From: Vicinamibacteria bacterium
GTDB taxonomy: Bacteria > Acidobacteriota > Vicinamibacteria > Fen-336
Length of the DNA: 61,030 bases
NCBI GenBank assembly: GCA_041493035.1
Contig: JBGPYB010000005.1
Location: 1-61,030, forward strand
Direction of reading: 5' to 3'
Shown here: positions 1 through 61,030 of the stretch, piece by piece
How the letters are laid out: the number at the start of each line of letters is the position of its first letter
How positions within the stretch are numbered: position 1 is the first letter of the stretch
The notes under the pieces: generated by a model
Databases searched by the model: none
Told to the model about the DNA's origin: nothing
What the model saw: only the letters and a program-made list of their open reading frames with translations
Program-made: the position numbers and the translations under genes

Positions 1-1189
1 AGCACAGCTCCTCGTCGGTCATCTGGAGGATGTGGGCCAGCCCTCCGATACCGGCGTCGATGAGCTTCTGGACGGTCTTCTCGCCGACGTGGGGCAGGCT
101 GCGCAGCTCTTCGACGATGCGCTCCATGCGCGCCATCTCGGCCTCGACCTCCTGGCGCTTCTCCTCCTCGCTCTTGATGTCGATGCGCCAGCCCACGAGC
201 TTGGCGGCCAGGCGGACGTTCTGGCCCTTCTTGCCGATGGCGAGGGAGAGCTGCTTGTCCTCGACCACGACCTCCATGATCTTCTGCTCTTCGTCGACGA
301 TGGAGACGCGGCTGATCTTGGCCGGGGACAGCGCCTTCTCGACGAAGGCCACGGGGTCGTCGCTCCACTCGACGATGTCGATCTTCTCGCCGCGCAGCTC
401 CCGGATGATGGACTGAACGCGCGTTCCCTTCATGCCGACGCACGCTCCCACGGGATCGACGTCCTTCTCCCGGGAGATCACCGCCACCTTCGCGCGTTCT
501 CCGGCTTCGCGAACGCAGCCCCTGATCTGGACGGTGCCGTCGTAGATTTCCGGAACCTCCATCTCGAAGAGCTTGACGAGCAGTGCCGGGTCGGTCCGGC
601 TCACCACCACCTGCGGGCCCTTCGCCGACTTCAAGACCCGGACGATGGCGACGCGCACGCGGTCGCCCGTCTGATAGGTCTCGGCGCGGCTCTGCTCCTT
701 GCGGGGCAGCACAGCCTCGGCGCGCCCGAGGTCCACGACGAAGTCCCCCATCTCCTGTCGCTTGATGATCCCGTTGATCACCTCGCCCACGCGGCCGGAG
801 TACTCGGCGAAGACGTTGTCGCGCTCGGCCTCGCGGACCTTCTGGAAGATGACCTGCTTCGCCGTCTGCGCGGCGATCCGCCCGAGGATGTCCGTGGGCT
901 TGGGGAACTCGATCTCCTGCCCCACCTCCGCCTCGGCGATGAGCTTCCGCGCCTCGTCGAGGCCGATCTGGGTCTCGGGGGTCTCGACGGTCTCGACGAT
1001 CTGCCGCACGGCGAAGACCTCGATCTGCCCCGTCTCGTTGTTGAAGCGGCTGCGCAGTTCCTCGGCGCCCTTGTAGTACTTCTTCGAAGCCGTGAGGATG
1101 GCGTCCTCGATGGCCGCGATGATCACCTCGGGATTGATGTTCTTCTCCCGGCTGATCTGTTCGATCTGCTGGCGAAGCTGGTTGGGCAT
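1..1189 (-). CDS. nusA: Transcription termination/antitermination factor NusA (3' end runs off the window)
   Basis: Reverse strand from ATG 1189 reads MPNQLRQQIEQISREKNINPEVIIAAIEDAIL..., then LGRIAAQTAKQVI, REAGERAK and DPVGACVGMKG NusA motifs; lies directly downstream of rimP. Confidence 0.96.
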   Translation of the reverse strand, partial: MPNQLRQQIEQISREKNINPEVIIAAIEDAILTASKKYYKGAEELRSRFNNETGQIEVFAVRQIVETVETPETQIGLDEARKLIAEAEVGQEIEFPKPTDILGRIAAQTAKQVIFQKVREAERDNVFAEYSGRVGEVINGIIKRQEMGDFVVDLGRAEAVLPRKEQSRAETYQTGDRVRVAIVRVLKSAKGPQVVVSRTDPALLVKLFEMEVPEIYDGTVQIRGCVREAGERAKVAVISREKDVDPVGACVGMKGTRVQSIIRELRGEKIDIVEWSDDPVAFVEKALSPAKISRVSIVDEEQKIMEVVVEDKQLSLAIGKKGQNVRLAAKLVGWRIDIKSEEEKRQEVEAEMARMERIVEELRSLPHVGEKTVQKLIDAGIGGLAHILQMTDEELC

Positions 1190-1212
1190 GATGTTCCCGT
1201 GTCTTCCTGAGC

Positions 1213-1677
1213 CTAGAATTCCACTTCGAGCCGGCCGTGGGCGATCTTGGAGTAGGGAACGCGCGCCACGGAGCCCCCTTCCTTCTCGAGGGTCACGGAG
1301 AGGACACCCTCGTCGAAGGCCGTCAGGCGGCCTGTCCAGTGGCGACGCCCGTCGACGATGTCGTAACTCGACACCTTCACGAGCTTCCCGACGGCCTTGC
1401 GATAGTCGTTCTCGCCGCGCAGGGGTCGATCGAGGCCGGGGGAGGACACCTCCAACGTGTAGGACGCGGGGACCTTATCCTCGGCGTCGAGGATGGCGGA
1501 GACCTCCTCGGAGACCGACTGGAGCTCGTCCAGACCGATGCCACCCTCCTTGTCCACGAAGAGACGCACGAGATAGTCGCTCCTGTCCCTCTTGACCTCG
1601 ACGTCGGTCAGTTCGTACCCCCGCCCCTCGGTGACCCTCTGGGCCACCGCCCGGACGTGCTCGCTGACGTTTTCCAC
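1213..1677 (-). CDS. rimP: Ribosome maturation factor RimP
   Basis: YTLEVSSPGLDRPL motif; canonical rimP-nusA order. Confidence 0.96.
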   Translation of the reverse strand: MENVSEHVRAVAQRVTEGRGYELTDVEVKRDRSDYLVRLFVDKEGGIGLDELQSVSEEVSAILDAEDKVPASYTLEVSSPGLDRPLRGENDYRKAVGKLVKVSSYDIVDGRRHWTGRLTAFDEGVLSVTLEKEGGSVARVPYSKIAHGRLEVEF

Positions 1678-1695
1678 TTTCAGCTTCGGAACTCC

Positions 1696-1723
1696 AAAAA
1701 AAAGAGTGGGTCGAACCCACTCT
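1696..1723 (-). terminator. rimP leader hairpin / attenuator-like terminator
   Basis: Minus strand AGAGTGGG-TTCGA-CCCACTC-T8: perfect stem then a U-tract about 20 nt upstream of the rimP start; matches the known rimP leader pattern. Confidence 0.8.
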
Positions 1724-1808
1724 GGTGCTGTCTCCCGGAGCTGGAAAAGGAAGGATATCAGGACATTACGACAATTTCAAGGCTCTCGTGCCGTGGCAGG
1801 CCGATCGC

Positions 1809-3230
1809 CTAGGTGACGATCCGGGCGACCAGGTCGTAGTCGTGGGATTCGGTGATTTCGCACGTCACGAAGCTGCCGGGGAGCGCCGACCCGTCATTGA
1901 TGATCACGGCACCGTCGATTTCGGGGGCCTGTCCTGCCGTCCGGCCCCGGAGGAGAAGGTCGGTATCTTCGTGAGTTCCCTCCACGAGGACCTCCACGCG
2001 CTCGCCGACTCGACTCCGGTTTCGACGGGCGGAAAGGCGCTTCTGGAGGGCCATCACCCGTCGCCGGCGGCTCTCCTTGACCCGGGTCGCCACCCGATCC
2101 GGAAGGTCGAAGGATGTGGTGCCCTCCTCGTCGGAGAAGGTGAAGACCCCCACGTTGTCGAAAGCCCCCGCCTTCACGAACTCGAGAAGCTCTTCGAACT
2201 CGTCCTCCGTCTCCCCGGGAAAGCCGACGATGAACGACGTGCGCACCGTGAGACCGGGGACGCGTTCTCGCATCCGCTCGACGAGCCCAAGGAGGTTCCC
2301 TTTGCCCGTCGGCCGCTTCATCCGCCGGAGCACCGAGTCGGCGGCGTGCTGCAACGGGATGTCGACGTACTTGACGACCTTCTCCTCCGAGGCGATGGCG
2401 CCCAAGATGCCGTCGGTCATCGTGGCCGGATAGGCGTACATCACGCGGATCCACCGCAGGCCGTCAATGGCGCCGAGTGCTCGGAGCAACGTGGCGAGCC
2501 CGTCGCGCATCCCCAGGTCCAGACCGTAGCGAGTGGAGTCCTGGGCGATCAGAACCACCTCCTTGACGCCTCGCGCCGCCAGGGCCCGAGCTTCCGCCAC
2601 GATGTCGGCGGTCGGCCGGCTACGATGGCGCCCCCGGAGCGTGGGGATGATGCAGAAGCTGCACGTGTAGTCGCATCCTTCGCTGATCTTCACATAGGCC
2701 ATCCAGGCGGGCGTCGACAGGACGCGGGGTGACTGATGGTCGTAGACCCATTGCGGCAGACCCGTCGCCGCGTCGGTCGTGGTGGCCTCTCCCTCCACCG
2801 CCCGAAGGATGTCGTCGACCTGTCCGGTGCCGAGGGTCGCGTCGATCTCGGGGATCTCGCGGCGCAAGTCCGCGTCGTAGCGTTGGGCCAGGCAACCGGT
2901 CACGACGAGGCGCTTCGCGCGGCCCGATTCCTTCTCGCGCGCCATCTCCAGGATCGTGTCGATCGACTCCTGCTTGGCTCGGTCGATGAAGGCGCAGGTA
3001 TTGACCACGATCACGTCGGCCTGGCGAGCATCGGCGGCGATCTCGTAGCCTCTCTGCCGCAGATGACCGAGCATCACTTCGCTGTCGACGAGATTCTTCG
3101 GACAGCCCAGGCTCACCAGACCGACCTTGGTTGAGCTAGGGGGCGCTGCTCCGGGAACTCCGGCCTCCGGCTCGGCCTTGGACTGGCGCGTGCCGTCGAA
3201 GCGGACCGGCGCCCACACCCCGCTGCTCAT
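1809..3230 (-). CDS. rimO: Ribosomal protein S12 methylthiotransferase RimO
   Basis: SLGCPKNLVDSE, NTCAFI, radical SAM CDYTCSFC and a C-terminal TRAM domain (APEIDG); start placed at ATG 3230 behind AGGAGG. Confidence 0.95.
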   Translation of the reverse strand: MSSGVWAPVRFDGTRQSKAEPEAGVPGAAPPSSTKVGLVSLGCPKNLVDSEVMLGHLRQRGYEIAADARQADVIVVNTCAFIDRAKQESIDTILEMAREKESGRAKRLVVTGCLAQRYDADLRREIPEIDATLGTGQVDDILRAVEGEATTTDAATGLPQWVYDHQSPRVLSTPAWMAYVKISEGCDYTCSFCIIPTLRGRHRSRPTADIVAEARALAARGVKEVVLIAQDSTRYGLDLGMRDGLATLLRALGAIDGLRWIRVMYAYPATMTDGILGAIASEEKVVKYVDIPLQHAADSVLRRMKRPTGKGNLLGLVERMRERVPGLTVRTSFIVGFPGETEDEFEELLEFVKAGAFDNVGVFTFSDEEGTTSFDLPDRVATRVKESRRRRVMALQKRLSARRNRSRVGERVEVLVEGTHEDTDLLLRGRTAGQAPEIDGAVIINDGSALPGSFVTCEITESHDYDLVARIVT

Positions 3231-3258
3231 GATGCTCGGTCCTCCTGACGCCAGGGGC

Positions 3259-3528
3259 CTAGTGGGCCTTCTCGGGGGTGTCGATCTGGTTTCCCCACTC
3301 ACGGAGCTTCTCTCGATCGCTCGTGGCGTAGATCTCGTCGCCAATGTCCGCGACCTGGTCGCCGATCCCCCCCAGCACTTCGAGGTCTTCGCCCTGCTGG
3401 GCGATCAACGAGAGGTGGTGGGCCACGGCGTCGAGGCGCGGGACAGCCTTGTCCATCGCGAGGAGCAGGCCTTCGATCACTTCGACCAGCGCCTTACGAG
3501 AGAGACCGTCGTGCCACGTGGGTTCCAT
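3259..3528 (-). CDS. Small hypothetical helical protein (89 aa)
   Basis: Protein-like amphipathic ORF filling the gap before rimO; TATCAT -10 box 6 nt before the ATG. Confidence 0.65.
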   Translation of the reverse strand: MEPTWHDGLSRKALVEVIEGLLLAMDKAVPRLDAVAHHLSLIAQQGEDLEVLGGIGDQVADIGDEIYATSDREKLREWGNQIDTPEKAH

Positions 3529-3644
3529 CCGAAGATGATAGCGCCTCCGTTGACGCTTTGCGAGCTACGGTTGACCCGCGTCACGCGCGGTCCTAAGATC
3601 CAGCCGCGCGACTCGGCTGCTCGAATCGCGAAGGAGATGAAAAA

Positions 3645-4412
3645 GTGAAGACTGGCGCAAAGATCGCCATCGGCTGCGTAGCGCTCGTGTTCCTGGCCAG
3701 CATGGCCGCCGTCGTGGGTGTCGTGGGCCTCGGCTGGTGGGCCAAGAGCAAGGTCGAGAAATTCACCGGGAACGTCGCCGCGACAGAGGACCACCTCCGG
3801 GAGCTGCACAAGAAAGCCGAGGCGAACGCACCCCGCTTCCAGCAACCCGCGGACGGAGTGATCCAGGAGGATCGACTGGTCAAGTTCCTGGAGGTCCGCA
3901 AGAGGATCTACGCCGTGTACGAGGCCCACAAGGGCGGGTTCGAGGCCGCGGCGAACAATAAGTCAGCGACACCCCTCGATGCGCTGAGCGCCGCCGGAAC
4001 GATGGCCGGCGCCTTGAACGAGGCCCGCATCGCGAAGGCCGAGGGCCTGGTGGCTGAGAGCATGAGCGAGGCGGAGTACGACTTCCTCGTGCAAAGCATC
4101 TACAAGGGAATGTTCGCTTCGGCGATCACTGAGTCCACCGGGACGCAGAGCGTCTCGGAAGCCGCCGGCCAGATGTCGAAGCTCACCGAGGCGCTCTCGA
4201 AGCAGGCCGAGCAGCAGCTCGGCCCCCAGGCCACGGAAGAACAGAAGGAAGCTCTCCGGAAGCAAATCGAGGAGATGCGCGCCCAGGGAGCCCAGGCCCA
4301 GGAAAGTGCGAAGCAGCTCGACATTCCCCCGGCCAACAAGGCCCTCTTCACAAAGTACGAGGCGGACATCAAGAAGTACTCGATGGCCGGGCTCGAGTGG
4401 ATCGGACTCTAG
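3645..4412 (+). CDS. Hypothetical membrane-anchored coiled-coil protein
   Basis: N-terminal TM helix (KIAIGCVALVFL...) and helical body; AGGAG RBS upstream. Confidence 0.8.
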   Translation: MKTGAKIAIGCVALVFLASMAAVVGVVGLGWWAKSKVEKFTGNVAATEDHLRELHKKAEANAPRFQQPADGVIQEDRLVKFLEVRKRIYAVYEAHKGGFEAAANNKSATPLDALSAAGTMAGALNEARIAKAEGLVAESMSEAEYDFLVQSIYKGMFASAITESTGTQSVSEAAGQMSKLTEALSKQAEQQLGPQATEEQKEALRKQIEEMRAQGAQAQESAKQLDIPPANKALFTKYEADIKKYSMAGLEWIGL

Positions 4413-4453
4413 ACGTGGCGTCGCTGAGAATGAGGCTGAGGCTGGAGTAGCGG

Positions 4454-5533
4454 TCAGCGCGCGACGGCGAGAAGCTGTTCGGCCGCGACCACCGCTCCGG
4501 AGAGATCCGGACCTGGCGGAATCGGGCGCGACAGGACGTCCCGAAGCGCGGTCTCGATTCGCCCCGCGAATAGATCGGCATTGCTGACGTGAGCGCAGGG
4601 GACGAGCCGCTCCATTCCCGCCACCAGGATCGGATACTCCGGAAAGTCGCCGCGCTCCGTGTAGACGATGCGGGTCCCGGCTCCGATGGCGTCGGAAACG
4701 ATCCCGTATCCCGGCTTCGTGATCACCACGTCGGCGGCGCCCACGAGATCCTCGAAGCCAAGACCCCGGCTCAGCAGTGATTCCGGGTCCAGTATCTTGA
4801 CGTTCGCGATCTCCACCGCCGGGCCCACAGTCACGAGATCGATTCCTCGAAGGCGCGCAAACGCCTGGGGCTCGAACCCCCCGAAGGCGATTCCGCCGAA
4901 GGAGAGGAGGCCCACCGCGCCGCTGCCGAGGCCGAGGCGCCCACGTGTGTCGCTACGCGAGACCTTTGGCCGCCTCGCCACGAGGGGAATCTCGATGGCC
5001 TTCGGGAAGACCGACAGGTCCCCGGCGAACGGCAGCTTGAGAAGCAGGCCGCAACGTCGGTAGGCGGACGCCGCCCAGGCCGCCGCCTCGTTGAGCACGG
5101 CCTGACGCCGCGCGAGGTGGCGATAGATCCAATCCCAGGAGAAGTTCGCGAGGGCGATGCTCGGGATTCCGACCTCGGCGGCGGCTTCGAAAGCAAGGGG
5201 TGGCACGTCACCCAGAACGACCCGTGCCGTGGAGTGGTGGAGCCAACGCCACTCGGCGTCAACGCGGTCACCGTTCGAATCGTGGAAGGACCGCCACTTC
5301 CCCGCCGTTCCTGCTTCGTCGATGGTCAGGGCGTCCATCTGGGCGAGACCCACGTCGCACTCGAGGGTTCGGAAGGTCAGCGGCCCCGGAATCGCCCGCC
5401 GGAAGAGGGCCTCGGGCGCCGACGTCACCACGGTGAGGGGCATGGCGGGGTCGCGCGTCCGCACCGCGCGCAGCACCTCGCTGACCCGCGTCGCGTGCCC
5501 GTACCCGTGGCCGGAAACGTAGGCGACGATCAT
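4454..5533 (-). CDS. GT-B glycosyltransferase-like protein (similar to L-arabinokinase N-terminal domain)
   Basis: YVSGHGYGHATR, NFSWDWIY and DVVITKPGYGIVS motifs. Confidence 0.8.
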   Translation of the reverse strand: MIVAYVSGHGYGHATRVSEVLRAVRTRDPAMPLTVVTSAPEALFRRAIPGPLTFRTLECDVGLAQMDALTIDEAGTAGKWRSFHDSNGDRVDAEWRWLHHSTARVVLGDVPPLAFEAAAEVGIPSIALANFSWDWIYRHLARRQAVLNEAAAWAASAYRRCGLLLKLPFAGDLSVFPKAIEIPLVARRPKVSRSDTRGRLGLGSGAVGLLSFGGIAFGGFEPQAFARLRGIDLVTVGPAVEIANVKILDPESLLSRGLGFEDLVGAADVVITKPGYGIVSDAIGAGTRIVYTERGDFPEYPILVAGMERLVPCAHVSNADLFAGRIETALRDVLSRPIPPGPDLSGAVVAAEQLLAVAR

Positions 5534-5623
5534 CGGAACTCAGCTACAGCAGGCACGAACCATGAATAAAGGGTAGAGCAGGTTGGGGGGGCAAAGGAAG
5601 CCGCTCCATGCCCTTGGCTGGGG

Positions 5624-6919
5624 CTACGGGTATATCCGGTACAGCATGCGGGGAAACGCGATCGTTTCCCGCAGGTGCTCGATCCCCGCGATCCATGTCA
5701 CCACCCGCTCGATGCCCATCCCGAAGCCGGCATGGGGAAACGTCCCGTATTTTCGCAGGTCCATGTACCAGCGGAACGCTTCCTCGGGAAGGTCGTGCTC
5801 GTGGATGCGCTTCAGCAGGAGTTCGGGGTCCGCGAGGCGCTCCCCTCCGCCCACGATCTCGCCGTATCCCTCGGGAGCCAGGATGTCGGCCGAGAGCGAC
5901 AGCTCGGGACGTTCCGGGTCCGGCGCCATGTAGAAGGCCTTGATGGCCGACGGGAAGCGATGGACCACCACCGGCTTCTCGTGGGCCTCGGCGATTACCG
6001 TCTCGTCGGTCCCGCCGAAATCGCTCCCCCACTCGGTCGCCGAGCCCTTCGCGCGGATGAGCCCGATCGCGTCGTCGTAGTGAAGGCGCGGAAAAGGAGC
6101 CTTCACGTTCTCGAGCTTCGACGTGTCGCGCTCCAGGGTCTTCAGCTCCTCGCGGCGCGTCTCCAGCACGCGTTCCACCACGCGACAGACGAGTCCCTCG
6201 GCAAGGGCCACCGCGTCGTCCAGATGGGCGAAGGCGATCTCGGGCTCGACCATCCAGAACTCCGTGAGGTGGCGGCGGGTCTTGGACTTCTCGGCGCGGA
6301 ACGTCGGGCCGAAGCAATAGACCTTGCCGTGGGCGGCCACCGTGGCCTCGCTGTAAAGCTGGCCGCTCTGGGTCAGATACGCGGTCCCCTCGTCGAAGTA
6401 CGGAACGCCGAAGAGCGTCGTCGTCCCTTCGCAAGCCGCAGGCGTGAAGATCGGAGTGTCGACGAGGGTGTACCCCTGATCGTCGAGAAAATCACGGGCG
6501 GCCTTCACCACGGCGTGGCGGATCCGTGCGATGGCGTGCTGCCGCTGGGAACGGAGCCAGAGGTGGCGATGCTCCATCAGGAACGCGGTGCCGTGGTCCT
6601 TCGGAGTGATCGGGTAGTCGTGGACCGACTGCAAGACGCGGAGGCCCGTCACCTCGACTTCGAATCCGCCCGGCGCCCGCTTGTCCTCCTTCACGCGGCC
6701 GGTCAGCTCGAGCGACGACTCCTGCCCCGCCTTGTCGCCGGCTTCCCAGCCCTCGGCCGGCATGGCGGCTTTGGCCACGACGGCCTGGGCAAACCCGCTC
6801 CCGTCGCGGATGGTGAGGAACTGGAGCTTCCCGCTCGAGCGCTTGTTGTGAATCCAGCCCCGCAGGAGAACCTCCTCCCCCACGTGGTGCTTGAAGTCAC
6901 AAATCCGAACGGTTTCCAT
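5624..6919 (-). CDS. asnS: Asparagine--tRNA ligase
   Basis: OB-fold start, [39 protein letters not shown]. Confidence 0.96.
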
Positions 6920-7923
6920 CAGGCCAGCTCCTCGATGTGGCGGGCGAGGACGCGGTGAAGCCCCTCCAGCTCGGGGTGGCGGAGCAGGTTCCGCCGCGCG
7001 TTCGCCAGCGTCCTGGGTATGTACGGCAGGTAAACGTCACTCCCGCGAACCGCCGCCATGTAACCGAACGTACCGAGGGCTTTCAGGTTCCGCTGCACCG
7101 AGACGAGCTCGAAGCGGCGGAGGAACGTCTCGCGGGCTTCGCTGGGGAGCGCACGTTGGCGAAACCCCTCGGCCTGGTCCGCGACGAACTCCTCGGAGAG
7201 ATCCACGTACGAGTCGCGCAGGAGAGACGCCAGGTCGTAGGTGGCGGGCCCCATCCGCGCGTCCTGGAAGTCGATCCAGTGAAGTGCCCCGCGGTGGAGC
7301 ATGAGATTGCGGCTGTGGTAGTCGCGATGGCAGAGGACGCGCGGCCAGGATGCGATCTCTTCGGAGAGCCGATGAAAGGCGCCCGAAAGTGTCGCCCGGT
7401 CCTCGACGCTCAGTTTCGCCGCCCGGTGTCCCTCGACGAAATGCGTCAGGAAGTAGTGAAGCTCCCACGACAGCTTCTCGATGTCGAAGGCGATCTGGAA
7501 GCACCCGGCGCGCTCCGGGCCGCGCGTCGCCTCAAGTTGAAGCGTCGCCAGCTGGTCGAGGGCCTCCCGGTACAGGGCCTCGCGAGTCCGCGCGGTCGCG
7601 AGAGCCAGCTCCTCTTGCAACGTCTGGTCGCCGAGGTCTTCCAGCAGGACGATCCCACGGGGGCCGTCGACGCCGAGGACCTCGGGGACGGGAATGCCGT
7701 AGTCCGCCATCAAGGTGCGCACGACCAGGAAGGGCGTCTCTCCGACCGCGAGCGGCTCGGGGTAGAGCGCCAAGACCGCGCTTCCCCCGGCGCTCGCGAT
7801 ACGGAAGTAGCGTCGGGTCGAAGCGTCTCCTGACATCGCCACGACGCTCGGCGGTTCTCCGCGCCCGTGGCCGCGTTCGAAAAGGAAAGCCGCGATCCGA
7901 GGGTCCAGGATCTCTCGGCTCAC
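6919..7923 (-). CDS. amgK: Aminoglycoside-phosphotransferase family / AmgK-like MurNAc/GlcNAc kinase
   Basis: [37 protein letters not shown]; GTG 7923 overlaps the upstream stop (GTGA); paired with a nucleotidyltransferase. Confidence 0.8.
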
Positions 7924-8891
7924 GCTTTGAGCTTCGACCACACCTGACCTCGAGCTGACCTTGTGCCGATGCGGCTCGTCACACCTTCCCCGGCAGCCAC
8001 GCGCGCCCCTGACGTGAGGATGGAGCCACGGACGCGCGCCCGCTCCCCCACCAAGGCGCGCTCCCACAGGACGCTTCCGATGACGCTGGCCCCGGGACCG
8101 ACGCGGCACCCCGCTCCGATCACCGAGCCCACAATACGCGCCCCGGGAGAGATGAGAGTGGACGGATCCACCAGAGATCGGGACGCGCCGCCGGCCGCCA
8201 GCAACGACGTCTGAGCCTTGAGGTAAAGCGCCGGGGTCCCGAGATCGGACCACGCGCCCTTCACCCTCACGCCGAGCAGTCGCGCGCCCTCAGCCAGGAG
8301 CGGCACGTAGAGATCGCGCACGCTGTCGGAGGCGCCTCTCGGCAGGCGATCGAGAAGGGCCGGATCGAGGACATGGACTCCGGCAAAGAGCGAGACCGTG
8401 CCTGCGGCACCGCGCGGGCGGCCGAGAATCGACACGATCCTGCCGTTCGGTCCTGTCACTACGGGCCCGTATGTCTTCGGGTCGGGGTTCGGCCTGAGGG
8501 CCAGAGTCACCTGGGAACCGGAGGCGCGGTGGCGCGCCACCAGTTCCGAAAGGTCGAAGTCGAAGAAGGCGTCGCCGTTCACGAGGAGGAACGGCTCATC
8601 GCCCAGGAAGTCCCGGACCCGGCGCGGCCCGCCTCCGGTGCCGAGGATCCGGCGCTCGTGGGAGAAGACGACACGCAGGCCGAACGCACTTCCGTCCCCG
8701 ACGGCCCGCCGCACTGATGCCGCGCGATGATGGGTGTTGATCACGACGTCGCTCACACCGTGTCGGGCGAGCAGGTCCAGCGTCCAGTGGAGGAGCGGAC
8801 GATTCAGGACGGGAAGCACGGGCTTGGCGCGCAGGGAGCTCAGAGGGCGCATCCGAAGGCCGAGGCCCGCGGCCAGGACCATCGCCTTCAT
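7920..8891 (-). CDS. Sugar-phosphate nucleotidyltransferase (MurU-like) with C-terminal hexapeptide repeats
   Basis: MKAMVLAAGLGLRMRPL, GTGGG, NGD and WSDLGT motifs; left-handed beta-helix-like tail. Confidence 0.85.
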   Translation of the reverse strand: MKAMVLAAGLGLRMRPLSSLRAKPVLPVLNRPLLHWTLDLLARHGVSDVVINTHHRAASVRRAVGDGSAFGLRVVFSHERRILGTGGGPRRVRDFLGDEPFLLVNGDAFFDFDLSELVARHRASGSQVTLALRPNPDPKTYGPVVTGPNGRIVSILGRPRGAAGTVSLFAGVHVLDPALLDRLPRGASDSVRDLYVPLLAEGARLLGVRVKGAWSDLGTPALYLKAQTSLLAAGGASRSLVDPSTLISPGARIVGSVIGAGCRVGPGASVIGSVLWERALVGERARVRGSILTSGARVAAGEGVTSRIGTRSARGQVWSKLKA

Positions 8892-9427
8892 CGATCCCGA
8901 AAGACCATGTCTCCCCGCCCTCCGGCTGCGACGAACAGCGCCACGTAGGAGTCGGTGATGTAGTCGGACGGCCCCAGGCCCAGAGCCCGCGCCGCGGCGT
9001 GGATCGTGGCCAGGGGCCCCTCCACTTCGACGAACGTGCCCACGGGCGTCTCGTCGACGACGATCTCGGCGTCGCGCCAGGCGAAGGACTCGCGATATTT
9101 CTGGTAGCGGAAGGCGGGACGGAAGCCGAGAGCCCCGAGAACGGCCTCGACGGCGTCGGCGTCTCCCACCTCCGACTCGATCTCCTCGCGGCTGCGAACT
9201 CCCTCGACCACGCTTCGGGCGCCTTTGTACGTCAGGACCGCGGCGCCGGGCTCCGTCCGGCGGAGGCGGAGGACGTTCCCCGCTCCGCTGAGCGACCGGC
9301 TGGCGTCGTCGAAGAGGAGGTTGTCCTCGAAGTGGCGCGGCCTTTGGGGCATAGCACCGATGCGCGAAACGGCCTGCCGCGCCGCGTCGGGGCCCGCCAT
9401 GCGGAGCTTGATCTCGGTCTCGGTCAT
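8888..9427 (-). CDS. CYTH-domain protein (class IV adenylate cyclase family)
   Basis: ETEIKLR, LRLRR, LTYKG, YQKYRE, DETPVGTFVEVEG. Confidence 0.9.
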   Translation of the reverse strand: MTETEIKLRMAGPDAARQAVSRIGAMPQRPRHFEDNLLFDDASRSLSGAGNVLRLRRTEPGAAVLTYKGARSVVEGVRSREEIESEVGDADAVEAVLGALGFRPAFRYQKYRESFAWRDAEIVVDETPVGTFVEVEGPLATIHAAARALGLGPSDYITDSYVALFVAAGGRGDMVFRDR

Positions 9428-9458
9428 CGAGCGGCGTCCAGTGGCGCTGGGCGGCGCC

Positions 9459-9956
9459 TCAGGCCACGACGCGGACCTTGATGTCGATCCGATCCTTGGG
9501 GTTGTCGCGGGGGTCCCGAGGCGCGTTCACGATCTTGTCGGCGGCTTCCATCCCGCGGAGCACGCGGCCAAAGGCGGTGTACTGGCGGTCCAGGAAGGCC
9601 GAGTCGGCGACGCAGACGAAGAACTGGCACCCCGCGCTGTCGGGGCTCGACGAGCGCGCCATCGACAGTACGCCGCGCTTGTGGGGCGTTTCGTTGAACT
9701 CGGCCTTGATGGAATAGCCGGGGCCGCCGGTGCCATGGCGCTCACGCGAGGCTTTAACGTCCTTCGTGTTCGGGTCGCCCCCTTGGATCATGAATCCCGG
9801 GATCACGCGGTGGAAGGTCGTGCCGTCGTAGAACCCCTTGCCGGCGAGGTCCAGGAAGTTCTTGACGTGGCCTGGGGCCTTTTCCGGCATGAGCTCGATC
9901 TCGATCTCCCCGAACGTCGTTTCGATGACGACGCGCGGCGCTGCGGCTTCTGTCAC
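9459..9956 (-). CDS. Cyclophilin-type peptidyl-prolyl cis-trans isomerase
   Basis: FYDGTTFHRVIPGFMIQGGDP, LSMAR, SAGCQFF. Confidence 0.95.
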   Translation of the reverse strand: MTEAAAPRVVIETTFGEIEIELMPEKAPGHVKNFLDLAGKGFYDGTTFHRVIPGFMIQGGDPNTKDVKASRERHGTGGPGYSIKAEFNETPHKRGVLSMARSSSPDSAGCQFFVCVADSAFLDRQYTAFGRVLRGMEAADKIVNAPRDPRDNPKDRIDIKVRVVA

Positions 9957-10034
9957 GGTTCCTCCTTGGTGAAGACGAAGACGAGTACGACGCCCGACTC
10001 TAACCGACCGTCGTTCGGAAAGCGACCACCGATC

Positions 10035-11372
10035 TCAGGGCTTTCGCGGCGGCGAGCCGACTCCTTCGAGGGCTCGGTCCAGCTCCTCTTGCAAGCGACT
10101 GTCCCCGGTGTGCAGGAGGAGAAGGCGCGCTTCCTCGCGACGAGCGAGGCGGGCCAGGCAGAGCGCGCGATCGAAGCGCGCCTCGGGTGGAAGCAACCAA
10201 CCGTCTCCTTGCGCCTCGAGTGTTCCGAACAGACGAAGCGCTTCGGCGGGTTTGCCTCCGCCGAAAGCGTCGACCGCAGCCACGAAGTCGGGCGGCGGCG
10301 GGTCGTCTTCACCCGGAGCGAGCCCGTTTTCGAGCAATGTCGGCCGAGGGGCCTTGGGCCGTCGCTCCACCGGACGATGATTCCACGCGCTGCGGGGGAC
10401 CGTCTCCTGAACGTCGGCCTTGGTCAGCGCTTCGACGGCCGTGGGAAGCGTCAGGTTGAAGGGAGGACGCACCCCGACTCCCGAGAAGCCGCGGCGGTTG
10501 ATGAGGACGGCGGCGGGGGGTTCCACTCGGAGCGACGCGAGGACGCCGGGGCCGCCGGCGAAGGGCCAGGTGTAGCGATAGAGGCTGACCACTCCTCGCA
10601 GCGCCTGGTCCTGGTCGGCGGAAGGGGGAACGAGGACCACCTGGACCGACGCTGGCAGCAGGCGCTTGAGAGCCTCGAGATCGGCCGAGCACGTGCGACA
10701 TTTCGGCTCCGCGGCGTAGAGCAGCGTGGGGATGTCGGTGTCGAAACGGAGCATGGCGCCACTCGAAAGGCGGGTTCGCTCGGGAAGAACGAACGGGCCG
10801 TCCCGATGCTGGACCTTGGGCTCGGTCCGCAGTGCCAGGATCCGGACGTGATCGATCTCGGCCTGCAGGCTCGGCAGACCCGCGGCGTCCGCGGCGTCCC
10901 CTGCCACGGCCATCTTCTCGGCATCGAGGCCCTGAACACCTCCGGCCAGGACGATGTCGAGGGCCTCCCGTCCGCGGCCCAGCACGATGAGTGACCGCGC
11001 CAGGCGCACCGCAGCCCCCCCGGCGGGATCGAGGTCGAAGGCGCGGCGAAGGTAGCGCGCCGCGGCGTCGTGGCGGCCGGCAGACGCCAGTGAGACCCCG
11101 ACGGCTTCGTAGAGGCGGGAGCGGTGGCGCCGGTACTCTCCCCGCGCCGCCACGAACGCGTCCTCCACCACCTCCCCCTTCCGCCCCGCCCGAACGTAGG
11201 CGGTGGGCTCGAAGTCGGCGGTGACCGTGAGCGCCTTCCGCGCTTCGATCAGGCTCTGATCCGGATGAGCCGCGGCGCCGGCGATCGCCTTGGCCGCCAA
11301 CGTCTCCGCCTGATCGATGGGCGAAGGCCCGGCGGCCAGGAGCAGGATCGCGGCCACAACCCGACTCACCAC
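10035..11372 (-). CDS. Secreted TPR-like protein with a central CxxC thioredoxin-like segment
   Basis: Signal peptide, TPR-like helices at both ends, PTLLYAAEPKCRTC segment. Confidence 0.7.
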   Translation of the reverse strand: MVSRVVAAILLLAAGPSPIDQAETLAAKAIAGAAAHPDQSLIEARKALTVTADFEPTAYVRAGRKGEVVEDAFVAARGEYRRHRSRLYEAVGVSLASAGRHDAAARYLRRAFDLDPAGGAAVRLARSLIVLGRGREALDIVLAGGVQGLDAEKMAVAGDAADAAGLPSLQAEIDHVRILALRTEPKVQHRDGPFVLPERTRLSSGAMLRFDTDIPTLLYAAEPKCRTCSADLEALKRLLPASVQVVLVPPSADQDQALRGVVSLYRYTWPFAGGPGVLASLRVEPPAAVLINRRGFSGVGVRPPFNLTLPTAVEALTKADVQETVPRSAWNHRPVERRPKAPRPTLLENGLAPGEDDPPPPDFVAAVDAFGGGKPAEALRLFGTLEAQGDGWLLPPEARFDRALCLARLARREEARLLLLHTGDSRLQEELDRALEGVGSPPRKP

Positions 11373-11382
11373 GCGTCCTCCT

Positions 11383-12552
11383 TCAACTCGTTCGGGGATG
11401 CAGCCGGGAGAAGCGCCTCTCGGCCTCGTCCAGCGTCGCGTCCTTCTTGCAGAACGCGAAGCGAACCTGGCGGCTGCCGTCGGTGGCGTCCCTGTAGAAC
11501 GACGAACCCGGCACCGCCGCGACTCCGACGTCCTGGACCAGGTGCCGAACGAAGGCCACGTCGTCGTCCCAGCCGAGGCCGTCGATTTCCGTCATGACGT
11601 AGTACGCCCCGGCAGGCCGATGAACCCGAAAGCCGGTGCCCTCCAGTATTCCCACGAGGCGATCGCGCCTCCGCGCGTAGCCGGCGGCGAGATCGGCGTA
11701 GTACGTGGCCGGCAGAGCCAGCGCGACGGCGCCCGCCTCCTGGAGCGGAGCCGCGGCGCCGACCGTGAGGAAGTCGTGGATCTTGCGAATCGCGTTCGTG
11801 AGGACGGGCGGAGCGATCGTCCAGCCCACGCGCCATCCCGTGACGCTGTAGGTCTTGCTCATGCCGTTGATGGTGATCGTCCTCTCGGCCATCCCGGGGA
11901 GAGAGGCCATGGGCACGTGACGCGCGCCGTCGTACAGGATGTGCTCGTAGATCTCGTCGGTGAGCGCCACGGCATCGTGGCGTCGGCAGAGGGCGGCGAT
12001 CGTTTCCAGCTCCTCGGCGCTGAAGACCTTTCCCGTCGGGTTGTTCGGCGTGTTCACGATGATAGCGCGGGTCCGCGACGTGAAGGCGCGCGCCAACTCG
12101 TCGGGATCGAAGGACCAGTTCGGTGGCCGCAGGCGAACGAAGCGCGGCACCGCTCCCGAAAGGACGGCGTCGGGACCGTAGTTCTCGTAGAAGGGCTCGA
12201 AGACCACGACCTCGTCTCCCGGATCGACCAGGGCCAGAAGTGCCGCCACCATGGCCTCGGTGGATCCGCAGGTAACGGTCACCTCCCGCTCCGGGTCCAC
12301 AGAGACGCCGTAGAGATCGGTGAACTTTCGCGCGATCGCCTCGCGGAGCGGTCGCGCTCCCCAGGTGATGGCGTACTGGTTCACGTCATTCGCGACCGCG
12401 GCGCGCGCTGCTTCCTTGATTGGGGCGGGGGCTGGAAAGTCCGGGAAACCCTGGGACAGGTTGACCGCTCCGTGAAGGTCCGCGAGGCGTGTCATCTCCC
12501 GGATCACCGACTCGGTGAATTGCGACGCCTTCGCCGACGGCCGGACGCTCAC
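11383..12552 (-). CDS. PLP-dependent aminotransferase class I/II
   Basis: NLSQGFPDF, NTPNNPTGKVF, DEIYEH, SKTYSVTGWRVG. Confidence 0.93.
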   Translation of the reverse strand: MSVRPSAKASQFTESVIREMTRLADLHGAVNLSQGFPDFPAPAPIKEAARAAVANDVNQYAITWGARPLREAIARKFTDLYGVSVDPEREVTVTCGSTEAMVAALLALVDPGDEVVVFEPFYENYGPDAVLSGAVPRFVRLRPPNWSFDPDELARAFTSRTRAIIVNTPNNPTGKVFSAEELETIAALCRRHDAVALTDEIYEHILYDGARHVPMASLPGMAERTITINGMSKTYSVTGWRVGWTIAPPVLTNAIRKIHDFLTVGAAAPLQEAGAVALALPATYYADLAAGYARRRDRLVGILEGTGFRVHRPAGAYYVMTEIDGLGWDDDVAFVRHLVQDVGVAAVPGSSFYRDATDGSRQVRFAFCKKDATLDEAERRFSRLHPRTS

Positions 12553-13238
12553 GAGGTCGGCACCGCGGGCTTGGCCGGCTCCTTCTGCGGCGCCTTCGGA
12601 TCCTCGGGTGCGGGACTCTCGCTCGCTCCCACGGTGGCCGCGGCCAGCAGCGTCATGTCGGGGGGCAGGGGCCGAGACAGGTCCACGTGGCCCGCCAGGG
12701 TCGCGGCGGTCTGGTTGTCCACAAGGATCTGCACCCGGGCGATCGAGGGGAAGCTGGCGGTGATCGAATCGACGACGGAGTAGACGGTTCTCAATTCAGC
12801 GTCGCTTCCACCAGCGAGACCGTCTCGAGCCTCCTTGGACAGATCCACGTACGCCACGCCCTGCGCAGTGACGAAGACCTCCAACACTGTGGTGGAGGCC
12901 GGGAGAGTCGCCACGAGGCCGATCTCAGAGCCTTTGGCCAACTCCTCGACGAGGGTACGGATCTGCCCCGCCAAGTCGCTCGAGAAGGGAACCGCGCGCT
13001 CCTCCAGAACCAGGCCGCGGGCATCGGGGGCGTCGAAGAAGAGCTTCACGTTGATGGTGCGTTGGGCTTCGGGAGACGGCGACGCGGCCGGCGCGGGATG
13101 GAGCGCTCCCGGCTCCTCGGGAGTCGCGGCCAGCGGCTGACGGAAGAAGCGAGACCACCGCGGAGCGGTCAACGGGACGCCAGCCAAAAGGCCGACCAGT
13201 CCCACGGCGCTCAGCACGTCGGCCGTCCGTGACGTCAC
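12549..13238 (-). CDS. GerMN-domain membrane protein
   Basis: TM anchor; AYVDLS...GGSDAE..VYSVVDSI..VQILVD..TLAGHVDL; coupled to the amidase gene. Confidence 0.88.
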   Translation of the reverse strand: MTSRTADVLSAVGLVGLLAGVPLTAPRWSRFFRQPLAATPEEPGALHPAPAASPSPEAQRTINVKLFFDAPDARGLVLEERAVPFSSDLAGQIRTLVEELAKGSEIGLVATLPASTTVLEVFVTAQGVAYVDLSKEARDGLAGGSDAELRTVYSVVDSITASFPSIARVQILVDNQTAATLAGHVDLSRPLPPDMTLLAAATVGASESPAPEDPKAPQKEPAKPAVPTS

Positions 13239-14797
13239 GGGGTTGCGCCTCGCGAAGGCGTCACCGTGCTCTCGGTCCGGCGCGTCTCTTCCCCCTCGTA
13301 TCGCGAGATCCCCTTCAGGATCGCCGCCGCCACCTTGGACTGAAAGGCGTCGGCGGCCAGAAGCTTCTCTTCCTCGGGGTTGCTGATGAAGGCGATCTCC
13401 ACGAGCGCCGCGGGCATCGCGGCGCCCACCAGGACGCGGAAGGGGGCCTGCTTCATCCCGCGGGCCGGGCCGCCCGTGACCGTCGCCAGTTCCTCCTGGA
13501 TACGGGCGGCGAGGGACGACGACTCCTCGAGGTGCTCCGCTTGCGCCATGTCCCAGAGGATGAGTGCCAAGTCTGCGCCGCCCGCGGTAGGCGCGGCACC
13601 CGTCGCGGGCGTCGAGGCTCCCTCGGTCATGGCGACACGTCGGCTCTCGTCGTCGGAGGCCTGGTACGAGAGAAAGTAGACCTCGCTGCCGTTCGCCCCG
13701 CGACTCCGGCTGGCGTTCGCGTGGATCGAGAGAAAAAGGTCCGCCTTGTAGTTGTTGGCGATGGCGGCACGCTCGTCGAGGGGAACGTCCTCGTCCTTGT
13801 CCCGCGTGAGGAAGACCTGATAGCCGAGGCTGTTGACGATCAACGCGCGGAGCTTCCGGGCGACCTGGAGCGCGACGTCCTTCTCCAGCGTCCCGGTGGG
13901 ACCCTTGGCGCCGAAGTCGTCGCCTCCGTGCCCAGGGTCGATGACGACCGTGCGCTGTCGCGGCTCCGGCGGCGAGGGCGGCCGAACGGCGGACGTGCTC
14001 GAAGGGGCGGGCGCCGGCGTGGGTGCCAGGCGAGCCGACGCCGGGACCGCTTGAAACTCCAGGACCAGGCGCGGCGGCCCCTCCTGCTCATAGGCCTTCA
14101 GTTGCTGGAAGCGACGCCCGAGAGTGACGCTCAGCACGTTGTCTCGCCCACCCAGATACTGGATCCAGTCCACGATACCGCCCGTGAGACGCTCCTGCTG
14201 GAACGCGACCTCCACGACGTCGCGCGGAATCGAGACGAGGACCTTTCCTTCCTGCTGGACGACGTGAAACGGGATCTTCTCGCTCGCGTCGAGAACGACT
14301 CGCACGAGATCGCCGGAGACAAAGCTGTTGACCCCGACGCGGGGCACCGGCACGCTGCCGATGAGCAGCGTGCGGGACGCGGCGCGCCACTCGGCGCGCT
14401 TCGCCAGGAGCGGACCGAGAAGGCGAGGGATGCCGTCGATCGGCAGCAGCCACTGCCCTCCCTCGAGGAGCGCCGGTGATGAGAGAAGTCGCAGCTCGCC
14501 ACCGACCGAGGCGAGGCTCTTCTTGTGGTACAGGCTCGCTTCCCGCCCCTGGAAGGTGAGCGTGACCGCGCCCGCCGTCGCGTCGTTGTGGACCGCGATC
14601 CCTAGGCCCGCGATCACCAGCTCGAGAGGGACAAGCTCGATCTCGCCCCTCACGACGGGCGCGATCTCACGTCGCTGCCCTTCGAGCAGAAGCACGACCG
14701 GCTCGGCCGAGGCGGCGTGGAGAGAGGGGGTGACGGTCAGGACGGCCAACAGAAGGAAACGGATCCGGATGGAGGCTTCTCCCCTCGTAGGCGTCAC
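13235..14797 (-). CDS. N-acetylmuramoyl-L-alanine amidase (Amidase_3, AmiC-like)
   Basis: VVIDPGHGG, EKDVAL, FLSIHANAS, LVEIAFISN; signal peptide. Confidence 0.93.
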   Translation of the reverse strand: MTPTRGEASIRIRFLLLAVLTVTPSLHAASAEPVVLLLEGQRREIAPVVRGEIELVPLELVIAGLGIAVHNDATAGAVTLTFQGREASLYHKKSLASVGGELRLLSSPALLEGGQWLLPIDGIPRLLGPLLAKRAEWRAASRTLLIGSVPVPRVGVNSFVSGDLVRVVLDASEKIPFHVVQQEGKVLVSIPRDVVEVAFQQERLTGGIVDWIQYLGGRDNVLSVTLGRRFQQLKAYEQEGPPRLVLEFQAVPASARLAPTPAPAPSSTSAVRPPSPPEPRQRTVVIDPGHGGDDFGAKGPTGTLEKDVALQVARKLRALIVNSLGYQVFLTRDKDEDVPLDERAAIANNYKADLFLSIHANASRSRGANGSEVYFLSYQASDDESRRVAMTEGASTPATGAAPTAGGADLALILWDMAQAEHLEESSSLAARIQEELATVTGGPARGMKQAPFRVLVGAAMPAALVEIAFISNPEEEKLLAADAFQSKVAAAILKGISRYEGEETRRTESTVTPSRGATP

Positions 14798-14855
14798 ACC
14801 GTCAACATCTTAGCATGTTCAACCCGAGGGCCTGCCGAACGGTCTAACCCTCATC

Positions 14856-16553
14856 ATGAAGGTCGCGACGCTCCCAAGGGCCGCTTGCCTGCTTCTGTCT
14901 GCGCTCGGGGTACCCCCTCTGGAATCAGCAGTCATCGAGCCCCCCGCCCAGGATGCCGCAATCGTCCATGCACTGAACCGGCTCGGCTACGGACCGCGTC
15001 CAGGAGACGTTGCGCGGGTGCGGGACGTGGGCCTCGACAAATGGGTCGACTCCCAACTCCATCCCGACCGGCTGTCGGACAAGGACGTGGAGGCTCGGAT
15101 CGCCACCCTGAGGACGGCCGGGCTCTCCTCTGCTGACTTGATCAAGCACTACCAACTCCCTCCCGCCGCCCGGAAGGAGTTCGCCGAGCGCAAGGCAGCG
15201 ATCGGTGAAGGCGCCACCGAGGAAGCCGTGCGCCAAATCCGTCGCGACGTGGCTCAGAAGTACGGCGGCGACATGGAGGGAGGCGCCCGGCAAGTGGTCG
15301 ACGAGCTTCAGCAGGCCAAGGTGGTACGCGCGATCTACAGTGAGCGCCAGCTTGGCGAGGTGATGGTCGACTTCTGGATGAACCACTTCAACGTCTACGC
15401 CGACAAAGGACAGGACAAGTTTCTCCTCGGCGAGTTCGAGCGCCGCACGATCCGCCCGCACGCCTGGGGGAAATTCGAGGACCTTCTGCGAGCGACGGCG
15501 GAAAGCCCCGCAATGCTCTTCTACCTCGACAACTGGCTCTCCTCGGACCCCAACGCACCAGCGCCGGGAAGCAGGCTCGAGCGATCGCGCCGCTTCGGGC
15601 AGGCCGCGCATGGAGCCGCTGGTCCGCCCACGTCCATGACGAAGCCGGGCCAGGACAAAAGGCGCGGCCTCAACGAGAACTACGCCCGCGAGATCATGGA
15701 GCTTCACACCCTGGGCGTCGACGGCGGGTACACCCAGACCGACGTCACCGAGATCGCTCGCTGTTTCACAGGCTGGACGATCAATGGCCTGGGCCGTGGC
15801 GCCCAAGGCCGACGTGACGATCCGGATCCGGAGTTCGCCTTCGTGGCGCGCCTTCACGACAAGCGAGACAAGACGGTGCTCGGCCAAAGGATCCGCGGCG
15901 GCGGAAAGGAAGAGGGAGACGAGGTGATCCACATCCTCGCGACCCAACCCGCGACCGCGCGCCTCATCTCACTCAAGCTCGCCCGCCGCTTCGTCTCGGA
16001 CGCTCCACCGGCGACGCTGGTCGACCGGGCGGCCGAGACCTTCCGCAGGACAGACGGCGACATCCGGGCCGTTCTCACGACGATCGTGACGTCCCCTGAG
16101 TTCCAGGCCCCGGAGGCCAGGTCGGCGAAGGTCAAGACACCTCTCGAGTTCGTGGTCAGCTCTGTCCGGGCGGTCGGAGCCGATGTCTCGAGCGCCTCCG
16201 ACCTCGCCCGACGGATCGCCTCGATGGGGATGCCGCTCTATCGACAACAGCCGCCCACGGGGTACAAGGACACGGCCGAGGCTTGGATCTCCACAGGCAG
16301 CCTCCTCGCCCGCCTCAACTTCGCCCTCGACCTTTCAGCCGGGAAGGTGAGTGGAGCTGCCGTGCCAGCCCAAGGGGTCGCGGCCGCTGCGCGAGACTCG
16401 CGAGCCCTCGCCGACGCGCTGGCGCTGCGCCTCGTCCCCTCGGGCCTGTCGCAACAGACCCGTCAGACGATCGACGCCGAGGCCGCCACCGGGCTGAACC
16501 CAGCCCGCATAGCCGGCCTGATTCTCGGCTCCCCGGAATTCCAGAGGAAATAG
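14856..16553 (+). CDS. DUF1800 family protein
   Basis: HALNRLGYG, VDFWMNHFNV, MLFYLDN, NENYAREIMELHTLG, C-terminal SPEFQRK. Confidence 0.92.
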   Translation: MKVATLPRAACLLLSALGVPPLESAVIEPPAQDAAIVHALNRLGYGPRPGDVARVRDVGLDKWVDSQLHPDRLSDKDVEARIATLRTAGLSSADLIKHYQLPPAARKEFAERKAAIGEGATEEAVRQIRRDVAQKYGGDMEGGARQVVDELQQAKVVRAIYSERQLGEVMVDFWMNHFNVYADKGQDKFLLGEFERRTIRPHAWGKFEDLLRATAESPAMLFYLDNWLSSDPNAPAPGSRLERSRRFGQAAHGAAGPPTSMTKPGQDKRRGLNENYAREIMELHTLGVDGGYTQTDVTEIARCFTGWTINGLGRGAQGRRDDPDPEFAFVARLHDKRDKTVLGQRIRGGGKEEGDEVIHILATQPATARLISLKLARRFVSDAPPATLVDRAAETFRRTDGDIRAVLTTIVTSPEFQAPEARSAKVKTPLEFVVSSVRAVGADVSSASDLARRIASMGMPLYRQQPPTGYKDTAEAWISTGSLLARLNFALDLSAGKVSGAAVPAQGVAAAARDSRALADALALRLVPSGLSQQTRQTIDAEAATGLNPARIAGLILGSPEFQRK

Positions 16554-16555
16554 CC

Positions 16556-17812
16556 ATGCCCACGACGAGCCGCCGCGTCTTCCTGAAGTCCTCCGGTCTC
16601 GCACTCGTCTCGTTCGGTGCTGTGCCGGCCGTCTTCGCGCGCGCCGCTCTGGCAGCCGATGGCGCCAGACGGCGCAAGACCGTCGTGGTCGTATTCCAGC
16701 GGGGCGCCTGCGACGGCCTGAACGTCGTCGTCCCTTACGGCGAGGCGAGCTATCGGGCCCTGCGCCCCACCATCGCCCTCCCGTCCCCCAAGGGCGGTGG
16801 ACGGGATGCCGCCCTCGACCTCGATGGCTTCTTCGGATTGCATCCGGCCCTCGAGCCCGTTCTCCCGTTCTGGCGCGACGGTAGCCTCGCCGCGGTCCAC
16901 GCTGTGGGAAGCCCTGATGCCACCCGGTCTCACTTCGACGCCCAGGACTTCATGGAAAGCGGCACACCGGGGCGGAAGGCCACGGAGGACGGGTGGATGA
17001 ACCGCTGTCTTCAGGCCAACCCTGATGGGCAGGCCACTCCTTTCCGCGCGGTCGCGATGACTCCCAACCTTCCCCGCTCGCTGGCCGGCCGCGCCCCGGC
17101 AGTGGCCTTGCCCAGCATCCGCGGCTTCGATCTGCGTGCTTCGGCGGGCGCCGCCGTGGCCCGCGGGTTCGAGGACATGTACGCCGGCGCCGTCCAGGAC
17201 ACGCTGCACGGAACGGGGCAGGAGACCTTCGATGCGGTTCAGTTCCTGAAGAAGACCGACCCCTCTCGGTACATCCCCGCGCCCGGTGCCCTGTACCCGC
17301 GCGGCGGCTACGGCGAGAGCCTCAGACAGGTCGCGCAGCTCCTGAGGGCCGACGTCGGCCTCGAGCTGGCTTTCACGGAAATCGGCGGTTGGGACCACCA
17401 CGCGGCAGAGGGTGCGGTGCAGGGACAGCTCGCCGGCCGGCTGCGCGAGCTGGGAGCGGCCCTCGCGGCCTTCCACAAGGACCTGGGAAGCCGCATGGAG
17501 GATGTGGTCGTCGTGACCCTGACCGAATTCGGCCGAACGGTCCGCGAGAACGGGAATCGTGGCACCGACCACGGCCACGCGAGCGTGTCATTCGTCCTGG
17601 GCGGTCCGGTGAGCGGTGGGAAGGTCCACGGCCGGTGGCCGGGACTACGCAGCGAACAGCTCTACGAGGGACGGGACCTGGCCGTAACCACGGACTTCCG
17701 CGACCTTCTGGGAGAAGTGGTGGCGCGCCACCTCGGTGTCCGGGATCTGGCCGCGGTCTTCCCCGGCTACGAGCCGCGCCCGGAGCGTTTCCCCGGCGTC
17801 CTGCGCTCCTGA
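16556..17812 (+). CDS. DUF1501 family protein (Tat signal)
   Basis: SRRVFLK twin-arginine, FQRGACDGLN, TRSHFDAQ, GGWDHH, TEFGRT..EN...GTDHG. Confidence 0.92.
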   Translation: MPTTSRRVFLKSSGLALVSFGAVPAVFARAALAADGARRRKTVVVVFQRGACDGLNVVVPYGEASYRALRPTIALPSPKGGGRDAALDLDGFFGLHPALEPVLPFWRDGSLAAVHAVGSPDATRSHFDAQDFMESGTPGRKATEDGWMNRCLQANPDGQATPFRAVAMTPNLPRSLAGRAPAVALPSIRGFDLRASAGAAVARGFEDMYAGAVQDTLHGTGQETFDAVQFLKKTDPSRYIPAPGALYPRGGYGESLRQVAQLLRADVGLELAFTEIGGWDHHAAEGAVQGQLAGRLRELGAALAAFHKDLGSRMEDVVVVTLTEFGRTVRENGNRGTDHGHASVSFVLGGPVSGGKVHGRWPGLRSEQLYEGRDLAVTTDFRDLLGEVVARHLGVRDLAAVFPGYEPRPERFPGVLRS

Positions 17813-17854
17813 AAGCGCTTGCAGAAGCGGCGCCCCACGCGTATAAGGTGAAGC

Positions 17855-18781
17855 GTGACACCGACTTCGTCCCATCGGCGCGTCGGGTTCTGGCTCGTCG
17901 ATTCCGCAAACGAATTCCAGCAAATGTTGAAGGCCAGTGCGGAGGCCGCCTGCCGAAAGGCCGAGCTTTCCGTGGAGGTCTACTTCACCGGAGACGACCT
18001 CGGCAGCCAGGTCAGCCAGATCCGAGCGGCGCTCGAGAGCCCCGATCCGGCCAGCGCGTTCGTCGTCCTGGCGACGCGGGATCGCGGCCTCGCACGTTGC
18101 GTCCGCGCCGCGGCCCGAGCCGGAATTTGCTGGATCTACTTGAACCGGACCGATGACGATCTTCCTCCGATTCGCGAAGAGTTTCCCGATGCAGCCATTG
18201 GCACCGTCACCGCGGACGAGGTGGAGACGGGACGGATCCAGGGACGGCAGTTCCGGGCGCTCGTCGCGCCAGGAGGGCTTGTCCTCTACGTTCAGGGTGG
18301 GACGCGAAGCGCCGTGGCACGGGACCGCTCCGCCGGAATGCTCGAGGCCGTAGCCGGGGCCCCCTTTGAGGTCTCCCTGCTCGAGGGGGGGTGGGATCCA
18401 TCCGCGGCTCGGGACGCGATCCGTCGCTGGCTCGGCATCGTGGCACAAGGGACCGTCCGGATCGATCTCGTGGGTTGCCAGAACGACCCCATCGCCGTGG
18501 CCGCGCTGGAGGCTCTTCACGACGCAGCGCAATCGCTCGCGCGACCCGATCTGGCGCGCGTCCCCGTCACTGGATGCGACGGGACGCCGGCCGTAGGACA
18601 GCGTCTGGTCAGGGAAGGGACCCTCGCCGCCACCGTGGTACTTCCAAACTGGGGTGGCGCCGCAGTGCAAGCCGTGACCCGGTTCTTGAACCACGGAGAG
18701 AAGCCGCCACCGATGACTCTCGTGACGCCTACGTCGTTTCCCCCCGAGCGGGATCTGCGTGGCGTGGCGATCGCGCGCTGA
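17855..18781 (+). CDS. Stand-alone RbsB/LacI-type substrate-binding-fold protein without signal peptide
   Basis: NEFQ, GRIQG, QNDPIA, GCDG and ATV motifs of periplasmic-binding-protein type I; no hydrophobic N-terminus, no HTH. Confidence 0.8.
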   Translation: MTPTSSHRRVGFWLVDSANEFQQMLKASAEAACRKAELSVEVYFTGDDLGSQVSQIRAALESPDPASAFVVLATRDRGLARCVRAAARAGICWIYLNRTDDDLPPIREEFPDAAIGTVTADEVETGRIQGRQFRALVAPGGLVLYVQGGTRSAVARDRSAGMLEAVAGAPFEVSLLEGGWDPSAARDAIRRWLGIVAQGTVRIDLVGCQNDPIAVAALEALHDAAQSLARPDLARVPVTGCDGTPAVGQRLVREGTLAATVVLPNWGGAAVQAVTRFLNHGEKPPPMTLVTPTSFPPERDLRGVAIAR

Positions 18782-21307
18782 TCATTCTCCAATCTCCACG
18801 TAGTCGAGGGGGGCTCTCTCCCCCGCGTCGACGGTCCCCTCGATCCGGATCTCATCGCCCGTGGCCAGCGGAACGGCCACGATCCGGCGACGACTCGACG
18901 AGTGACCGTTCGGCTCCGCCGTCGGAAGCGCGTCGTCCGCAACCCACGAGGCGATCGGTCTTCCCGCGACGAAAACATGGAAGCGCGAAGCCCCGACGTT
19001 CAGGTCGAAATACTGGACGCCCAGATCGCGGACACCCGTCGGCCCGTCGTAGCGGAAGGTCGCCGCGCAATGCTCCGCCCCCGGCCGGCACTGAATCGCC
19101 TTGCCCCCCGAGGCCGTCTCCCACGGCTCGACGCTCCGCACCTCGTAGCCATCGAGCACCATCGACTCGGCTTCGACCCGACCAGGGAACCGACCGGCCC
19201 GCCCCCTCTCGTCCGGGATTCCCGACTGTCGCAGAAACCAATTGCACACGGCGTCGCGCCACACGCGTGCGTGCCCCGCCTGGTATTCGAGGCGCGCCAG
19301 GACGCTCCCGTACCGGGCATCGTCGACCAGGCCTTGCAGCGAACGCCAGCGCCGTACCAGATCCGCGGCGCCATCGGCGCCATCGTAATGGGCGTCGTAG
19401 ATGTGCTGGATCGCCGTCTTCCCGGAATGCAACACCTGCCTATAGGGGACGTGGTGCATGAACAGGAGCAGCTCGTCGGGGCAGGCCTTGAGAGACTCGT
19501 ACTCCTTCGCGATCGCGTCTCGGTACTGTCCGATGAATCCGGTGCCCGTCGCGGCCGTCCGGTCCATCCCGACTCCCGCTTCGTCAGCTCGGTGCCATTG
19601 TCCCCAGCCATTGCGCTCCGACGACTCGATCCCCGGGCCGTAGTGGGGACCCAGGATGTCAGTGAGCGTCCCTGCCCCGAGCGGTCCCGTGTAGGCCTCG
19701 TAGAGAGGCCAGGAACGAAGCTGCATGTCCACGATCGTCTCCACGACGCGCGGGTCGTGACCGAACGTGAGTCGGGTCCACTCTTCCGCGATGCGCTCGG
19801 CGGTGAGGTCGGGATCTGAGGCCAATCGGCCGAAGCCATAGAGGTTGGCAGCCGCCAGCGGATGGCCGAGCCAGTTCACGTCGAGGCCGACGTTGGACAC
19901 GGCGACGAAGCCGCCGGTCGGACGGCGGAATGTCTTTCCCGAAACGAGTGACTTGACGGGCGTCGCTTCGGTCGTCGCGTGCATGTCAAAGTCCAATACC
20001 GCCTTCCACATCGGAACGAGGAAGCAGAGGTGCCGCTGCTGCCCGGTGTATTCCTGGGTGACCTGCAGCTCGATGGCCTCGTTCGTCTTCTCGAGGGCGC
20101 CGAAGAGCGGCGACGCCGGCTCGCGCACCTGGAAATCGATGGGACCGTGCTTGATCTGGAGAACGACGTTGTCGTCGAACTGCCCGTCCAGGGCGCGGAA
20201 GTTGTCGTAGGCGGCGCGCGCGCGATCGTTCTTCGGGTTGCGCCAGTCCATGTGGTGGTCGTAGACGAAGCCGCGATAGAAGATGACGCCGCCGTGGGGC
20301 GTGAGCGCCCGAGCGATGACGTTTGCGGCGTCAGCGTGTGTCCTTCCGTAGGCAGACGGCCCCGCTCTCCCCTCGGAGTCCGCCTTGAGGACGAAACCGC
20401 CGAGATCGGGAATCGCCCTGTAGATCTCGTCGGCCTTTTCCTTCCACCAGAGCGCGACGCGCGGATCGAGAGGATCGAAGGCATCGAGTCCGCCGATCGA
20501 CTTCGGGCTCGTGAAGTCGATCGAAACCGCCAGCCTCACGCCCCACGGCCGGAAGGCCCCGGCGATACGAGAGAGGCCCGGCAGGAAAGCCGTTGTGATA
20601 ACGCGAGGGTTCGCGTTCACGTTGCTGACGGCGCAACCGTTGATGCCAATCGAAGCCAGCAAGCGCGCGTACTCGCTGGCGCGGCTCAAGTCCGCGCGCA
20701 CGTCGTCGTTCTCAAAGAAGATCGATCGGCCTGCGTAGCCTCGTTCGATGCTTCCGTCGAGGTTGTTCCACTCGTTGACCCACCGAATGGGGGCGTACGG
20801 GGACCGGCGCTCGTCCAGGTCCGCAACCGTCTCGCCGAGAGCGATCTTCCGCAAGAGGGCGAATGCGCCGTAGAGAACACCGCGGTCGTTCGCCGACGCG
20901 ATCAGGAGATCGGTGTGGCCACCGCGCACGACCGTCCTCAGCCAATAGCCGTCTTCCGCGATGTCGGCGGGCGGGCGAATCGCAGGCAGCACCTTCCTCA
21001 TCGCTTGCACCGTACCGAGGACGATCGCGCCCCGCTGGGACAGGTGCCCCTCGGCGTCCAGCGTTCTCCCTAGGAGACCCCGGACTCCGTGGAGGATCTC
21101 CTGCTGCGCGGCGCCCAACACGGCCGAGTCGCCCAGAGTGACCACGACGCCGGGCAGTGCCGCGTAACGTCGCCCCTCTGCCTCCCCGACGGGCGCGTAG
21201 CGCAGCCAGGCTTCCGCGCCGGTCTCGGCTCGCAACGGCGCCGGGAGCGCGAAGACGCCGGCGACCATGGAGGCTGCGACCCAAGGCACGCGCCGTCGGC
21301 GAGTCAT
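18782..21307 (-). CDS. aguA: Alpha-glucuronidase GH67 with extra C-terminal beta-sandwich domain
   Basis: AWLRY, NNLDGSIERGYAG, KADSEG, QIKHGPIDFQVREP, ELQVTQEYTGQQRH, LLLFMHHVPY; signal peptide. Confidence 0.93.
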   Translation of the reverse strand: MTRRRRVPWVAASMVAGVFALPAPLRAETGAEAWLRYAPVGEAEGRRYAALPGVVVTLGDSAVLGAAQQEILHGVRGLLGRTLDAEGHLSQRGAIVLGTVQAMRKVLPAIRPPADIAEDGYWLRTVVRGGHTDLLIASANDRGVLYGAFALLRKIALGETVADLDERRSPYAPIRWVNEWNNLDGSIERGYAGRSIFFENDDVRADLSRASEYARLLASIGINGCAVSNVNANPRVITTAFLPGLSRIAGAFRPWGVRLAVSIDFTSPKSIGGLDAFDPLDPRVALWWKEKADEIYRAIPDLGGFVLKADSEGRAGPSAYGRTHADAANVIARALTPHGGVIFYRGFVYDHHMDWRNPKNDRARAAYDNFRALDGQFDDNVVLQIKHGPIDFQVREPASPLFGALEKTNEAIELQVTQEYTGQQRHLCFLVPMWKAVLDFDMHATTEATPVKSLVSGKTFRRPTGGFVAVSNVGLDVNWLGHPLAAANLYGFGRLASDPDLTAERIAEEWTRLTFGHDPRVVETIVDMQLRSWPLYEAYTGPLGAGTLTDILGPHYGPGIESSERNGWGQWHRADEAGVGMDRTAATGTGFIGQYRDAIAKEYESLKACPDELLLFMHHVPYRQVLHSGKTAIQHIYDAHYDGADGAADLVRRWRSLQGLVDDARYGSVLARLEYQAGHARVWRDAVCNWFLRQSGIPDERGRAGRFPGRVEAESMVLDGYEVRSVEPWETASGGKAIQCRPGAEHCAATFRYDGPTGVRDLGVQYFDLNVGASRFHVFVAGRPIASWVADDALPTAEPNGHSSSRRRIVAVPLATGDEIRIEGTVDAGERAPLDYVEIGE

Positions 21308-21354
21308 GGGGTGCAACCTAGCACAGCCGCGGCGGGCCGGTTAGGCTACACGCC

Positions 21355-23097
21355 GTGAAGCGCCCCTCCTCGCTCCGCCGGCGGCTCATTCCGGCGATCG
21401 CCGCGATCGCGGTGGCCGGCGTGATCGCGACAGCGTGGCTCGTCCAGCCCCGGCTCGAGGAGGCGATTCGTCTCCGCATCGACCAGGAGGCGGCGCGACG
21501 CGGCCTCGTGGTCCGCGTGGGCACGGTCAGGGTGCGCCCATGGCCGCTCCTCCGGCTGGAGGGTGTGCGGGTCGAGAAGCCTGGCAGTTGGTCAATCGCC
21601 GCCGACGAGGTGGCCGTGACGCTTCGCCCGTGGGGGCACGGCCTCGTGGGGCGCACACGCCTCGCTCTTGCGCGTGTCACCGTGGCTGGTCCGGCGAGTC
21701 TCGGCCTCGAGAGCGTCCCCGCCGTGTGGGACATCGTGACTTCCGGAACCGGAGCTGTGGGCGCTGAGGTTCGCGAGCCCGTCACGGGCCTCACGGCCAC
21801 GTGGCTCCCAGCCGCGGGTGGCGGCCAACTCGACGTCCGCGCGACCGCGTTCCCGGCGGGGCGTGTCTTCACCTTGCAGCGAGACAGCGTTCCACTCCTC
21901 GATCCCGGCACGCTGACCGGCGCCGTTCACCTCACGATCGCAGAGGCCACGACCTTCGACCTGAACCTCGACGGCCGCGCCCTGCGCCTCGCCGCACTGT
22001 CGAACGAAAGCCTGTTCTCGGGAGAACCCGTGGCATTCGGCGTCCCCACCGACGTCACCACGCAACTCGCGGGTTCGTGGCGCCCCGCCGAGGAAGCTCT
22101 CGATGTGCCTCACTGGCGCCTGGCGACGGGCGGCGCGTCCCTCTCCGGCGCTCTGTCTCTCGCCGATGTCCGCCATGATCCTCGCTTGGATCTGTCCCTC
22201 GAGGTCGAACATCTGGACTTCGCCCAGGTCCTCGATTCCTCCGGCCTCGATGAGCCCACGTCTGTAGCCGTATTGGAGAGCACGCCGTCGACACGAACGC
22301 GAGAGCTGGGCGCGGCTTCGCTCTCCGCGCACGCCACGGGCCGCCTGGCTGATCCTTCGTCGTTCGTCGTCTCCCAGCGGCTGGACTTCACGCCTCCCAA
22401 GCGGCCGCTCCCCGCCGTCGAGAGGCTACGCAGCGACTTCGTGCACGAGGTCACCCTCGCGACCGGAGGCCGAAGGGCCATCGTCGTCTCTCCCGCGTCC
22501 CCCGACTTCGTCCCGTTCGGCGACGTCCCTCCGCTCTTCGTCCGCACCCTTCTCCTGGGCGAAGACTCCGGCTTCTTCGGTCATAGCGGGATCGACCTCT
22601 CCGAGGTTCCGTCGGCCATCCTCACCAACTGGTCACGCGGAGGCGTCGCCCGGGGAGCTTCGACCATCACGCAGCAGCTCGCCAAGAACCTGTTCCTGTC
22701 TCGCGAAAAACGACTGGGCCGCAAGCTCCAGGAGCTGTCCCTCGCCCTGCTTGTGGAAGCGACGCTCACCAAGGAGCGCATCCTCGAGATCTACCTGAAC
22801 GTCATCGAATGGGGACCCGACGTCTACGGTCTGCGGCCCGCGGCGTGGCGCTACTTCGGCGTCGAACCACGGGCGCTCACGCCGAAGCAGATGGCTTTCC
22901 TGGTGGCGCTCATCCCGGGACCCGTCAAGTACCAACGGTCCTTCGCCGACGGGAGCCTCTCGCCCGGCTTTCGCCCGCTCGTCGACTCCCTCCTGGCCAA
23001 GCTACGGTCGGTGGATCTGCTGACCGAGGACGAGTACCAGGCGGCCCGGAACGAGGAGTTGCAGATTCGGACCGCGACTCCGGACGGGGCCTCGTAG
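21355..23097 (+). CDS. Monofunctional peptidoglycan transglycosylase (GT51) with long N-terminal beta-rich region
   Basis: EDSGFFGHSG, GASTITQQLAKNLFL, RKLQE, LEIYLNVIEWG. Confidence 0.9.
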   Translation: MKRPSSLRRRLIPAIAAIAVAGVIATAWLVQPRLEEAIRLRIDQEAARRGLVVRVGTVRVRPWPLLRLEGVRVEKPGSWSIAADEVAVTLRPWGHGLVGRTRLALARVTVAGPASLGLESVPAVWDIVTSGTGAVGAEVREPVTGLTATWLPAAGGGQLDVRATAFPAGRVFTLQRDSVPLLDPGTLTGAVHLTIAEATTFDLNLDGRALRLAALSNESLFSGEPVAFGVPTDVTTQLAGSWRPAEEALDVPHWRLATGGASLSGALSLADVRHDPRLDLSLEVEHLDFAQVLDSSGLDEPTSVAVLESTPSTRTRELGAASLSAHATGRLADPSSFVVSQRLDFTPPKRPLPAVERLRSDFVHEVTLATGGRRAIVVSPASPDFVPFGDVPPLFVRTLLLGEDSGFFGHSGIDLSEVPSAILTNWSRGGVARGASTITQQLAKNLFLSREKRLGRKLQELSLALLVEATLTKERILEIYLNVIEWGPDVYGLRPAAWRYFGVEPRALTPKQMAFLVALIPGPVKYQRSFADGSLSPGFRPLVDSLLAKLRSVDLLTEDEYQAARNEELQIRTATPDGAS

Positions 23098-23117
23098 CAA
23101 CTCGCTGGCTTCCTCTC

Positions 23118-23912
23118 TCACGGCCGGGGCTCCTCCCACCGCCGCCGAATCGCCGCCAACTCCCCCGAAGCCGCGAGGCTCTGGATCGCCACGTCAACCC
23201 GGGGGAGCAGCGGATCGCCTCTCCGAACGCCAGCGTGGTAGCCGAGACGATTCAAGGGCTCGCCAACTATCCGGAGCGCCGGGTCCGCTGCCACGCGCCA
23301 GCGGACGTAGGGTGAGTCGTAGACGACGGCATCCAGGCGTCCGGCCTTCAAATCATCGAAGAGGACGCTCTCGTTCTGGTTCCCGATCAGCCGAACGCCC
23401 AGGCCCACGCCCATGGCTCGAAGCGCCGGCCCCACCGCGGGATCTTCGCCGTCGCCAACCCTATTCCCCGCGAGATCGGCAAGGGAACGGATTCGCGTGT
23501 CGCTGGCTCGAACCGCCACGAGGAGACCCCACTCGTAGTACGGAATCGACGCGACGAGGGCGGCCGGCGTCTTGGGAGTCGGAGTCCATTGGCAGAGGAT
23601 CAGGTCGTAGCGTCCCTCGATCAGGCCAGCTTCGAGGTCGCGCCAGGCCGTCGGCACGATCACCGGGCGAACATGCAGTCGCGCCGCCAGAGCGTGCAGA
23701 ACGTCGACGTCCAGGCCCACGAGCTTCTCGAGGGGAACTGGGGGACCGGCGGGCGGCCGGGTCACGTCCTCGCGCGGGAGGAACTCACGACCCGGCACAT
23801 AGGCCCACGGCGCCGATCGTGGGTCCATGCCCACGCGCAGCAAGGGCCGATCGTCAGCGACGACCGCCGGGGAGCCGGCGAGGAGAGCGAGGCAGAGAGC
23901 GCCCAGGTGCAT
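23118..23912 (-). CDS. Extracellular solute-binding protein family 3 (amino-acid ABC-type), orphan
   Basis: Signal peptide; LRVG, GLDVD, GRYDLI, GRLDAVVYD, SGELAAIRRRW. Confidence 0.85.
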   Translation of the reverse strand: MHLGALCLALLAGSPAVVADDRPLLRVGMDPRSAPWAYVPGREFLPREDVTRPPAGPPVPLEKLVGLDVDVLHALAARLHVRPVIVPTAWRDLEAGLIEGRYDLILCQWTPTPKTPAALVASIPYYEWGLLVAVRASDTRIRSLADLAGNRVGDGEDPAVGPALRAMGVGLGVRLIGNQNESVLFDDLKAGRLDAVVYDSPYVRWRVAADPALRIVGEPLNRLGYHAGVRRGDPLLPRVDVAIQSLAASGELAAIRRRWEEPRP

Positions 23913-24056
23913 TTCGGGTGAAGCGAAACCGTAGCATGAAGGGCGGCACGAGGGAAGAAGCGTCATCGCTAACGAGTCGGCGCGTGACGCGCGGGACTAT
24001 CGCCATTAGCGTCGGTGGCGGGCGCAGAGGTCGATCCCAGCGGTTTCGGAGGCCCG

Positions 24057-26945
24057 CTACTTGCCTGTGGCCACCGGCCCGAGATAACGATCTAGCCAAT
24101 CGAGTGTCGGCTTGACCAAGGGAACCCGTGGCGGTATGTGGCCGCCGTCGAAGAGCACATGGCTCTTGTCGCCGGCCTTCGTCCCGAGGAACCGGAACAT
24201 GGGCTTCTGGGAAAACTCCAGCGGGAACACGAAGTCGTCGCGGCCATTCAGCATCAGGGTCGGGATCGTGACCCGGGGCGCGAAGTTGAACTGGTCGACC
24301 TCGGGCATTCCCGCGTCGCTGCCCTCCTCGAAGCCTCCGGCCAGGAGAATGCTGGCCTTGAACCTCGAATCGAGAGCCGTGGCGATGGGGCCCATCGAAG
24401 CTCCCCAACTGAAGCCGTAGTAGGCGAGCTTCGCTGCGTCGATGTCCGGGCGCGTGACCAGATAGTCGACCGAGCGTCCCAGGTCCTGTAGTTGCTGGAC
24501 CTGAAGATCGCGGAAGGCCCGCGAGGGCCAGGGCGGGGACTGGCGCAGCCGTCGCTCGTAGGTGTCCTTGTAGATGGGATGCAGGACGGCCCTTCCGCTC
24601 CGGATGACGAAGTCGAAAAAGCCGAGTTCGGGTTCCAGAAGTCGAGGGAGCTCCTGTGCATCCGAGCCCGGGAAGTAGACGACGGTTTGATAGGGGGGCG
24701 AAGCGTTCGCGGGCAGGAAGAGGTAGGCGATGAGCCGCTCGCCCCCGTACGCCGCGTTCATCGTGATCTTCTCCATTCTCCAGTGGGGGGAGTGGCTCTC
24801 CATCGTCTCCGTCGTGGGGGCGAGCGCCGTGCGGTCGTAGGCGTAGAGGCTGCGGAAGATCGCGAAGGTGGCGTCGTCGACCGGCTTGGCGTGAGAGTAG
24901 TCCCGCGAGAACCTCTCGACGGGTGCGGTCAGCTCCGGGGGCGGGGGCTTCACGTATCGCGCGCAGCGGAAGCCGTAGTTCTCCCTCCGCTCGAACGGGA
25001 AAGCTGCATGGCGCTCCTGGTACATGTAGACAGGCTCGTCCCAGGCGCCGCCCAGGATGTAGCGCTTCGCCCCCGAGGCACTTGAGCACCATTCCTTGAC
25101 GTTCCCCGCCATGTCGTAGGTGCCGAAGGGCCCGAGCCCTTGATGCGACCCGACCCGCGCGGGTCCCTTCTTGTCGAAGTTGCTGAGCAGGAGCAGCGTG
25201 GGCGGCGCGTACTGGTCGGTCGCCGAGAACCAGTGGTGGACGGTGGGAAGGCTCTTGCCGGCAAACTGGGCGAAGGCCGATGCTTCGTACCAGCTCACCC
25301 CACGCACCGGGTAATCCTCCTCGCCGGCGGGAGGGCTCCCCACCTCCCACGTCGCCGGGCCCGGCCGCCCGGTGCGGTCGACCAGCTTCTTCACGGCCTC
25401 CTCCCAGGGCACCTCGTGGCCCTCCTCGACGAAAGGCTCCTTCCAATAGTCGCGGCTCCGGTACCCTCCGACCTCCACGAACGCCTGGAACTGCCGGTTC
25501 GTGACCTCGAACAAATCGAGCCAGAAGCCATCCCGTTCTGTGCTCTTTCCCTCGATTTCCTCTCTACCGCCTGGCACGAACACCATGTCCTTGGGCGTCG
25601 ACCCGGCGGGCCGCAAGGTGAGCGGCTTGTCCCAGACCACCGTCGGAGCGATCTCGAGGGGCTGGAAGCCCGCCTTCTCGACGCGCCACCGAAGGAGGGC
25701 GAGGAGGATGCTCGGGAGACGCACCTTCTCGAGTGGCGTGCGGCCCACGACCTCCCAGGCGCTCTGGGGCTCGGCGTAGTCCTTCCAGGAAACCAAAGCG
25801 CCCTCGGGGTCGGTGTGAAGGGAGTACTCCCAGGTGAGCGACTCCCAAAGGCGCTGCGCCTCCCGATCCCCGGCCAGGTAGGGGAGCGCCTGCTGTGCGA
25901 GCCGGTAGGCGGCGACGTTCTTGTCCTCGGCATTGAGGCGAGCGACCTCCGGCAGCGCCACGAGCCGGGCCCATCTCTCCCGGGAGCTGCGGACCCAGAG
26001 CCAGGACGCGACGGAGAGCGCGGCGACGAGGGCCAGGCCTGCCGGAATGACGACTCGTGGGCGGCGCCAAGGGCCTTGCCCCGCCTTGACCCGGTCGCCG
26101 ACCCGCTCGAGGTCGCGCAGCAGCTCGCTCGCCGAAGGGTACCGCGCTTCACGCTCCTTCTCGAGACACCGCAAGACGACGCGCTCCAGGTCCGCGGGAA
26201 CCTCGGACCTCGTCGACCGGGGAGCCGTAGGCGTGGTCGTGAGAACGGCCTTGCGGATCGAGACGTGGGAATCGCCTGGAAAGGGACGACGCCCCGTGAG
26301 CATCTCGTAAAGCATCGAACCGAAGGAGAAGACGTCGGTCCGGCAATCGACCGGATGGCCCTCGGCCTGCTCCGGTGACATGTAAGACGGAGTCCCGAGG
26401 ACGGCTCCATGCTCCGTGCGGAGGCCGGCCGAAAGGGTCGGCCCATCTTCCGACGAGTCCCCTTCGGCCAGCTTGGCCAGACCAAAATCCACAAGCTTGA
26501 CGTCGCCCGTCTTCGAGACCATGACATTCGCCGGCTTGACGTCCCGATGAATGATTCCCGCGACGTGGGCCGCGCCGAGGGCGCCCGCGACCTGGATGGC
26601 GTAGCGAAGCGCCTCGTCGATGCGAAGCGGCCCTGTCCCCAGGAGCTTGTCGAGGGACGTTCCGTCGACGTACTCCATAACGATGAAGTCACGCTCGGCC
26701 CCGTCAGAGACGTCCCGGTCGATATCGTGGATGATGATGATGTGCGGATGATTGAGCGCGGAGGCCGCTTGCGCTTCGCGTACGAAACGCTCTCTCCGCT
26801 CGCGGCTCGCCGCCGCCTCCGGGCGCACGACCTTGATGGCGACGTTTCGGTCGAGGCGGGTATCCTGGGCGCGGTAGACGACGCCCATCCCCCCCTCGCC
26901 CAGCGTCTCGATGATCTCGTAGTGGGAGATCGTCTTTCCGATCAT
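24057..26945 (-). CDS. Ser/Thr protein kinase - TM - FGE/SUMF1-like - alpha/beta-hydrolase fusion
   Basis: GEGGMGVVY, HRDVKPAN, DFGLAK; EVTNRQF and DMAGNVKEW (FGE); GFSWG elbow plus D/H triad residues. Confidence 0.93.
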   Translation of the reverse strand: MIGKTISHYEIIETLGEGGMGVVYRAQDTRLDRNVAIKVVRPEAAASRERRERFVREAQAASALNHPHIIIIHDIDRDVSDGAERDFIVMEYVDGTSLDKLLGTGPLRIDEALRYAIQVAGALGAAHVAGIIHRDVKPANVMVSKTGDVKLVDFGLAKLAEGDSSEDGPTLSAGLRTEHGAVLGTPSYMSPEQAEGHPVDCRTDVFSFGSMLYEMLTGRRPFPGDSHVSIRKAVLTTTPTAPRSTRSEVPADLERVVLRCLEKEREARYPSASELLRDLERVGDRVKAGQGPWRRPRVVIPAGLALVAALSVASWLWVRSSRERWARLVALPEVARLNAEDKNVAAYRLAQQALPYLAGDREAQRLWESLTWEYSLHTDPEGALVSWKDYAEPQSAWEVVGRTPLEKVRLPSILLALLRWRVEKAGFQPLEIAPTVVWDKPLTLRPAGSTPKDMVFVPGGREEIEGKSTERDGFWLDLFEVTNRQFQAFVEVGGYRSRDYWKEPFVEEGHEVPWEEAVKKLVDRTGRPGPATWEVGSPPAGEEDYPVRGVSWYEASAFAQFAGKSLPTVHHWFSATDQYAPPTLLLLSNFDKKGPARVGSHQGLGPFGTYDMAGNVKEWCSSASGAKRYILGGAWDEPVYMYQERHAAFPFERRENYGFRCARYVKPPPPELTAPVERFSRDYSHAKPVDDATFAIFRSLYAYDRTALAPTTETMESHSPHWRMEKITMNAAYGGERLIAYLFLPANASPPYQTVVYFPGSDAQELPRLLEPELGFFDFVIRSGRAVLHPIYKDTYERRLRQSPPWPSRAFRDLQVQQLQDLGRSVDYLVTRPDIDAAKLAYYGFSWGASMGPIATALDSRFKASILLAGGFEEGSDAGMPEVDQFNFAPRVTIPTLMLNGRDDFVFPLEFSQKPMFRFLGTKAGDKSHVLFDGGHIPPRVPLVKPTLDWLDRYLGPVATGK

Positions 26946-27151
26946 GACGCCTCGTCTGGTTGACGACGAGCGGCCCTGCACGCCACCTGGGATCGCGAAA
27001 CTCTAGCACAGCCCGCCTGCCCGATTCGCGCGGGCGGCACCCACGCGACCGCACGGCGCGCCATCGCGAGGCACATTTGTTTCCCCGACGACGTGAGCGC
27101 AAACTGAGGCCCGCGGCCGGGCACATCACAAGCACGTCTTGGAGCACGCAA

Positions 27152-27830
27152 GTGGTAAGGGGGAGGGACGCTTTCGGGCGTCTCGCCATCCTGGTGGTCG
27201 CAGGCTCGATGGCGCCCGCCTTCGCCCTCGATCCTCACCGCTCACCCGACCAGTACGCCTCCCGCGTGTGGGGAAAGCGCGAGGGCCTCCCGAGCTCGTG
27301 GGTTTACGCGGTTCTCCCGTCACGCCCGGGATACCTCTGGCTCGCGACGGGCGACGGACTCCTGCGCTTCGACGGCGTCCGCTTTACGGCTTACGGCTGG
27401 CTGAATTCCCCTGGGCTGCCCGCCGACGTCGTCCTCGCACTCCACGAGGGACGCGACGGCTTCGTCTGGATCGCCACGGACGGCGGCGGTCTCGATCGCC
27501 TGCGCGGCGACCGGGCGAGCCTGGCGACCGTCGATGAGGGCTTCGCCAAGGAGAACGTGTACGCCCTCTTTGAAGATCACGCCGGGAGCATCTGGTTTTC
27601 CACCGCGGCGCACGGGCTCTGCCGTATCGTCGGGGGCCGCGCCGACTGTCTCACCAAGCCCTTCGGCGACGAGCTCGTGCGGTGCCTTTTGGAGGACAAG
27701 CAGGGCCAGCTCTGGGCCGGCACCTCAGCGGGCCTGGTGCGCATCGACGGAAACACCGTGCACCCCGTGGCCACAGAGGACGGCAAGAGGACAACGGTTA
27801 CCTCGCTGACGGAAGGGCCCTCGGGCACAC
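27152..27830 (+). pseudogene. Truncated beta-propeller ligand-binding sensor (two-component regulator propeller repeats)
   Basis: Signal peptide, ALDP, GLPSSWV, GYLWLATGDGLLRFDG, EDHAGSIWF, EDKQGQLWAGT; similarity ends abruptly after EGPSGT, with no Y_Y_Y or output domain. Confidence 0.75.
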
Positions 27831-27905
27831 CCCTCGACGAGATAGAGATCGCTGAGCAGACGGTGGACGTGATAGGCGCCCGTCTGTCCGTCGGGCGACA
27901 AGGAA
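27830..27905 (-). pseudogene. C-terminal remnant of a PD40/TolB-propeller (kinase-type) gene
   Basis: Reverse strand reads SLSPDGQTGAYHVHRLLSDLYLVEG, resembling a C-terminus recalled from acidobacterial kinase-propeller proteins. Confidence 0.5.
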
Positions 27906-27966
27906 CACCCCGGTTTCGTCGGACACCCCACTGGAGTGCCGCCGAGAAACTCGCGGGGCAACCCGT

Positions 27967-28383
27967 TCAGGCGCCGAGGACGTCGATTCCGAAGGTTCGC
28001 GCCGCCAGAGCGAGGCCGACGTCGTGGGTTGCCATGACAAGCGCTCGTCGCGTCCGGTCTCGCCAGACCAGGGCGGTGGCGAGGTGCAACGCATCCAGGG
28101 TTCCAAGGGGCGTGGGCATGGGCTCCGATGCCCGGGAAAGCACGATGGGCTGAAGGAGGACGAGGTCCACGGCTTCCAACCAATCCGCCACGACGGCGCG
28201 GCGGGCCGCCGCATCGTCCGTCGAGAGAGCGCCTTGAAGGCGCAGTCGGTCGATCGTTCGAAGAGACTCGACGGCCAACAGCTCGCTCGATACGAGGGCC
28301 TCGCACGACCGAAGATTCTCGAGGGCGCCTGGCTCGCGAAGCACGAGCCGGAGCAGGGCTGACGTATCGAGGTAGGAGATCAC
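27967..28383 (-). CDS. vapC: PIN-domain toxin (VapC family)
   Basis: YLDTSAL, E40-type residue, TLDALHLATA, THD. Confidence 0.92.
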   Translation of the reverse strand: MISYLDTSALLRLVLREPGALENLRSCEALVSSELLAVESLRTIDRLRLQGALSTDDAAARRAVVADWLEAVDLVLLQPIVLSRASEPMPTPLGTLDALHLATALVWRDRTRRALVMATHDVGLALAARTFGIDVLGA

Positions 28384-28628
28384 CTCGACGCGCGATCGTG
28401 GAGCAACACTGACAGGCTGTCGGTCGAGGCCGACGGACGCGGCGGCAAGCGGAGGTCGCCCGGCTTCCTCGTCGCACGCCGGACCTCGAGCGGAGTCTCG
28501 GCATCGTAGGGAACGATCCGCGCGACGGGCGTGTTTCGGTCGAGGACGGTCAGCGTCCGCCCCCCCCGGACCTTCCGGAGATGTTCACTGAGGTGAGCCT
28601 TCAACTCAGCGATCCTCACCTTGCTCAT
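28380..28628 (-). CDS. Phd/YefM-family antitoxin
   Basis: VRIAELKAHLSEHLRKV...DRNTPVARIVP; GTGA-type overlap with the toxin gene. Confidence 0.92.
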   Translation of the reverse strand: MSKVRIAELKAHLSEHLRKVRGGRTLTVLDRNTPVARIVPYDAETPLEVRRATRKPGDLRLPPRPSASTDSLSVLLHDRASR

Positions 28629-28662
28629 GACCCATTCTGGTCATGAGTGGTCAGCTTGTCAA
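28624..28662 (-). promoter_or_regulatory. TA promoter (TTGACA-17-CAGAAT) with overlapping palindromic operator
   Basis: -35 at 28657-28662, -10 at 28634-28639; inverted repeat CTCATGACC-N6-GGTCATGAG (28624-28647) covers the -10 and start codon. Confidence 0.8.
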
Positions 28663-28801
28663 GTCCCACCCGATCCGGCCCTCGTACCGCTGCGTCGAGC
28701 GCCGGCGGAGATCGTGCCAGGGGGAGTCGCTACCACGGCCCCGCGTGACGGGACGTGGCGCGGCCCGCCGGCATTGGTGTCACTCTTCGCGAAGCGAAGA
28801 G

Positions 28802-29160
28802 TGGTGGAGGCGGCGGGAGTCGAACCCGCGTCCGGAAGCGCGCCGGCGAGAGACTCTACAAGCTTAGTCCGACCTGCTGTTTCGCCCCCGCCGTGAAGGT
28901 CGAACGAAACCGGCGAAGACTAGTCCGATTGATCTCGCCTTCCGCCCCCGGACCGAGAGCTAGGGCCAGCCCACCTTTATGACGCTCTGTCCAACCCCCG
29001 TGGGCGGGGAGCCGGGAGAGCGGGTTACCTAACGGTTAGTTAGGCAGCCAGTGCCAAGTTATCGTTGGCAGGTATGTCTTTCCACCGGATTTACGAGCCG
29101 GTAGCACGCTCGGCCTGCATCTCTCGGGGTCGTCGTTCCCGTCGAAACCGTGACGCCCCC
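28802..29160 (-). ncRNA. ssrA: tmRNA; tag peptide ANDNLALAA* (29040-29069)
   Basis: 5' GGGGGCG...GGTTTCGAC and 3' GGTTCGACTCCCGCCGCCTCCACCA with a G3-U acceptor pair; tag frame GCC AAC GAT AAC TTG GCA CTG GCT GCC TAA. Confidence 0.97.
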
Positions 29161-29195
29161 CACGACATCTAGTTTAGCATGGCGCTACCGATCCA

Positions 29196-29852
29196 ATGCT
29201 GAACGAATGCGCCTCGTGCCAGGAACCGCTCACCGACGACGCCAAGGTCTGCCCGAAGTGTGGCGCTGTCAATGCCTTCTACGAGCGGAGAAAGCCCGCT
29301 CCCTTGGCGCTCACCCTGGCCGTCCTTGGTGGCCTCGCGCTCTTTCTCGTCGTGCCTCGTGCGATCGGACCCTACCTCCCCCCGGGCGCTGGACCCCTCC
29401 TGGAGAAGACGCTCCCCATTGCCATGGCTTCGGGTTTCGTGTTGCTTGGCACGCTCGTCCTGGTCTACGAGTTGATCGGGATCTCGAGAAGGCGCCGCGT
29501 GATCGCCTCCGGGAACCGGAGCATCGGAACCGTCACGCGAACGACCCTGCACCAGCACGCCTCGCAGCGCGAGAACGACGAGGGCGACGCCGACGTCTCG
29601 CCGGTCGTTCGGTTCACGACCGATTCCGGCGACTCGGTCGAGTTCAAGGCCGCGCCCAAGCCGGTCTTCCGGTGGGGCCCCAGCTATTGGTCCGAAGTGA
29701 ATCAGCAAGGGCAGCGAGTCGACGTCGCGTACGACGCCACCCATCCTTCGTCAGCCTTCGTGGTGGGCCGACCCGATCCTGGAGCGCGAACGAGGGTCAT
29801 GATGAGCGTCGGCCTCATCGTCGCCGGCGTTGTGTGGCTCTTCCGGCGCTGA
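29196..29852 (+). CDS. Zinc-ribbon + DUF3592-like membrane protein
   Basis: CASC/CPKCG ribbon, TM helices, PVVRFTT..G, GQRVDVAYD..HP. Confidence 0.75.
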   Translation: MLNECASCQEPLTDDAKVCPKCGAVNAFYERRKPAPLALTLAVLGGLALFLVVPRAIGPYLPPGAGPLLEKTLPIAMASGFVLLGTLVLVYELIGISRRRRVIASGNRSIGTVTRTTLHQHASQRENDEGDADVSPVVRFTTDSGDSVEFKAAPKPVFRWGPSYWSEVNQQGQRVDVAYDATHPSSAFVVGRPDPGARTRVMMSVGLIVAGVVWLFRR

Positions 29853-29983
29853 GTCGAGGCCTGTCCGGGGAATTGGACGTCGTCGGGTTCCTCAGCCACA
29901 ACTCATCCAGCGCTCATCAGATTGGTCGGGCCAAAGTCAGCCCGCGACCGTACATTCCGCCAGGGGCTTGGGAGGAGGGGTTG

Positions 29984-30460
29984 ATGGCGTCCATCTCTTT
30001 GACCGTCAATGGCGTCGCGCATCGGGTGGACGTGGCGCCGGAGGAACCGCTGGTCTGGGTCCTGCGAGAGCAGCTCGGCCTCACCGGGACCAAGCTCGGA
30101 TGCGGGCGCGGTATCTGCGGGGCGTGCACGGTGCACCTGGGGGGAACGCCGGTGCGCTCTTGCCAGGTTCCCGCGACCTCGGCCCAGGCGAGGCCCATCG
30201 TCACGATCGAAGGGCTCTCCACCCACGGGGACCATCCCTGCCAGCGCGCCTGGCTGGAGGAGGACGTGGCCCAGTGCGGGTACTGCCAGCCCGGGATGAT
30301 CATGAAGACGGCGGCCCTGCTCCAGGGGACGGCCTCCCCCGCTCTCGACGAGATCGAGGCGGCCCTCGCGGATCACGTCTGTCGCTGCGGGACCTACGAC
30401 CGCATCAGGCGAGCCGCCCACCGCGCGGCGGCCCTCAAAGCCGAGGAGCCCGCCAAGTGA
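29984..30460 (+). CDS. iorA: (2Fe-2S) small subunit, isoquinoline 1-oxidoreductase alpha family
   Basis: GTKLGCGRGICGACTV, QCGYCQPG, CRCGTY. Confidence 0.92.
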   Translation: MASISLTVNGVAHRVDVAPEEPLVWVLREQLGLTGTKLGCGRGICGACTVHLGGTPVRSCQVPATSAQARPIVTIEGLSTHGDHPCQRAWLEEDVAQCGYCQPGMIMKTAALLQGTASPALDEIEAALADHVCRCGTYDRIRRAAHRAAALKAEEPAK

Positions 30461-32637
30461 GCGCCGCTCCGAACACGACGCGCCGCGACTTCCTCAAGAT
30501 CGGCTCGGTCACCGGCGCCGCTCTCGTCCTGGGCGTGGGCTGGACCGAAGGGGCCGAGGCCGGCACCGCGCCTTCCGCCTCGTTCCGGCCCAGCCTCTGG
30601 CTGGCCATCGCATCGGACGGCGCCGTGACGATCACCGTCCATCGTTCCGAGATGGGCCAGGGTGTGCGGACCGCGCTTCCGATGATCCTGGCCGAGGAGC
30701 TGGACGTCGACTTCGCGGGGATACACATCGCGCAGGCCTCTCCGGGCCACGGCATCGAAGACATGGGAACGGGGGGCAGCGACAGCGTCGCAAGCGCGTG
30801 GCGTCCCTTGAGGCGCGCCGGGGCCGCCGCCCGCGAGATGCTCGCGACCGCCGCGGCGACGACCTGGGGCGTCGACCGCGCCGCATGCCTCACCGAGCAG
30901 GGCTTCGTCGTCCATCGCCCGACGGGACGACGGCTCGCCTACGGCGCACTCGTGGCGACGGCGGCCACGCTGCCCGTGCCTCAAGACCCACCCCTCAAGT
31001 CCTCGAGGGATTTCCGGCTCGTGGGCCAGCGCGTCCGGCGCCACGACGGTCCCGCGATCGTGACGGGCAGTGCCACGTACGGCCTCGACCTGCGCGTCCC
31101 CGGCATGCTCCGTGCCGTGATCGCTCGCTGCCCGGTGATCGGCGGCTCCCCCGCTCGCTGGGACGCGGCGGCGGCCAAGCGCGTAGCCGGCGTTCGGGAC
31201 GTCGCGCCGATCTCCACAGGCCTGGCGGTCGTGGCCGACAGCACATGGGCCGCTCTCCGCGGTCGCGACGCCCTCGCCGTCACGTGGGACGAGGGACCGA
31301 ACGCCGCCTTCAGCTCGGCCTCGTTCCGGAAGCAGCTCGAGGACGCCGTCGCCCGACCGGGTGTCGTTACGCGACGCGACGGGGACGCGACGGCCGCGCT
31401 CGAGGGCGCGGCAAAACGCCTGGAGGCCGTCTACGCCTATCCCTTCGAGGCCCACGCCGGCCTCGAGCCGCTGAGCTTCTTCGCCCATGTTCACGACGGC
31501 CGCTGCGAGCTGCGCGGCGGGACCCAGCACCCCGAGCGGGTTCAGCGCGAGGTCGCGAAGGCCCTGGGCTTCGCGCTCGACCGCGTGGAGGTCGAGGTCA
31601 CGCTCATTGGGGGCGGCTTCGGTCGCCGGCTTGCGGCCGACTACGCCGTCGAGGCCGCTGAGATCTCGCGGGCCGTAGCGGCGCCCGTGCAAGTCATGTG
31701 GACCCACGCCGACGACCTGCATCGCGGTCACTTCGAATGCGCTTCTCTGCACCGGATGGAGGCCGGCCTCGACGACGCCGGACGGCCGGCCGCGTGGCTC
31801 CACCGCAAGGCCAGCGCCTTCCACAACCTCACGCCGCCGACGGCGGAGGAGCTGGCGGATCCAGAGTCCTACAGCGGCTCGGCCTGGGGCCAGTACGACG
31901 TTCCCTACGCCTTCCCGAACATCCTCACCGACTATTCCCGCGTCGACATACCGGTGAAGATCGGTCCCTGGCGGTCGGTCTTCTCTCCGCCGTGCACCTT
32001 CGCCCGCGAGTGTTTCGTGGACGAGATCGCCGCAGCGACGGGGCGCGATCCCCTGGAGCTGCGGCTGGCCCTCCTGGAGCCCGCGTCCTTCACCGTCGCC
32101 GGCCAGACTGTCGACCGGCAGCGATTCCAGCGCGTGCTGAGGCTCGCTTGCGAGAAGGCCGGCTGGGGGAAGCCCCTCGCCCCGGTGGCGGGCCGGCGCG
32201 TCGGCCGCGGTCTCGCAGGGAACGTCTACGACTTCTACACCCACCTCGCTTACGTGGCCGAGGTGTCGATCGGCGCGCAGGGAGACGTCCGCGTCCACCG
32301 CGTCGTCTGCGCCGTGGACTGCGGCCAGGCGGTGAACCCGCTCGGAATCGAGGGGCAGATCGAGAGCGGGATCCTCTGGGGGCTCTCGGCCGCCCTCAAG
32401 GGGGAGATCACGTTCGAGGCAGGGCGCGTCGAGCAGTCCGGGTACGACGACTACCCCGTAATGAGCATCCGCGACGCGCCCGCGGTCGAGGTCCACATCG
32501 TCCCGAGCGACGGCCGGCCCGGTGGAATGGGCGAGCCGCCCGTTCCACCGATCGCGCCGGCCGTCCTGAACGCGGTCTTCGCGGCGACGGGCCGGCGGGT
32601 CCGGCGGCTGCCGCTCCGGGCGACCGACCTGGCGTGA
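30457..32637 (+). CDS. iorB: Molybdopterin large subunit, isoquinoline 1-oxidoreductase beta family (Tat)
   Basis: TRRDFLK, SEMGQG, TGGS, GGGFGRR, GGMGEP, RVRRLPL. Confidence 0.92.
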
Positions 32638-32641
32638 GGCG

Positions 32642-33532
32642 CTACGGCTTCGGCACCGGGAGGCCCATCTCCTTGAGGTACCGCTCGCCACCGGGGGCGT
32701 TGAGCTTCCAGTACGCGAGCCGCGTGGACCTGAGCAGGACGCCTTCCTCTCCCATGTCCACCGACCAACGCACCAGCCGGTAGGGAGAGGCGCTTTCGAA
32801 CTGGTACGTCGCCGTCGCGCCCCCCTCGACCGCGACCGTCCACGTCTCGACCTTGAAGGTACCGGCCGGCACCGGCACCGTCGCGGGCTCGCTCGAACGA
32901 ACGATCTTGGCGCGCCCCCAGGCCAGCGTCTTGTGGTTGAGCCGCGCGCCGAGAAGGCTCGGCAGGAACGGCACCGTACGCGTCTCCCCTGACTTCAGGT
33001 ACGCCATCCCCCACCCGCGCAGCACTATGGGCAGGGCGTCTTCGAAGACGCCGTCCTTCGGCAGTTCCAGGTCGTCCTTCCCATCGCCTTCCCCGTCGAA
33101 GTAGCTGTGGAAGGTGCCGGCAATGCGGCCGGCGCGGGGCAGGAGCTGGTGGTAGACGTGTCCGCACCACTCCTGGCTCGAGAAGCTGATCTTGGCCACG
33201 GGCCAGCCCAGCGACACTCGGGCGAAGGTCGAAGTCATCACGTTGTAGTCGTAGATCCCCGTCTGGAAGTCGCGAATCGCGTTGAGCTTGAGGACCGGGT
33301 AGACGTCGGAAGCCGGATGCTTGCCCGGGTCGGCCTTGACCCGGAGCGAGTCGCTCATGTCCTCGGTCACGAAGACGAGGACAGCCGTTCCGGAGCGCTT
33401 CTCGCCGTAGCGGGGCTGGGTGAGCCGGTAGCCGTTCAACTCGGCTTGGCCGTCTCCCCAATGCGCCCAGAACTCGTCGGCTCCAGCCGGCAGGGAAACG
33501 AGACACACGGCGAGCGGCACCCAGAGTCTCAA
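32642..33532 (-). CDS. Secreted conserved hypothetical protein
   Basis: Signal peptide; WGDGQAE..Y...[34 protein letters not shown]. Confidence 0.8.
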
Positions 33533-33619
33533 GCATCAATGATGTTAGTCCCTTGAGATGAGCGTGTCTCGTCGCGGCGCTGCTGTTTCGGGAGGTATAT
33601 ACTCCCCGCGTCCCTGGTC

Positions 33620-34186
33620 ATGTGGCTCGTCTACTCGATCGCCGTGATCCTGGGAGGCGGCTCTCTCTTCATCCAGGTCGTCTCGGGCCACCATGACGTC
33701 GGCGGCCACCAGGTGGAGATGGACGACCACGATGCCTCTCACGGGCCAGGCATCCTCTCCCTGCGGTCGCTGACCTTCGGCATCGCGGCCTTCGGCCTGG
33801 TCGGCGCGCCGCTCCACACCCTGGGCGTGCTCGGCCCCGCCCCGGCATTGGCCGTAGCCATCGCAAGCGGTGGCGCCGCCTCCCTCATTTCCGGGTGGGC
33901 CTTGCGGAGCGTCTGGCGATCGAGCGTCTCGGGCGCGGCCGCCTTCGACGAGCTGCACGGGCAGCCCGCGCGGGTCCTCGTCTCCTGCGGCCCGACGGAG
34001 CGGGGCAAGGTCCGGGTCTCGCTCAAGGGGCAGCTCGTGGACGTCATGGCCACGACCCGTGGCGGCGAGATCGAAGAGGGCGCCCCTGTGACCATCGTCG
34101 AGGTCCAAGGCGACGAGGTGCGGATCGAACGTGACAAGCTGCGGCGGGACTCCATCGACGACGATATCCTGGGAGGTGATTCATGA
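33620..34186 (+). CDS. NfeD-like membrane protein with C-terminal OB fold
   Basis: TM segments, FGLVG, then G.V.V...G and EIEEGAPVTIVEV; first gene of the flotillin operon. Confidence 0.82.
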   Translation: MWLVYSIAVILGGGSLFIQVVSGHHDVGGHQVEMDDHDASHGPGILSLRSLTFGIAAFGLVGAPLHTLGVLGPAPALAVAIASGGAASLISGWALRSVWRSSVSGAAAFDELHGQPARVLVSCGPTERGKVRVSLKGQLVDVMATTRGGEIEEGAPVTIVEVQGDEVRIERDKLRRDSIDDDILGGDS

Positions 34187-35481
34187 CCCAAGGCTTGGAG
34201 ATCGGCGGCGTGCCGGTCGGGACGGCGCTCGTCATCCTCGGAGCCGCGTTCGGGCTGCTGATCGGCGGCACCATCTGTGTCAGCGTGCTGCGCTCGTTCC
34301 TCAAGATCTGCCGGCCCAACGAGATTCTCATCTTCTCGGGGCGCAAGCACACGCTGCCCGACGGCGCCACGGTGGGATACAAGGTCCTCCGGCGCGGCTG
34401 GGGCTTCAAGACTCCGGTCCTCGAGACCGTCTCGACCATGGACATGCGCCTCTTCATGGTCGAGGTCACGGTGGCCAACGCCTACTCGAAGGGTGGAATC
34501 CCCTTGACGGTCCATGCCATCGCCAACGTCAAGATCTCGAGTAACCCGGCCCACGTCCGTAACGCCGTCGAGCGATTCTTGAGCATGACCCCGGGACAGA
34601 TCGCCGTCGTGGCCCGCCAGACCTTGGAAGGCGTCGTCCGCGAGGTCCTGGCCCAACTGACGCCCGAGGAGGTCAACGAAGACCGCCTCAAGTTCTCCGA
34701 ACATCTTCGAGACAACGCCAAGGACGACTTCGACAAGCTCGGCCTCGAGCTGGACGTCCTGAAGATCCAGCACGTCGCTGACGACCAGCAGTACCTCCAG
34801 AACCTGGGCCGGGCCCGCATCGCCATGATGATCCGCGACGCCCAGAACGCCGAGAACGAGGCCAACCAGAAGATCGCCGAGGAGCAGGCCGGGGCGCGCC
34901 AGCGCGCCGAGTCGGCGCAGAAGAAGGCCGAGGCCACGGTGCTCCAGAAGAAGAACGTCCTGCGGGCGGAGATGGCACGGATGGAGGCCCAGGCCAAGTC
35001 CATCGAGAACGAGGCTGCGGTGGCCGCGGAGACCGCGCGAGCCATCGCCGAGCAGGAGCTACAGCGGCTCCGGGCCGAGCTCGAGGGGCTGCGCCTCCAA
35101 TGCGACGTGGTGCTGCCTGCCGAAGCGGCGCGACTGGCGGCCGAGGCCCGTGCCCGGGGCGCCGCCGCCTCGGTCATCGAGCAGGGGAAGGCCGCAGCCG
35201 CGGCGCTCGCGGCCGTGGCGGCCGAGTGGCGGGCCGCAGGGACCGCGGGCCGCGAGGTCTACCTGCTCCAGCAGCTTCGGGCCTTCGTTGAGGCCGCCGT
35301 GGCCCGCGTGGCCCAGACCAAGATCGGCGAGCTGACGATCGTCGACGGCGGCGACGGGGCGAGCTACTCCGCCTTCGTCGCCAACTTCCCGTCGGCCGTG
35401 GCCCGGGTGATGGAGGAGACGGCGCGGGCAGTCGGCGTCGACATCAACCTGCTTCTCGGCCGCAAGGAGGGCTCGCGATGA
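34183..35481 (+). CDS. Flotillin / SPFH-domain protein 1
   Basis: PNEILIFSGR, AYSKGGIPL, LTPEEVNEDR, A/E-rich coiled coil. Confidence 0.92.
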   Translation: MTQGLEIGGVPVGTALVILGAAFGLLIGGTICVSVLRSFLKICRPNEILIFSGRKHTLPDGATVGYKVLRRGWGFKTPVLETVSTMDMRLFMVEVTVANAYSKGGIPLTVHAIANVKISSNPAHVRNAVERFLSMTPGQIAVVARQTLEGVVREVLAQLTPEEVNEDRLKFSEHLRDNAKDDFDKLGLELDVLKIQHVADDQQYLQNLGRARIAMMIRDAQNAENEANQKIAEEQAGARQRAESAQKKAEATVLQKKNVLRAEMARMEAQAKSIENEAAVAAETARAIAEQELQRLRAELEGLRLQCDVVLPAEAARLAAEARARGAAASVIEQGKAAAAALAAVAAEWRAAGTAGREVYLLQQLRAFVEAAVARVAQTKIGELTIVDGGDGASYSAFVANFPSAVARVMEETARAVGVDINLLLGRKEGSR

Positions 35482-36776
35482 TGTCCCTCGCCGGTACCGT
35501 CATCATCGTCGGCACCGTCGCGATCGTCCTCGGCACGACCCTGTCCCTCGTCCTGCGGCGCCTCCTCTACGTCAGCGCACCGAACGAGGCGCTCATCTTC
35601 TCCGGCCGTATCCACGGCGTGGCCCGGCGCGAGGTGGGCTACCGGGTCGTGCGTGGCGGACGGGCCCTGCGCATCCCCCTTCTCGAGGTGGTCGACAGCG
35701 TCGACCTCACCAACATCGCCATCGACATCGAGGTGAAGGGCGCGTACTCCAAGGGCGGGATCCCGCTGAACGTCCACGGCGTCGCCAACGTCAAGCTCCC
35801 GGGCGAAGAGCCGCTTCTCATGAACGCCATCGAGCGTTTCCTGGGCCGCTCGCGCCAGGAGATCATGAAGGTGACCAAGGAAACACTCGAGGGCAACCTC
35901 CGCGGCGTGCTCGCCCAGCTCACACCCGAGGAGGTCAACCAGGACAAGGCCCGCTTCGCCCATATCCTCCTCGATGAGGCGGAGCATGACCTGAATCGCA
36001 TGGGTCTCGTCCTCGACACCCTGAAGATCCAGAACATCACCGACGACGTGGGCTATCTCAACTCCATCGGGCGGATCCAGGGGGCGCGCGTCCGGATGGA
36101 GGCCGCCGTGGCCGAGGCCAAGACCAAGGCCGACGCGGCGGCGCAGCAGGCGCTCAACTGGTGCGCCTCGGAGATCGCCAAGGTCGACGCCGACCTGGCG
36201 ATCGCGCAACAAGAGACCCAGAAGCGCGTCGTCGACGCCCAGACCCGCCGCGCGGCTATGATCGCCGAGTCCGAGGGCCAGGTCGCCGCCGAGATGGCCC
36301 AGGTCAAGGCCGAGATCGAGCGTCAGAAGGCCCGGGCCCTCCAGGTAAAGCGCAAGCTCGAGGCCGACGTCATCCAGGTGGCCGAGGCCGACCGCAAGGC
36401 CAGCGAGGAACAGGCCCGCGGCCAAGCCGCGACCGTCGTCGAGCGCGGCAAGGCCGAGGCCCAGGCTTTGAAGCTCGTCGTCGAGGCGTTCAAGGCCAGT
36501 GGCGACGCGGCTCGCGAGGTACTGGCCTTGCAGCAGGTGATCCCGCTGCTGGCCGAGGTCTCGGGCGCCCGGCGCAGCCTCGTGGTCCAGCGAGTCTCGG
36601 TCCTGCCCGAAGGCGGCACGACCGACGGCGGCAGCCTCGCCCGCTCGGCGATCGCGACCGCCGAGCAGATCAAGGCCGCGACGGGCCTCGATCTTCCGAG
36701 GCTCGCCCAGAGCCTCCAGCGTCCGGCGCCACAGGCGCCCCGGCAGCAGCCTCCAGAGAAGAAGCCGGTGGGATAG
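35478..36776 (+). CDS. Flotillin / SPFH-domain protein 2
   Basis: PNEALIFSGR, AYSKGGIPL, LTPEEVNQDK, LKIQNITD. Confidence 0.92.
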   Translation: MMSLAGTVIIVGTVAIVLGTTLSLVLRRLLYVSAPNEALIFSGRIHGVARREVGYRVVRGGRALRIPLLEVVDSVDLTNIAIDIEVKGAYSKGGIPLNVHGVANVKLPGEEPLLMNAIERFLGRSRQEIMKVTKETLEGNLRGVLAQLTPEEVNQDKARFAHILLDEAEHDLNRMGLVLDTLKIQNITDDVGYLNSIGRIQGARVRMEAAVAEAKTKADAAAQQALNWCASEIAKVDADLAIAQQETQKRVVDAQTRRAAMIAESEGQVAAEMAQVKAEIERQKARALQVKRKLEADVIQVAEADRKASEEQARGQAATVVERGKAEAQALKLVVEAFKASGDAAREVLALQQVIPLLAEVSGARRSLVVQRVSVLPEGGTTDGGSLARSAIATAEQIKAATGLDLPRLAQSLQRPAPQAPRQQPPEKKPVG

Positions 36777-36824
36777 ACGGGTCCTCGTCGCACCCGGCGG
36801 CAGTTCCGCGGTGAGGCCCCCGCG

Positions 36825-36854
36825 TTGACACCGACCGCGCCCATGGCCGATAAT
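36825..36854 (+). promoter_or_regulatory. Sigma70-type promoter
   Basis: TTGACA-18 bp-GATAAT in the intergenic region upstream of 36914. Confidence 0.65.
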
Positions 36855-36913
36855 CTCGCCAGACGCTAAGTTGAGCTACAGCCGGGATTTTCGGTGACCG
36901 TGCCGAGGTGCAG

Positions 36914-38152
36914 ATGAGTCTAGAAGACGATCTCAAGGCGAAGACGCTCGCCCTGATCAACCAGCAGATGGCCAGCTGGGTGGTGGCGATTCAGCGGCAG
37001 ATCGCCGAGCACCAGGGAAACCTCGTCCGCACCCTCGACGACCTGTCGGAATCCGTCGCTCGCTACGACGAGAAGATCAACGAGCCCGCAATCGCTTCGG
37101 CCATGGCCGAGGTCGTCAGCTCGCAGCCTGCCGCCGGGCCCGCGGGTCCCGGTTACGAGCGTCTCCGGAAGTCGCTGGCGGAGGTCGAGAAGGGAACGAG
37201 CCTTTCGGAGGTCCTGACGTATCTGGTGAACGAGGTCGCTCAGTACGTCGACCGGGTGGCGATGTTCATCATCAAGGGATCGAGCGCCATCGGCTGGTAC
37301 TCACGAAACATCGACCCTTCGGACGCCGTCAAGCAGATCAACGTGCCGATGACCGCCGACACGATCTTTCGGATCGTCCAGAACTCCCGCCACGCCTTGC
37401 GCGGTCACGTCAGCCATTCCCCGGGCACCGCCCAGCACCTGGCGCGCCTCGGAGGAAGGCCCCAGGGGATCCTGGCCGTCCCGCTCATCCTCCGCGACAA
37501 GGTGGCCGCGGTTCTCTACTGCGACACCAAGCAAGAGGAGATCCCCGAGGGAATCGGCCATCTGGTCGACATTCTCGTCTTGTTCGCCGGCAAGAACATC
37601 GACCTGCTCTCGTTCGTTCCCAAGGCCGCGCCCGCCACACGCACCAGCGTGGGCACTACACCCGAGCGGGCGGCGGCGATACGGGCCGGCGGTGAAGAGG
37701 TCCGCGAGCGGGCGCAGGTTCCGAGCGCCTCGATGCCGGCCCGCCCGCAGCCGACTCCCGCCCCCGCCGAGGAGGAAGAAGGCTCCTCGACGGTCATGTT
37801 CAAGGCCGGAGCCTTTGCAACCGCGAAGCCTGCGGCGGCCCAGCCTGCGCCGGGACCCGCGCGGCCCGCGGCCACGGCAGCGATCGCTCCTGAGGACCAG
37901 AAGGCCCACGAGGACGCGAAGCGCTTCGCGCGGTTGGTGGTGAGCGAGATCAAGCTCTACAACGAAGCGAAGGTCAACGAGGGACGCCGCCGCAAGGATA
38001 TCTACGAGCGGCTCAAGGAGGACGTGGAGCGGGGCCGGCAGATGTATTCCGACCGCGTCCCCGTCAACATCCGGGATACCACGACCTACTTCCACGACGA
38101 GCTCGTGCGGATACTGGCCGGGGGCGACGCCAGCGCCCTGGGCCCGACGTAG
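36914..38152 (+). CDS. GAF-domain protein with Pro/Ala linker and C-terminal RomX-like helical domain
   Basis: GAF motif AVPLILRDKVAAVLYCD; C-terminal EDAKRFARLVVSEIKLYN...EDVERGRQMY..RV. Confidence 0.8.
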   Translation: MSLEDDLKAKTLALINQQMASWVVAIQRQIAEHQGNLVRTLDDLSESVARYDEKINEPAIASAMAEVVSSQPAAGPAGPGYERLRKSLAEVEKGTSLSEVLTYLVNEVAQYVDRVAMFIIKGSSAIGWYSRNIDPSDAVKQINVPMTADTIFRIVQNSRHALRGHVSHSPGTAQHLARLGGRPQGILAVPLILRDKVAAVLYCDTKQEEIPEGIGHLVDILVLFAGKNIDLLSFVPKAAPATRTSVGTTPERAAAIRAGGEEVRERAQVPSASMPARPQPTPAPAEEEEGSSTVMFKAGAFATAKPAAAQPAPGPARPAATAAIAPEDQKAHEDAKRFARLVVSEIKLYNEAKVNEGRRRKDIYERLKEDVERGRQMYSDRVPVNIRDTTTYFHDELVRILAGGDASALGPT

Positions 38153-38165
38153 CGTCTCTCCCCTC

Positions 38166-40352
38166 GTGAGCTTTCGTCCTCTCGGGTTCGCCGTCCTGCT
38201 CCTCGGAGCGCTCCCGGCGGTGGCGTCGGCCCCCACATACTGGTTGCAGGCAACGCCTCGGGATGCGGGCGAGGCGGCGCTGCGGGACGCCCTCGGCGCG
38301 AACGGGTTCACCGGAGGCGCCGCCGCGGCCGCTGCGCTCCAATCGGTTGCGGAGGCGCAGAAGGGAACCGCGACGTCGGGGCTCGCGCGGCTCGCCGCGG
38401 GGCTGATGCTCCAGGACGCGGGACGATCGGCCGAGGCCATCCCGTTTCTGCGCCATCCCGACGTCGCGAAGACGAGCTTGCCCGACTACGCCCTCTGGGC
38501 TCTCGCACAGGCGCTCGACGCCACCAACGACCAGGCCGCGGCGGCAACCTATCTCGCGGCGGCGGAGTCGCGTCCTGACGGGCCGGTGGCGTGCGGCGCG
38601 CTCTTCCGCGCCTCCGAGATCCTGGTGAAGGCGGCGGACCACGCGAAGGCGCTCGAAGCGCTGGGCCGCGTGCAGACGGCCTGCCCCGATCTGCAGCCGC
38701 GAGCGCTCCTCGAGACGGGCGCCGTCTACGAGGCCCTCCGCGACGCGAAGGCGGCGGCCGAGACCTACCATCGACTCGACCGTGACTTCCCGGCGGCGCC
38801 CCAAGCCAAAGAAGCGACCAAGCGTCTCGCCGTGCTGGGCATGGCACTCCCCGCCGAGACCGACGAGTCGCGCACCGCTCGCGACCTGAAGAAGGCCCTC
38901 GCCCTCTTCGACGCCGACAACACCACCGACACCATCGCCGCGCTGCGCTCCCTCCGCGGCAGCAAGCTGGCGCCGAACGACATGGACCTGGTCCGCACGC
39001 GACTCGGCCGTGCTTATTTGACCCTCAAGCGCTATCGCGAAGCCGAGGCGGAACTGGCGGGCGTCGCCACCGAGTCTTCGATGGGCGCCGAAGCCGCGTT
39101 CTTCCGGGCGAAGATCGCGAACCAGACTCGCGGCGCCGTCGATCTGTACGAGGGCGTCGCGGCTCTGTTTCCCGGAACGCCCTGGGGAGAAGAAGCGCTC
39201 CTCGCTCTTGCCAACCACTACCAGAAGGACGCGCGCGACGACGAGGCGCTCCCGTACTTCCGTCGGCTTCTCGAGGGCTACCCGGCGGGGCGGTACGCCG
39301 ACCGCGCCGCGTGGCGCGTGGGATGGGGAGCGTACCGGTCAGGGCACTTCGAGGACGCGGCCCGCGAGTTCGAGAAGGCCGCGCGCCTCCAACCCACGAG
39401 CAACTTCACACCGGGAATGCTGTGCTGGGCCGGCCGAGCGCGGAAGGAGCTGGGGCAGATCGATCGCGCTCAGCAGCTTCTGGCCGAGACGGTGCAGCGT
39501 TACAAGCGCGTCTACCACGGCCTCCGCGCCCTGGAGACGCTGGCCCATCTGCCGAAGCGGGCAGCGCCACAGGCCCCGGCCATTCGCGCTCCCGCCGACG
39601 CCACGGCCGGCGACATCCCGGAGCCCTTCTTGACCCGCGCCCGCCAGCTTCTGCTGATCGATCGACTGGACGCCGCGTATGACGAGCTGAAGGGCGCGCC
39701 GCAGAGCCCACTCGCCCAGGGAACCCTGGCGTGGATCGAATGGCGGCGCGGTCACTTGCGCCCCGCCATCAACGCGATGAAGCGAGCCTATCCCGAGTAC
39801 CTGTCCGAGGCCGGCGACGCGCTCCCCGACGACGTCTGGCGCGTCATGTATCCCATCCAGTACTCCGAGGTGCTGCAGGCCAAAGCCGCGAGCGAAGGGC
39901 TCGACCCGGCTCTCGTAGCGGCGCTCGTCTGCCAGGAGTCCACCTTCGACGCCGGCGCGGTCAGCCGCGCCGGAGCCCGCGGCTTGATGCAGGTGATGCC
40001 ACCCACAGGGCGGACTCTCGCCCGCGCCCTGCGCGTCCGTTACAGCGCGGGCGCCCTCCACGACCCGAACGTCAGCCTCACCTTCGGCACTCACTATCTG
40101 CGCACGCTCGTCGACCACTTCGGCGGTCGAGTGGAGCGCGCCCTCGCCGCCTACAACGCGGGCCCCGAGCGGGTCGAGGCGTGGACGGCCGACAAGCCCG
40201 ACATGCCGGCCGACGAGTTCGTCGAAAGCATCCCGTTCACCGAGACGCGCCTGTACGTGATGGTGGTCCTCGGGGGACGCGAGCAGTATCGTCGAATCTA
40301 CAACTTCGCTCCCACCCCGAAGGCCGCCGAACTCGGGGCTGCCCGCCCGTGA
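38166..40352 (+). CDS. TPR-containing soluble lytic transglycosylase (SLT)
   Basis: [34 protein letters not shown]. Confidence 0.92.
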
Positions 40353-40417
40353 GCTTCCGGATCGGCGACTTCAAGAGGCAGATCGATCCGGCGCTCCTCT
40401 CGCGCCAAGGGAGGACC

Positions 40418-41158
40418 ATGCGCACCGACGGCCGCGCCCCGGACCAACTCCGCGAGGTGAAGATCACCACGCGTTACATGAAGCATGCCGAAGGATCGGC
40501 CCTCATCGAGGTGGGCGACACACGCGTCGCCTGCACCGTGAGCGTCGAGGATCGTGTCCCGCCGTTCCTCAAGGGCAAGGGCGAAGGGTGGATCACGGCG
40601 GAGTACGGCATGCTCCCACGTGCCACCGGCACGCGGTCTCAGCGCGAGGTCACGAAAGGTCGCGCCTCGGGACGCACCCACGAGATCCAACGACTCGTGG
40701 GGCGCTCCCTTCGCGCCATCGTCGACTTGCGGGCACTCGGAGAACGGACGCTCTGGGTCGACTGCGACGTGATCCAAGCCGACGGCGGCACGCGCACGGC
40801 CTCGATCACCGGAGCCTTTGTGGCGCTCGTGGAAGCGCTCCGCCACATGAAGAAGGCGGACACGCTCCAGGCCTTGCCGATCACCGACTTCGTGGCCGCC
40901 ACCTCAGTAGGCAAGGTGGGGGGCGAGGTCCTCCTGGACCTCAACTACGACGAGGACTCGAAGGCCGAGGTCGACATGAACATCGTAAAGACCGGCAGCG
41001 GGCTCTTCGTCGAGGTGCAGGGGACCGCCGAGGAGGCGCCCTTCAGCGGAGACGAATTGGCCAAGCTGATGGCCGCCGCCGACAAGGGTATCGCCGACCT
41101 GGTCGCTTTGCAGAAGAAGGCGCTCGGCGACGTCCCGTTGCTCAAGCCGAAGGCTTGA
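40418..41158 (+). CDS. rph: Ribonuclease PH
   Basis: [50 protein letters not shown]; GGAGG RBS. Confidence 0.97.
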
Positions 41159-41186
41159 CGCCTCCTTGCTGGGCTTCGATCGGACC

Positions 41187-42218
41187 ATGAACATCCGGAT
41201 TCCGGAGAAGAACAAGAAGGCCGGCGTTTGCTACGCCGTCACGCGGGACGGCCTCGAGCTTCCCGTCGTCGACGTCACGCATCCCGCCTTCGTCCTGACC
41301 GTCAGCGACGAAACCCTCGCCGAGCTGACGCGGGTGTTTGTTCGAGACGAAGAACGCCGGGCCAAGATGCCCGCTTTCCTCCAGGAACTGCTCTTCTGGC
41401 TCGTGCTCCGAGGTTCGGTCCTTGGACGCGGGATCCTCGCTGCCGACGGAACGTTCGTCACCGGCATGAACACCTACCTGATGAAGCTCGGCCCCGACAA
41501 CCTGGGGGCCGGATACGCGGGGAACATCGACCGACGTATCGCGGCAGCGCTGCCGCCGCTCTCGGTGCGCCTGCGCTTGCAAGACGTGGCGCGACTCCTC
41601 GCCGATGGCCTCGCTCCAGCCCTTGGCTCACGACCGGGTCGGCCCCTGCGTTTGCTGAACATCGCCGGTGGGCCCGCCGCCGACAGCCTGAACGCCCTGA
41701 TCCTCATCCGGAAGGAGCACCCGGAATGGCTGGCCGGTCGCTCGGTCCGCATCGAGGTCCTCGACGGTGACGACGAAGGGCCCGAGTTCGGTGCGCGCGC
41801 CCTGGCAACATTGCTGTCCGAGGGCGTTTCACTCCACGGCGCCGAGATCGGCCTCGAACACGTCCCCTACGACTGGAAGGATGTGGAGGCGTTGCGCAAG
41901 CGGCTGGACGGCGCGGACACGGGCGACACGATCATCGCCGCGTCGTCCGAAGGTGGACTCTTCGAGTACGGCTCCGACGACGAGATCGTCGCCAACCTGG
42001 CGGTGCTGCGCGGCGCCACGCCCGCGGACTCCATCATGGTTGGCTCCGTGACACGAGGCGAAGGCCCGGCGCAGCAGGTGAAAGCCTCGACTCGAGTCGC
42101 CAGCCGCCCGCGTACCCTCGAGGCTTTCACCGCTCTGGTCCACCGCTCCGGCTGGACGGTCGCGCGTGCCCTCAAGGCCCCGTTCAGCTACAACGTCAGC
42201 CTGCGCCCCCGAAACTAG
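41187..42218 (+). CDS. Conserved hypothetical protein, SAM-methyltransferase-like fold
   Basis: LLNIAGGPA glycine loop, VLDGD, SEGGLFEY. Confidence 0.7.
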   Translation: MNIRIPEKNKKAGVCYAVTRDGLELPVVDVTHPAFVLTVSDETLAELTRVFVRDEERRAKMPAFLQELLFWLVLRGSVLGRGILAADGTFVTGMNTYLMKLGPDNLGAGYAGNIDRRIAAALPPLSVRLRLQDVARLLADGLAPALGSRPGRPLRLLNIAGGPAADSLNALILIRKEHPEWLAGRSVRIEVLDGDDEGPEFGARALATLLSEGVSLHGAEIGLEHVPYDWKDVEALRKRLDGADTGDTIIAASSEGGLFEYGSDDEIVANLAVLRGATPADSIMVGSVTRGEGPAQQVKASTRVASRPRTLEAFTALVHRSGWTVARALKAPFSYNVSLRPRN

Positions 42219-42233
42219 AGCCTCGCGCCGTGG

Positions 42234-42530
42234 TCAGCGGTGGCGCCAATAGTCGGGCCGCCTCTTCGCGTGGGCAACGGCGACGATCCAGACAACGTCG
42301 TCCTCGAAACGATAGACGACGCTGAAGGGATAGCGATCCAGCACGAAACGGCGAGTCTTGCGTCGCGAAGGGCTCCCAGAGCCCGGGGACGTCCTGATCA
42401 GATAAGGCGCTCGTTCGATCTCCACCAGGAACCCGTCCGCTGCTTGAGTGCTGCGCTCGCTGTACCAAGTCGCGGCGCGAGCTACGTCATCGGCGGCGCC
42501 CCGGAGGAGCCTAAGGGCGCTTGCGGCCAC
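42234..42530 (-). CDS. ParE/RelE-family toxin
   Basis: A..D...A..WY, RYPFSVVY, IVAVAHAKRRPDYW. Confidence 0.88.
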   Translation of the reverse strand: MAASALRLLRGAADDVARAATWYSERSTQAADGFLVEIERAPYLIRTSPGSGSPSRRKTRRFVLDRYPFSVVYRFEDDVVWIVAVAHAKRRPDYWRHR

Positions 42531-42756
42531 TCCGAGCCCGAAGAATGCCAGCCTTTACCTCAGGCCATTCGACCGAAGACGCCTTCTGGCGAGCGAACTG
42601 GGCAAGTCGGCGATCGATCTCGCGATTCCAAGACTGATGGGCGTCGGCGTCCCGGCCGGGGTCCAGGCTAAGGATCAGGTTACCCGCGAGGTCGGCTCGC
42701 GCCTTCACCGGAAGGCGGAGGGCTTCCTCGAGCAACGTCGCAGTTCGTGCGGCCAT
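42511..42756 (-). CDS. Addiction-module antitoxin (TIGR02574-like)
   Basis: EALRLP...RA.LA..L..SL, W..EIDRR, VEWPEV. Confidence 0.88.
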   Translation of the reverse strand: MAARTATLLEEALRLPVKARADLAGNLILSLDPGRDADAHQSWNREIDRRLAQFARQKASSVEWPEVKAGILRARSGRKRP

Positions 42757-42795
42757 GGCCCGAGGATACCACCAGGCCGGACACGTGGGGTCCGT

Positions 42796-43389
42796 TTACT
42801 GGAGGGTCGCGAGGAACTCCCGGAGCCGGGCGAAGGCCTTGCCGCGGTGGCTCACGCGGTCCTTCTCCTCGTGGCTCACTTCGCCGAAGGTCTTGCCGAA
42901 GGGCGGATAGAAGAAGAGCGGGTCGTAGCCGAAGCCATTCGGGCCGCACACTCCCTCGGCGATGCGCCCCTCGACGGTCTCCACGACCTGGAACAGGATC
43001 TCCGCGCCCCGCGCCACCGCAACCGCGCTCGTGAACCGCGCGCCGCGGCGCTCGGCGGGAACCCCCATCAACCGCTCGAGCAGCAGCCGGTTCCGGTCGG
43101 CGTCCGTCGCTCCTTCGCCGCCGAAGCGGCTCGAGTAAAGTCCCGGCTCTCCGTTCATCGCGTCGACGGCGAGCCCGGAGTCGTCGGCGACCGCCAGCAG
43201 GCCCGATCGCTGCGCGTAGTGCTGCGCCTTGAGGATCGCGTTAGAGGCGAAGCTCGTCCCCGTCTCCTCGGGAGCCTCCAGGATCCCCACGTCACGCGGC
43301 CCCACGATGCGGAACGAGAGCCCCTCGACCAGCACCTTCATTTCGGCGAGCTTCCCCGGATTCTGGCTGGCGATGAGGAGGTCGGTCAT
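42796..43389 (-). CDS. rdgB: Non-canonical purine NTP pyrophosphatase RdgB (HAM1)
   Basis: ASQNPGKLAE, ADDSGL, PGLYSSR, GFGYDPLF, SHRGKA. Confidence 0.96.
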   Translation of the reverse strand: MTDLLIASQNPGKLAEMKVLVEGLSFRIVGPRDVGILEAPEETGTSFASNAILKAQHYAQRSGLLAVADDSGLAVDAMNGEPGLYSSRFGGEGATDADRNRLLLERLMGVPAERRGARFTSAVAVARGAEILFQVVETVEGRIAEGVCGPNGFGYDPLFFYPPFGKTFGEVSHEEKDRVSHRGKAFARLREFLATLQ

Positions 43390-43463
43390 CCCGAGCATCA
43401 TACTGAAGCCCCCGGCCCGCGTGTTACGATTGTCCGTCGGATCTCGCACGCGGAATCCACGAA

Positions 43464-43541
<78 letters not shown>

Positions 43542-43589
43542 TTTGATTCAGTCAGTTACATTGGAACGCCGAATCCGACCAGAGACCGA

Positions 43590-43609
43590 ATTGGTAGCAC
43601 ATTGGTAGC
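43590..43609. repeat. Tandem ATTGGTAGC direct repeat (candidate integrase arm-type sites)
   Basis: 9-mer at 43590-43598 and 43601-43609 (11-bp period), about 50 bp inside the left junction. Confidence 0.55.
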
Positions 43610-43675
43610 GACAGACGCGTACAGGCGGGGGCGGGCGGAGGCCTGCGGTTTCACTGCCTCGAGAGGTTCTCTGGT

Positions 43676-44799
43676 ATGAGTGCGAGCATGACGCGGGAGC
43701 AAGCCCTCGCTCTCCTCGCAGAACTCGCGGAACGGAAGACTATCGGGAATATTGCGGCGGATAGGGCGCAGTTCATCGCGTGGGCCGCGCAGGGAGAGAG
43801 CGCACTAACCACCCTCCTCCCCCCCTCCGACCCCCTCCTCCAACGGTATCGACGCTCGATCGATCGGTACGACAAGGGCGGCGTCGATGTACTAGAAGCC
43901 GTCACCGCCGTTCTCGGCATGTTTGACGCGTGCAAGGCCGTTGCGGAAAAAGTGTCCATGCACGAACTGGGGGCCAGACGATCGCTTCCAGCCCAGCCCC
44001 GTCAATCTTCATCTCCCACTCATCGATCGACGCGGCGCTCGCGAACCTCGTGGCCGACCTGCTGCAATCCGTCCTGCGACTCGGGCCGACGGAGCTCCGC
44101 TGCACCAGCGTTGATGCCTACAGCCTTGACGGCGGGGTCGACATCGACGACAAGATCCGAGCCGAGGCACTGGGGGCCAAGGTGGTCATCGGCCTCATCT
44201 CCTTCGCGAGTCTCGACTCCCTATACGTCGCCTTTGAACTCGGGGCGCGCTGGGGCGCAGGAACGCTTCTCATTCCCATCCTCGCAACCGGCGTACCGGT
44301 GTCGAGCATCAAGAGTGGGCCTCTGGGCGGGAAGCGAGCGCTCCGTTTGGACAACCGCAGCAACCTCCACCGGCTCGTTGATCAGGTCGGGAAAGAGCTC
44401 AAGATTGAGCCGAACCCTGCCGCCTCCTACCAAACGAAAACCGACGCTATCGTCTCGCTCGCAAACGCAACGCCGTCACCCACTGAGGCTCCCGCCGCGC
44501 GGCCAGGACCATTGTCGGCAAGGGATAAGGGCGAGAGATTGTTGAACAGCAACGCCGACGCGCGAAAGGTGTTCGAGATCCTCGCGGAGGCCGATCCCGG
44601 AGTTACTGTTTCACTCGCGCACATCAGGGACACACTCGCGAACCTCAAGCTCAGCCTTCGTCCGCAGCGCCTGCAGTTCGTTGTTGAGGCCCTGATGAGT
44701 TGCGGAGTGGTGGACGGGTATGAGCAGTACAAGGGCCCCTACGGCTACGACCTCAACTCGGATGGGCGGGCGCTCGCGGCTGAACGAGGGGTCATCTGA
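43676..44799 (+). CDS. Helical NTD - TIR - winged-helix protein, split by a single-base frameshift near the G5 run 43969-43973
   Basis: TIR motifs IFISHSS.D, VIGLIS..S..S.YVAFELGA.W, LIPIL in frame 43930-44799; helical N-terminus in frame 43676; one extra G joins them. Confidence 0.8.
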
Positions 44800-44838
44800 C
44801 TCTTCATTGCGGAACGATCAGCCTGACGAGATAGCACA

Positions 44839-45166
44839 ATGGCAAGCGGGAGGGGCAAGTCGAAGGCGGCGCGACCTAGGCGACACGAGCAACCTCCCTC
44901 TTCAGAGCTACCTCACGGCGCACGGGGGTCCGGAGGCCTATGGTGTCAGCTTCGAGGGGATGAACATGCTCGTCTGCAACGCCCCTCCCGACGACCCTTC
45001 GTTCGCGGGGATGCGGGCGGCCTTCCCTGCCGGAACGGACTTCCGGCTCGACACGCTTCGGGTTCTGGAGATGCCGGAAGACCAGATGCGAATCTCGTTC
45101 AATTGGGACGATCCCGACGAGCTACACATCCTCGATCCCCTTGGCCGCCTGACGCCGAGGCGCTGA
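44839..45166 (+). CDS. Small hypothetical protein in the island (start uncertain, possible frameshift near 44895)
   Basis: Protein-like frame PLQSYLTAHGGPEAYGVSFEGMNMLVCN...WDDPDELHILDP ending at 45166; the nearest upstream ATG (44839) is in another frame. Confidence 0.45.
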
Positions 45167-45352
45167 TGGGGTTTCGACGATGCGACAAAGCCTACGCGGC
45201 CCGCCTTCGGCGCTAACGCGCGCCCGGCCGAACGCGAGCGACCGTTGCCAGGACGAGTGCATGTCCGTTTGCCTGTATGAACGTCGTGTGAATGGAGGAT
45301 TGAGAAGCATCGACGAAGCGCGGCGGCGTATGCTGTGGGGCGGGTGGACGCG

Positions 45353-45919
45353 ATGGCTAAGGTGACTGTTCGGTTCGGGCTTCTCAGCCGAGGGGCGACG
45401 TTCTTTTCGAGTGACGAAGGTGATGCTGCGGCCCTCGTGAAGCGGGACGCGACATCGGCCTTCGTCGACGGGAGCGACTCCCAAATCGTTGAGGGCTTTT
45501 CGCCACTTCAGATTGTCTTCATCAGCGGCCCGGAACCGCAAAAAATCGAGGAGAAGTTCTCGCCCGAGCGAGTCGCCTGGCTTCGCACGCTCCGCGAGTT
45601 GGGCCGCTCGTGGTCCGCGCTCTCGAAGGACACCGGGATACCGCAGTCGACCCTTCGCTACCACCTCGATCCCGAGTTCCGAGAAAAGAATTCGAAGCGG
45701 TCCAAGGAACACTACCGAACCTACGCCGCGAGGCTAGCCTTCTTTGGAAGAGCGTCTCACCGACGCTCCGGGCGGCAATGGACCCTCGCCTACTCGTGCC
45801 CGGCTATACTTCGGCCCGAAGTCACTCTCGACCGGAATGGAACGCACGCCGCCCCACGAATCCGAGCGGAAGGCCCAACGAGACCCCGAATTCAAGGACG
45901 CGGGCTGGACAGCATCTGA
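45353..45919 (+). CDS. Hypothetical helix-turn-helix protein
   Basis: LRELGRSWSALSKDTGIPQSTLRYHL HTH pattern; C-terminal third looks like run-on sequence. Confidence 0.6.
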   Translation: MAKVTVRFGLLSRGATFFSSDEGDAAALVKRDATSAFVDGSDSQIVEGFSPLQIVFISGPEPQKIEEKFSPERVAWLRTLRELGRSWSALSKDTGIPQSTLRYHLDPEFREKNSKRSKEHYRTYAARLAFFGRASHRRSGRQWTLAYSCPAILRPEVTLDRNGTHAAPRIRAEGPTRPRIQGRGLDSI

Positions 45920-45970
45920 TTCGCCTCGCGACCCCACTCGCCGGAGGCGGCCCGGACGTGGTGAGGCGCA

Positions 45971-46041
45971 ATGATGGGCAAGAAGGCCCTCAACGAAACC
46001 GAGGCCTGCCAGAACTTCATCACTCCTGCCATCGTCGGGGC

Positions 46042-46042
<1 letters not shown>
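45971..46042 (+). pseudogene. hsdR: N-terminal stub of a type I restriction endonuclease R subunit (EcoAI/EcoEI-like HsdR)
   Basis: MMGKKALNETEACQNFITPAIVGA matches the recalled KK.L.E.DIC.K.ITPA...AGW start; GAGG RBS; ends at the att repeat. Confidence 0.7.
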
Positions 46043-46078
<36 letters not shown>

Positions 46079-46205
46079 AGGGACGTGGAAGTCCTCGCCG
46101 CCTTCCCCACCCCCGAACGGGCCGCAATCCCACGCCCTTCAGGTGATCCAACGTCAGCGGGAAGCGGTGCGTGGGTCGGAAGGATCGCCGCTCCCGATCG
46201 GGCGT

Positions 46206-46604
46206 TCAGATGAACGACACGTCGCTTGCAGCCGCCGATACCACGAAGCAGCGCTCGTTGTTCGAGTCACCATCGGCGGGGACGACAAAGAAGCCGGGGC
46301 GGCCGGGCTGGTATCCTTGCGTAGTCCCGACAATGATCTCGCCGTCCTTGAACGTGACGCGGATCTTCCGGCCCAGGGCGGGCTTGTGGGGATCGAATTC
46401 GTTCCGCTTGGCGTGCTCCGGATGCCCGGCGAGGTCTTTCACGAAGAACACCGCCTTGACATCCTGGAGCCGCACTTCGGCCGGCCTGGTTCCCGGGGCG
46501 GCTCCCGCTTCCGTAACATGGAACGCATCTTTGTTGGGCAGGAAGTCGTTCGTCGTTCCCTTGAGCGTGTGTCCGTCTTGATAGCGTACGACGATCGTGT
46601 TCAT
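46206..46604 (-). CDS. DUF6982-like protein (two internal repeats)
   Basis: VVRYQDGHTLKGTT / VTFKDGEIIVGTT duplication, KAVFFVKD, GFFVVPAD..SNNER. Confidence 0.8.
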   Translation of the reverse strand: MNTIVVRYQDGHTLKGTTNDFLPNKDAFHVTEAGAAPGTRPAEVRLQDVKAVFFVKDLAGHPEHAKRNEFDPHKPALGRKIRVTFKDGEIIVGTTQGYQPGRPGFFVVPADGDSNNERCFVVSAAASDVSFI

Positions 46605-46876
46605 CGCCGGTTCCTTTGCAGCGGCCGCTCCAGCCGGGCCCTCAGCTCGGCTAGGAGGCCAGCCAAGTCAGAGCTTCTTCTTCGCCAAAGACTGCCAACT
46701 GATCTCGCCCGTTGGGCGGAGATAGGCGCAGCCGTCTTGAATAGTGAAGTGCTCGAGAGGCACCGGGGGCCTCCTTCTCTTCTTACCGTTCTCAATAACC
46801 GGATTGTATCCCCCCTCCGTTCACGGGGCGTAGAATCGCAGAGATTTGCCGGATCGGCGCCTTTGCCCGGGCTGAA

Positions 46877-47299
46877 ATGAACCTCATCGGCCTGGCCTTG
46901 CGTGTTCTGTTGCCGCTCGGCGGCGCCGTCGTGCTCGCATGGCTTCTGTTGCTCGTGTTCCTGTCGAGGACCCGCCCTCGGGGCTTGGCCCTGGAGGAGG
47001 CCTTGCGCCTGGTTCCGGACACGGTGCGCCTGCTGGGAAGGCTGGCGGCCGACCGGACGCTTCCCAAGGGCGTTCGCGTCCGCCTTGTGCTCGCCCTGGT
47101 CTATCTGGCCCTCCCCCTCGACCTTGTTCCCGACTTCATTCCTGTGATCGGCTTCGCGGATGACGCCATCGTGCTGTGCGCGGTCCTGCGCTCCGTGGTC
47201 AGACGGGCCGGCCCGGAGGCTGTTCGCCGTCATTGGCCCGGGACCAACGACGGCTTGGCCGCGCTGTGGCGGGTGGCGGGTCTTCCCGGCACTGCGTAA
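46877..47299 (+). CDS. YkvA / DUF1232 family membrane protein
   Basis: YLALPLDLVPDFIPVIGFADD. Confidence 0.9.
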   Translation: MNLIGLALRVLLPLGGAVVLAWLLLLVFLSRTRPRGLALEEALRLVPDTVRLLGRLAADRTLPKGVRVRLVLALVYLALPLDLVPDFIPVIGFADDAIVLCAVLRSVVRRAGPEAVRRHWPGTNDGLAALWRVAGLPGTA

Positions 47300-47316
47300 T
47301 GGTTGGCGGCGTCTCG

Positions 47317-48210
47317 TTACGGCTTGGGGTGAGCCTTGAAATAGGCCCACAGAGCATCCTCCCACGCCGGACCGAAGGCTGGGACGTGGGCGCCGCCTTC
47401 GATCGTCCATAGGCCCACGGCGCCGCCCGGCGGACAGCCTTCGTAGGTCTCGCTGCGGGTCTCCGCGCCGGGGATCCACGTGTCCAGATCCTTGTCGGCG
47501 CCAGCCGCCTCGAGGGTGCCGGTGCAGCCATTCTTCTGCGCCCAGGTCGCGACGGTCTGCGGCGCCGATGGGTACGCCGCGCTGCCGGTATACAGGATCG
47601 TCTGGTCGGCGTCGCCGTGCACCTGGAGCACGTTCACGAGGGAAGCCGCGGTGCAGCGACTGGCGTCCTGCCACACCGCGCCGGCCAGGCTGACGATCGC
47701 GGCGAAACGGTCACCTCTGTCGCAGGCGAGTCGATGGGCCATGAAGCCTCCGTTCGAGTGTCCCGCCACATACACGCGCTTGGGATCCACGTTGTAGTGT
47801 GCCGCGACGTCGTCGACCACCGCGCCCAGGTAGGCGACGTCGTCCACCGGTTTGCCGTAGAAGTTGCAGCAGGCGTCCGTGGCGTCCCAGAACCGATTGC
47901 CCGCGGCGTCGGTCAGCCCGTCGGGATAGGCAAGCAGGTAGCCGTGCTTGTCGGCGCCGGCGAGGACGCCGAAATACTGCGCCAGGTTGCCGCCGTTGCT
48001 CCCGTAGCCGTGCAAGACGATCAGGAGGGGCGTGGGCGCCGACGGAGAATAGCGGCTGGGCACTTTGAAGCTGTAGGGGCGAGCTTGCACAAGAGGGACG
48101 GGGCTCGCACTGGGCGCGGGCGTGGGCTCGCCCCCGCCACCACAGCCGGCGAGCATCGCAGCAACCACGAGCGGGCTCCATCTCGGTGCCGCGACCCGGG
48201 AGAGATTCAT
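47317..48210 (-). CDS. Lipoprotein esterase, PHB-depolymerase/LpqC family
   Basis: Lipobox LAGC, LHGYG, GHSNGG nucleophile, HGDAD, GGAH. Confidence 0.88.
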   Translation of the reverse strand: MNLSRVAAPRWSPLVVAAMLAGCGGGGEPTPAPSASPVPLVQARPYSFKVPSRYSPSAPTPLLIVLHGYGSNGGNLAQYFGVLAGADKHGYLLAYPDGLTDAAGNRFWDATDACCNFYGKPVDDVAYLGAVVDDVAAHYNVDPKRVYVAGHSNGGFMAHRLACDRGDRFAAIVSLAGAVWQDASRCTAASLVNVLQVHGDADQTILYTGSAAYPSAPQTVATWAQKNGCTGTLEAAGADKDLDTWIPGAETRSETYEGCPPGGAVGLWTIEGGAHVPAFGPAWEDALWAYFKAHPKP

Positions 48211-48297
48211 GGACTGCTATTCTAGGTCCATCCCCCAGGGGCCTCGCGTGCGTCAGGGGTACGTCAAATCGCTCCTACGGTCTGCTACGCTCAAGCC

Positions 48298-48843
48298 ATG
48301 CCGAACGTGAGGGGCCGCGACCTGATCGACGCTTTGGACTTCGTGCGGCACTCCTACGGGGAGGCCGGGCTATCGAAGGCCATCGCGGAGCTCGCTCTCG
48401 GTGCTCGGGCTGTCTTCGGCGGCACGCTGCGCGCGGCCGAGTGGTATTCCCTGGAGCACCTGGTCTCGTATCTCGTGACGGCCAAGCGTGCGCTGGCTCG
48501 GAACGATGATGACTTCTGTCGCAAGGAAGGCTTCTACGCCGGCCAGCGACAAAAGGCTTCCTTTCTGGGCGTGATGGTTGCAACGCCAGAGGCAAGGGAA
48601 AGGACGGCTGCGACGGTTTGGCGCATGTTCTACGACGTAGGGCGACTGAAGATTGTCGGCGAAGGACCCGGGGCGGCAAGTCAGATTCACGACTTCCCCA
48701 CAACCCCCGAGCTATGCCAGCGCTTCGCCGGCATCTGGGAAGGGATCGCCAGCAGTGCGGAACAAGAGGCCGTGGCGATACACACCCGCTGCGTGCTCCG
48801 GGGAGGCGACTGCTGCGAGTTCCGGATCCAGTACACCGCGTGA
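48298..48843 (+). CDS. V4R / H-NOX-fold-like hypothetical protein (DUF2378-like)
   Basis: VRG..L....DFVR..YG, EWY, C-terminal TRCVLRGGDCCEF. Confidence 0.75.
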   Translation: MPNVRGRDLIDALDFVRHSYGEAGLSKAIAELALGARAVFGGTLRAAEWYSLEHLVSYLVTAKRALARNDDDFCRKEGFYAGQRQKASFLGVMVATPEARERTAATVWRMFYDVGRLKIVGEGPGAASQIHDFPTTPELCQRFAGIWEGIASSAEQEAVAIHTRCVLRGGDCCEFRIQYTA

Positions 48844-48995
48844 TGGCGATCGGCACGAACGGCTACTCGCCGGCTTGCCGCGGAACCGACCCTCGATGAG
48901 GCCCTGGTCCCACTGAGCTTCCAGTTCCTCGTCGCGCTGGTCCTGCATCCACTTCGAGGCCCTGCTTCCATGCGTATCCGACCGTCACCTGGGAT

Positions 48996-49496
48996 CTAAG
49001 GCGCGAACACATAGTGCAGAGTCCACTCCTGCCTCGACGCCACTTCCACTGGCCCCTCCACGATGCCATCCATCGAAACGAGTGTGACCGGAGTGCTGCA
49101 CTGATCGGCGGGGTCTAGCGATACCTCGACTCTCGTCGCAACGCCTGCCTCCAGGTCCAAGGGACTCGTCTGCCCCCGGAGACACGCAATCTGGTTGGTA
49201 GCGTGGAGGTAGACACGTACGTAAAGCACGTGGCCGGTCGACTGAGGCTGAAGATCAAAGGCCATTCGGAGCCTTCCCTTGCAGCCGTCGATCCCGGCGC
49301 CACACCCGCTCACCGTGCTGCCAGGCGTGATGCTGGCCCCAGCGAAGAGCATCCGAACTGGCCCAGATCCCTTGGTCGCGACCACCTGAGTGTTCGGGTC
49401 TGGCGTTGGAGCAGGGGGGGCCATCCCGTTCTCCCCACACGCGGCGAGAAGGACACCCACGAATGGAGCCACGACTTTCGCCAAACGGGGAATCAT
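48996..49496 (-). CDS. Hypothetical lipoprotein
   Basis: Lipobox LAAC, PAPTPDP linker, beta-rich body with four Cys. Confidence 0.75.
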   Translation of the reverse strand: MIPRLAKVVAPFVGVLLAACGENGMAPPAPTPDPNTQVVATKGSGPVRMLFAGASITPGSTVSGCGAGIDGCKGRLRMAFDLQPQSTGHVLYVRVYLHATNQIACLRGQTSPLDLEAGVATRVEVSLDPADQCSTPVTLVSMDGIVEGPVEVASRQEWTLHYVFAP

Positions 49497-49530
49497 TGCT
49501 CGCTCATTGGACACTGCTGCCTTCCCGGGA

Positions 49531-50043
49531 TCAGTGTAATGGCTTCGAGTAGTTGAGTACGAGGGCCTCGACGCCTGGATTCTTCGCACCGAGGTGGGCA
49601 TTCGACATGTGGGAGAGCGAGAGCCCGATGCGCGCCCCTCGCGGCAGGCGGAAGTCGATGGCGAGCTGCGAGCGGAATTCGACCACGTGGCCGAGGTCGA
49701 GCCCCCCGCCTCTGGCGTAGAGCCCAGGGGCAAGGCTCGGGGTTATCAAGAGGCGGCGGCCGAGCGGCAGGTCATAGGCGACGCCGCCGCAAGCGTAAGA
49801 GGCGCCGTCGCTCGTCACCATCGCCGCCACGAGCGGCCGCAGGGCCCTCCCGTGTCTCTCCCAGCGGTATCCGGCGCGGAACTCGGCGGCCGGGTCGTTG
49901 CGCCTTTCCACGTCGAAGAGGCCGGCGCTACCCGAGAGAAGGTTCGGGTCTTCGGGGCCCGCGGGGCGCGCGGCGAAGCCCCCGCCGACGAAAGCAAGGC
50001 CCGCAATGACGACAGTAGCAACCGAGGCAAGGAGAGATCCCAT
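49531..50043 (-). CDS. Acyloxyacyl hydrolase / PagL-like outer-membrane beta-barrel
   Basis: DLG...EFRSQL, SHMSNA.LG..NPG.E catalytic His-Ser motif. Confidence 0.85.
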   Translation of the reverse strand: MGSLLASVATVVIAGLAFVGGGFAARPAGPEDPNLLSGSAGLFDVERRNDPAAEFRAGYRWERHGRALRPLVAAMVTSDGASYACGGVAYDLPLGRRLLITPSLAPGLYARGGGLDLGHVVEFRSQLAIDFRLPRGARIGLSLSHMSNAHLGAKNPGVEALVLNYSKPLH

Positions 50044-50142
50044 GTGCTGGAGCGCAGTCTATAGCCCTCAATGCTCGGGTTCCAGGCCATGCTGGCGCCT
50101 CAAGTTGAACGCCCCGCAGCCCGCAGGTAGTCTGACGAACCC

Positions 50143-51804
50143 ATGGCGTTGCGACCGAGCTGGCTGCACGGCCTTTTCGTCTCGATCGCGGTGTTCACGT
50201 ACTTCTATGGTCTCGACAGCCAGCACATCCCCAAGAACGGCGACGAGTATCCCTACGAGCACATCACCCGTCTCACGGCCGAGAGCGGCCGGCTCCTGCC
50301 GCTCTGCTCGGACCTGCCGGAGATGCGCAACACGAAGCCGCCCCTCCTGTTCTGGCAAGGGATCGCATCCACGAGCTGGGGACGGGCCTGGACCTTGTGG
50401 AATCTGCGCTACCCGAGCGTCCTCTACACGCTTGCCACGGCGCTCATGGTCTTCTTCCTCGCCTCACGGCTGTCGCGCCAGGTGGAGACTGGGTTCCTCG
50501 CGACCCTCAATTTTCTGGCCTTCTTCAGCACGTACCGCTTCGGGCGCCCGTTCCTGACCAATCCTCCGGAAGTCTTCTGGCTCTTCCTGCCCTTCTTCAT
50601 TCTCTCGTACTGGCCGGCCGCCCTTGACTCGCGCGTCGCCCTTCCCGTGCTGATGGGACTCGGTGTGGGAATAGCGCTGCTCTACAAGTCCTTTGCGCTG
50701 GCCGTCCCCGTGGGCCTCGCTCTCTCCTGGTGGCATCTTCACTCTCGCGGCTACGATAGAGGAGCGTTTCTGGCGAAGGACGCCCTGAAGATCGTCCTCA
50801 CGATGGTCGTCTCGCTCGCTCTGTTCGCCTCCTGGTTCCTTCTGGACCCCGACCCGCATGCCATCTGGAAGGATTTCATCCTTCGCGAGAATCTGAGCAA
50901 GTTCGATGCGGGAGGCGGCTACATCTCGAAGCTCCTCTGGGGATCCTCGAGCATCTGGAGCCTGGCGCTCGCTTATCCACTGAACGCGGGGTTTCTTGCA
51001 TTCCCCGTCGCGATGCTCGTCGTCTCCGCGTGCCGACGACGACGCGAGCTGGGCGATGCCGAACAGCTCCTGTGGATCTGGGTCATCACTTTGTTCCTGG
51101 TCTTCAGTGTCCCGAGTCAGCGCTCGGGCCGTTATCTGCTCCCGGCCATGCCCGCCCTCGCCGTTCTCCTGGCGCTCAACTGCCATCGGGTCAGCCGGAA
51201 GGCGTTCGTCGGCAGCCTCCTGGCGACAACCGGCGTCCTCGGAACGATCGTCTTCCTATCCGTCGCCTTCCAGGGCGCAGTGCCCGCGGTTCACTTTCCA
51301 CCAGCGCATTGGCTGCTACTGACGAGCGTCGGCCTCGTCATCGTCGTCGGCCTCGGCGTTTCCAACCTTACGCCGGCGAGCGTTCCGGTCGCGAGCCTCT
51401 TGATCCTTCTTTCGCTCGCGTTCTTGCTCCGGCCGCTCGACGGGCCCTTGGGACTCTACGACGCGAGCGTGAGGCGATACGTCGACGGCAAGGACGTGTG
51501 GGTGCCCTACGACTTCGTTGCCAAGTACGAGGGCCATCGCTTCCTGCTGCCGGGAGCAAGGATCCATGGCTATCGCGACGACCAGGAGACGACACCCGCC
51601 GAGCTGGTCGCGCGGTACCCTCTGGTGGTTCTTCGGCTGCCGCTCGGAGACGGTCCTTGCCAGGGGTGTGCGATTCTCGGCCGGCGCTTGGACCTTCGGG
51701 GGCGTCAGAGTTCGAGGGAGCTGCGGGAGATCCTGTTCGAAGGCGACGCCCAGCGCCTGTTCGTGAACGAGGTCCTCGTCGAGGCTCAAGGGAGGCACCA
51801 CTGA
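50143..51804 (+). CDS. ArnT/PMT-family (GT-C) membrane glycosyltransferase
   Basis: GDE..Y, TKPPLLFW, LYKS, RYLLPAMPA; many TM helices. Confidence 0.88.
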   Translation: MALRPSWLHGLFVSIAVFTYFYGLDSQHIPKNGDEYPYEHITRLTAESGRLLPLCSDLPEMRNTKPPLLFWQGIASTSWGRAWTLWNLRYPSVLYTLATALMVFFLASRLSRQVETGFLATLNFLAFFSTYRFGRPFLTNPPEVFWLFLPFFILSYWPAALDSRVALPVLMGLGVGIALLYKSFALAVPVGLALSWWHLHSRGYDRGAFLAKDALKIVLTMVVSLALFASWFLLDPDPHAIWKDFILRENLSKFDAGGGYISKLLWGSSSIWSLALAYPLNAGFLAFPVAMLVVSACRRRRELGDAEQLLWIWVITLFLVFSVPSQRSGRYLLPAMPALAVLLALNCHRVSRKAFVGSLLATTGVLGTIVFLSVAFQGAVPAVHFPPAHWLLLTSVGLVIVVGLGVSNLTPASVPVASLLILLSLAFLLRPLDGPLGLYDASVRRYVDGKDVWVPYDFVAKYEGHRFLLPGARIHGYRDDQETTPAELVARYPLVVLRLPLGDGPCQGCAILGRRLDLRGRQSSRELREILFEGDAQRLFVNEVLVEAQGRHH

Positions 51805-53126
51805 CGCCGGGAAGGCGCAGCCTGCGCGCTTTCGCTTCGAGCAGTGGACTCCTTCTCCTCGTCGTCATCGTCGCCTTCGCAGCGGGGTTCCTTCGAGTGC
51901 TGAGGCGCCAGCCTCCGGCACCGTTTCACGTCGTCCGGGTCGTGGACCCAGCCGAAGAGCCCGTGCTGTGCCGGAGTCGCTTCGTTTCCGCCAGGCAGAA
52001 CGTCCAGACCCACGCGGCCTCGGCGGTCGAGCTGCGGGACGGACGCGTTCGCGCGTTCTGGTATGCGGGCAGCAACGAAGGGGCGCCGGACGTCGAAGTC
52101 CGCACCGCCGTGTTCGATCCCGATCGCAACGCATGGGGTGAAGAAAGAATCGTTGCAAGCCGAGTGAGCACGCAAGAGGCGGTTGGGCGCTTCGTGAAGA
52201 GAATCGGGAACGCCGTCGCCGGCCACGCTGCGGACGGATCCCTCCGGCTCTTCTACGTGACGGGCTCGGTGGGAGGATGGGTCGGCAGCTCCATCACGGT
52301 AATGACGTCGCAGGACGAAGGCGAGACGTGGACCAGGGCGCGACGGCTCATCACCTCCCCCTTCCTGAACCTCAGCACGCTGGTCCGATCCGGGCCGTTT
52401 CTGTACGCCGATGGGACCATGGGCCTGCCCGTCTACCACGAGTTCCTGGGCAAGTTCGGCGAGCTGTTGCGCCTGGACACGACCGGAGGGGTCATCGACA
52501 AGCAGCGATTGGGCTCGGCGGGAAGTGGCCTACAGCCCGTGATTCTTGTGAAGAGCCCACGCGAGGCGCTGGCGCTCTTGCGCTACTCGGGCTCGGAACG
52601 TCCGCACCGGGTGCTCGGCTCGACGACCGTGGACGCGGGGGAGCATTGGACACAGCCGGTCCGGACGTCGCTGTCGAACCCCGACGCCGCCCTCTCGGGC
52701 GTCGTCCTCTCCGACGGGAGAATCCTCGTGGCTCTGAACGATGTTGAAGAAGCTCGCGAGGCTTTGTCTCTGGTCGTCTCCGACGACGGTGGGAATCAGT
52801 GGAGGACCATTTACCAGCTCGAGGACGAATCGGCGGCGCGGGACCAACTGAACGAGGCCGAGTACTCGCGGACCATCGAGGCCCGTGCTCGCGCTTCGGA
52901 CGCGACCGTCGAGGACCCGAGCGCCCACGCCAAGTCCGTACGGCGCGTCACGTACTGGGGCCAGCGGTACCATTTTGAGTTCTCGTATCCTTACTTGATA
53001 GAGACGAGGCGGGGAAGGTTTCACGTTCTCTACACGTGGAACAAGAGCTTCATCAAGGATTTCGAGTTCAACCGGGCCTGGCTGAACATGCGCGTGGCGG
53101 AGGCCTCCGATGCTCGCCTTCACTGA
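51801..53126 (+). CDS. BNR/Asp-box exo-alpha-sialidase-like protein with N-terminal anchor (start uncertain, CTG 51801)
   Basis: HAAS, WYAGSNEGAPDV, Asp-boxes SQDEGETW, TVDAGEHW and SDDGGNQW, EFSYPYL. Confidence 0.85.
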   Translation: MTPGRRSLRAFASSSGLLLLVVIVAFAAGFLRVLRRQPPAPFHVVRVVDPAEEPVLCRSRFVSARQNVQTHAASAVELRDGRVRAFWYAGSNEGAPDVEVRTAVFDPDRNAWGEERIVASRVSTQEAVGRFVKRIGNAVAGHAADGSLRLFYVTGSVGGWVGSSITVMTSQDEGETWTRARRLITSPFLNLSTLVRSGPFLYADGTMGLPVYHEFLGKFGELLRLDTTGGVIDKQRLGSAGSGLQPVILVKSPREALALLRYSGSERPHRVLGSTTVDAGEHWTQPVRTSLSNPDAALSGVVLSDGRILVALNDVEEAREALSLVVSDDGGNQWRTIYQLEDESAARDQLNEAEYSRTIEARARASDATVEDPSAHAKSVRRVTYWGQRYHFEFSYPYLIETRRGRFHVLYTWNKSFIKDFEFNRAWLNMRVAEASDARLH

Positions 53127-53721
53127 CGCGACGGGGCTGGCAGGCTCGGCCACGGCGATCGTGGCGGCATCGCTGGTCGTTCCCGTGCGCGGGGGCCTCA
53201 CGCCGGGCCGACGCGCGTTTGTGCTCGCTGGAGTAGCGGTCGTCGCGTTGACGCCGTTCGGGGGCCTTTCGCCCGCTGGTTACCTGCGAGGCCTCACCGG
53301 CGACCTCAGCATCACGACCCTGGCCCTGCTGCTGCGAGTCCTTTGCGGACACGTCTTCAGGTCGGCTCCCGTAGAGGAGAAAGACCAGGTCGTCCTGCAA
53401 GTCCTCGTCGCTGTCGCAGGTCTGGTCCTCTACCCGCTTGCGCTTGGGATCGGGACGTTCGACCCGTACCGGCTGGGCTACGCGAGTCCCTGGCTGATGG
53501 GCACCCTCTTGCTCGTCGTCTTGACCACTTGGCTGCGGGGGCTCCACCTGGCGACCTGGTGCATCGCGCTCGCGGCGCTCGCATACTCCGTCGGCTGGTA
53601 CGAATCCAACAATCTCTGGGACTATCTGCTCGATCCCCTGGTCGCGACGTACGGGCTGTCGGCCCTCGTCCGAAGGGCCGCACGGCGGCGATCCCCTCGA
53701 ACGCGCCCTACCGGAGGTTGA
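53110..53721 (+). CDS. Conserved hypothetical membrane protein
   Basis: Hydrophobic; RG..GDLSITT, LYP.ALG...FDPY..G, ESNNLWDYLLDP; overlaps the upstream gene. Confidence 0.82.
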   Translation: MLAFTDATGLAGSATAIVAASLVVPVRGGLTPGRRAFVLAGVAVVALTPFGGLSPAGYLRGLTGDLSITTLALLLRVLCGHVFRSAPVEEKDQVVLQVLVAVAGLVLYPLALGIGTFDPYRLGYASPWLMGTLLLVVLTTWLRGLHLATWCIALAALAYSVGWYESNNLWDYLLDPLVATYGLSALVRRAARRRSPRTRPTGG

Positions 53722-53777
53722 AGCTCCCGGTTGAGGACGAGGAAACATCGTTTGCCGGCCCCTCGACCTGGCCAAGT

Positions 53778-56621
53778 CTACCGCAACTCACAGCGACACC
53801 CGGGAGCGCAGCAGAAAGGGGGAACTGCCACCTTGAGTTGCACCGGACCGGTTGCGAGGCGCGCGTCGACGATCAGGGTACCACCCTGTCGGGGGGCGGT
53901 GACACCGCTCGGCCACACGACCAGCACGCTGTTGGCCTCACCGGCGCCTGTGTAGGGTACGCTGATCGGCAGCGCTGCGGTGACGCGGTACCGCTTGCCA
54001 CGCTCTTCGAGCGCGACGCCCGTGATCCGTGCGTCGCGAAGCGGTCCAGTGCCGGCGTTGTTCAGGGTGAGGAGGCCGGCGATTCGATTCCGGGACGAGC
54101 AGAAGACAGACGCTCGAAGCTCCAGGCGCGGCGTGCCCTCGGAAGCGATCCCATAGCTGACGGCCTGGGAAATGCCACCCCCCGGCGACGGGTTCGAGAC
54201 GGCGACAGTATGGGCGCCGGGCGTTGCGATGCCGGTGGGCAGGTCGAGGAGCAGAAGGGATCTCGAGCGGAAGATGACCGTGCGTTCGCCACCGTCCCAC
54301 AGAGCGACCGTGCGCGGCGTGAATCCGTTGCCGGTGAGCTCAAGTCGCACGGTACCGGGGGTCGTGTCCGCGGTCGAGAGCGGCTGGACCGCCGCGAGTT
54401 CCGGTGCGGGGTAATCCAGTTGCAGATCCATCGAGAACGGTTCGGTGGCGTTGATCCCGGCGTTCACGAGGGAGAGCTTGTGGCTCCCGCCCAGCGATTG
54501 GAGCGTCGAGGGAATGAGAGCGAAGAGCTGGTAGCTCGTGCTGTAGACGGTGGAGCCCCCCTGGTCCACTGTCGTGGTCGTCGCTCCGAGGCCGGTGGGC
54601 AGGGGCACGTCGTCGAGCGTGAGCACCGACTGAGGGTCGAGCCACTCCACCTGCACTCCGACTGACTCGAGGGGGGTCGTGTCGAGGCCGACGCCGATGA
54701 GCCCTCCCCCGGCCGTCAGCACCTCGGTGGCGCAGGGGCTCTCGAAGAGGGGGTTGCTGGTGCCGAGCACGGTCCCGAACGGAGGCGGTATCTGGTCGAC
54801 CGGTGGCGGAGGCAGGTGGCCGAAGAGCGTGCCCGCGTCTCCGCAGGCGTCACCGAAGTTCTGCGCACCGGCGAATTGACGGATGAAAACCGATGGGTTC
54901 AAGTTCGGCGCCGGAGCTGCGGCCCAGAGCACGGTCATCTCCAAGGGGTTCGAGACCTGAAACCAGATGTTGAAAGCTCCCGGGGTGCCCACCTGGAGAC
55001 GGACCGTCCCCTGTCGCGCGAGGGCGGGCGCCGGAATGTCCACGGCGTAGATGTCTCCCGGATCGCCCGTCTCGATGAAGGTGCTCGTCGTGGGGATGCC
55101 ATTGACGATGAAGACGTCGTCAGGAGGCGTGCGTCGCACGAGGGCGAGGACCTGCACGCTCCCCACTCCCGGGGGCAGGGCCTTGCTGCACGTGCCGGGG
55201 CCGAGGGCGGCTTGCGTCCGACACGCGTCGACCAGGAGCGGCGGTCTGGTGTCGGAAGTAATGATGTGTTCGTTGCCCGGGAACGTGGGTTGAGTGTCGT
55301 CCGCCAGGGAGACGTTCGACGAGTAGCTCGCGAGATCGAAGGTGGCCTTGGAGAACGGCAGCGTCAGCGGTCCGCCCCCGGGGTTGAAGCTGAAGCTCGG
55401 CACGTCCACCGTGATGACGTCGAGGTCGACCGACCTGCCGTGGAACGCAGCCCGGAACGGGTCCGCCTGGATGGCCGGGGTCGCCTGAAGGAGGGTCGAA
55501 TTGCTGAAGGAAGAGTTCTTGTCGATGATCGGCCTCAGGCGCAGCGCGCTCCCGGCCGGCGGTCCTGTGAAGTGCACGCTCTCCCCCACAGGCACTGATG
55601 GTGTCGCCCCCGACCCGACCGGTTGACCGTTCTCGTCTCTGACTTCGAAGTGAATCATGGGATGCGGCTCGAAACGAAGCGCCTGGTGCACGCCCGCGCT
55701 CAGCCCAGGGGTCAGTTCCAGGATGTGGTACTCGAGATCACCGAGGCCGAGGTTGATCGTGTTGCTCAGCGGAACGAGGATGAGGGAGTTGGAGACGAAG
55801 CTGTTGAGGGCGATACCCGCAAAGAGGAAGTCGTCGTCGGGCACGAAGGAGACGAGGGCATTCGGATTGTTGGCATCACCCCGGGCGCCCTGTCCGTTCA
55901 GGAGGGGGCGGCGAGCCCTGCCATTGATGATGCCGGCCAGGCCGGGCGCATCGTTGCAGCAGGAGAACCCCTTTGGGATCGCCGAGTCGAAGTACCGGCT
56001 CAAAGTGAAGAGCTTCCGGTCGTCGTGGACGGCCTTGTCGATGAGCGTGAACTTGTTGCCGGGCAGGATGGCGGGCGCCAGAAGAGCGTCGAAATCGGTC
56101 TTCAAGAGAAGGTCGGCCCTGAAGGTGGGCCCTGTGCTGACGAAGCTCGCCGTGGCCTCGGGGCGGAAGCTCGTCTTGACGACGAAGGGTTGGCCCGGAA
56201 GGACGGTCTCCAGGTCGGGATACTCGATCTCCACATCCATCGGATAGTTGACCACCACCTGGCCCGCATCGGCGCCGGCATCGAGTCGCAGTCCGGCACC
56301 GAGGCGGAGGTTGTAGTCGACACCGGCACCGACCCTGAATGTCGGAATGAGCGGGAGGTCCACCGTGAAGAACCCACCGATCGTCCCGGGGCCAAAGCCG
56401 AAGGGTCCGGCGCCAATCGACTCTCCGACATTGAATGCCCCGGGTGCCGAGCCCCAGACGCCCGCCGACGCGTTGAAGCGCAGCCGATAGAACTCGGTCG
56501 TCCGCCGGTTGAAGTCGACCGGCGGCAGTGTCAGCACCCGCGTCTGGGCTCGTGCGGGCCATGGTGTCAGGCCCACGACGAGGAGGCTCAAGGCAACCGC
56601 GGACCGACCGATCGTCTTCAT
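53778..56621 (-). CDS. Large secreted beta-rich protein with IPT/TIG-like domains
   Basis: Signal peptide ending ARA-Q; P.L..V.P...LTGNGF...W.G..R..NPSPGGG.S IPT pattern; GGGAG RBS. Confidence 0.82.
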   Translation of the reverse strand: MKTIGRSAVALSLLVVGLTPWPARAQTRVLTLPPVDFNRRTTEFYRLRFNASAGVWGSAPGAFNVGESIGAGPFGFGPGTIGGFFTVDLPLIPTFRVGAGVDYNLRLGAGLRLDAGADAGQVVVNYPMDVEIEYPDLETVLPGQPFVVKTSFRPEATASFVSTGPTFRADLLLKTDFDALLAPAILPGNKFTLIDKAVHDDRKLFTLSRYFDSAIPKGFSCCNDAPGLAGIINGRARRPLLNGQGARGDANNPNALVSFVPDDDFLFAGIALNSFVSNSLILVPLSNTINLGLGDLEYHILELTPGLSAGVHQALRFEPHPMIHFEVRDENGQPVGSGATPSVPVGESVHFTGPPAGSALRLRPIIDKNSSFSNSTLLQATPAIQADPFRAAFHGRSVDLDVITVDVPSFSFNPGGGPLTLPFSKATFDLASYSSNVSLADDTQPTFPGNEHIITSDTRPPLLVDACRTQAALGPGTCSKALPPGVGSVQVLALVRRTPPDDVFIVNGIPTTSTFIETGDPGDIYAVDIPAPALARQGTVRLQVGTPGAFNIWFQVSNPLEMTVLWAAAPAPNLNPSVFIRQFAGAQNFGDACGDAGTLFGHLPPPPVDQIPPPFGTVLGTSNPLFESPCATEVLTAGGGLIGVGLDTTPLESVGVQVEWLDPQSVLTLDDVPLPTGLGATTTTVDQGGSTVYSTSYQLFALIPSTLQSLGGSHKLSLVNAGINATEPFSMDLQLDYPAPELAAVQPLSTADTTPGTVRLELTGNGFTPRTVALWDGGERTVIFRSRSLLLLDLPTGIATPGAHTVAVSNPSPGGGISQAVSYGIASEGTPRLELRASVFCSSRNRIAGLLTLNNAGTGPLRDARITGVALEERGKRYRVTAALPISVPYTGAGEANSVLVVWPSGVTAPRQGGTLIVDARLATGPVQLKVAVPPFCCAPGCRCELR

Positions 56622-56769
56622 GGCGCTCCCTCCATTCCGACCCGCTCGACCCATCAGTCGGCGAGCGGCCGTCTCGGAGGAAGCTAACAGCCCGGCCCGA
56701 CCCGCGGCAGACATGAACATGCGGGTCCCTTTGGGCGCACAAGGAGTAACATCGCCCGAGTGACTGGGG

Positions 56770-57354
56770 GTGGGATTGGTGAAGGCACGGTTGCTGATCG
56801 TCCCGATGCTATTGAGCGTGCAGCTGTCGGCCCAACAGGCGCCGTCGCCGGACGAGCCACGGTTCACTGGCGGCGGGCAGCTCCTGCGCCCCGACAATTA
56901 CAGGGAATGGGTCTTTCTCACCTCGGGCCTCGGGATGACGTATGGTCTCGTCGACGCGGCGACAGCGGCCAACCCACAGTTCGACAACGTCTTCGTCGCG
57001 CCGCGAGCCTACAAGGCCTTCATGGAAACCGGCACGTGGCCCGACAAGACCATGTTGGCTCTGGAGGTCCGCTCCGCGGGAAGCAAAGGCTCGATCAACA
57101 AGGGCGGGCACTACCAGGAGGGAATGGTCGACCTGGAAGTTCACGTCAAGGATCAGTCCCGGTTCCCGAGCAAGTGGGCGTTCGTCGCCTTCGGCGCCTC
57201 CGCGCCGAAGGGAAAGCCTCTCGAGCCCCATTCGAACTGCCAGGAGTGCCATTCCAAGAACGGCGCCGTCGACGAAACGTTCGTGCAGTTCTATCCGACG
57301 CTGATTCCCACGGCCAAGGTGAAGGGGACCTTCAGGCCGGCGGCCAAGGAGTAG
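56770..57354 (+). CDS. Cytochrome P460/c'-beta family protein
   Basis: LLRPDNYREWVFL, F.NVFV.P.AY..F..TG.WPD.T, VKD..RF, CQECH, FVQFYP. Confidence 0.9.
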   Translation: MGLVKARLLIVPMLLSVQLSAQQAPSPDEPRFTGGGQLLRPDNYREWVFLTSGLGMTYGLVDAATAANPQFDNVFVAPRAYKAFMETGTWPDKTMLALEVRSAGSKGSINKGGHYQEGMVDLEVHVKDQSRFPSKWAFVAFGASAPKGKPLEPHSNCQECHSKNGAVDETFVQFYPTLIPTAKVKGTFRPAAKE

Positions 57355-57368
57355 CGGCCTCGAAGGAA

Positions 57369-57703
57369 ATGGCTAGAGTTCGGGGCCGGACCTTGATCGA
57401 CGTCGTCGCGTTTGTGCGCGAGTCCGGGGGCGAGTCGGGGCTCCAGGCGACTCGCGGCAGCCTGGACCCCGACTCGCGTCAACGATCTGGCGGATGTTCT
57501 ACGACTGCGGGAGCCTGGTCGTGTCTGGGGAAGGGGACGATGCAGTCGGCCAGATCCACGACTTCCCGACGACCTCCGAGCTGTGCGAGCGCTTCTGCGG
57601 CAGCTGGGAGGCGGTCGCCAGCACACCGGAGCGCGAGGCCCACGCGACGGAGACCCGATGCGTCCTGCGCGGCGACCCGTACTGCGAGTTCCGGGTTCGC
57701 TAG
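57369..57703 (+). pseudogene. Internally deleted, frameshifted paralogue of the V4R-like gene at 48298
   Basis: MARVRGRTLIDVVAFVRESGGESGL... jumps out of frame near 57480 to TIWRMFYD...QIHDFPTT.ELC.RF...TRCVLRGD..CEF. Confidence 0.82.
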
Positions 57704-57835
57704 CCCGCGGGGTCGCCCGTTGACCGCCGGCTCGATGTACGATCGGGGGGAAGGCAGGCACCCACGCACCCTCTCCTCGGCCGATCTCTCCTGAACGTAC
57801 CGCCCCCGCCGGAAGGCTGCTTCCGTGGTCAGACG

Positions 57836-58840
57836 GTGCTCGTGACCGGGGCGGGGGGCTCCATCGCGTCGGCCCTCTGCCGCTCGCTTGGCGCCCTCGA
57901 CGCCGAGCGCTTGATCCTCGTCGACCATGCCGAGGGGAACCTCGAACGCATCGACCGGCAACTGCGCGAACGATTCCCCGCCGCGCGGACCACGGCGATC
58001 CTGGGAGACATCGGCGAGCGCCCGCTCGTGGACCGCGTCTTCGAGGAGCACCGTCCCGACGTCGTTTTCCACGCCGCGGCCTTCAAACATGTCCCGCTCC
58101 TCGAGGGGCAGCCCCTTGCGGCTCTCGCGAACAACGTCCTTCCGACGCAGCTGTTGGCTGCGGCGGCCGTCGGCTGGGGAGCGCGCCGTTTCGTGCTCCT
58201 CTCCACCGACAAGGCCGTCAATCCCACCAGCGTCATGGGCGTATCCAAGCGCGTGGCCGAGCTGGTGGTGCTCGCGAGTAGCACAAGGACCACGCAGACC
58301 ACATGCCTTCGGCTCGGCAACGTCCTCGGCAGCTCCGGAAGCGTCGTCCCTCGCTTGCGCGCCCAGATACGCCGGCGGCGCCCTCTCACCCTGAGCCACC
58401 CCGATGCGACCCGCTACTTCGCGGCGCCCCGCGAGGCGGTGGCTTTTCTGCTGAACGCGGCCCACGTCGAGGCGGGCGGCAGTATCCTGCTCCCCGACCT
58501 CGGCCCTCCGGTTCCCATCGTCGATCTCGCCCGACGACTTTTGCATGCGGCCTCCGTGGACCTCCCCGTGACCTTCGTGGGGCTCCAGCCGGGTGAAAAG
58601 CTCCACGAGCAACGACACACGGCCGCCGAGCGGCCGGAGTCGACGGGTGTGCCGGGCCTCGACCGCGTGGACGGACCTCGCCCCGCGAAGGCCTCCTTGG
58701 GCGCCTCGCTCGAAGAGCTGCGGGAGATCGTGCAGCAGCGCGACGCCGCCGCGCTCCCGGCCTGGCTGAGGCGCGTGGTTCCGGAGTACGCGCCCAGCTC
58801 CCGCGTCCTCGAGGCAGCGCGCGCCGCGTGCGCCCGATGA
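57836..58840 (+). CDS. CapD/PglF-like nucleotide-sugar dehydratase, catalytic domain only (true start probably further upstream)
   Basis: VLVTGAGGSI, VFHAAAFKHVP, STDKAVNPTSVMG.SKR, GNVLGSSGSV, GEKLHE. Confidence 0.88.
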   Translation: MLVTGAGGSIASALCRSLGALDAERLILVDHAEGNLERIDRQLRERFPAARTTAILGDIGERPLVDRVFEEHRPDVVFHAAAFKHVPLLEGQPLAALANNVLPTQLLAAAAVGWGARRFVLLSTDKAVNPTSVMGVSKRVAELVVLASSTRTTQTTCLRLGNVLGSSGSVVPRLRAQIRRRRPLTLSHPDATRYFAAPREAVAFLLNAAHVEAGGSILLPDLGPPVPIVDLARRLLHAASVDLPVTFVGLQPGEKLHEQRHTAAERPESTGVPGLDRVDGPRPAKASLGASLEELREIVQQRDAAALPAWLRRVVPEYAPSSRVLEAARAACAR

Positions 58841-60006
58841 CGTCTCCCCGGCGCACTGTCGCGGTGGTCACGACGTCGCGAGCGGATTACAACCATCTCT
58901 ACTGGCCGATCAAGGAGCTGCAAGCGCGCCCCGGGATCGACTTGCGCCTCATCGCGATGGGCGCGCATCTCTCTCCGGAGTTCGGAGACACCGTTCAGGA
59001 GATCGAGAGCGACGGCTTTACGGTCCATGATCGCGTGGAGTGCCTCCTGAGTTCCGATACCGACGTCGGCATGGCCAAGTCGATTGGCGTCGCAACGCTC
59101 GGGCTCGCCGACATCTTCGGGCGCCTCCGTCCCGACATCCTGCTTCTGATCGCGGACCGCTACGAGCTTCTGGCTCCGGCCAGCGTGGCCCTCGCCCTGC
59201 GCATCCCCATCGCCCACATCGAGGGGGGCGAGGTGAGCGAGGGGGCGATCGACGACGCCGTCCGCAACGCCCTCACGAAGCTGAGCCACGTCCATTTCAC
59301 GCCCACCGAGTCCGCGCGGCGAAGGGTGCTGGCCATGGGCGAAGAGGACTGGCGCGTTCATCGCGTGGGCGCACCGTCCCTCGATCACCTCGAACGCCAT
59401 TCGCTGCCGACGCCGGGTGATCTCGCCACGAAGCTCAAGTTGGAGCTACATCCGCCGACGCTGATGGTGGCCTATCACCCCATCACCCTCGCCCGTGATA
59501 CGCTGCGCGAGGCCGACTCCCTCTTCGGCGCCCTGGCCCGGCTGCCTCACCAGATCCTCTTCTCCTTCCCCAACGCCGACGCGGGAAGCCGCGCCCTCAT
59601 CGGACGCGCCCAGGCCTTCTGCACCGAGTACCCGCGGGCTCGCCTCTTCGTGAACCTGAACCCCCTCGACTACTGGGGGCTGCTGAAGGTCGTCGACGTC
59701 TTCGTCGGCAACTCCAGCAGCGGGATCATGGAGACGCCCACCCTTCGCCTCCCCACCGTCAACATCGGCCTGCGCCAGGAGGGACGCGAACGTGCGCGCA
59801 ACGTGGTCGACGCCGCCCCGGAGGCCGAGGCCATCGTGAACGCCGTGACGCGGTGCCTGGACCCCGCGTTCCTCGCGTCGCTCGACGGCATGGTCAGCCC
59901 CTACGGCGACGGTCACGCCGGGGAGCGCATCGCCGACGTGCTGAGCCGCGTCCCCCTGGGTGAGGCGCTGCTCCGCAAGCGGGCGGCGCCGCTTCCCGCA
60001 CCGTGA
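58837..60006 (+). CDS. neuC: Hydrolysing UDP-N-acetylglucosamine 2-epimerase (NeuC/LegG family)
   Basis: TTSRADY, GAHLSPEFG.T, ADRYE, HIEGGE.S.GAIDD, GNSSSGI.E, NIG.RQ.GR. Confidence 0.92.
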   Translation: MTSPRRTVAVVTTSRADYNHLYWPIKELQARPGIDLRLIAMGAHLSPEFGDTVQEIESDGFTVHDRVECLLSSDTDVGMAKSIGVATLGLADIFGRLRPDILLLIADRYELLAPASVALALRIPIAHIEGGEVSEGAIDDAVRNALTKLSHVHFTPTESARRRVLAMGEEDWRVHRVGAPSLDHLERHSLPTPGDLATKLKLELHPPTLMVAYHPITLARDTLREADSLFGALARLPHQILFSFPNADAGSRALIGRAQAFCTEYPRARLFVNLNPLDYWGLLKVVDVFVGNSSSGIMETPTLRLPTVNIGLRQEGRERARNVVDAAPEAEAIVNAVTRCLDPAFLASLDGMVSPYGDGHAGERIADVLSRVPLGEALLRKRAAPLPAP

Positions 60007-61030
60007 GGATCCCTCTTTCCGCTCCCGACATCACCGAGGCGGAGATCGAGGCCGTCACGGCGGTCCTTCGCACGCCCTCGCTGAGCCTCGGGCCGCGCCT
60101 TCCCGAATTCGAGGAGGCCCTGGCCGCCCGGGTGGGCGCGCGCCACGCCGTGGCCGTCAGCTCGGGCACGGCAGGGCTGCATCTCGGCGTGCGGGCCTGC
60201 GGCGTCGCGCCGGGAGACGAGGTCGTCACCACGCCCTTCAGCTTCGTGGCCTCGACCAACGCGATCCTGTACGAGCGGGGCGTGCCGGTGTTCGTCGATG
60301 TGGAGCGCGACAGCCTCAACATCGACCCGGGCCGCGTCGAGGCGGCGATCACGCCCCGCACCCGCGCGATCCTCCCGGTCCACGTCTTCGGGCGCCCCGC
60401 GGCGATGGAAGCGATCCTGGACATCGCCCGACGCCGTGGCCTCGCGGTGATCGAGGACGCGTGCGAGGCCCTGGGGGCCGAGGTCGGCGGGCGCGCCGTG
60501 GGGACCCTCGGGCGCTGCGGCGTCTTCGGCTTCTATCCCAACAAGCAGATCACCACGGGCGAGGGCGGCATGATCGTCACCGACGACGGCGACGTCGCGG
60601 CCCTCTGCCGGAGCTTGCGGAACCATGGCCGCGACGACGGCACCGGGCCCATGGTTCACGCCCGTCTCGGATACAACTACCGGCTGTCCGAGATCGCGTG
60701 TGCCCTCGGAGCCGCGCAGCTCCGCCGTCTCGATCTGCTGCTCGAAAACCGCGCCTCGGTGGCCCGTCGGTACCACGACCGCCTCGCAGGACACGCGGAT
60801 CTGATACTGCCCGAGATGAATCCCGCCGGAGCACGAGTGAGCTGGTTCGTCTACGTGGTGCGCCTTGGTGAGACGTGGACGCCGAAAAACCGCGATAGAC
60901 TCGTCGCCGAAATGGAGAGCCGCGGCATCGGCTGTCGTCCCTACTTCCCCGCCCTTCACTTGGAGCCCCACCTGCGGGCCGCTCTCGGCCACGGGCCCGG
61001 CGACTTCCCGGTGGCCGAGGGTGCCGCCGA
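60003..61030 (+). CDS. DegT/DnrJ/EryC1/StrS aminotransferase (runs off the window)
   Basis: IPLSAPDI, VSSGTAGLH, PVHVFG, IEDACEALG, FYPNKQITTGEGG, GYNYRL. Confidence 0.93.
   Translation, partial: MRIPLSAPDITEAEIEAVTAVLRTPSLSLGPRLPEFEEALAARVGARHAVAVSSGTAGLHLGVRACGVAPGDEVVTTPFSFVASTNAILYERGVPVFVDVERDSLNIDPGRVEAAITPRTRAILPVHVFGRPAAMEAILDIARRRGLAVIEDACEALGAEVGGRAVGTLGRCGVFGFYPNKQITTGEGGMIVTDDGDVAALCRSLRNHGRDDGTGPMVHARLGYNYRLSEIACALGAAQLRRLDLLLENRASVARRYHDRLAGHADLILPEMNPAGARVSWFVYVVRLGETWTPKNRDRLVAEMESRGIGCRPYFPALHLEPHLRAALGHGPGDFPVAEGAA

What the first reader, a model, noticed from the sequence alone, without database searches (positions are those of the whole stretch)
43676..44799. Candidate stand-alone TIR defence protein: helical NTD - TIR - winged helix, at a tRNA island
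Seen: a clear TIR domain (IFISHSS...YVAFELGA.W, with the Glu used by NADase TIRs), followed by a Pro/Ala linker and a C-terminus ending Y.L...GR..A...G.I that is typical of winged helices. A ~95-aa helical region precedes it. Established: bacterial TIRs act as NAD+-cleaving effectors or signal producers in Thoeris, CBASS/Pycsar and short-pAgo systems, and tRNA islands are defence hotspots. Inference: no ThsA, cyclase, STING, Argonaute or NLR partner lies nearby, so this may be a single-gene or small-cassette antiphage system in which the NTD or wHTH senses infection. The neighbouring HsdR stub supports a defence context.
Basis: partly seen in the sequence, partly recalled or inferred. Interest (0 to 1): 0.8.

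Follow-up and report, generated by a model that had tools for sequence, protein, structure and literature searches.

The report
Broken SpbK-like stand-alone TIR defence gene
This is a frameshifted copy of a one-gene, NAD-cleaving TIR immune protein that resembles the Bacillus anti-phage protein SpbK but carries an extra winged-helix tail, and it sits in a small decayed island beside a proline tRNA gene.

Summary
A helical N-domain (frame A, 43676-43972) and a TIR plus winged-helix part (frame B, to 44799) are split by a one-base loss at codon 99. Two other assemblies hold the intact 374-aa protein at about 99% identity.

- **TIR domain.** It passes Pfam TIR_2. Its only sequence match in PDB and best fold match is SpbK, the single-gene NADase abortive-infection protein of B. 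subtilis ICEBs1. The catalytic Glu and most modelled NAD+ contacts are conserved.
- **C-terminal domain.** It folds as a MarR/PadR/ArsR-type winged helix.
- **Family.** It spans many phyla. The TIR core is conserved, the N- and C-domains are highly variable, and there is no conserved neighbouring gene.
- **N-domain.** It is very rare and is also fused to a CAP12-type TIR.
- **Setting.** The gene lies in a 2.5-kb, lower-GC segment with no integrase found, between perfect 37-nt tRNA-Pro repeats.
- **HsdR stub.** Not supported.

Verdict: a probably inactivated member of an untested variant of a known kind, the single-protein TIR NADase defence. Interest is moderate to low.

The parts
43464..43540 (+). 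tRNA-Pro (anticodon TGG), the integration target
   Evidence: ARAGORN
43506..43542 (.). Left copy of the perfect 37-nt direct repeat (3' end of the tRNA), attL-like
   Evidence: the repeat finder family D1, 100% identity, spacing 2536
43676..43972 (+). Frame A: helical N-terminal domain, residues 1-98 of the intact protein, up to the break
   Evidence: Identical to residues 1-98 of P0001 and P0070. AF2 predicts helices 7-98. The GC3 phase fits this frame.
43966..43975 (+). Site of the frame break, at codon 99 of the intact protein, in the inter-domain linker. One base fewer than the 374-aa form requires.
   Evidence: The window reads ...SMHEL-G in frame A and GGQTIASS in frame B, against ...SMHELEGQTIASS in P0001 and P0070. 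AF2 pLDDT is below 50 at residues 99-102.
43999..44469 (+). Frame B: TIR domain (residues 109-265). The catalytic Glu codon E188 is at 44236-44238.
   Evidence: Pfam TIR_2. phmmer and Foldseek best match is SpbK 9phb. E188 is invariant in 56 of 56 homologues.
44470..44517 (+). Pro/Ala-rich linker (residues 266-281)
   Evidence: Translation. Lower pLDDT block, about 58.
44518..44799 (+). C-terminal winged helix-turn-helix domain (residues 282-374) plus the stop codon
   Evidence: AF2 pLDDT 94.3. Foldseek hits are RosR, PadR, MarR, ArsR and Fur wHTH domains. The homologous CTD of L060 passes Pfam MarR, 25.5 bits against 24.6.
44960..45166 (+). Small island ORF of unknown function, about 68 aa from this ATG. 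The frame is open from 44720.
   Evidence: GC3 0.80 in frame. No Pfam or NCBIfam hit.
45335..45919 (+). Island ORF with a weak HTH or winged-helix signal
   Evidence: Sub-threshold Pfam HTH hits. PADLOC Csa3 wHTH model E=5.4e-5. Coding GC3 phase.
45971..46041 (+). Unverified.
   Evidence: No Pfam or PADLOC hit at E<=1. HSDR_N found nothing here at E<=10.
46042..46078 (.). Right copy of the 37-nt direct repeat, attR-like
   Evidence: the repeat finder family D1

Best explanation
The locus is a frameshifted, probably inactive copy of a 374-aa single-protein TIR NADase immune gene of the SpbK type. It is carried on a decayed 2.5-kb island at tRNA-Pro in which I found no integrase.

Inferred mechanism for the intact protein, by analogy with SpbK:
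1. The protein idles as an inactive monomer or dimer.
2. One of its variable flanking domains, most likely the rare helical N-domain, binds a phage-made multimeric component.
3. Binding crowds the TIR domains into head-to-tail arrays and completes the composite active site around Glu188.
4. NAD+ is hydrolysed and the infected cell is arrested (abortive infection).

The winged-helix tail is an accessory module. It may be a dimerisation or scaffold unit, or a second sensor for protein or DNA.

What is shown and what is inferred:
- Shown here: the domain anatomy, the kinship of the TIR to SpbK, conservation of the catalytic residues, the absence of a conserved partner gene, the patchy and mobile distribution, and the frameshift.
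- Inferred only: NADase activity, the trigger, and the role of each flanking domain.
For: TIR kinship to SpbK:
- TIR_2 passes the Pfam cut-off.
- The best PADLOC model is spbK, E=6.2e-9.
- SpbK (9phb) is the only PDB sequence hit, E=2e-4, and the best Foldseek hit, E=3.8e-5, TMt 0.74.
- By the alignment and the residue list in PMC12847820, 6 of SpbK's 9 modelled NAD+ contacts are identical (S121, S122, T148, I161, Y188, E192), 2 are conservative and 1 differs.
- SpbK G194 and W197, both mutated in that study, are also conserved.
- E188 is invariant in 56 of 56 homologues.

Architecture:
- A helical domain of about 98 aa, a linker and a TIR mirror SpbK's 4-helix bundle (1-94), linker and TIR (111-266).

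Stand-alone status:
- No conserved neighbour was found.
- No SIR2_2 domain was found in the 95%-complete genome.

Modularity:
- There are 39 N-domain and 52 C-domain clusters around one TIR core among 138 sequences.
- The N-domain profile finds 15 proteins among 1.84 billion representatives. They include fusions to the same TIR core (P0057, P0060, P0065, P0004) and to a CAP12/Pycsar-type TIR (P0062, PF10137 E=2.8e-18).

Mobility:
- The TIR-bearing gene was not found in any of 60 relatives, including the same-genus genome. Two hold N-domain remnants only and one a marginal C-terminal-region hit.
- The gene lies between 37-nt att-like repeats, in a segment with GC 0.62-0.64 against about 0.65-0.70 in the flanks.
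- In 2 of 3 viral-contig loci a large terminase lies within about 6 kb of the homologue.
- Some homologues sit beside type I and IIG restriction-modification, MADS, Lamassu LmuB and PDC-S02 genes.
Against: - No biochemical or phage data exist for any member.
- The N-domain shows no detectable homology to SpbK's. The PADLOC spbK profile matched only positions 146-284 of 308, and the N-domain alone gave 0 hits.
- SpbK has no C-terminal domain.
- Most neighbours of homologues are ordinary housekeeping genes. Integrases are only 5 of 296 neighbours scanned, and a tRNA lies within 3 kb in only 6 of 82 loci. Enrichment in defence islands was not tested against a control.
- The wHTH domains are mostly acidic or neutral (pI 4.5-6.9 in 8 of 10), which speaks against a simple DNA-sensor role.
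- The copy here is broken. The database ORF call for this contig (P0071, 249 aa) lacks the first TIR strand with the Ser-Ser NAD+ contacts.
- No homologue was found in the plasmid or cultured-phage collections.
Confidence: 0.6

Rival explanations
1. The protein is a signal-producing TIR of the Thoeris ThsB type. It would make a cyclic ADPR-type messenger for an effector encoded elsewhere in the genome, rather than deplete NAD+ itself.
For: - Bacterial TIRs can act this way. SpbK itself makes N1-cADPR, whose role is still open (PMC12847820, Discussion).
- There is a weak PADLOC ThsB1 hit, E=0.075.
Against: - No conserved neighbour was found in 82 loci.
- No ThsA-type SIR2_2 domain was found in the 95%-complete genome.
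- Known signalling TIRs sit in an operon with their effector (PMC12847820).
- The ThsB match is far weaker than the spbK match.
Confidence: 0.12
2. The protein has a non-immune role. It could be a winged-helix transcription factor that uses the TIR as an oligomerisation or NAD-sensing domain, or an addiction toxin that stabilises the island.
For: - The C-terminal fold is that of the MarR, PadR and ArsR repressors.
- Many homologues sit among housekeeping genes.
- A ParE-type toxin-antitoxin pair lies 1 kb upstream.
Against: - The catalytic Glu and the NAD+ contacts are strictly conserved.
- The wHTH is only one of 52 alternative C-domain clusters, and 18 of 138 members have fewer than 40 residues after the TIR core.
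- The wHTH is mostly acidic.
- No antitoxin-like conserved neighbour was found.
- The distribution is very patchy.
Confidence: 0.13
3. The break is an assembly or consensus error of this metagenome-assembled genome, and the organism really carries the intact 374-aa gene.
For: - The genome is a 271-contig MAG.
- Two other assemblies give the intact protein with only 1-2 other substitutions.
- Both halves keep a clean coding GC3 signal and no other defect.
Against: - The difference is not a simple change in homopolymer length, judging from the codons that the intact protein requires (inference).
- Relatives show that the same N-domain does decay: an N-domain-only remnant next to a tRNA-Pro in G026, and an IS3-adjacent remnant in G037.
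- Reads could not be examined.
Confidence: 0.3

Closest known systems
SpbK (YddK) of Bacillus subtilis ICEBs1, PDB 9phb
   Same: - Single-gene TIR protein on a mobile element.
- N-terminal helical domain of about 95 aa, then a linker, then a TIR_2 domain.
- Nearest TIR by sequence and by fold.
- The catalytic Glu and most modelled NAD+ contacts are conserved.
   Different: - The N-domain shows no detectable sequence homology to SpbK's, so the trigger is unlikely to be the same portal protein.
- There is an extra C-terminal winged helix.
- TIR identity is only about 23%.
- The host is a high-GC sediment MAG lineage rather than a Firmicute.
- No activity data exist.
Single-protein TIR defence systems of E. 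coli (Wang et al. 2024, PMC11350192; passages read)
   Same: One-protein systems whose defence depends on the TIR catalytic residues. Several have no recognisable domain besides the TIR.
   Different: The partner domains named in the passages I read are TM, AAA, TPR and DUF4238. 'Winged' and 'HTH' do not occur in the main text. Homology to this family was not tested, because I did not have their sequences.
Thoeris ThsB
   Same: Bacterial TIR with a catalytic Glu, linked to phage sensing.
   Different: Thoeris needs an adjacent ThsA effector. None is conserved here, and the ThsB model match is marginal, E=0.075.
CAP12/Pycsar-type TIR effectors (PF10137)
   Same: One protein (P0062) joins the same rare N-domain to this other TIR-like effector, which suggests a shared upstream logic.
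   Different: It is a different TIR family. Those effectors are activated by cyclic nucleotides from a partner cyclase, and no cyclase is present here.

Membership tests
Pfam TIR_2 (PF13676) | Score above the curated gathering cut-off | tested here: met
   31.2 bits against 28. 33.3 bits in the genome search.
Catalytic (NADase-type) TIR | Conserved catalytic Glu in the position of SpbK E192 | tested here: met
   E188 aligns with SpbK E192 (numbering from PMC12847820). It is invariant in 56 of 56 homologues.
Catalytic (NADase-type) TIR | NAD+ hydrolysis measured | not testable with these tools
   This needs an enzyme assay.
SpbK system | TIR domain closest to SpbK's | tested here: met
   spbK is the best PADLOC model, E=6.2e-9. 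SpbK is the sole PDB sequence hit and the top Foldseek hit.
SpbK system | N-terminal domain homologous to SpbK's portal-binding 4-helix bundle | tested here: not met
   The spbK profile matched only positions 146-284 of 308. The N-domain alone gave 0 PADLOC hits at E<=1. Only the general shape, a helical domain of about 95 aa, is shared.
SpbK system | Two-domain architecture ending with the TIR | tested here: not met
   An extra linker and a 93-aa wHTH follow the TIR.
SpbK system | Acts alone, with no obligatory neighbouring gene | tested here: met
   The largest neighbour family spans 4 of 82 loci.
Thoeris | Adjacent ThsA effector (SIR2/SLOG or macro-TM) | tested here: not met
   None of the island ORFs scanned has such a match. 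No conserved neighbour was found. No SIR2_2 was found in the genome.
Winged helix-turn-helix fold | H-H-H plus beta-hairpin wing topology that matches solved wHTH domains | tested here: met
   The model has pLDDT 94.3. The top hits are all wHTH regulators, TMq 0.60-0.75, best E=3.8e-3. The window's own CTD has no Pfam hit.
Winged helix-turn-helix fold | DNA binding | not testable with these tools
   Only a soft indicator is available: pI 5.8 for this CTD, and 8 of 10 related CTDs are acidic or neutral.
tRNA-integrated genomic island | Direct repeats that duplicate the tRNA 3' end | tested here: met
   Perfect 37-nt repeat at 43506-43542 and 46042-46078.
tRNA-integrated genomic island | Integrase gene inside the element | tested here: not met
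   None of the island ORFs scanned matches an integrase family. The element looks like a remnant.
tRNA-integrated genomic island | Composition differs from the flanks, and the site varies between relatives | tested here: met
   GC is 0.62-0.64 inside against about 0.65-0.70 in the flanks. The same-genus G001 has a different 313-aa gene after its tRNA-Pro(TGG), and G004 has tRNA-Arg and tRNA-His there.

The most novel reading that the evidence does not exclude
The conserved SpbK-type TIR core may be a chassis with two independent plug-in slots. This would make the family a set of single-chain immune receptors that combine two inputs. In this protein, a very rare helical N-domain would bind a phage protein, and a winged helix would bind nucleic acid or act as a second clustering device. 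The N-domain is also fused to a CAP12-type TIR and to a non-TIR C-terminal domain. That would make it a portable phage-sensing module shared between unrelated suicide effectors.
Probability: 0.2. Interest if true: 0.6.

Novelty: new variant of a known kind. Interest (0 to 1): 0.35.

Why it matters
If the intact allele is active, it would extend the SpbK paradigm, in which a phage component clusters TIR domains and switches on NAD+ destruction. The extension would be to a family found across many phyla with dozens of interchangeable N- and C-terminal modules. That gives a natural library for asking how single-chain TIR receptors choose their triggers, and what a winged helix adds to a TIR enzyme.

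For this genome the practical message is smaller. The gene is broken and the island is a remnant. The locus mainly illustrates turnover of defence cargo at a tRNA-Pro hotspot.

Tried and rejected
- **Homodimer prediction.** Complex prediction on two copies of P0001 gave no answer, score 0.00. This is not evidence either way.
- **Metagenome scan.** Scanning metagenome contigs with P0001 confirmed no relative.
- **Plasmids and cultured phages.** tblastn found no match at E<=1e-5.
- **N-domain word search.** A word-based search for longer proteins carrying the N-domain returned only P0001. The full HMMER search was needed.
- **Protein atlas.** The N-domain search gave scores of 0.86 or less to unnamed clusters, which is a lead only.
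- **NCBIfam.** No family matched P0001, P0062, P0063 or the island ORFs.
- **Promoter and terminator scan.** Nothing above the shuffled expectation.
- **HsdR stub.** Not detectable with HSDR_N.
- **HEPN reading of P0063.** I read an Rx4H (HEPN-like) motif in the C-terminus of P0063, but Pfam gave no hit at E<=1, so it stays a guess.
- **Programmed frameshifting.** Considered and set aside. Two other assemblies simply encode the protein in one frame, and I saw no slippery heptamer at the site in the sequence (my reading).
- **Literature.** Three searches listed no paper describing a TIR plus winged-helix single-gene defence system. I saw only listings and abstract starts for most hits, and supplements were not available.

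Full report
**Observation**

The window is high-GC, 0.674 overall. tRNA-Pro(TGG) lies at 43464-43540.

The ORF listing gives two overlapping 289-aa ORFs in different frames, 43676-44545 and 43930-44799. The GC3 phase fits frame A up to about 43970 and frame B from there to 44799. Both halves therefore look like real coding sequence, joined by a frame break.

A homology search with frame B returned a 374-aa protein, P0001, at 99% identity. Its N-terminus equals frame A and its remainder equals frame B. The exact-cluster look-up shows three members:
- P0001, 374 aa, on a 13.6-kb contig.
- P0070, 374 aa, on a 16.4-kb contig.
- P0071, 249 aa, on a 61,030-bp contig, which is the length of this window.

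The window lacks one base at codon 99, which lies in the disordered linker (AF2 pLDDT below 50 at residues 99-102). Apart from the break it differs from P0070 by one substitution and from P0001 by two. The 249-aa database call lacks the first TIR strand.

**Domains**

- **Whole protein.** AF2 on the 56-sequence alignment gave mean pLDDT 86.2. It predicts helices over residues 7-98, an alpha/beta domain at 109-265, and a helical plus hairpin domain at 282-374.
- **TIR.** The middle domain passes Pfam TIR_2. Its best PADLOC model is spbK, E=6.2e-9, matching the TIR part of the profile only. SpbK (9phb) is the only PDB chain found by sequence, E=2e-4. It is also the best Foldseek hit (E=3.8e-5, TMt 0.74), ahead of BtpA, MAL, AbTir and SPARTA TIRs.
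- **Active site.** I combined the alignment with the residue list in PMC12847820 (passages). E188 corresponds to SpbK E192. Of nine modelled NAD+ contacts, six are identical, two are conservative and one differs. SpbK G194 and W197 are also kept. E188 and G154 are the only invariant columns among 56 homologues.
- **C-terminal domain.** Modelled alone, it reached pLDDT 94.3. It matched only winged-helix regulators: RosR, PadR, ZitR/MarR, CzrA/SmtB and Fur, with TMq 0.60-0.75 and best E=3.8e-3. Its own sequence has no Pfam hit, but a homologous tail (L060) passes the MarR model.

**Family and context**

- **Spread.** A motif-seeded scan of one genome per species confirmed 107 relatives. The titles of the 80 loci kept name Acidobacteriota, Planctomycetota, Chloroflexota, Bacteroidota, Verrucomicrobiota, Pseudomonadota, Cyanobacteria, Actinomycetota, Myxococcota and others. 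Three more lie on viral contigs. In two of these a large terminase lies within about 6 kb of the homologue.
- **Modularity.** I analysed 138 sequences: 82 locus ORFs plus the 56 search hits. One locus, L048, was dropped for lack of a start codon, and some overlap between the two sets is likely. 87 have at least 40 residues before the TIR core, falling into 39 clusters. 120 have at least 40 residues after it, falling into 52 clusters.
- **Partners.** No partner gene is conserved. 568 neighbour proteins (+-4 genes) form 529 clusters, and the largest spans 4 loci.
- **Neighbours.** I scanned 296 neighbours at +-2 genes after dropping the duplicate loci L035 and L075. One further protein was left out of the batches. 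These neighbours are mixed:
  - Many are housekeeping genes.
  - Mobile and defence-type Pfam families include 5 integrases, AAA_21/AAA_15, Eco57I, Schlafen-AlbA, Mrr, AbiGi and a resolvase.
  - Strong PADLOC hits include type I and IIG restriction-modification, MADS, PD-Lambda-2_B, PDC-S20, PDC-S02 and LmuB.
  - I did not run a control, so enrichment is unproven.
- **tRNAs.** A tRNA lies within 3 kb of the gene in 6 of 82 loci.

**The N-domain**

A three-sequence profile searched against 1.84 billion representatives found 15 proteins at E<=0.001. I scanned 9 of them with Pfam:
- P0057, P0060 and P0065 carry TIR_2. P0004 is a TIR_2 family member by the precomputed annotation.
- P0062 joins the N-domain to a CAP12/Pycsar-type TIR (PF10137, E=2.8e-18).
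- P0063 has an unassigned C-terminal domain, and P0059 has no hit.
- P0066, P0068 and P0069 are multi-stretch repeat-type proteins, for example Armadillo/HEAT. I regard these hits as spurious.
- P0058, P0061, P0064 and P0067 were not scanned.

The N-domain alone has no PADLOC hit, so homology to SpbK's N-domain is not shown.

**The island**

A perfect 37-nt copy of the tRNA 3' end recurs at 46042-46078. It bounds a 2.5-kb segment with GC 0.62-0.64 against about 0.65-0.70 in the flanks. The segment holds:
- the TIR gene;
- a small unknown ORF;
- an ORF with weak HTH signals;

I found no integrase gene in it.

The TIR-bearing gene was not found in any of 60 relatives:
- G026 keeps an N-domain-only ORF next to a tRNA-Pro(CGG).
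- G037 keeps an N-domain fragment just upstream of an IS3-type transposase.
- G039 has only a marginal hit to the C-terminal region, E=6.6e-4.

The same-genus genome G001 has a different 313-aa gene after its tRNA-Pro(TGG). G004 has tRNA-Arg and tRNA-His there. The site is therefore a variable hotspot, and this gene family decays readily.

**Mechanism**

SpbK consists of a 4-helix N-domain (1-94), a linker and a TIR (111-266). It idles as a dimer. It is activated when its N-domain docks on the dodecameric SPbeta portal, which clusters the TIRs into head-to-tail strands that form the NADase site (PMC12847820: abstract, Discussion and passages). The present protein has the same front-half layout and the same catalytic constellation. 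The best-supported model is therefore trigger-induced TIR clustering and NAD+ depletion. The variable N-domain is the likeliest sensor.

The role of the winged helix is open. The CTDs are mostly acidic or neutral (8 of 10 with pI 4.5-6.9). This favours a protein-contact or dimerisation role over a classic DNA-binding one, but the evidence is soft. All activity statements are inference.

**Comparison and novelty**

Single-protein TIR defences are established. SpbK is one example. Wang et al. 2024 (PMC11350192, passages) report several one-protein TIR systems in E. coli, some with TM, AAA, TPR or DUF4238 domains. 'Winged' and 'HTH' do not occur in that main text.

My three literature searches listed no paper describing a TIR plus winged-helix system. 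I read mostly listings, and supplements were closed.

Earlier notes of this scan list 31 findings that hold all the query words (SpbK, TIR, stand-alone, NADase). The 8 shown are stand-alone TIR proteins with assorted extra domains, and one of them is SpbK itself. They are unchecked AI notes, but they show that this kind of gene turns up often.

I therefore class the locus as a new variant of a known kind. It fails SpbK membership on two tested features, the N-domain homology and the two-domain architecture. It most likely works like SpbK.

**Verdict**

The gene here is probably dead, and novelty is moderate to low. Interest: 0.35.

Noticed in passing
window 41155-42802: A 1.65-kb segment lies between rph and rdgB. 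It holds a 350-aa ORF with no Pfam or NCBIfam hit (41166-42218) and a ParE toxin plus 'Unstab_antitox' antitoxin pair (42234-42756, minus strand). In 4 of 5 relatives examined (G001-G004) rph and rdgB are adjacent, so this looks like a second insertion.
   Followed up: partly
L006 (G001) 2330-3271: The same-genus relative has a different 313-aa unknown gene directly after its tRNA-Pro(TGG), so the site carries alternative cargo.
   Followed up: no
L003 (G026) 1276-1806 minus; L004 (G037) about 1495-1692: These are N-domain-only remnants of the same gene family. One lies 142 nt from a tRNA-Pro(CGG). The other lies just upstream of an IS3-type transposase.
   Followed up: partly
P0062, P0063 (database proteins): The rare N-domain is also fused to a CAP12/Pycsar-type TIR (P0062). 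In P0063 it is fused to an unassigned C-terminal domain of about 120 aa with an Rx4H motif that I read as HEPN-like. Pfam does not support that reading.
   Followed up: partly
L015, L017, L023 and 18 other family members (C-terminal parts): The second-largest C-domain cluster (21 members) is a tandem pair of units of about 45 aa with the motif EWPDDFxMR. It has no convincing Pfam match.
   Followed up: no
P0002-P0005 (C-terminal parts): The closest full-length relatives of the N-domain plus TIR replace the winged helix with a Cys-rich, zinc-ribbon-like tail (CxxC ... CPxxH). An earlier scan note, e1-3516940, describes a similar tail in another genome.
   Followed up: no
window 46206-46604 (minus) and 46877-47299 (plus): Just outside the right repeat lie a DUF6982 gene (E=2e-28) and a DUF1232 gene.
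   Followed up: no
window 28802-29160 (minus): A tmRNA gene with the tag peptide ANDNLALAA.
   Followed up: no
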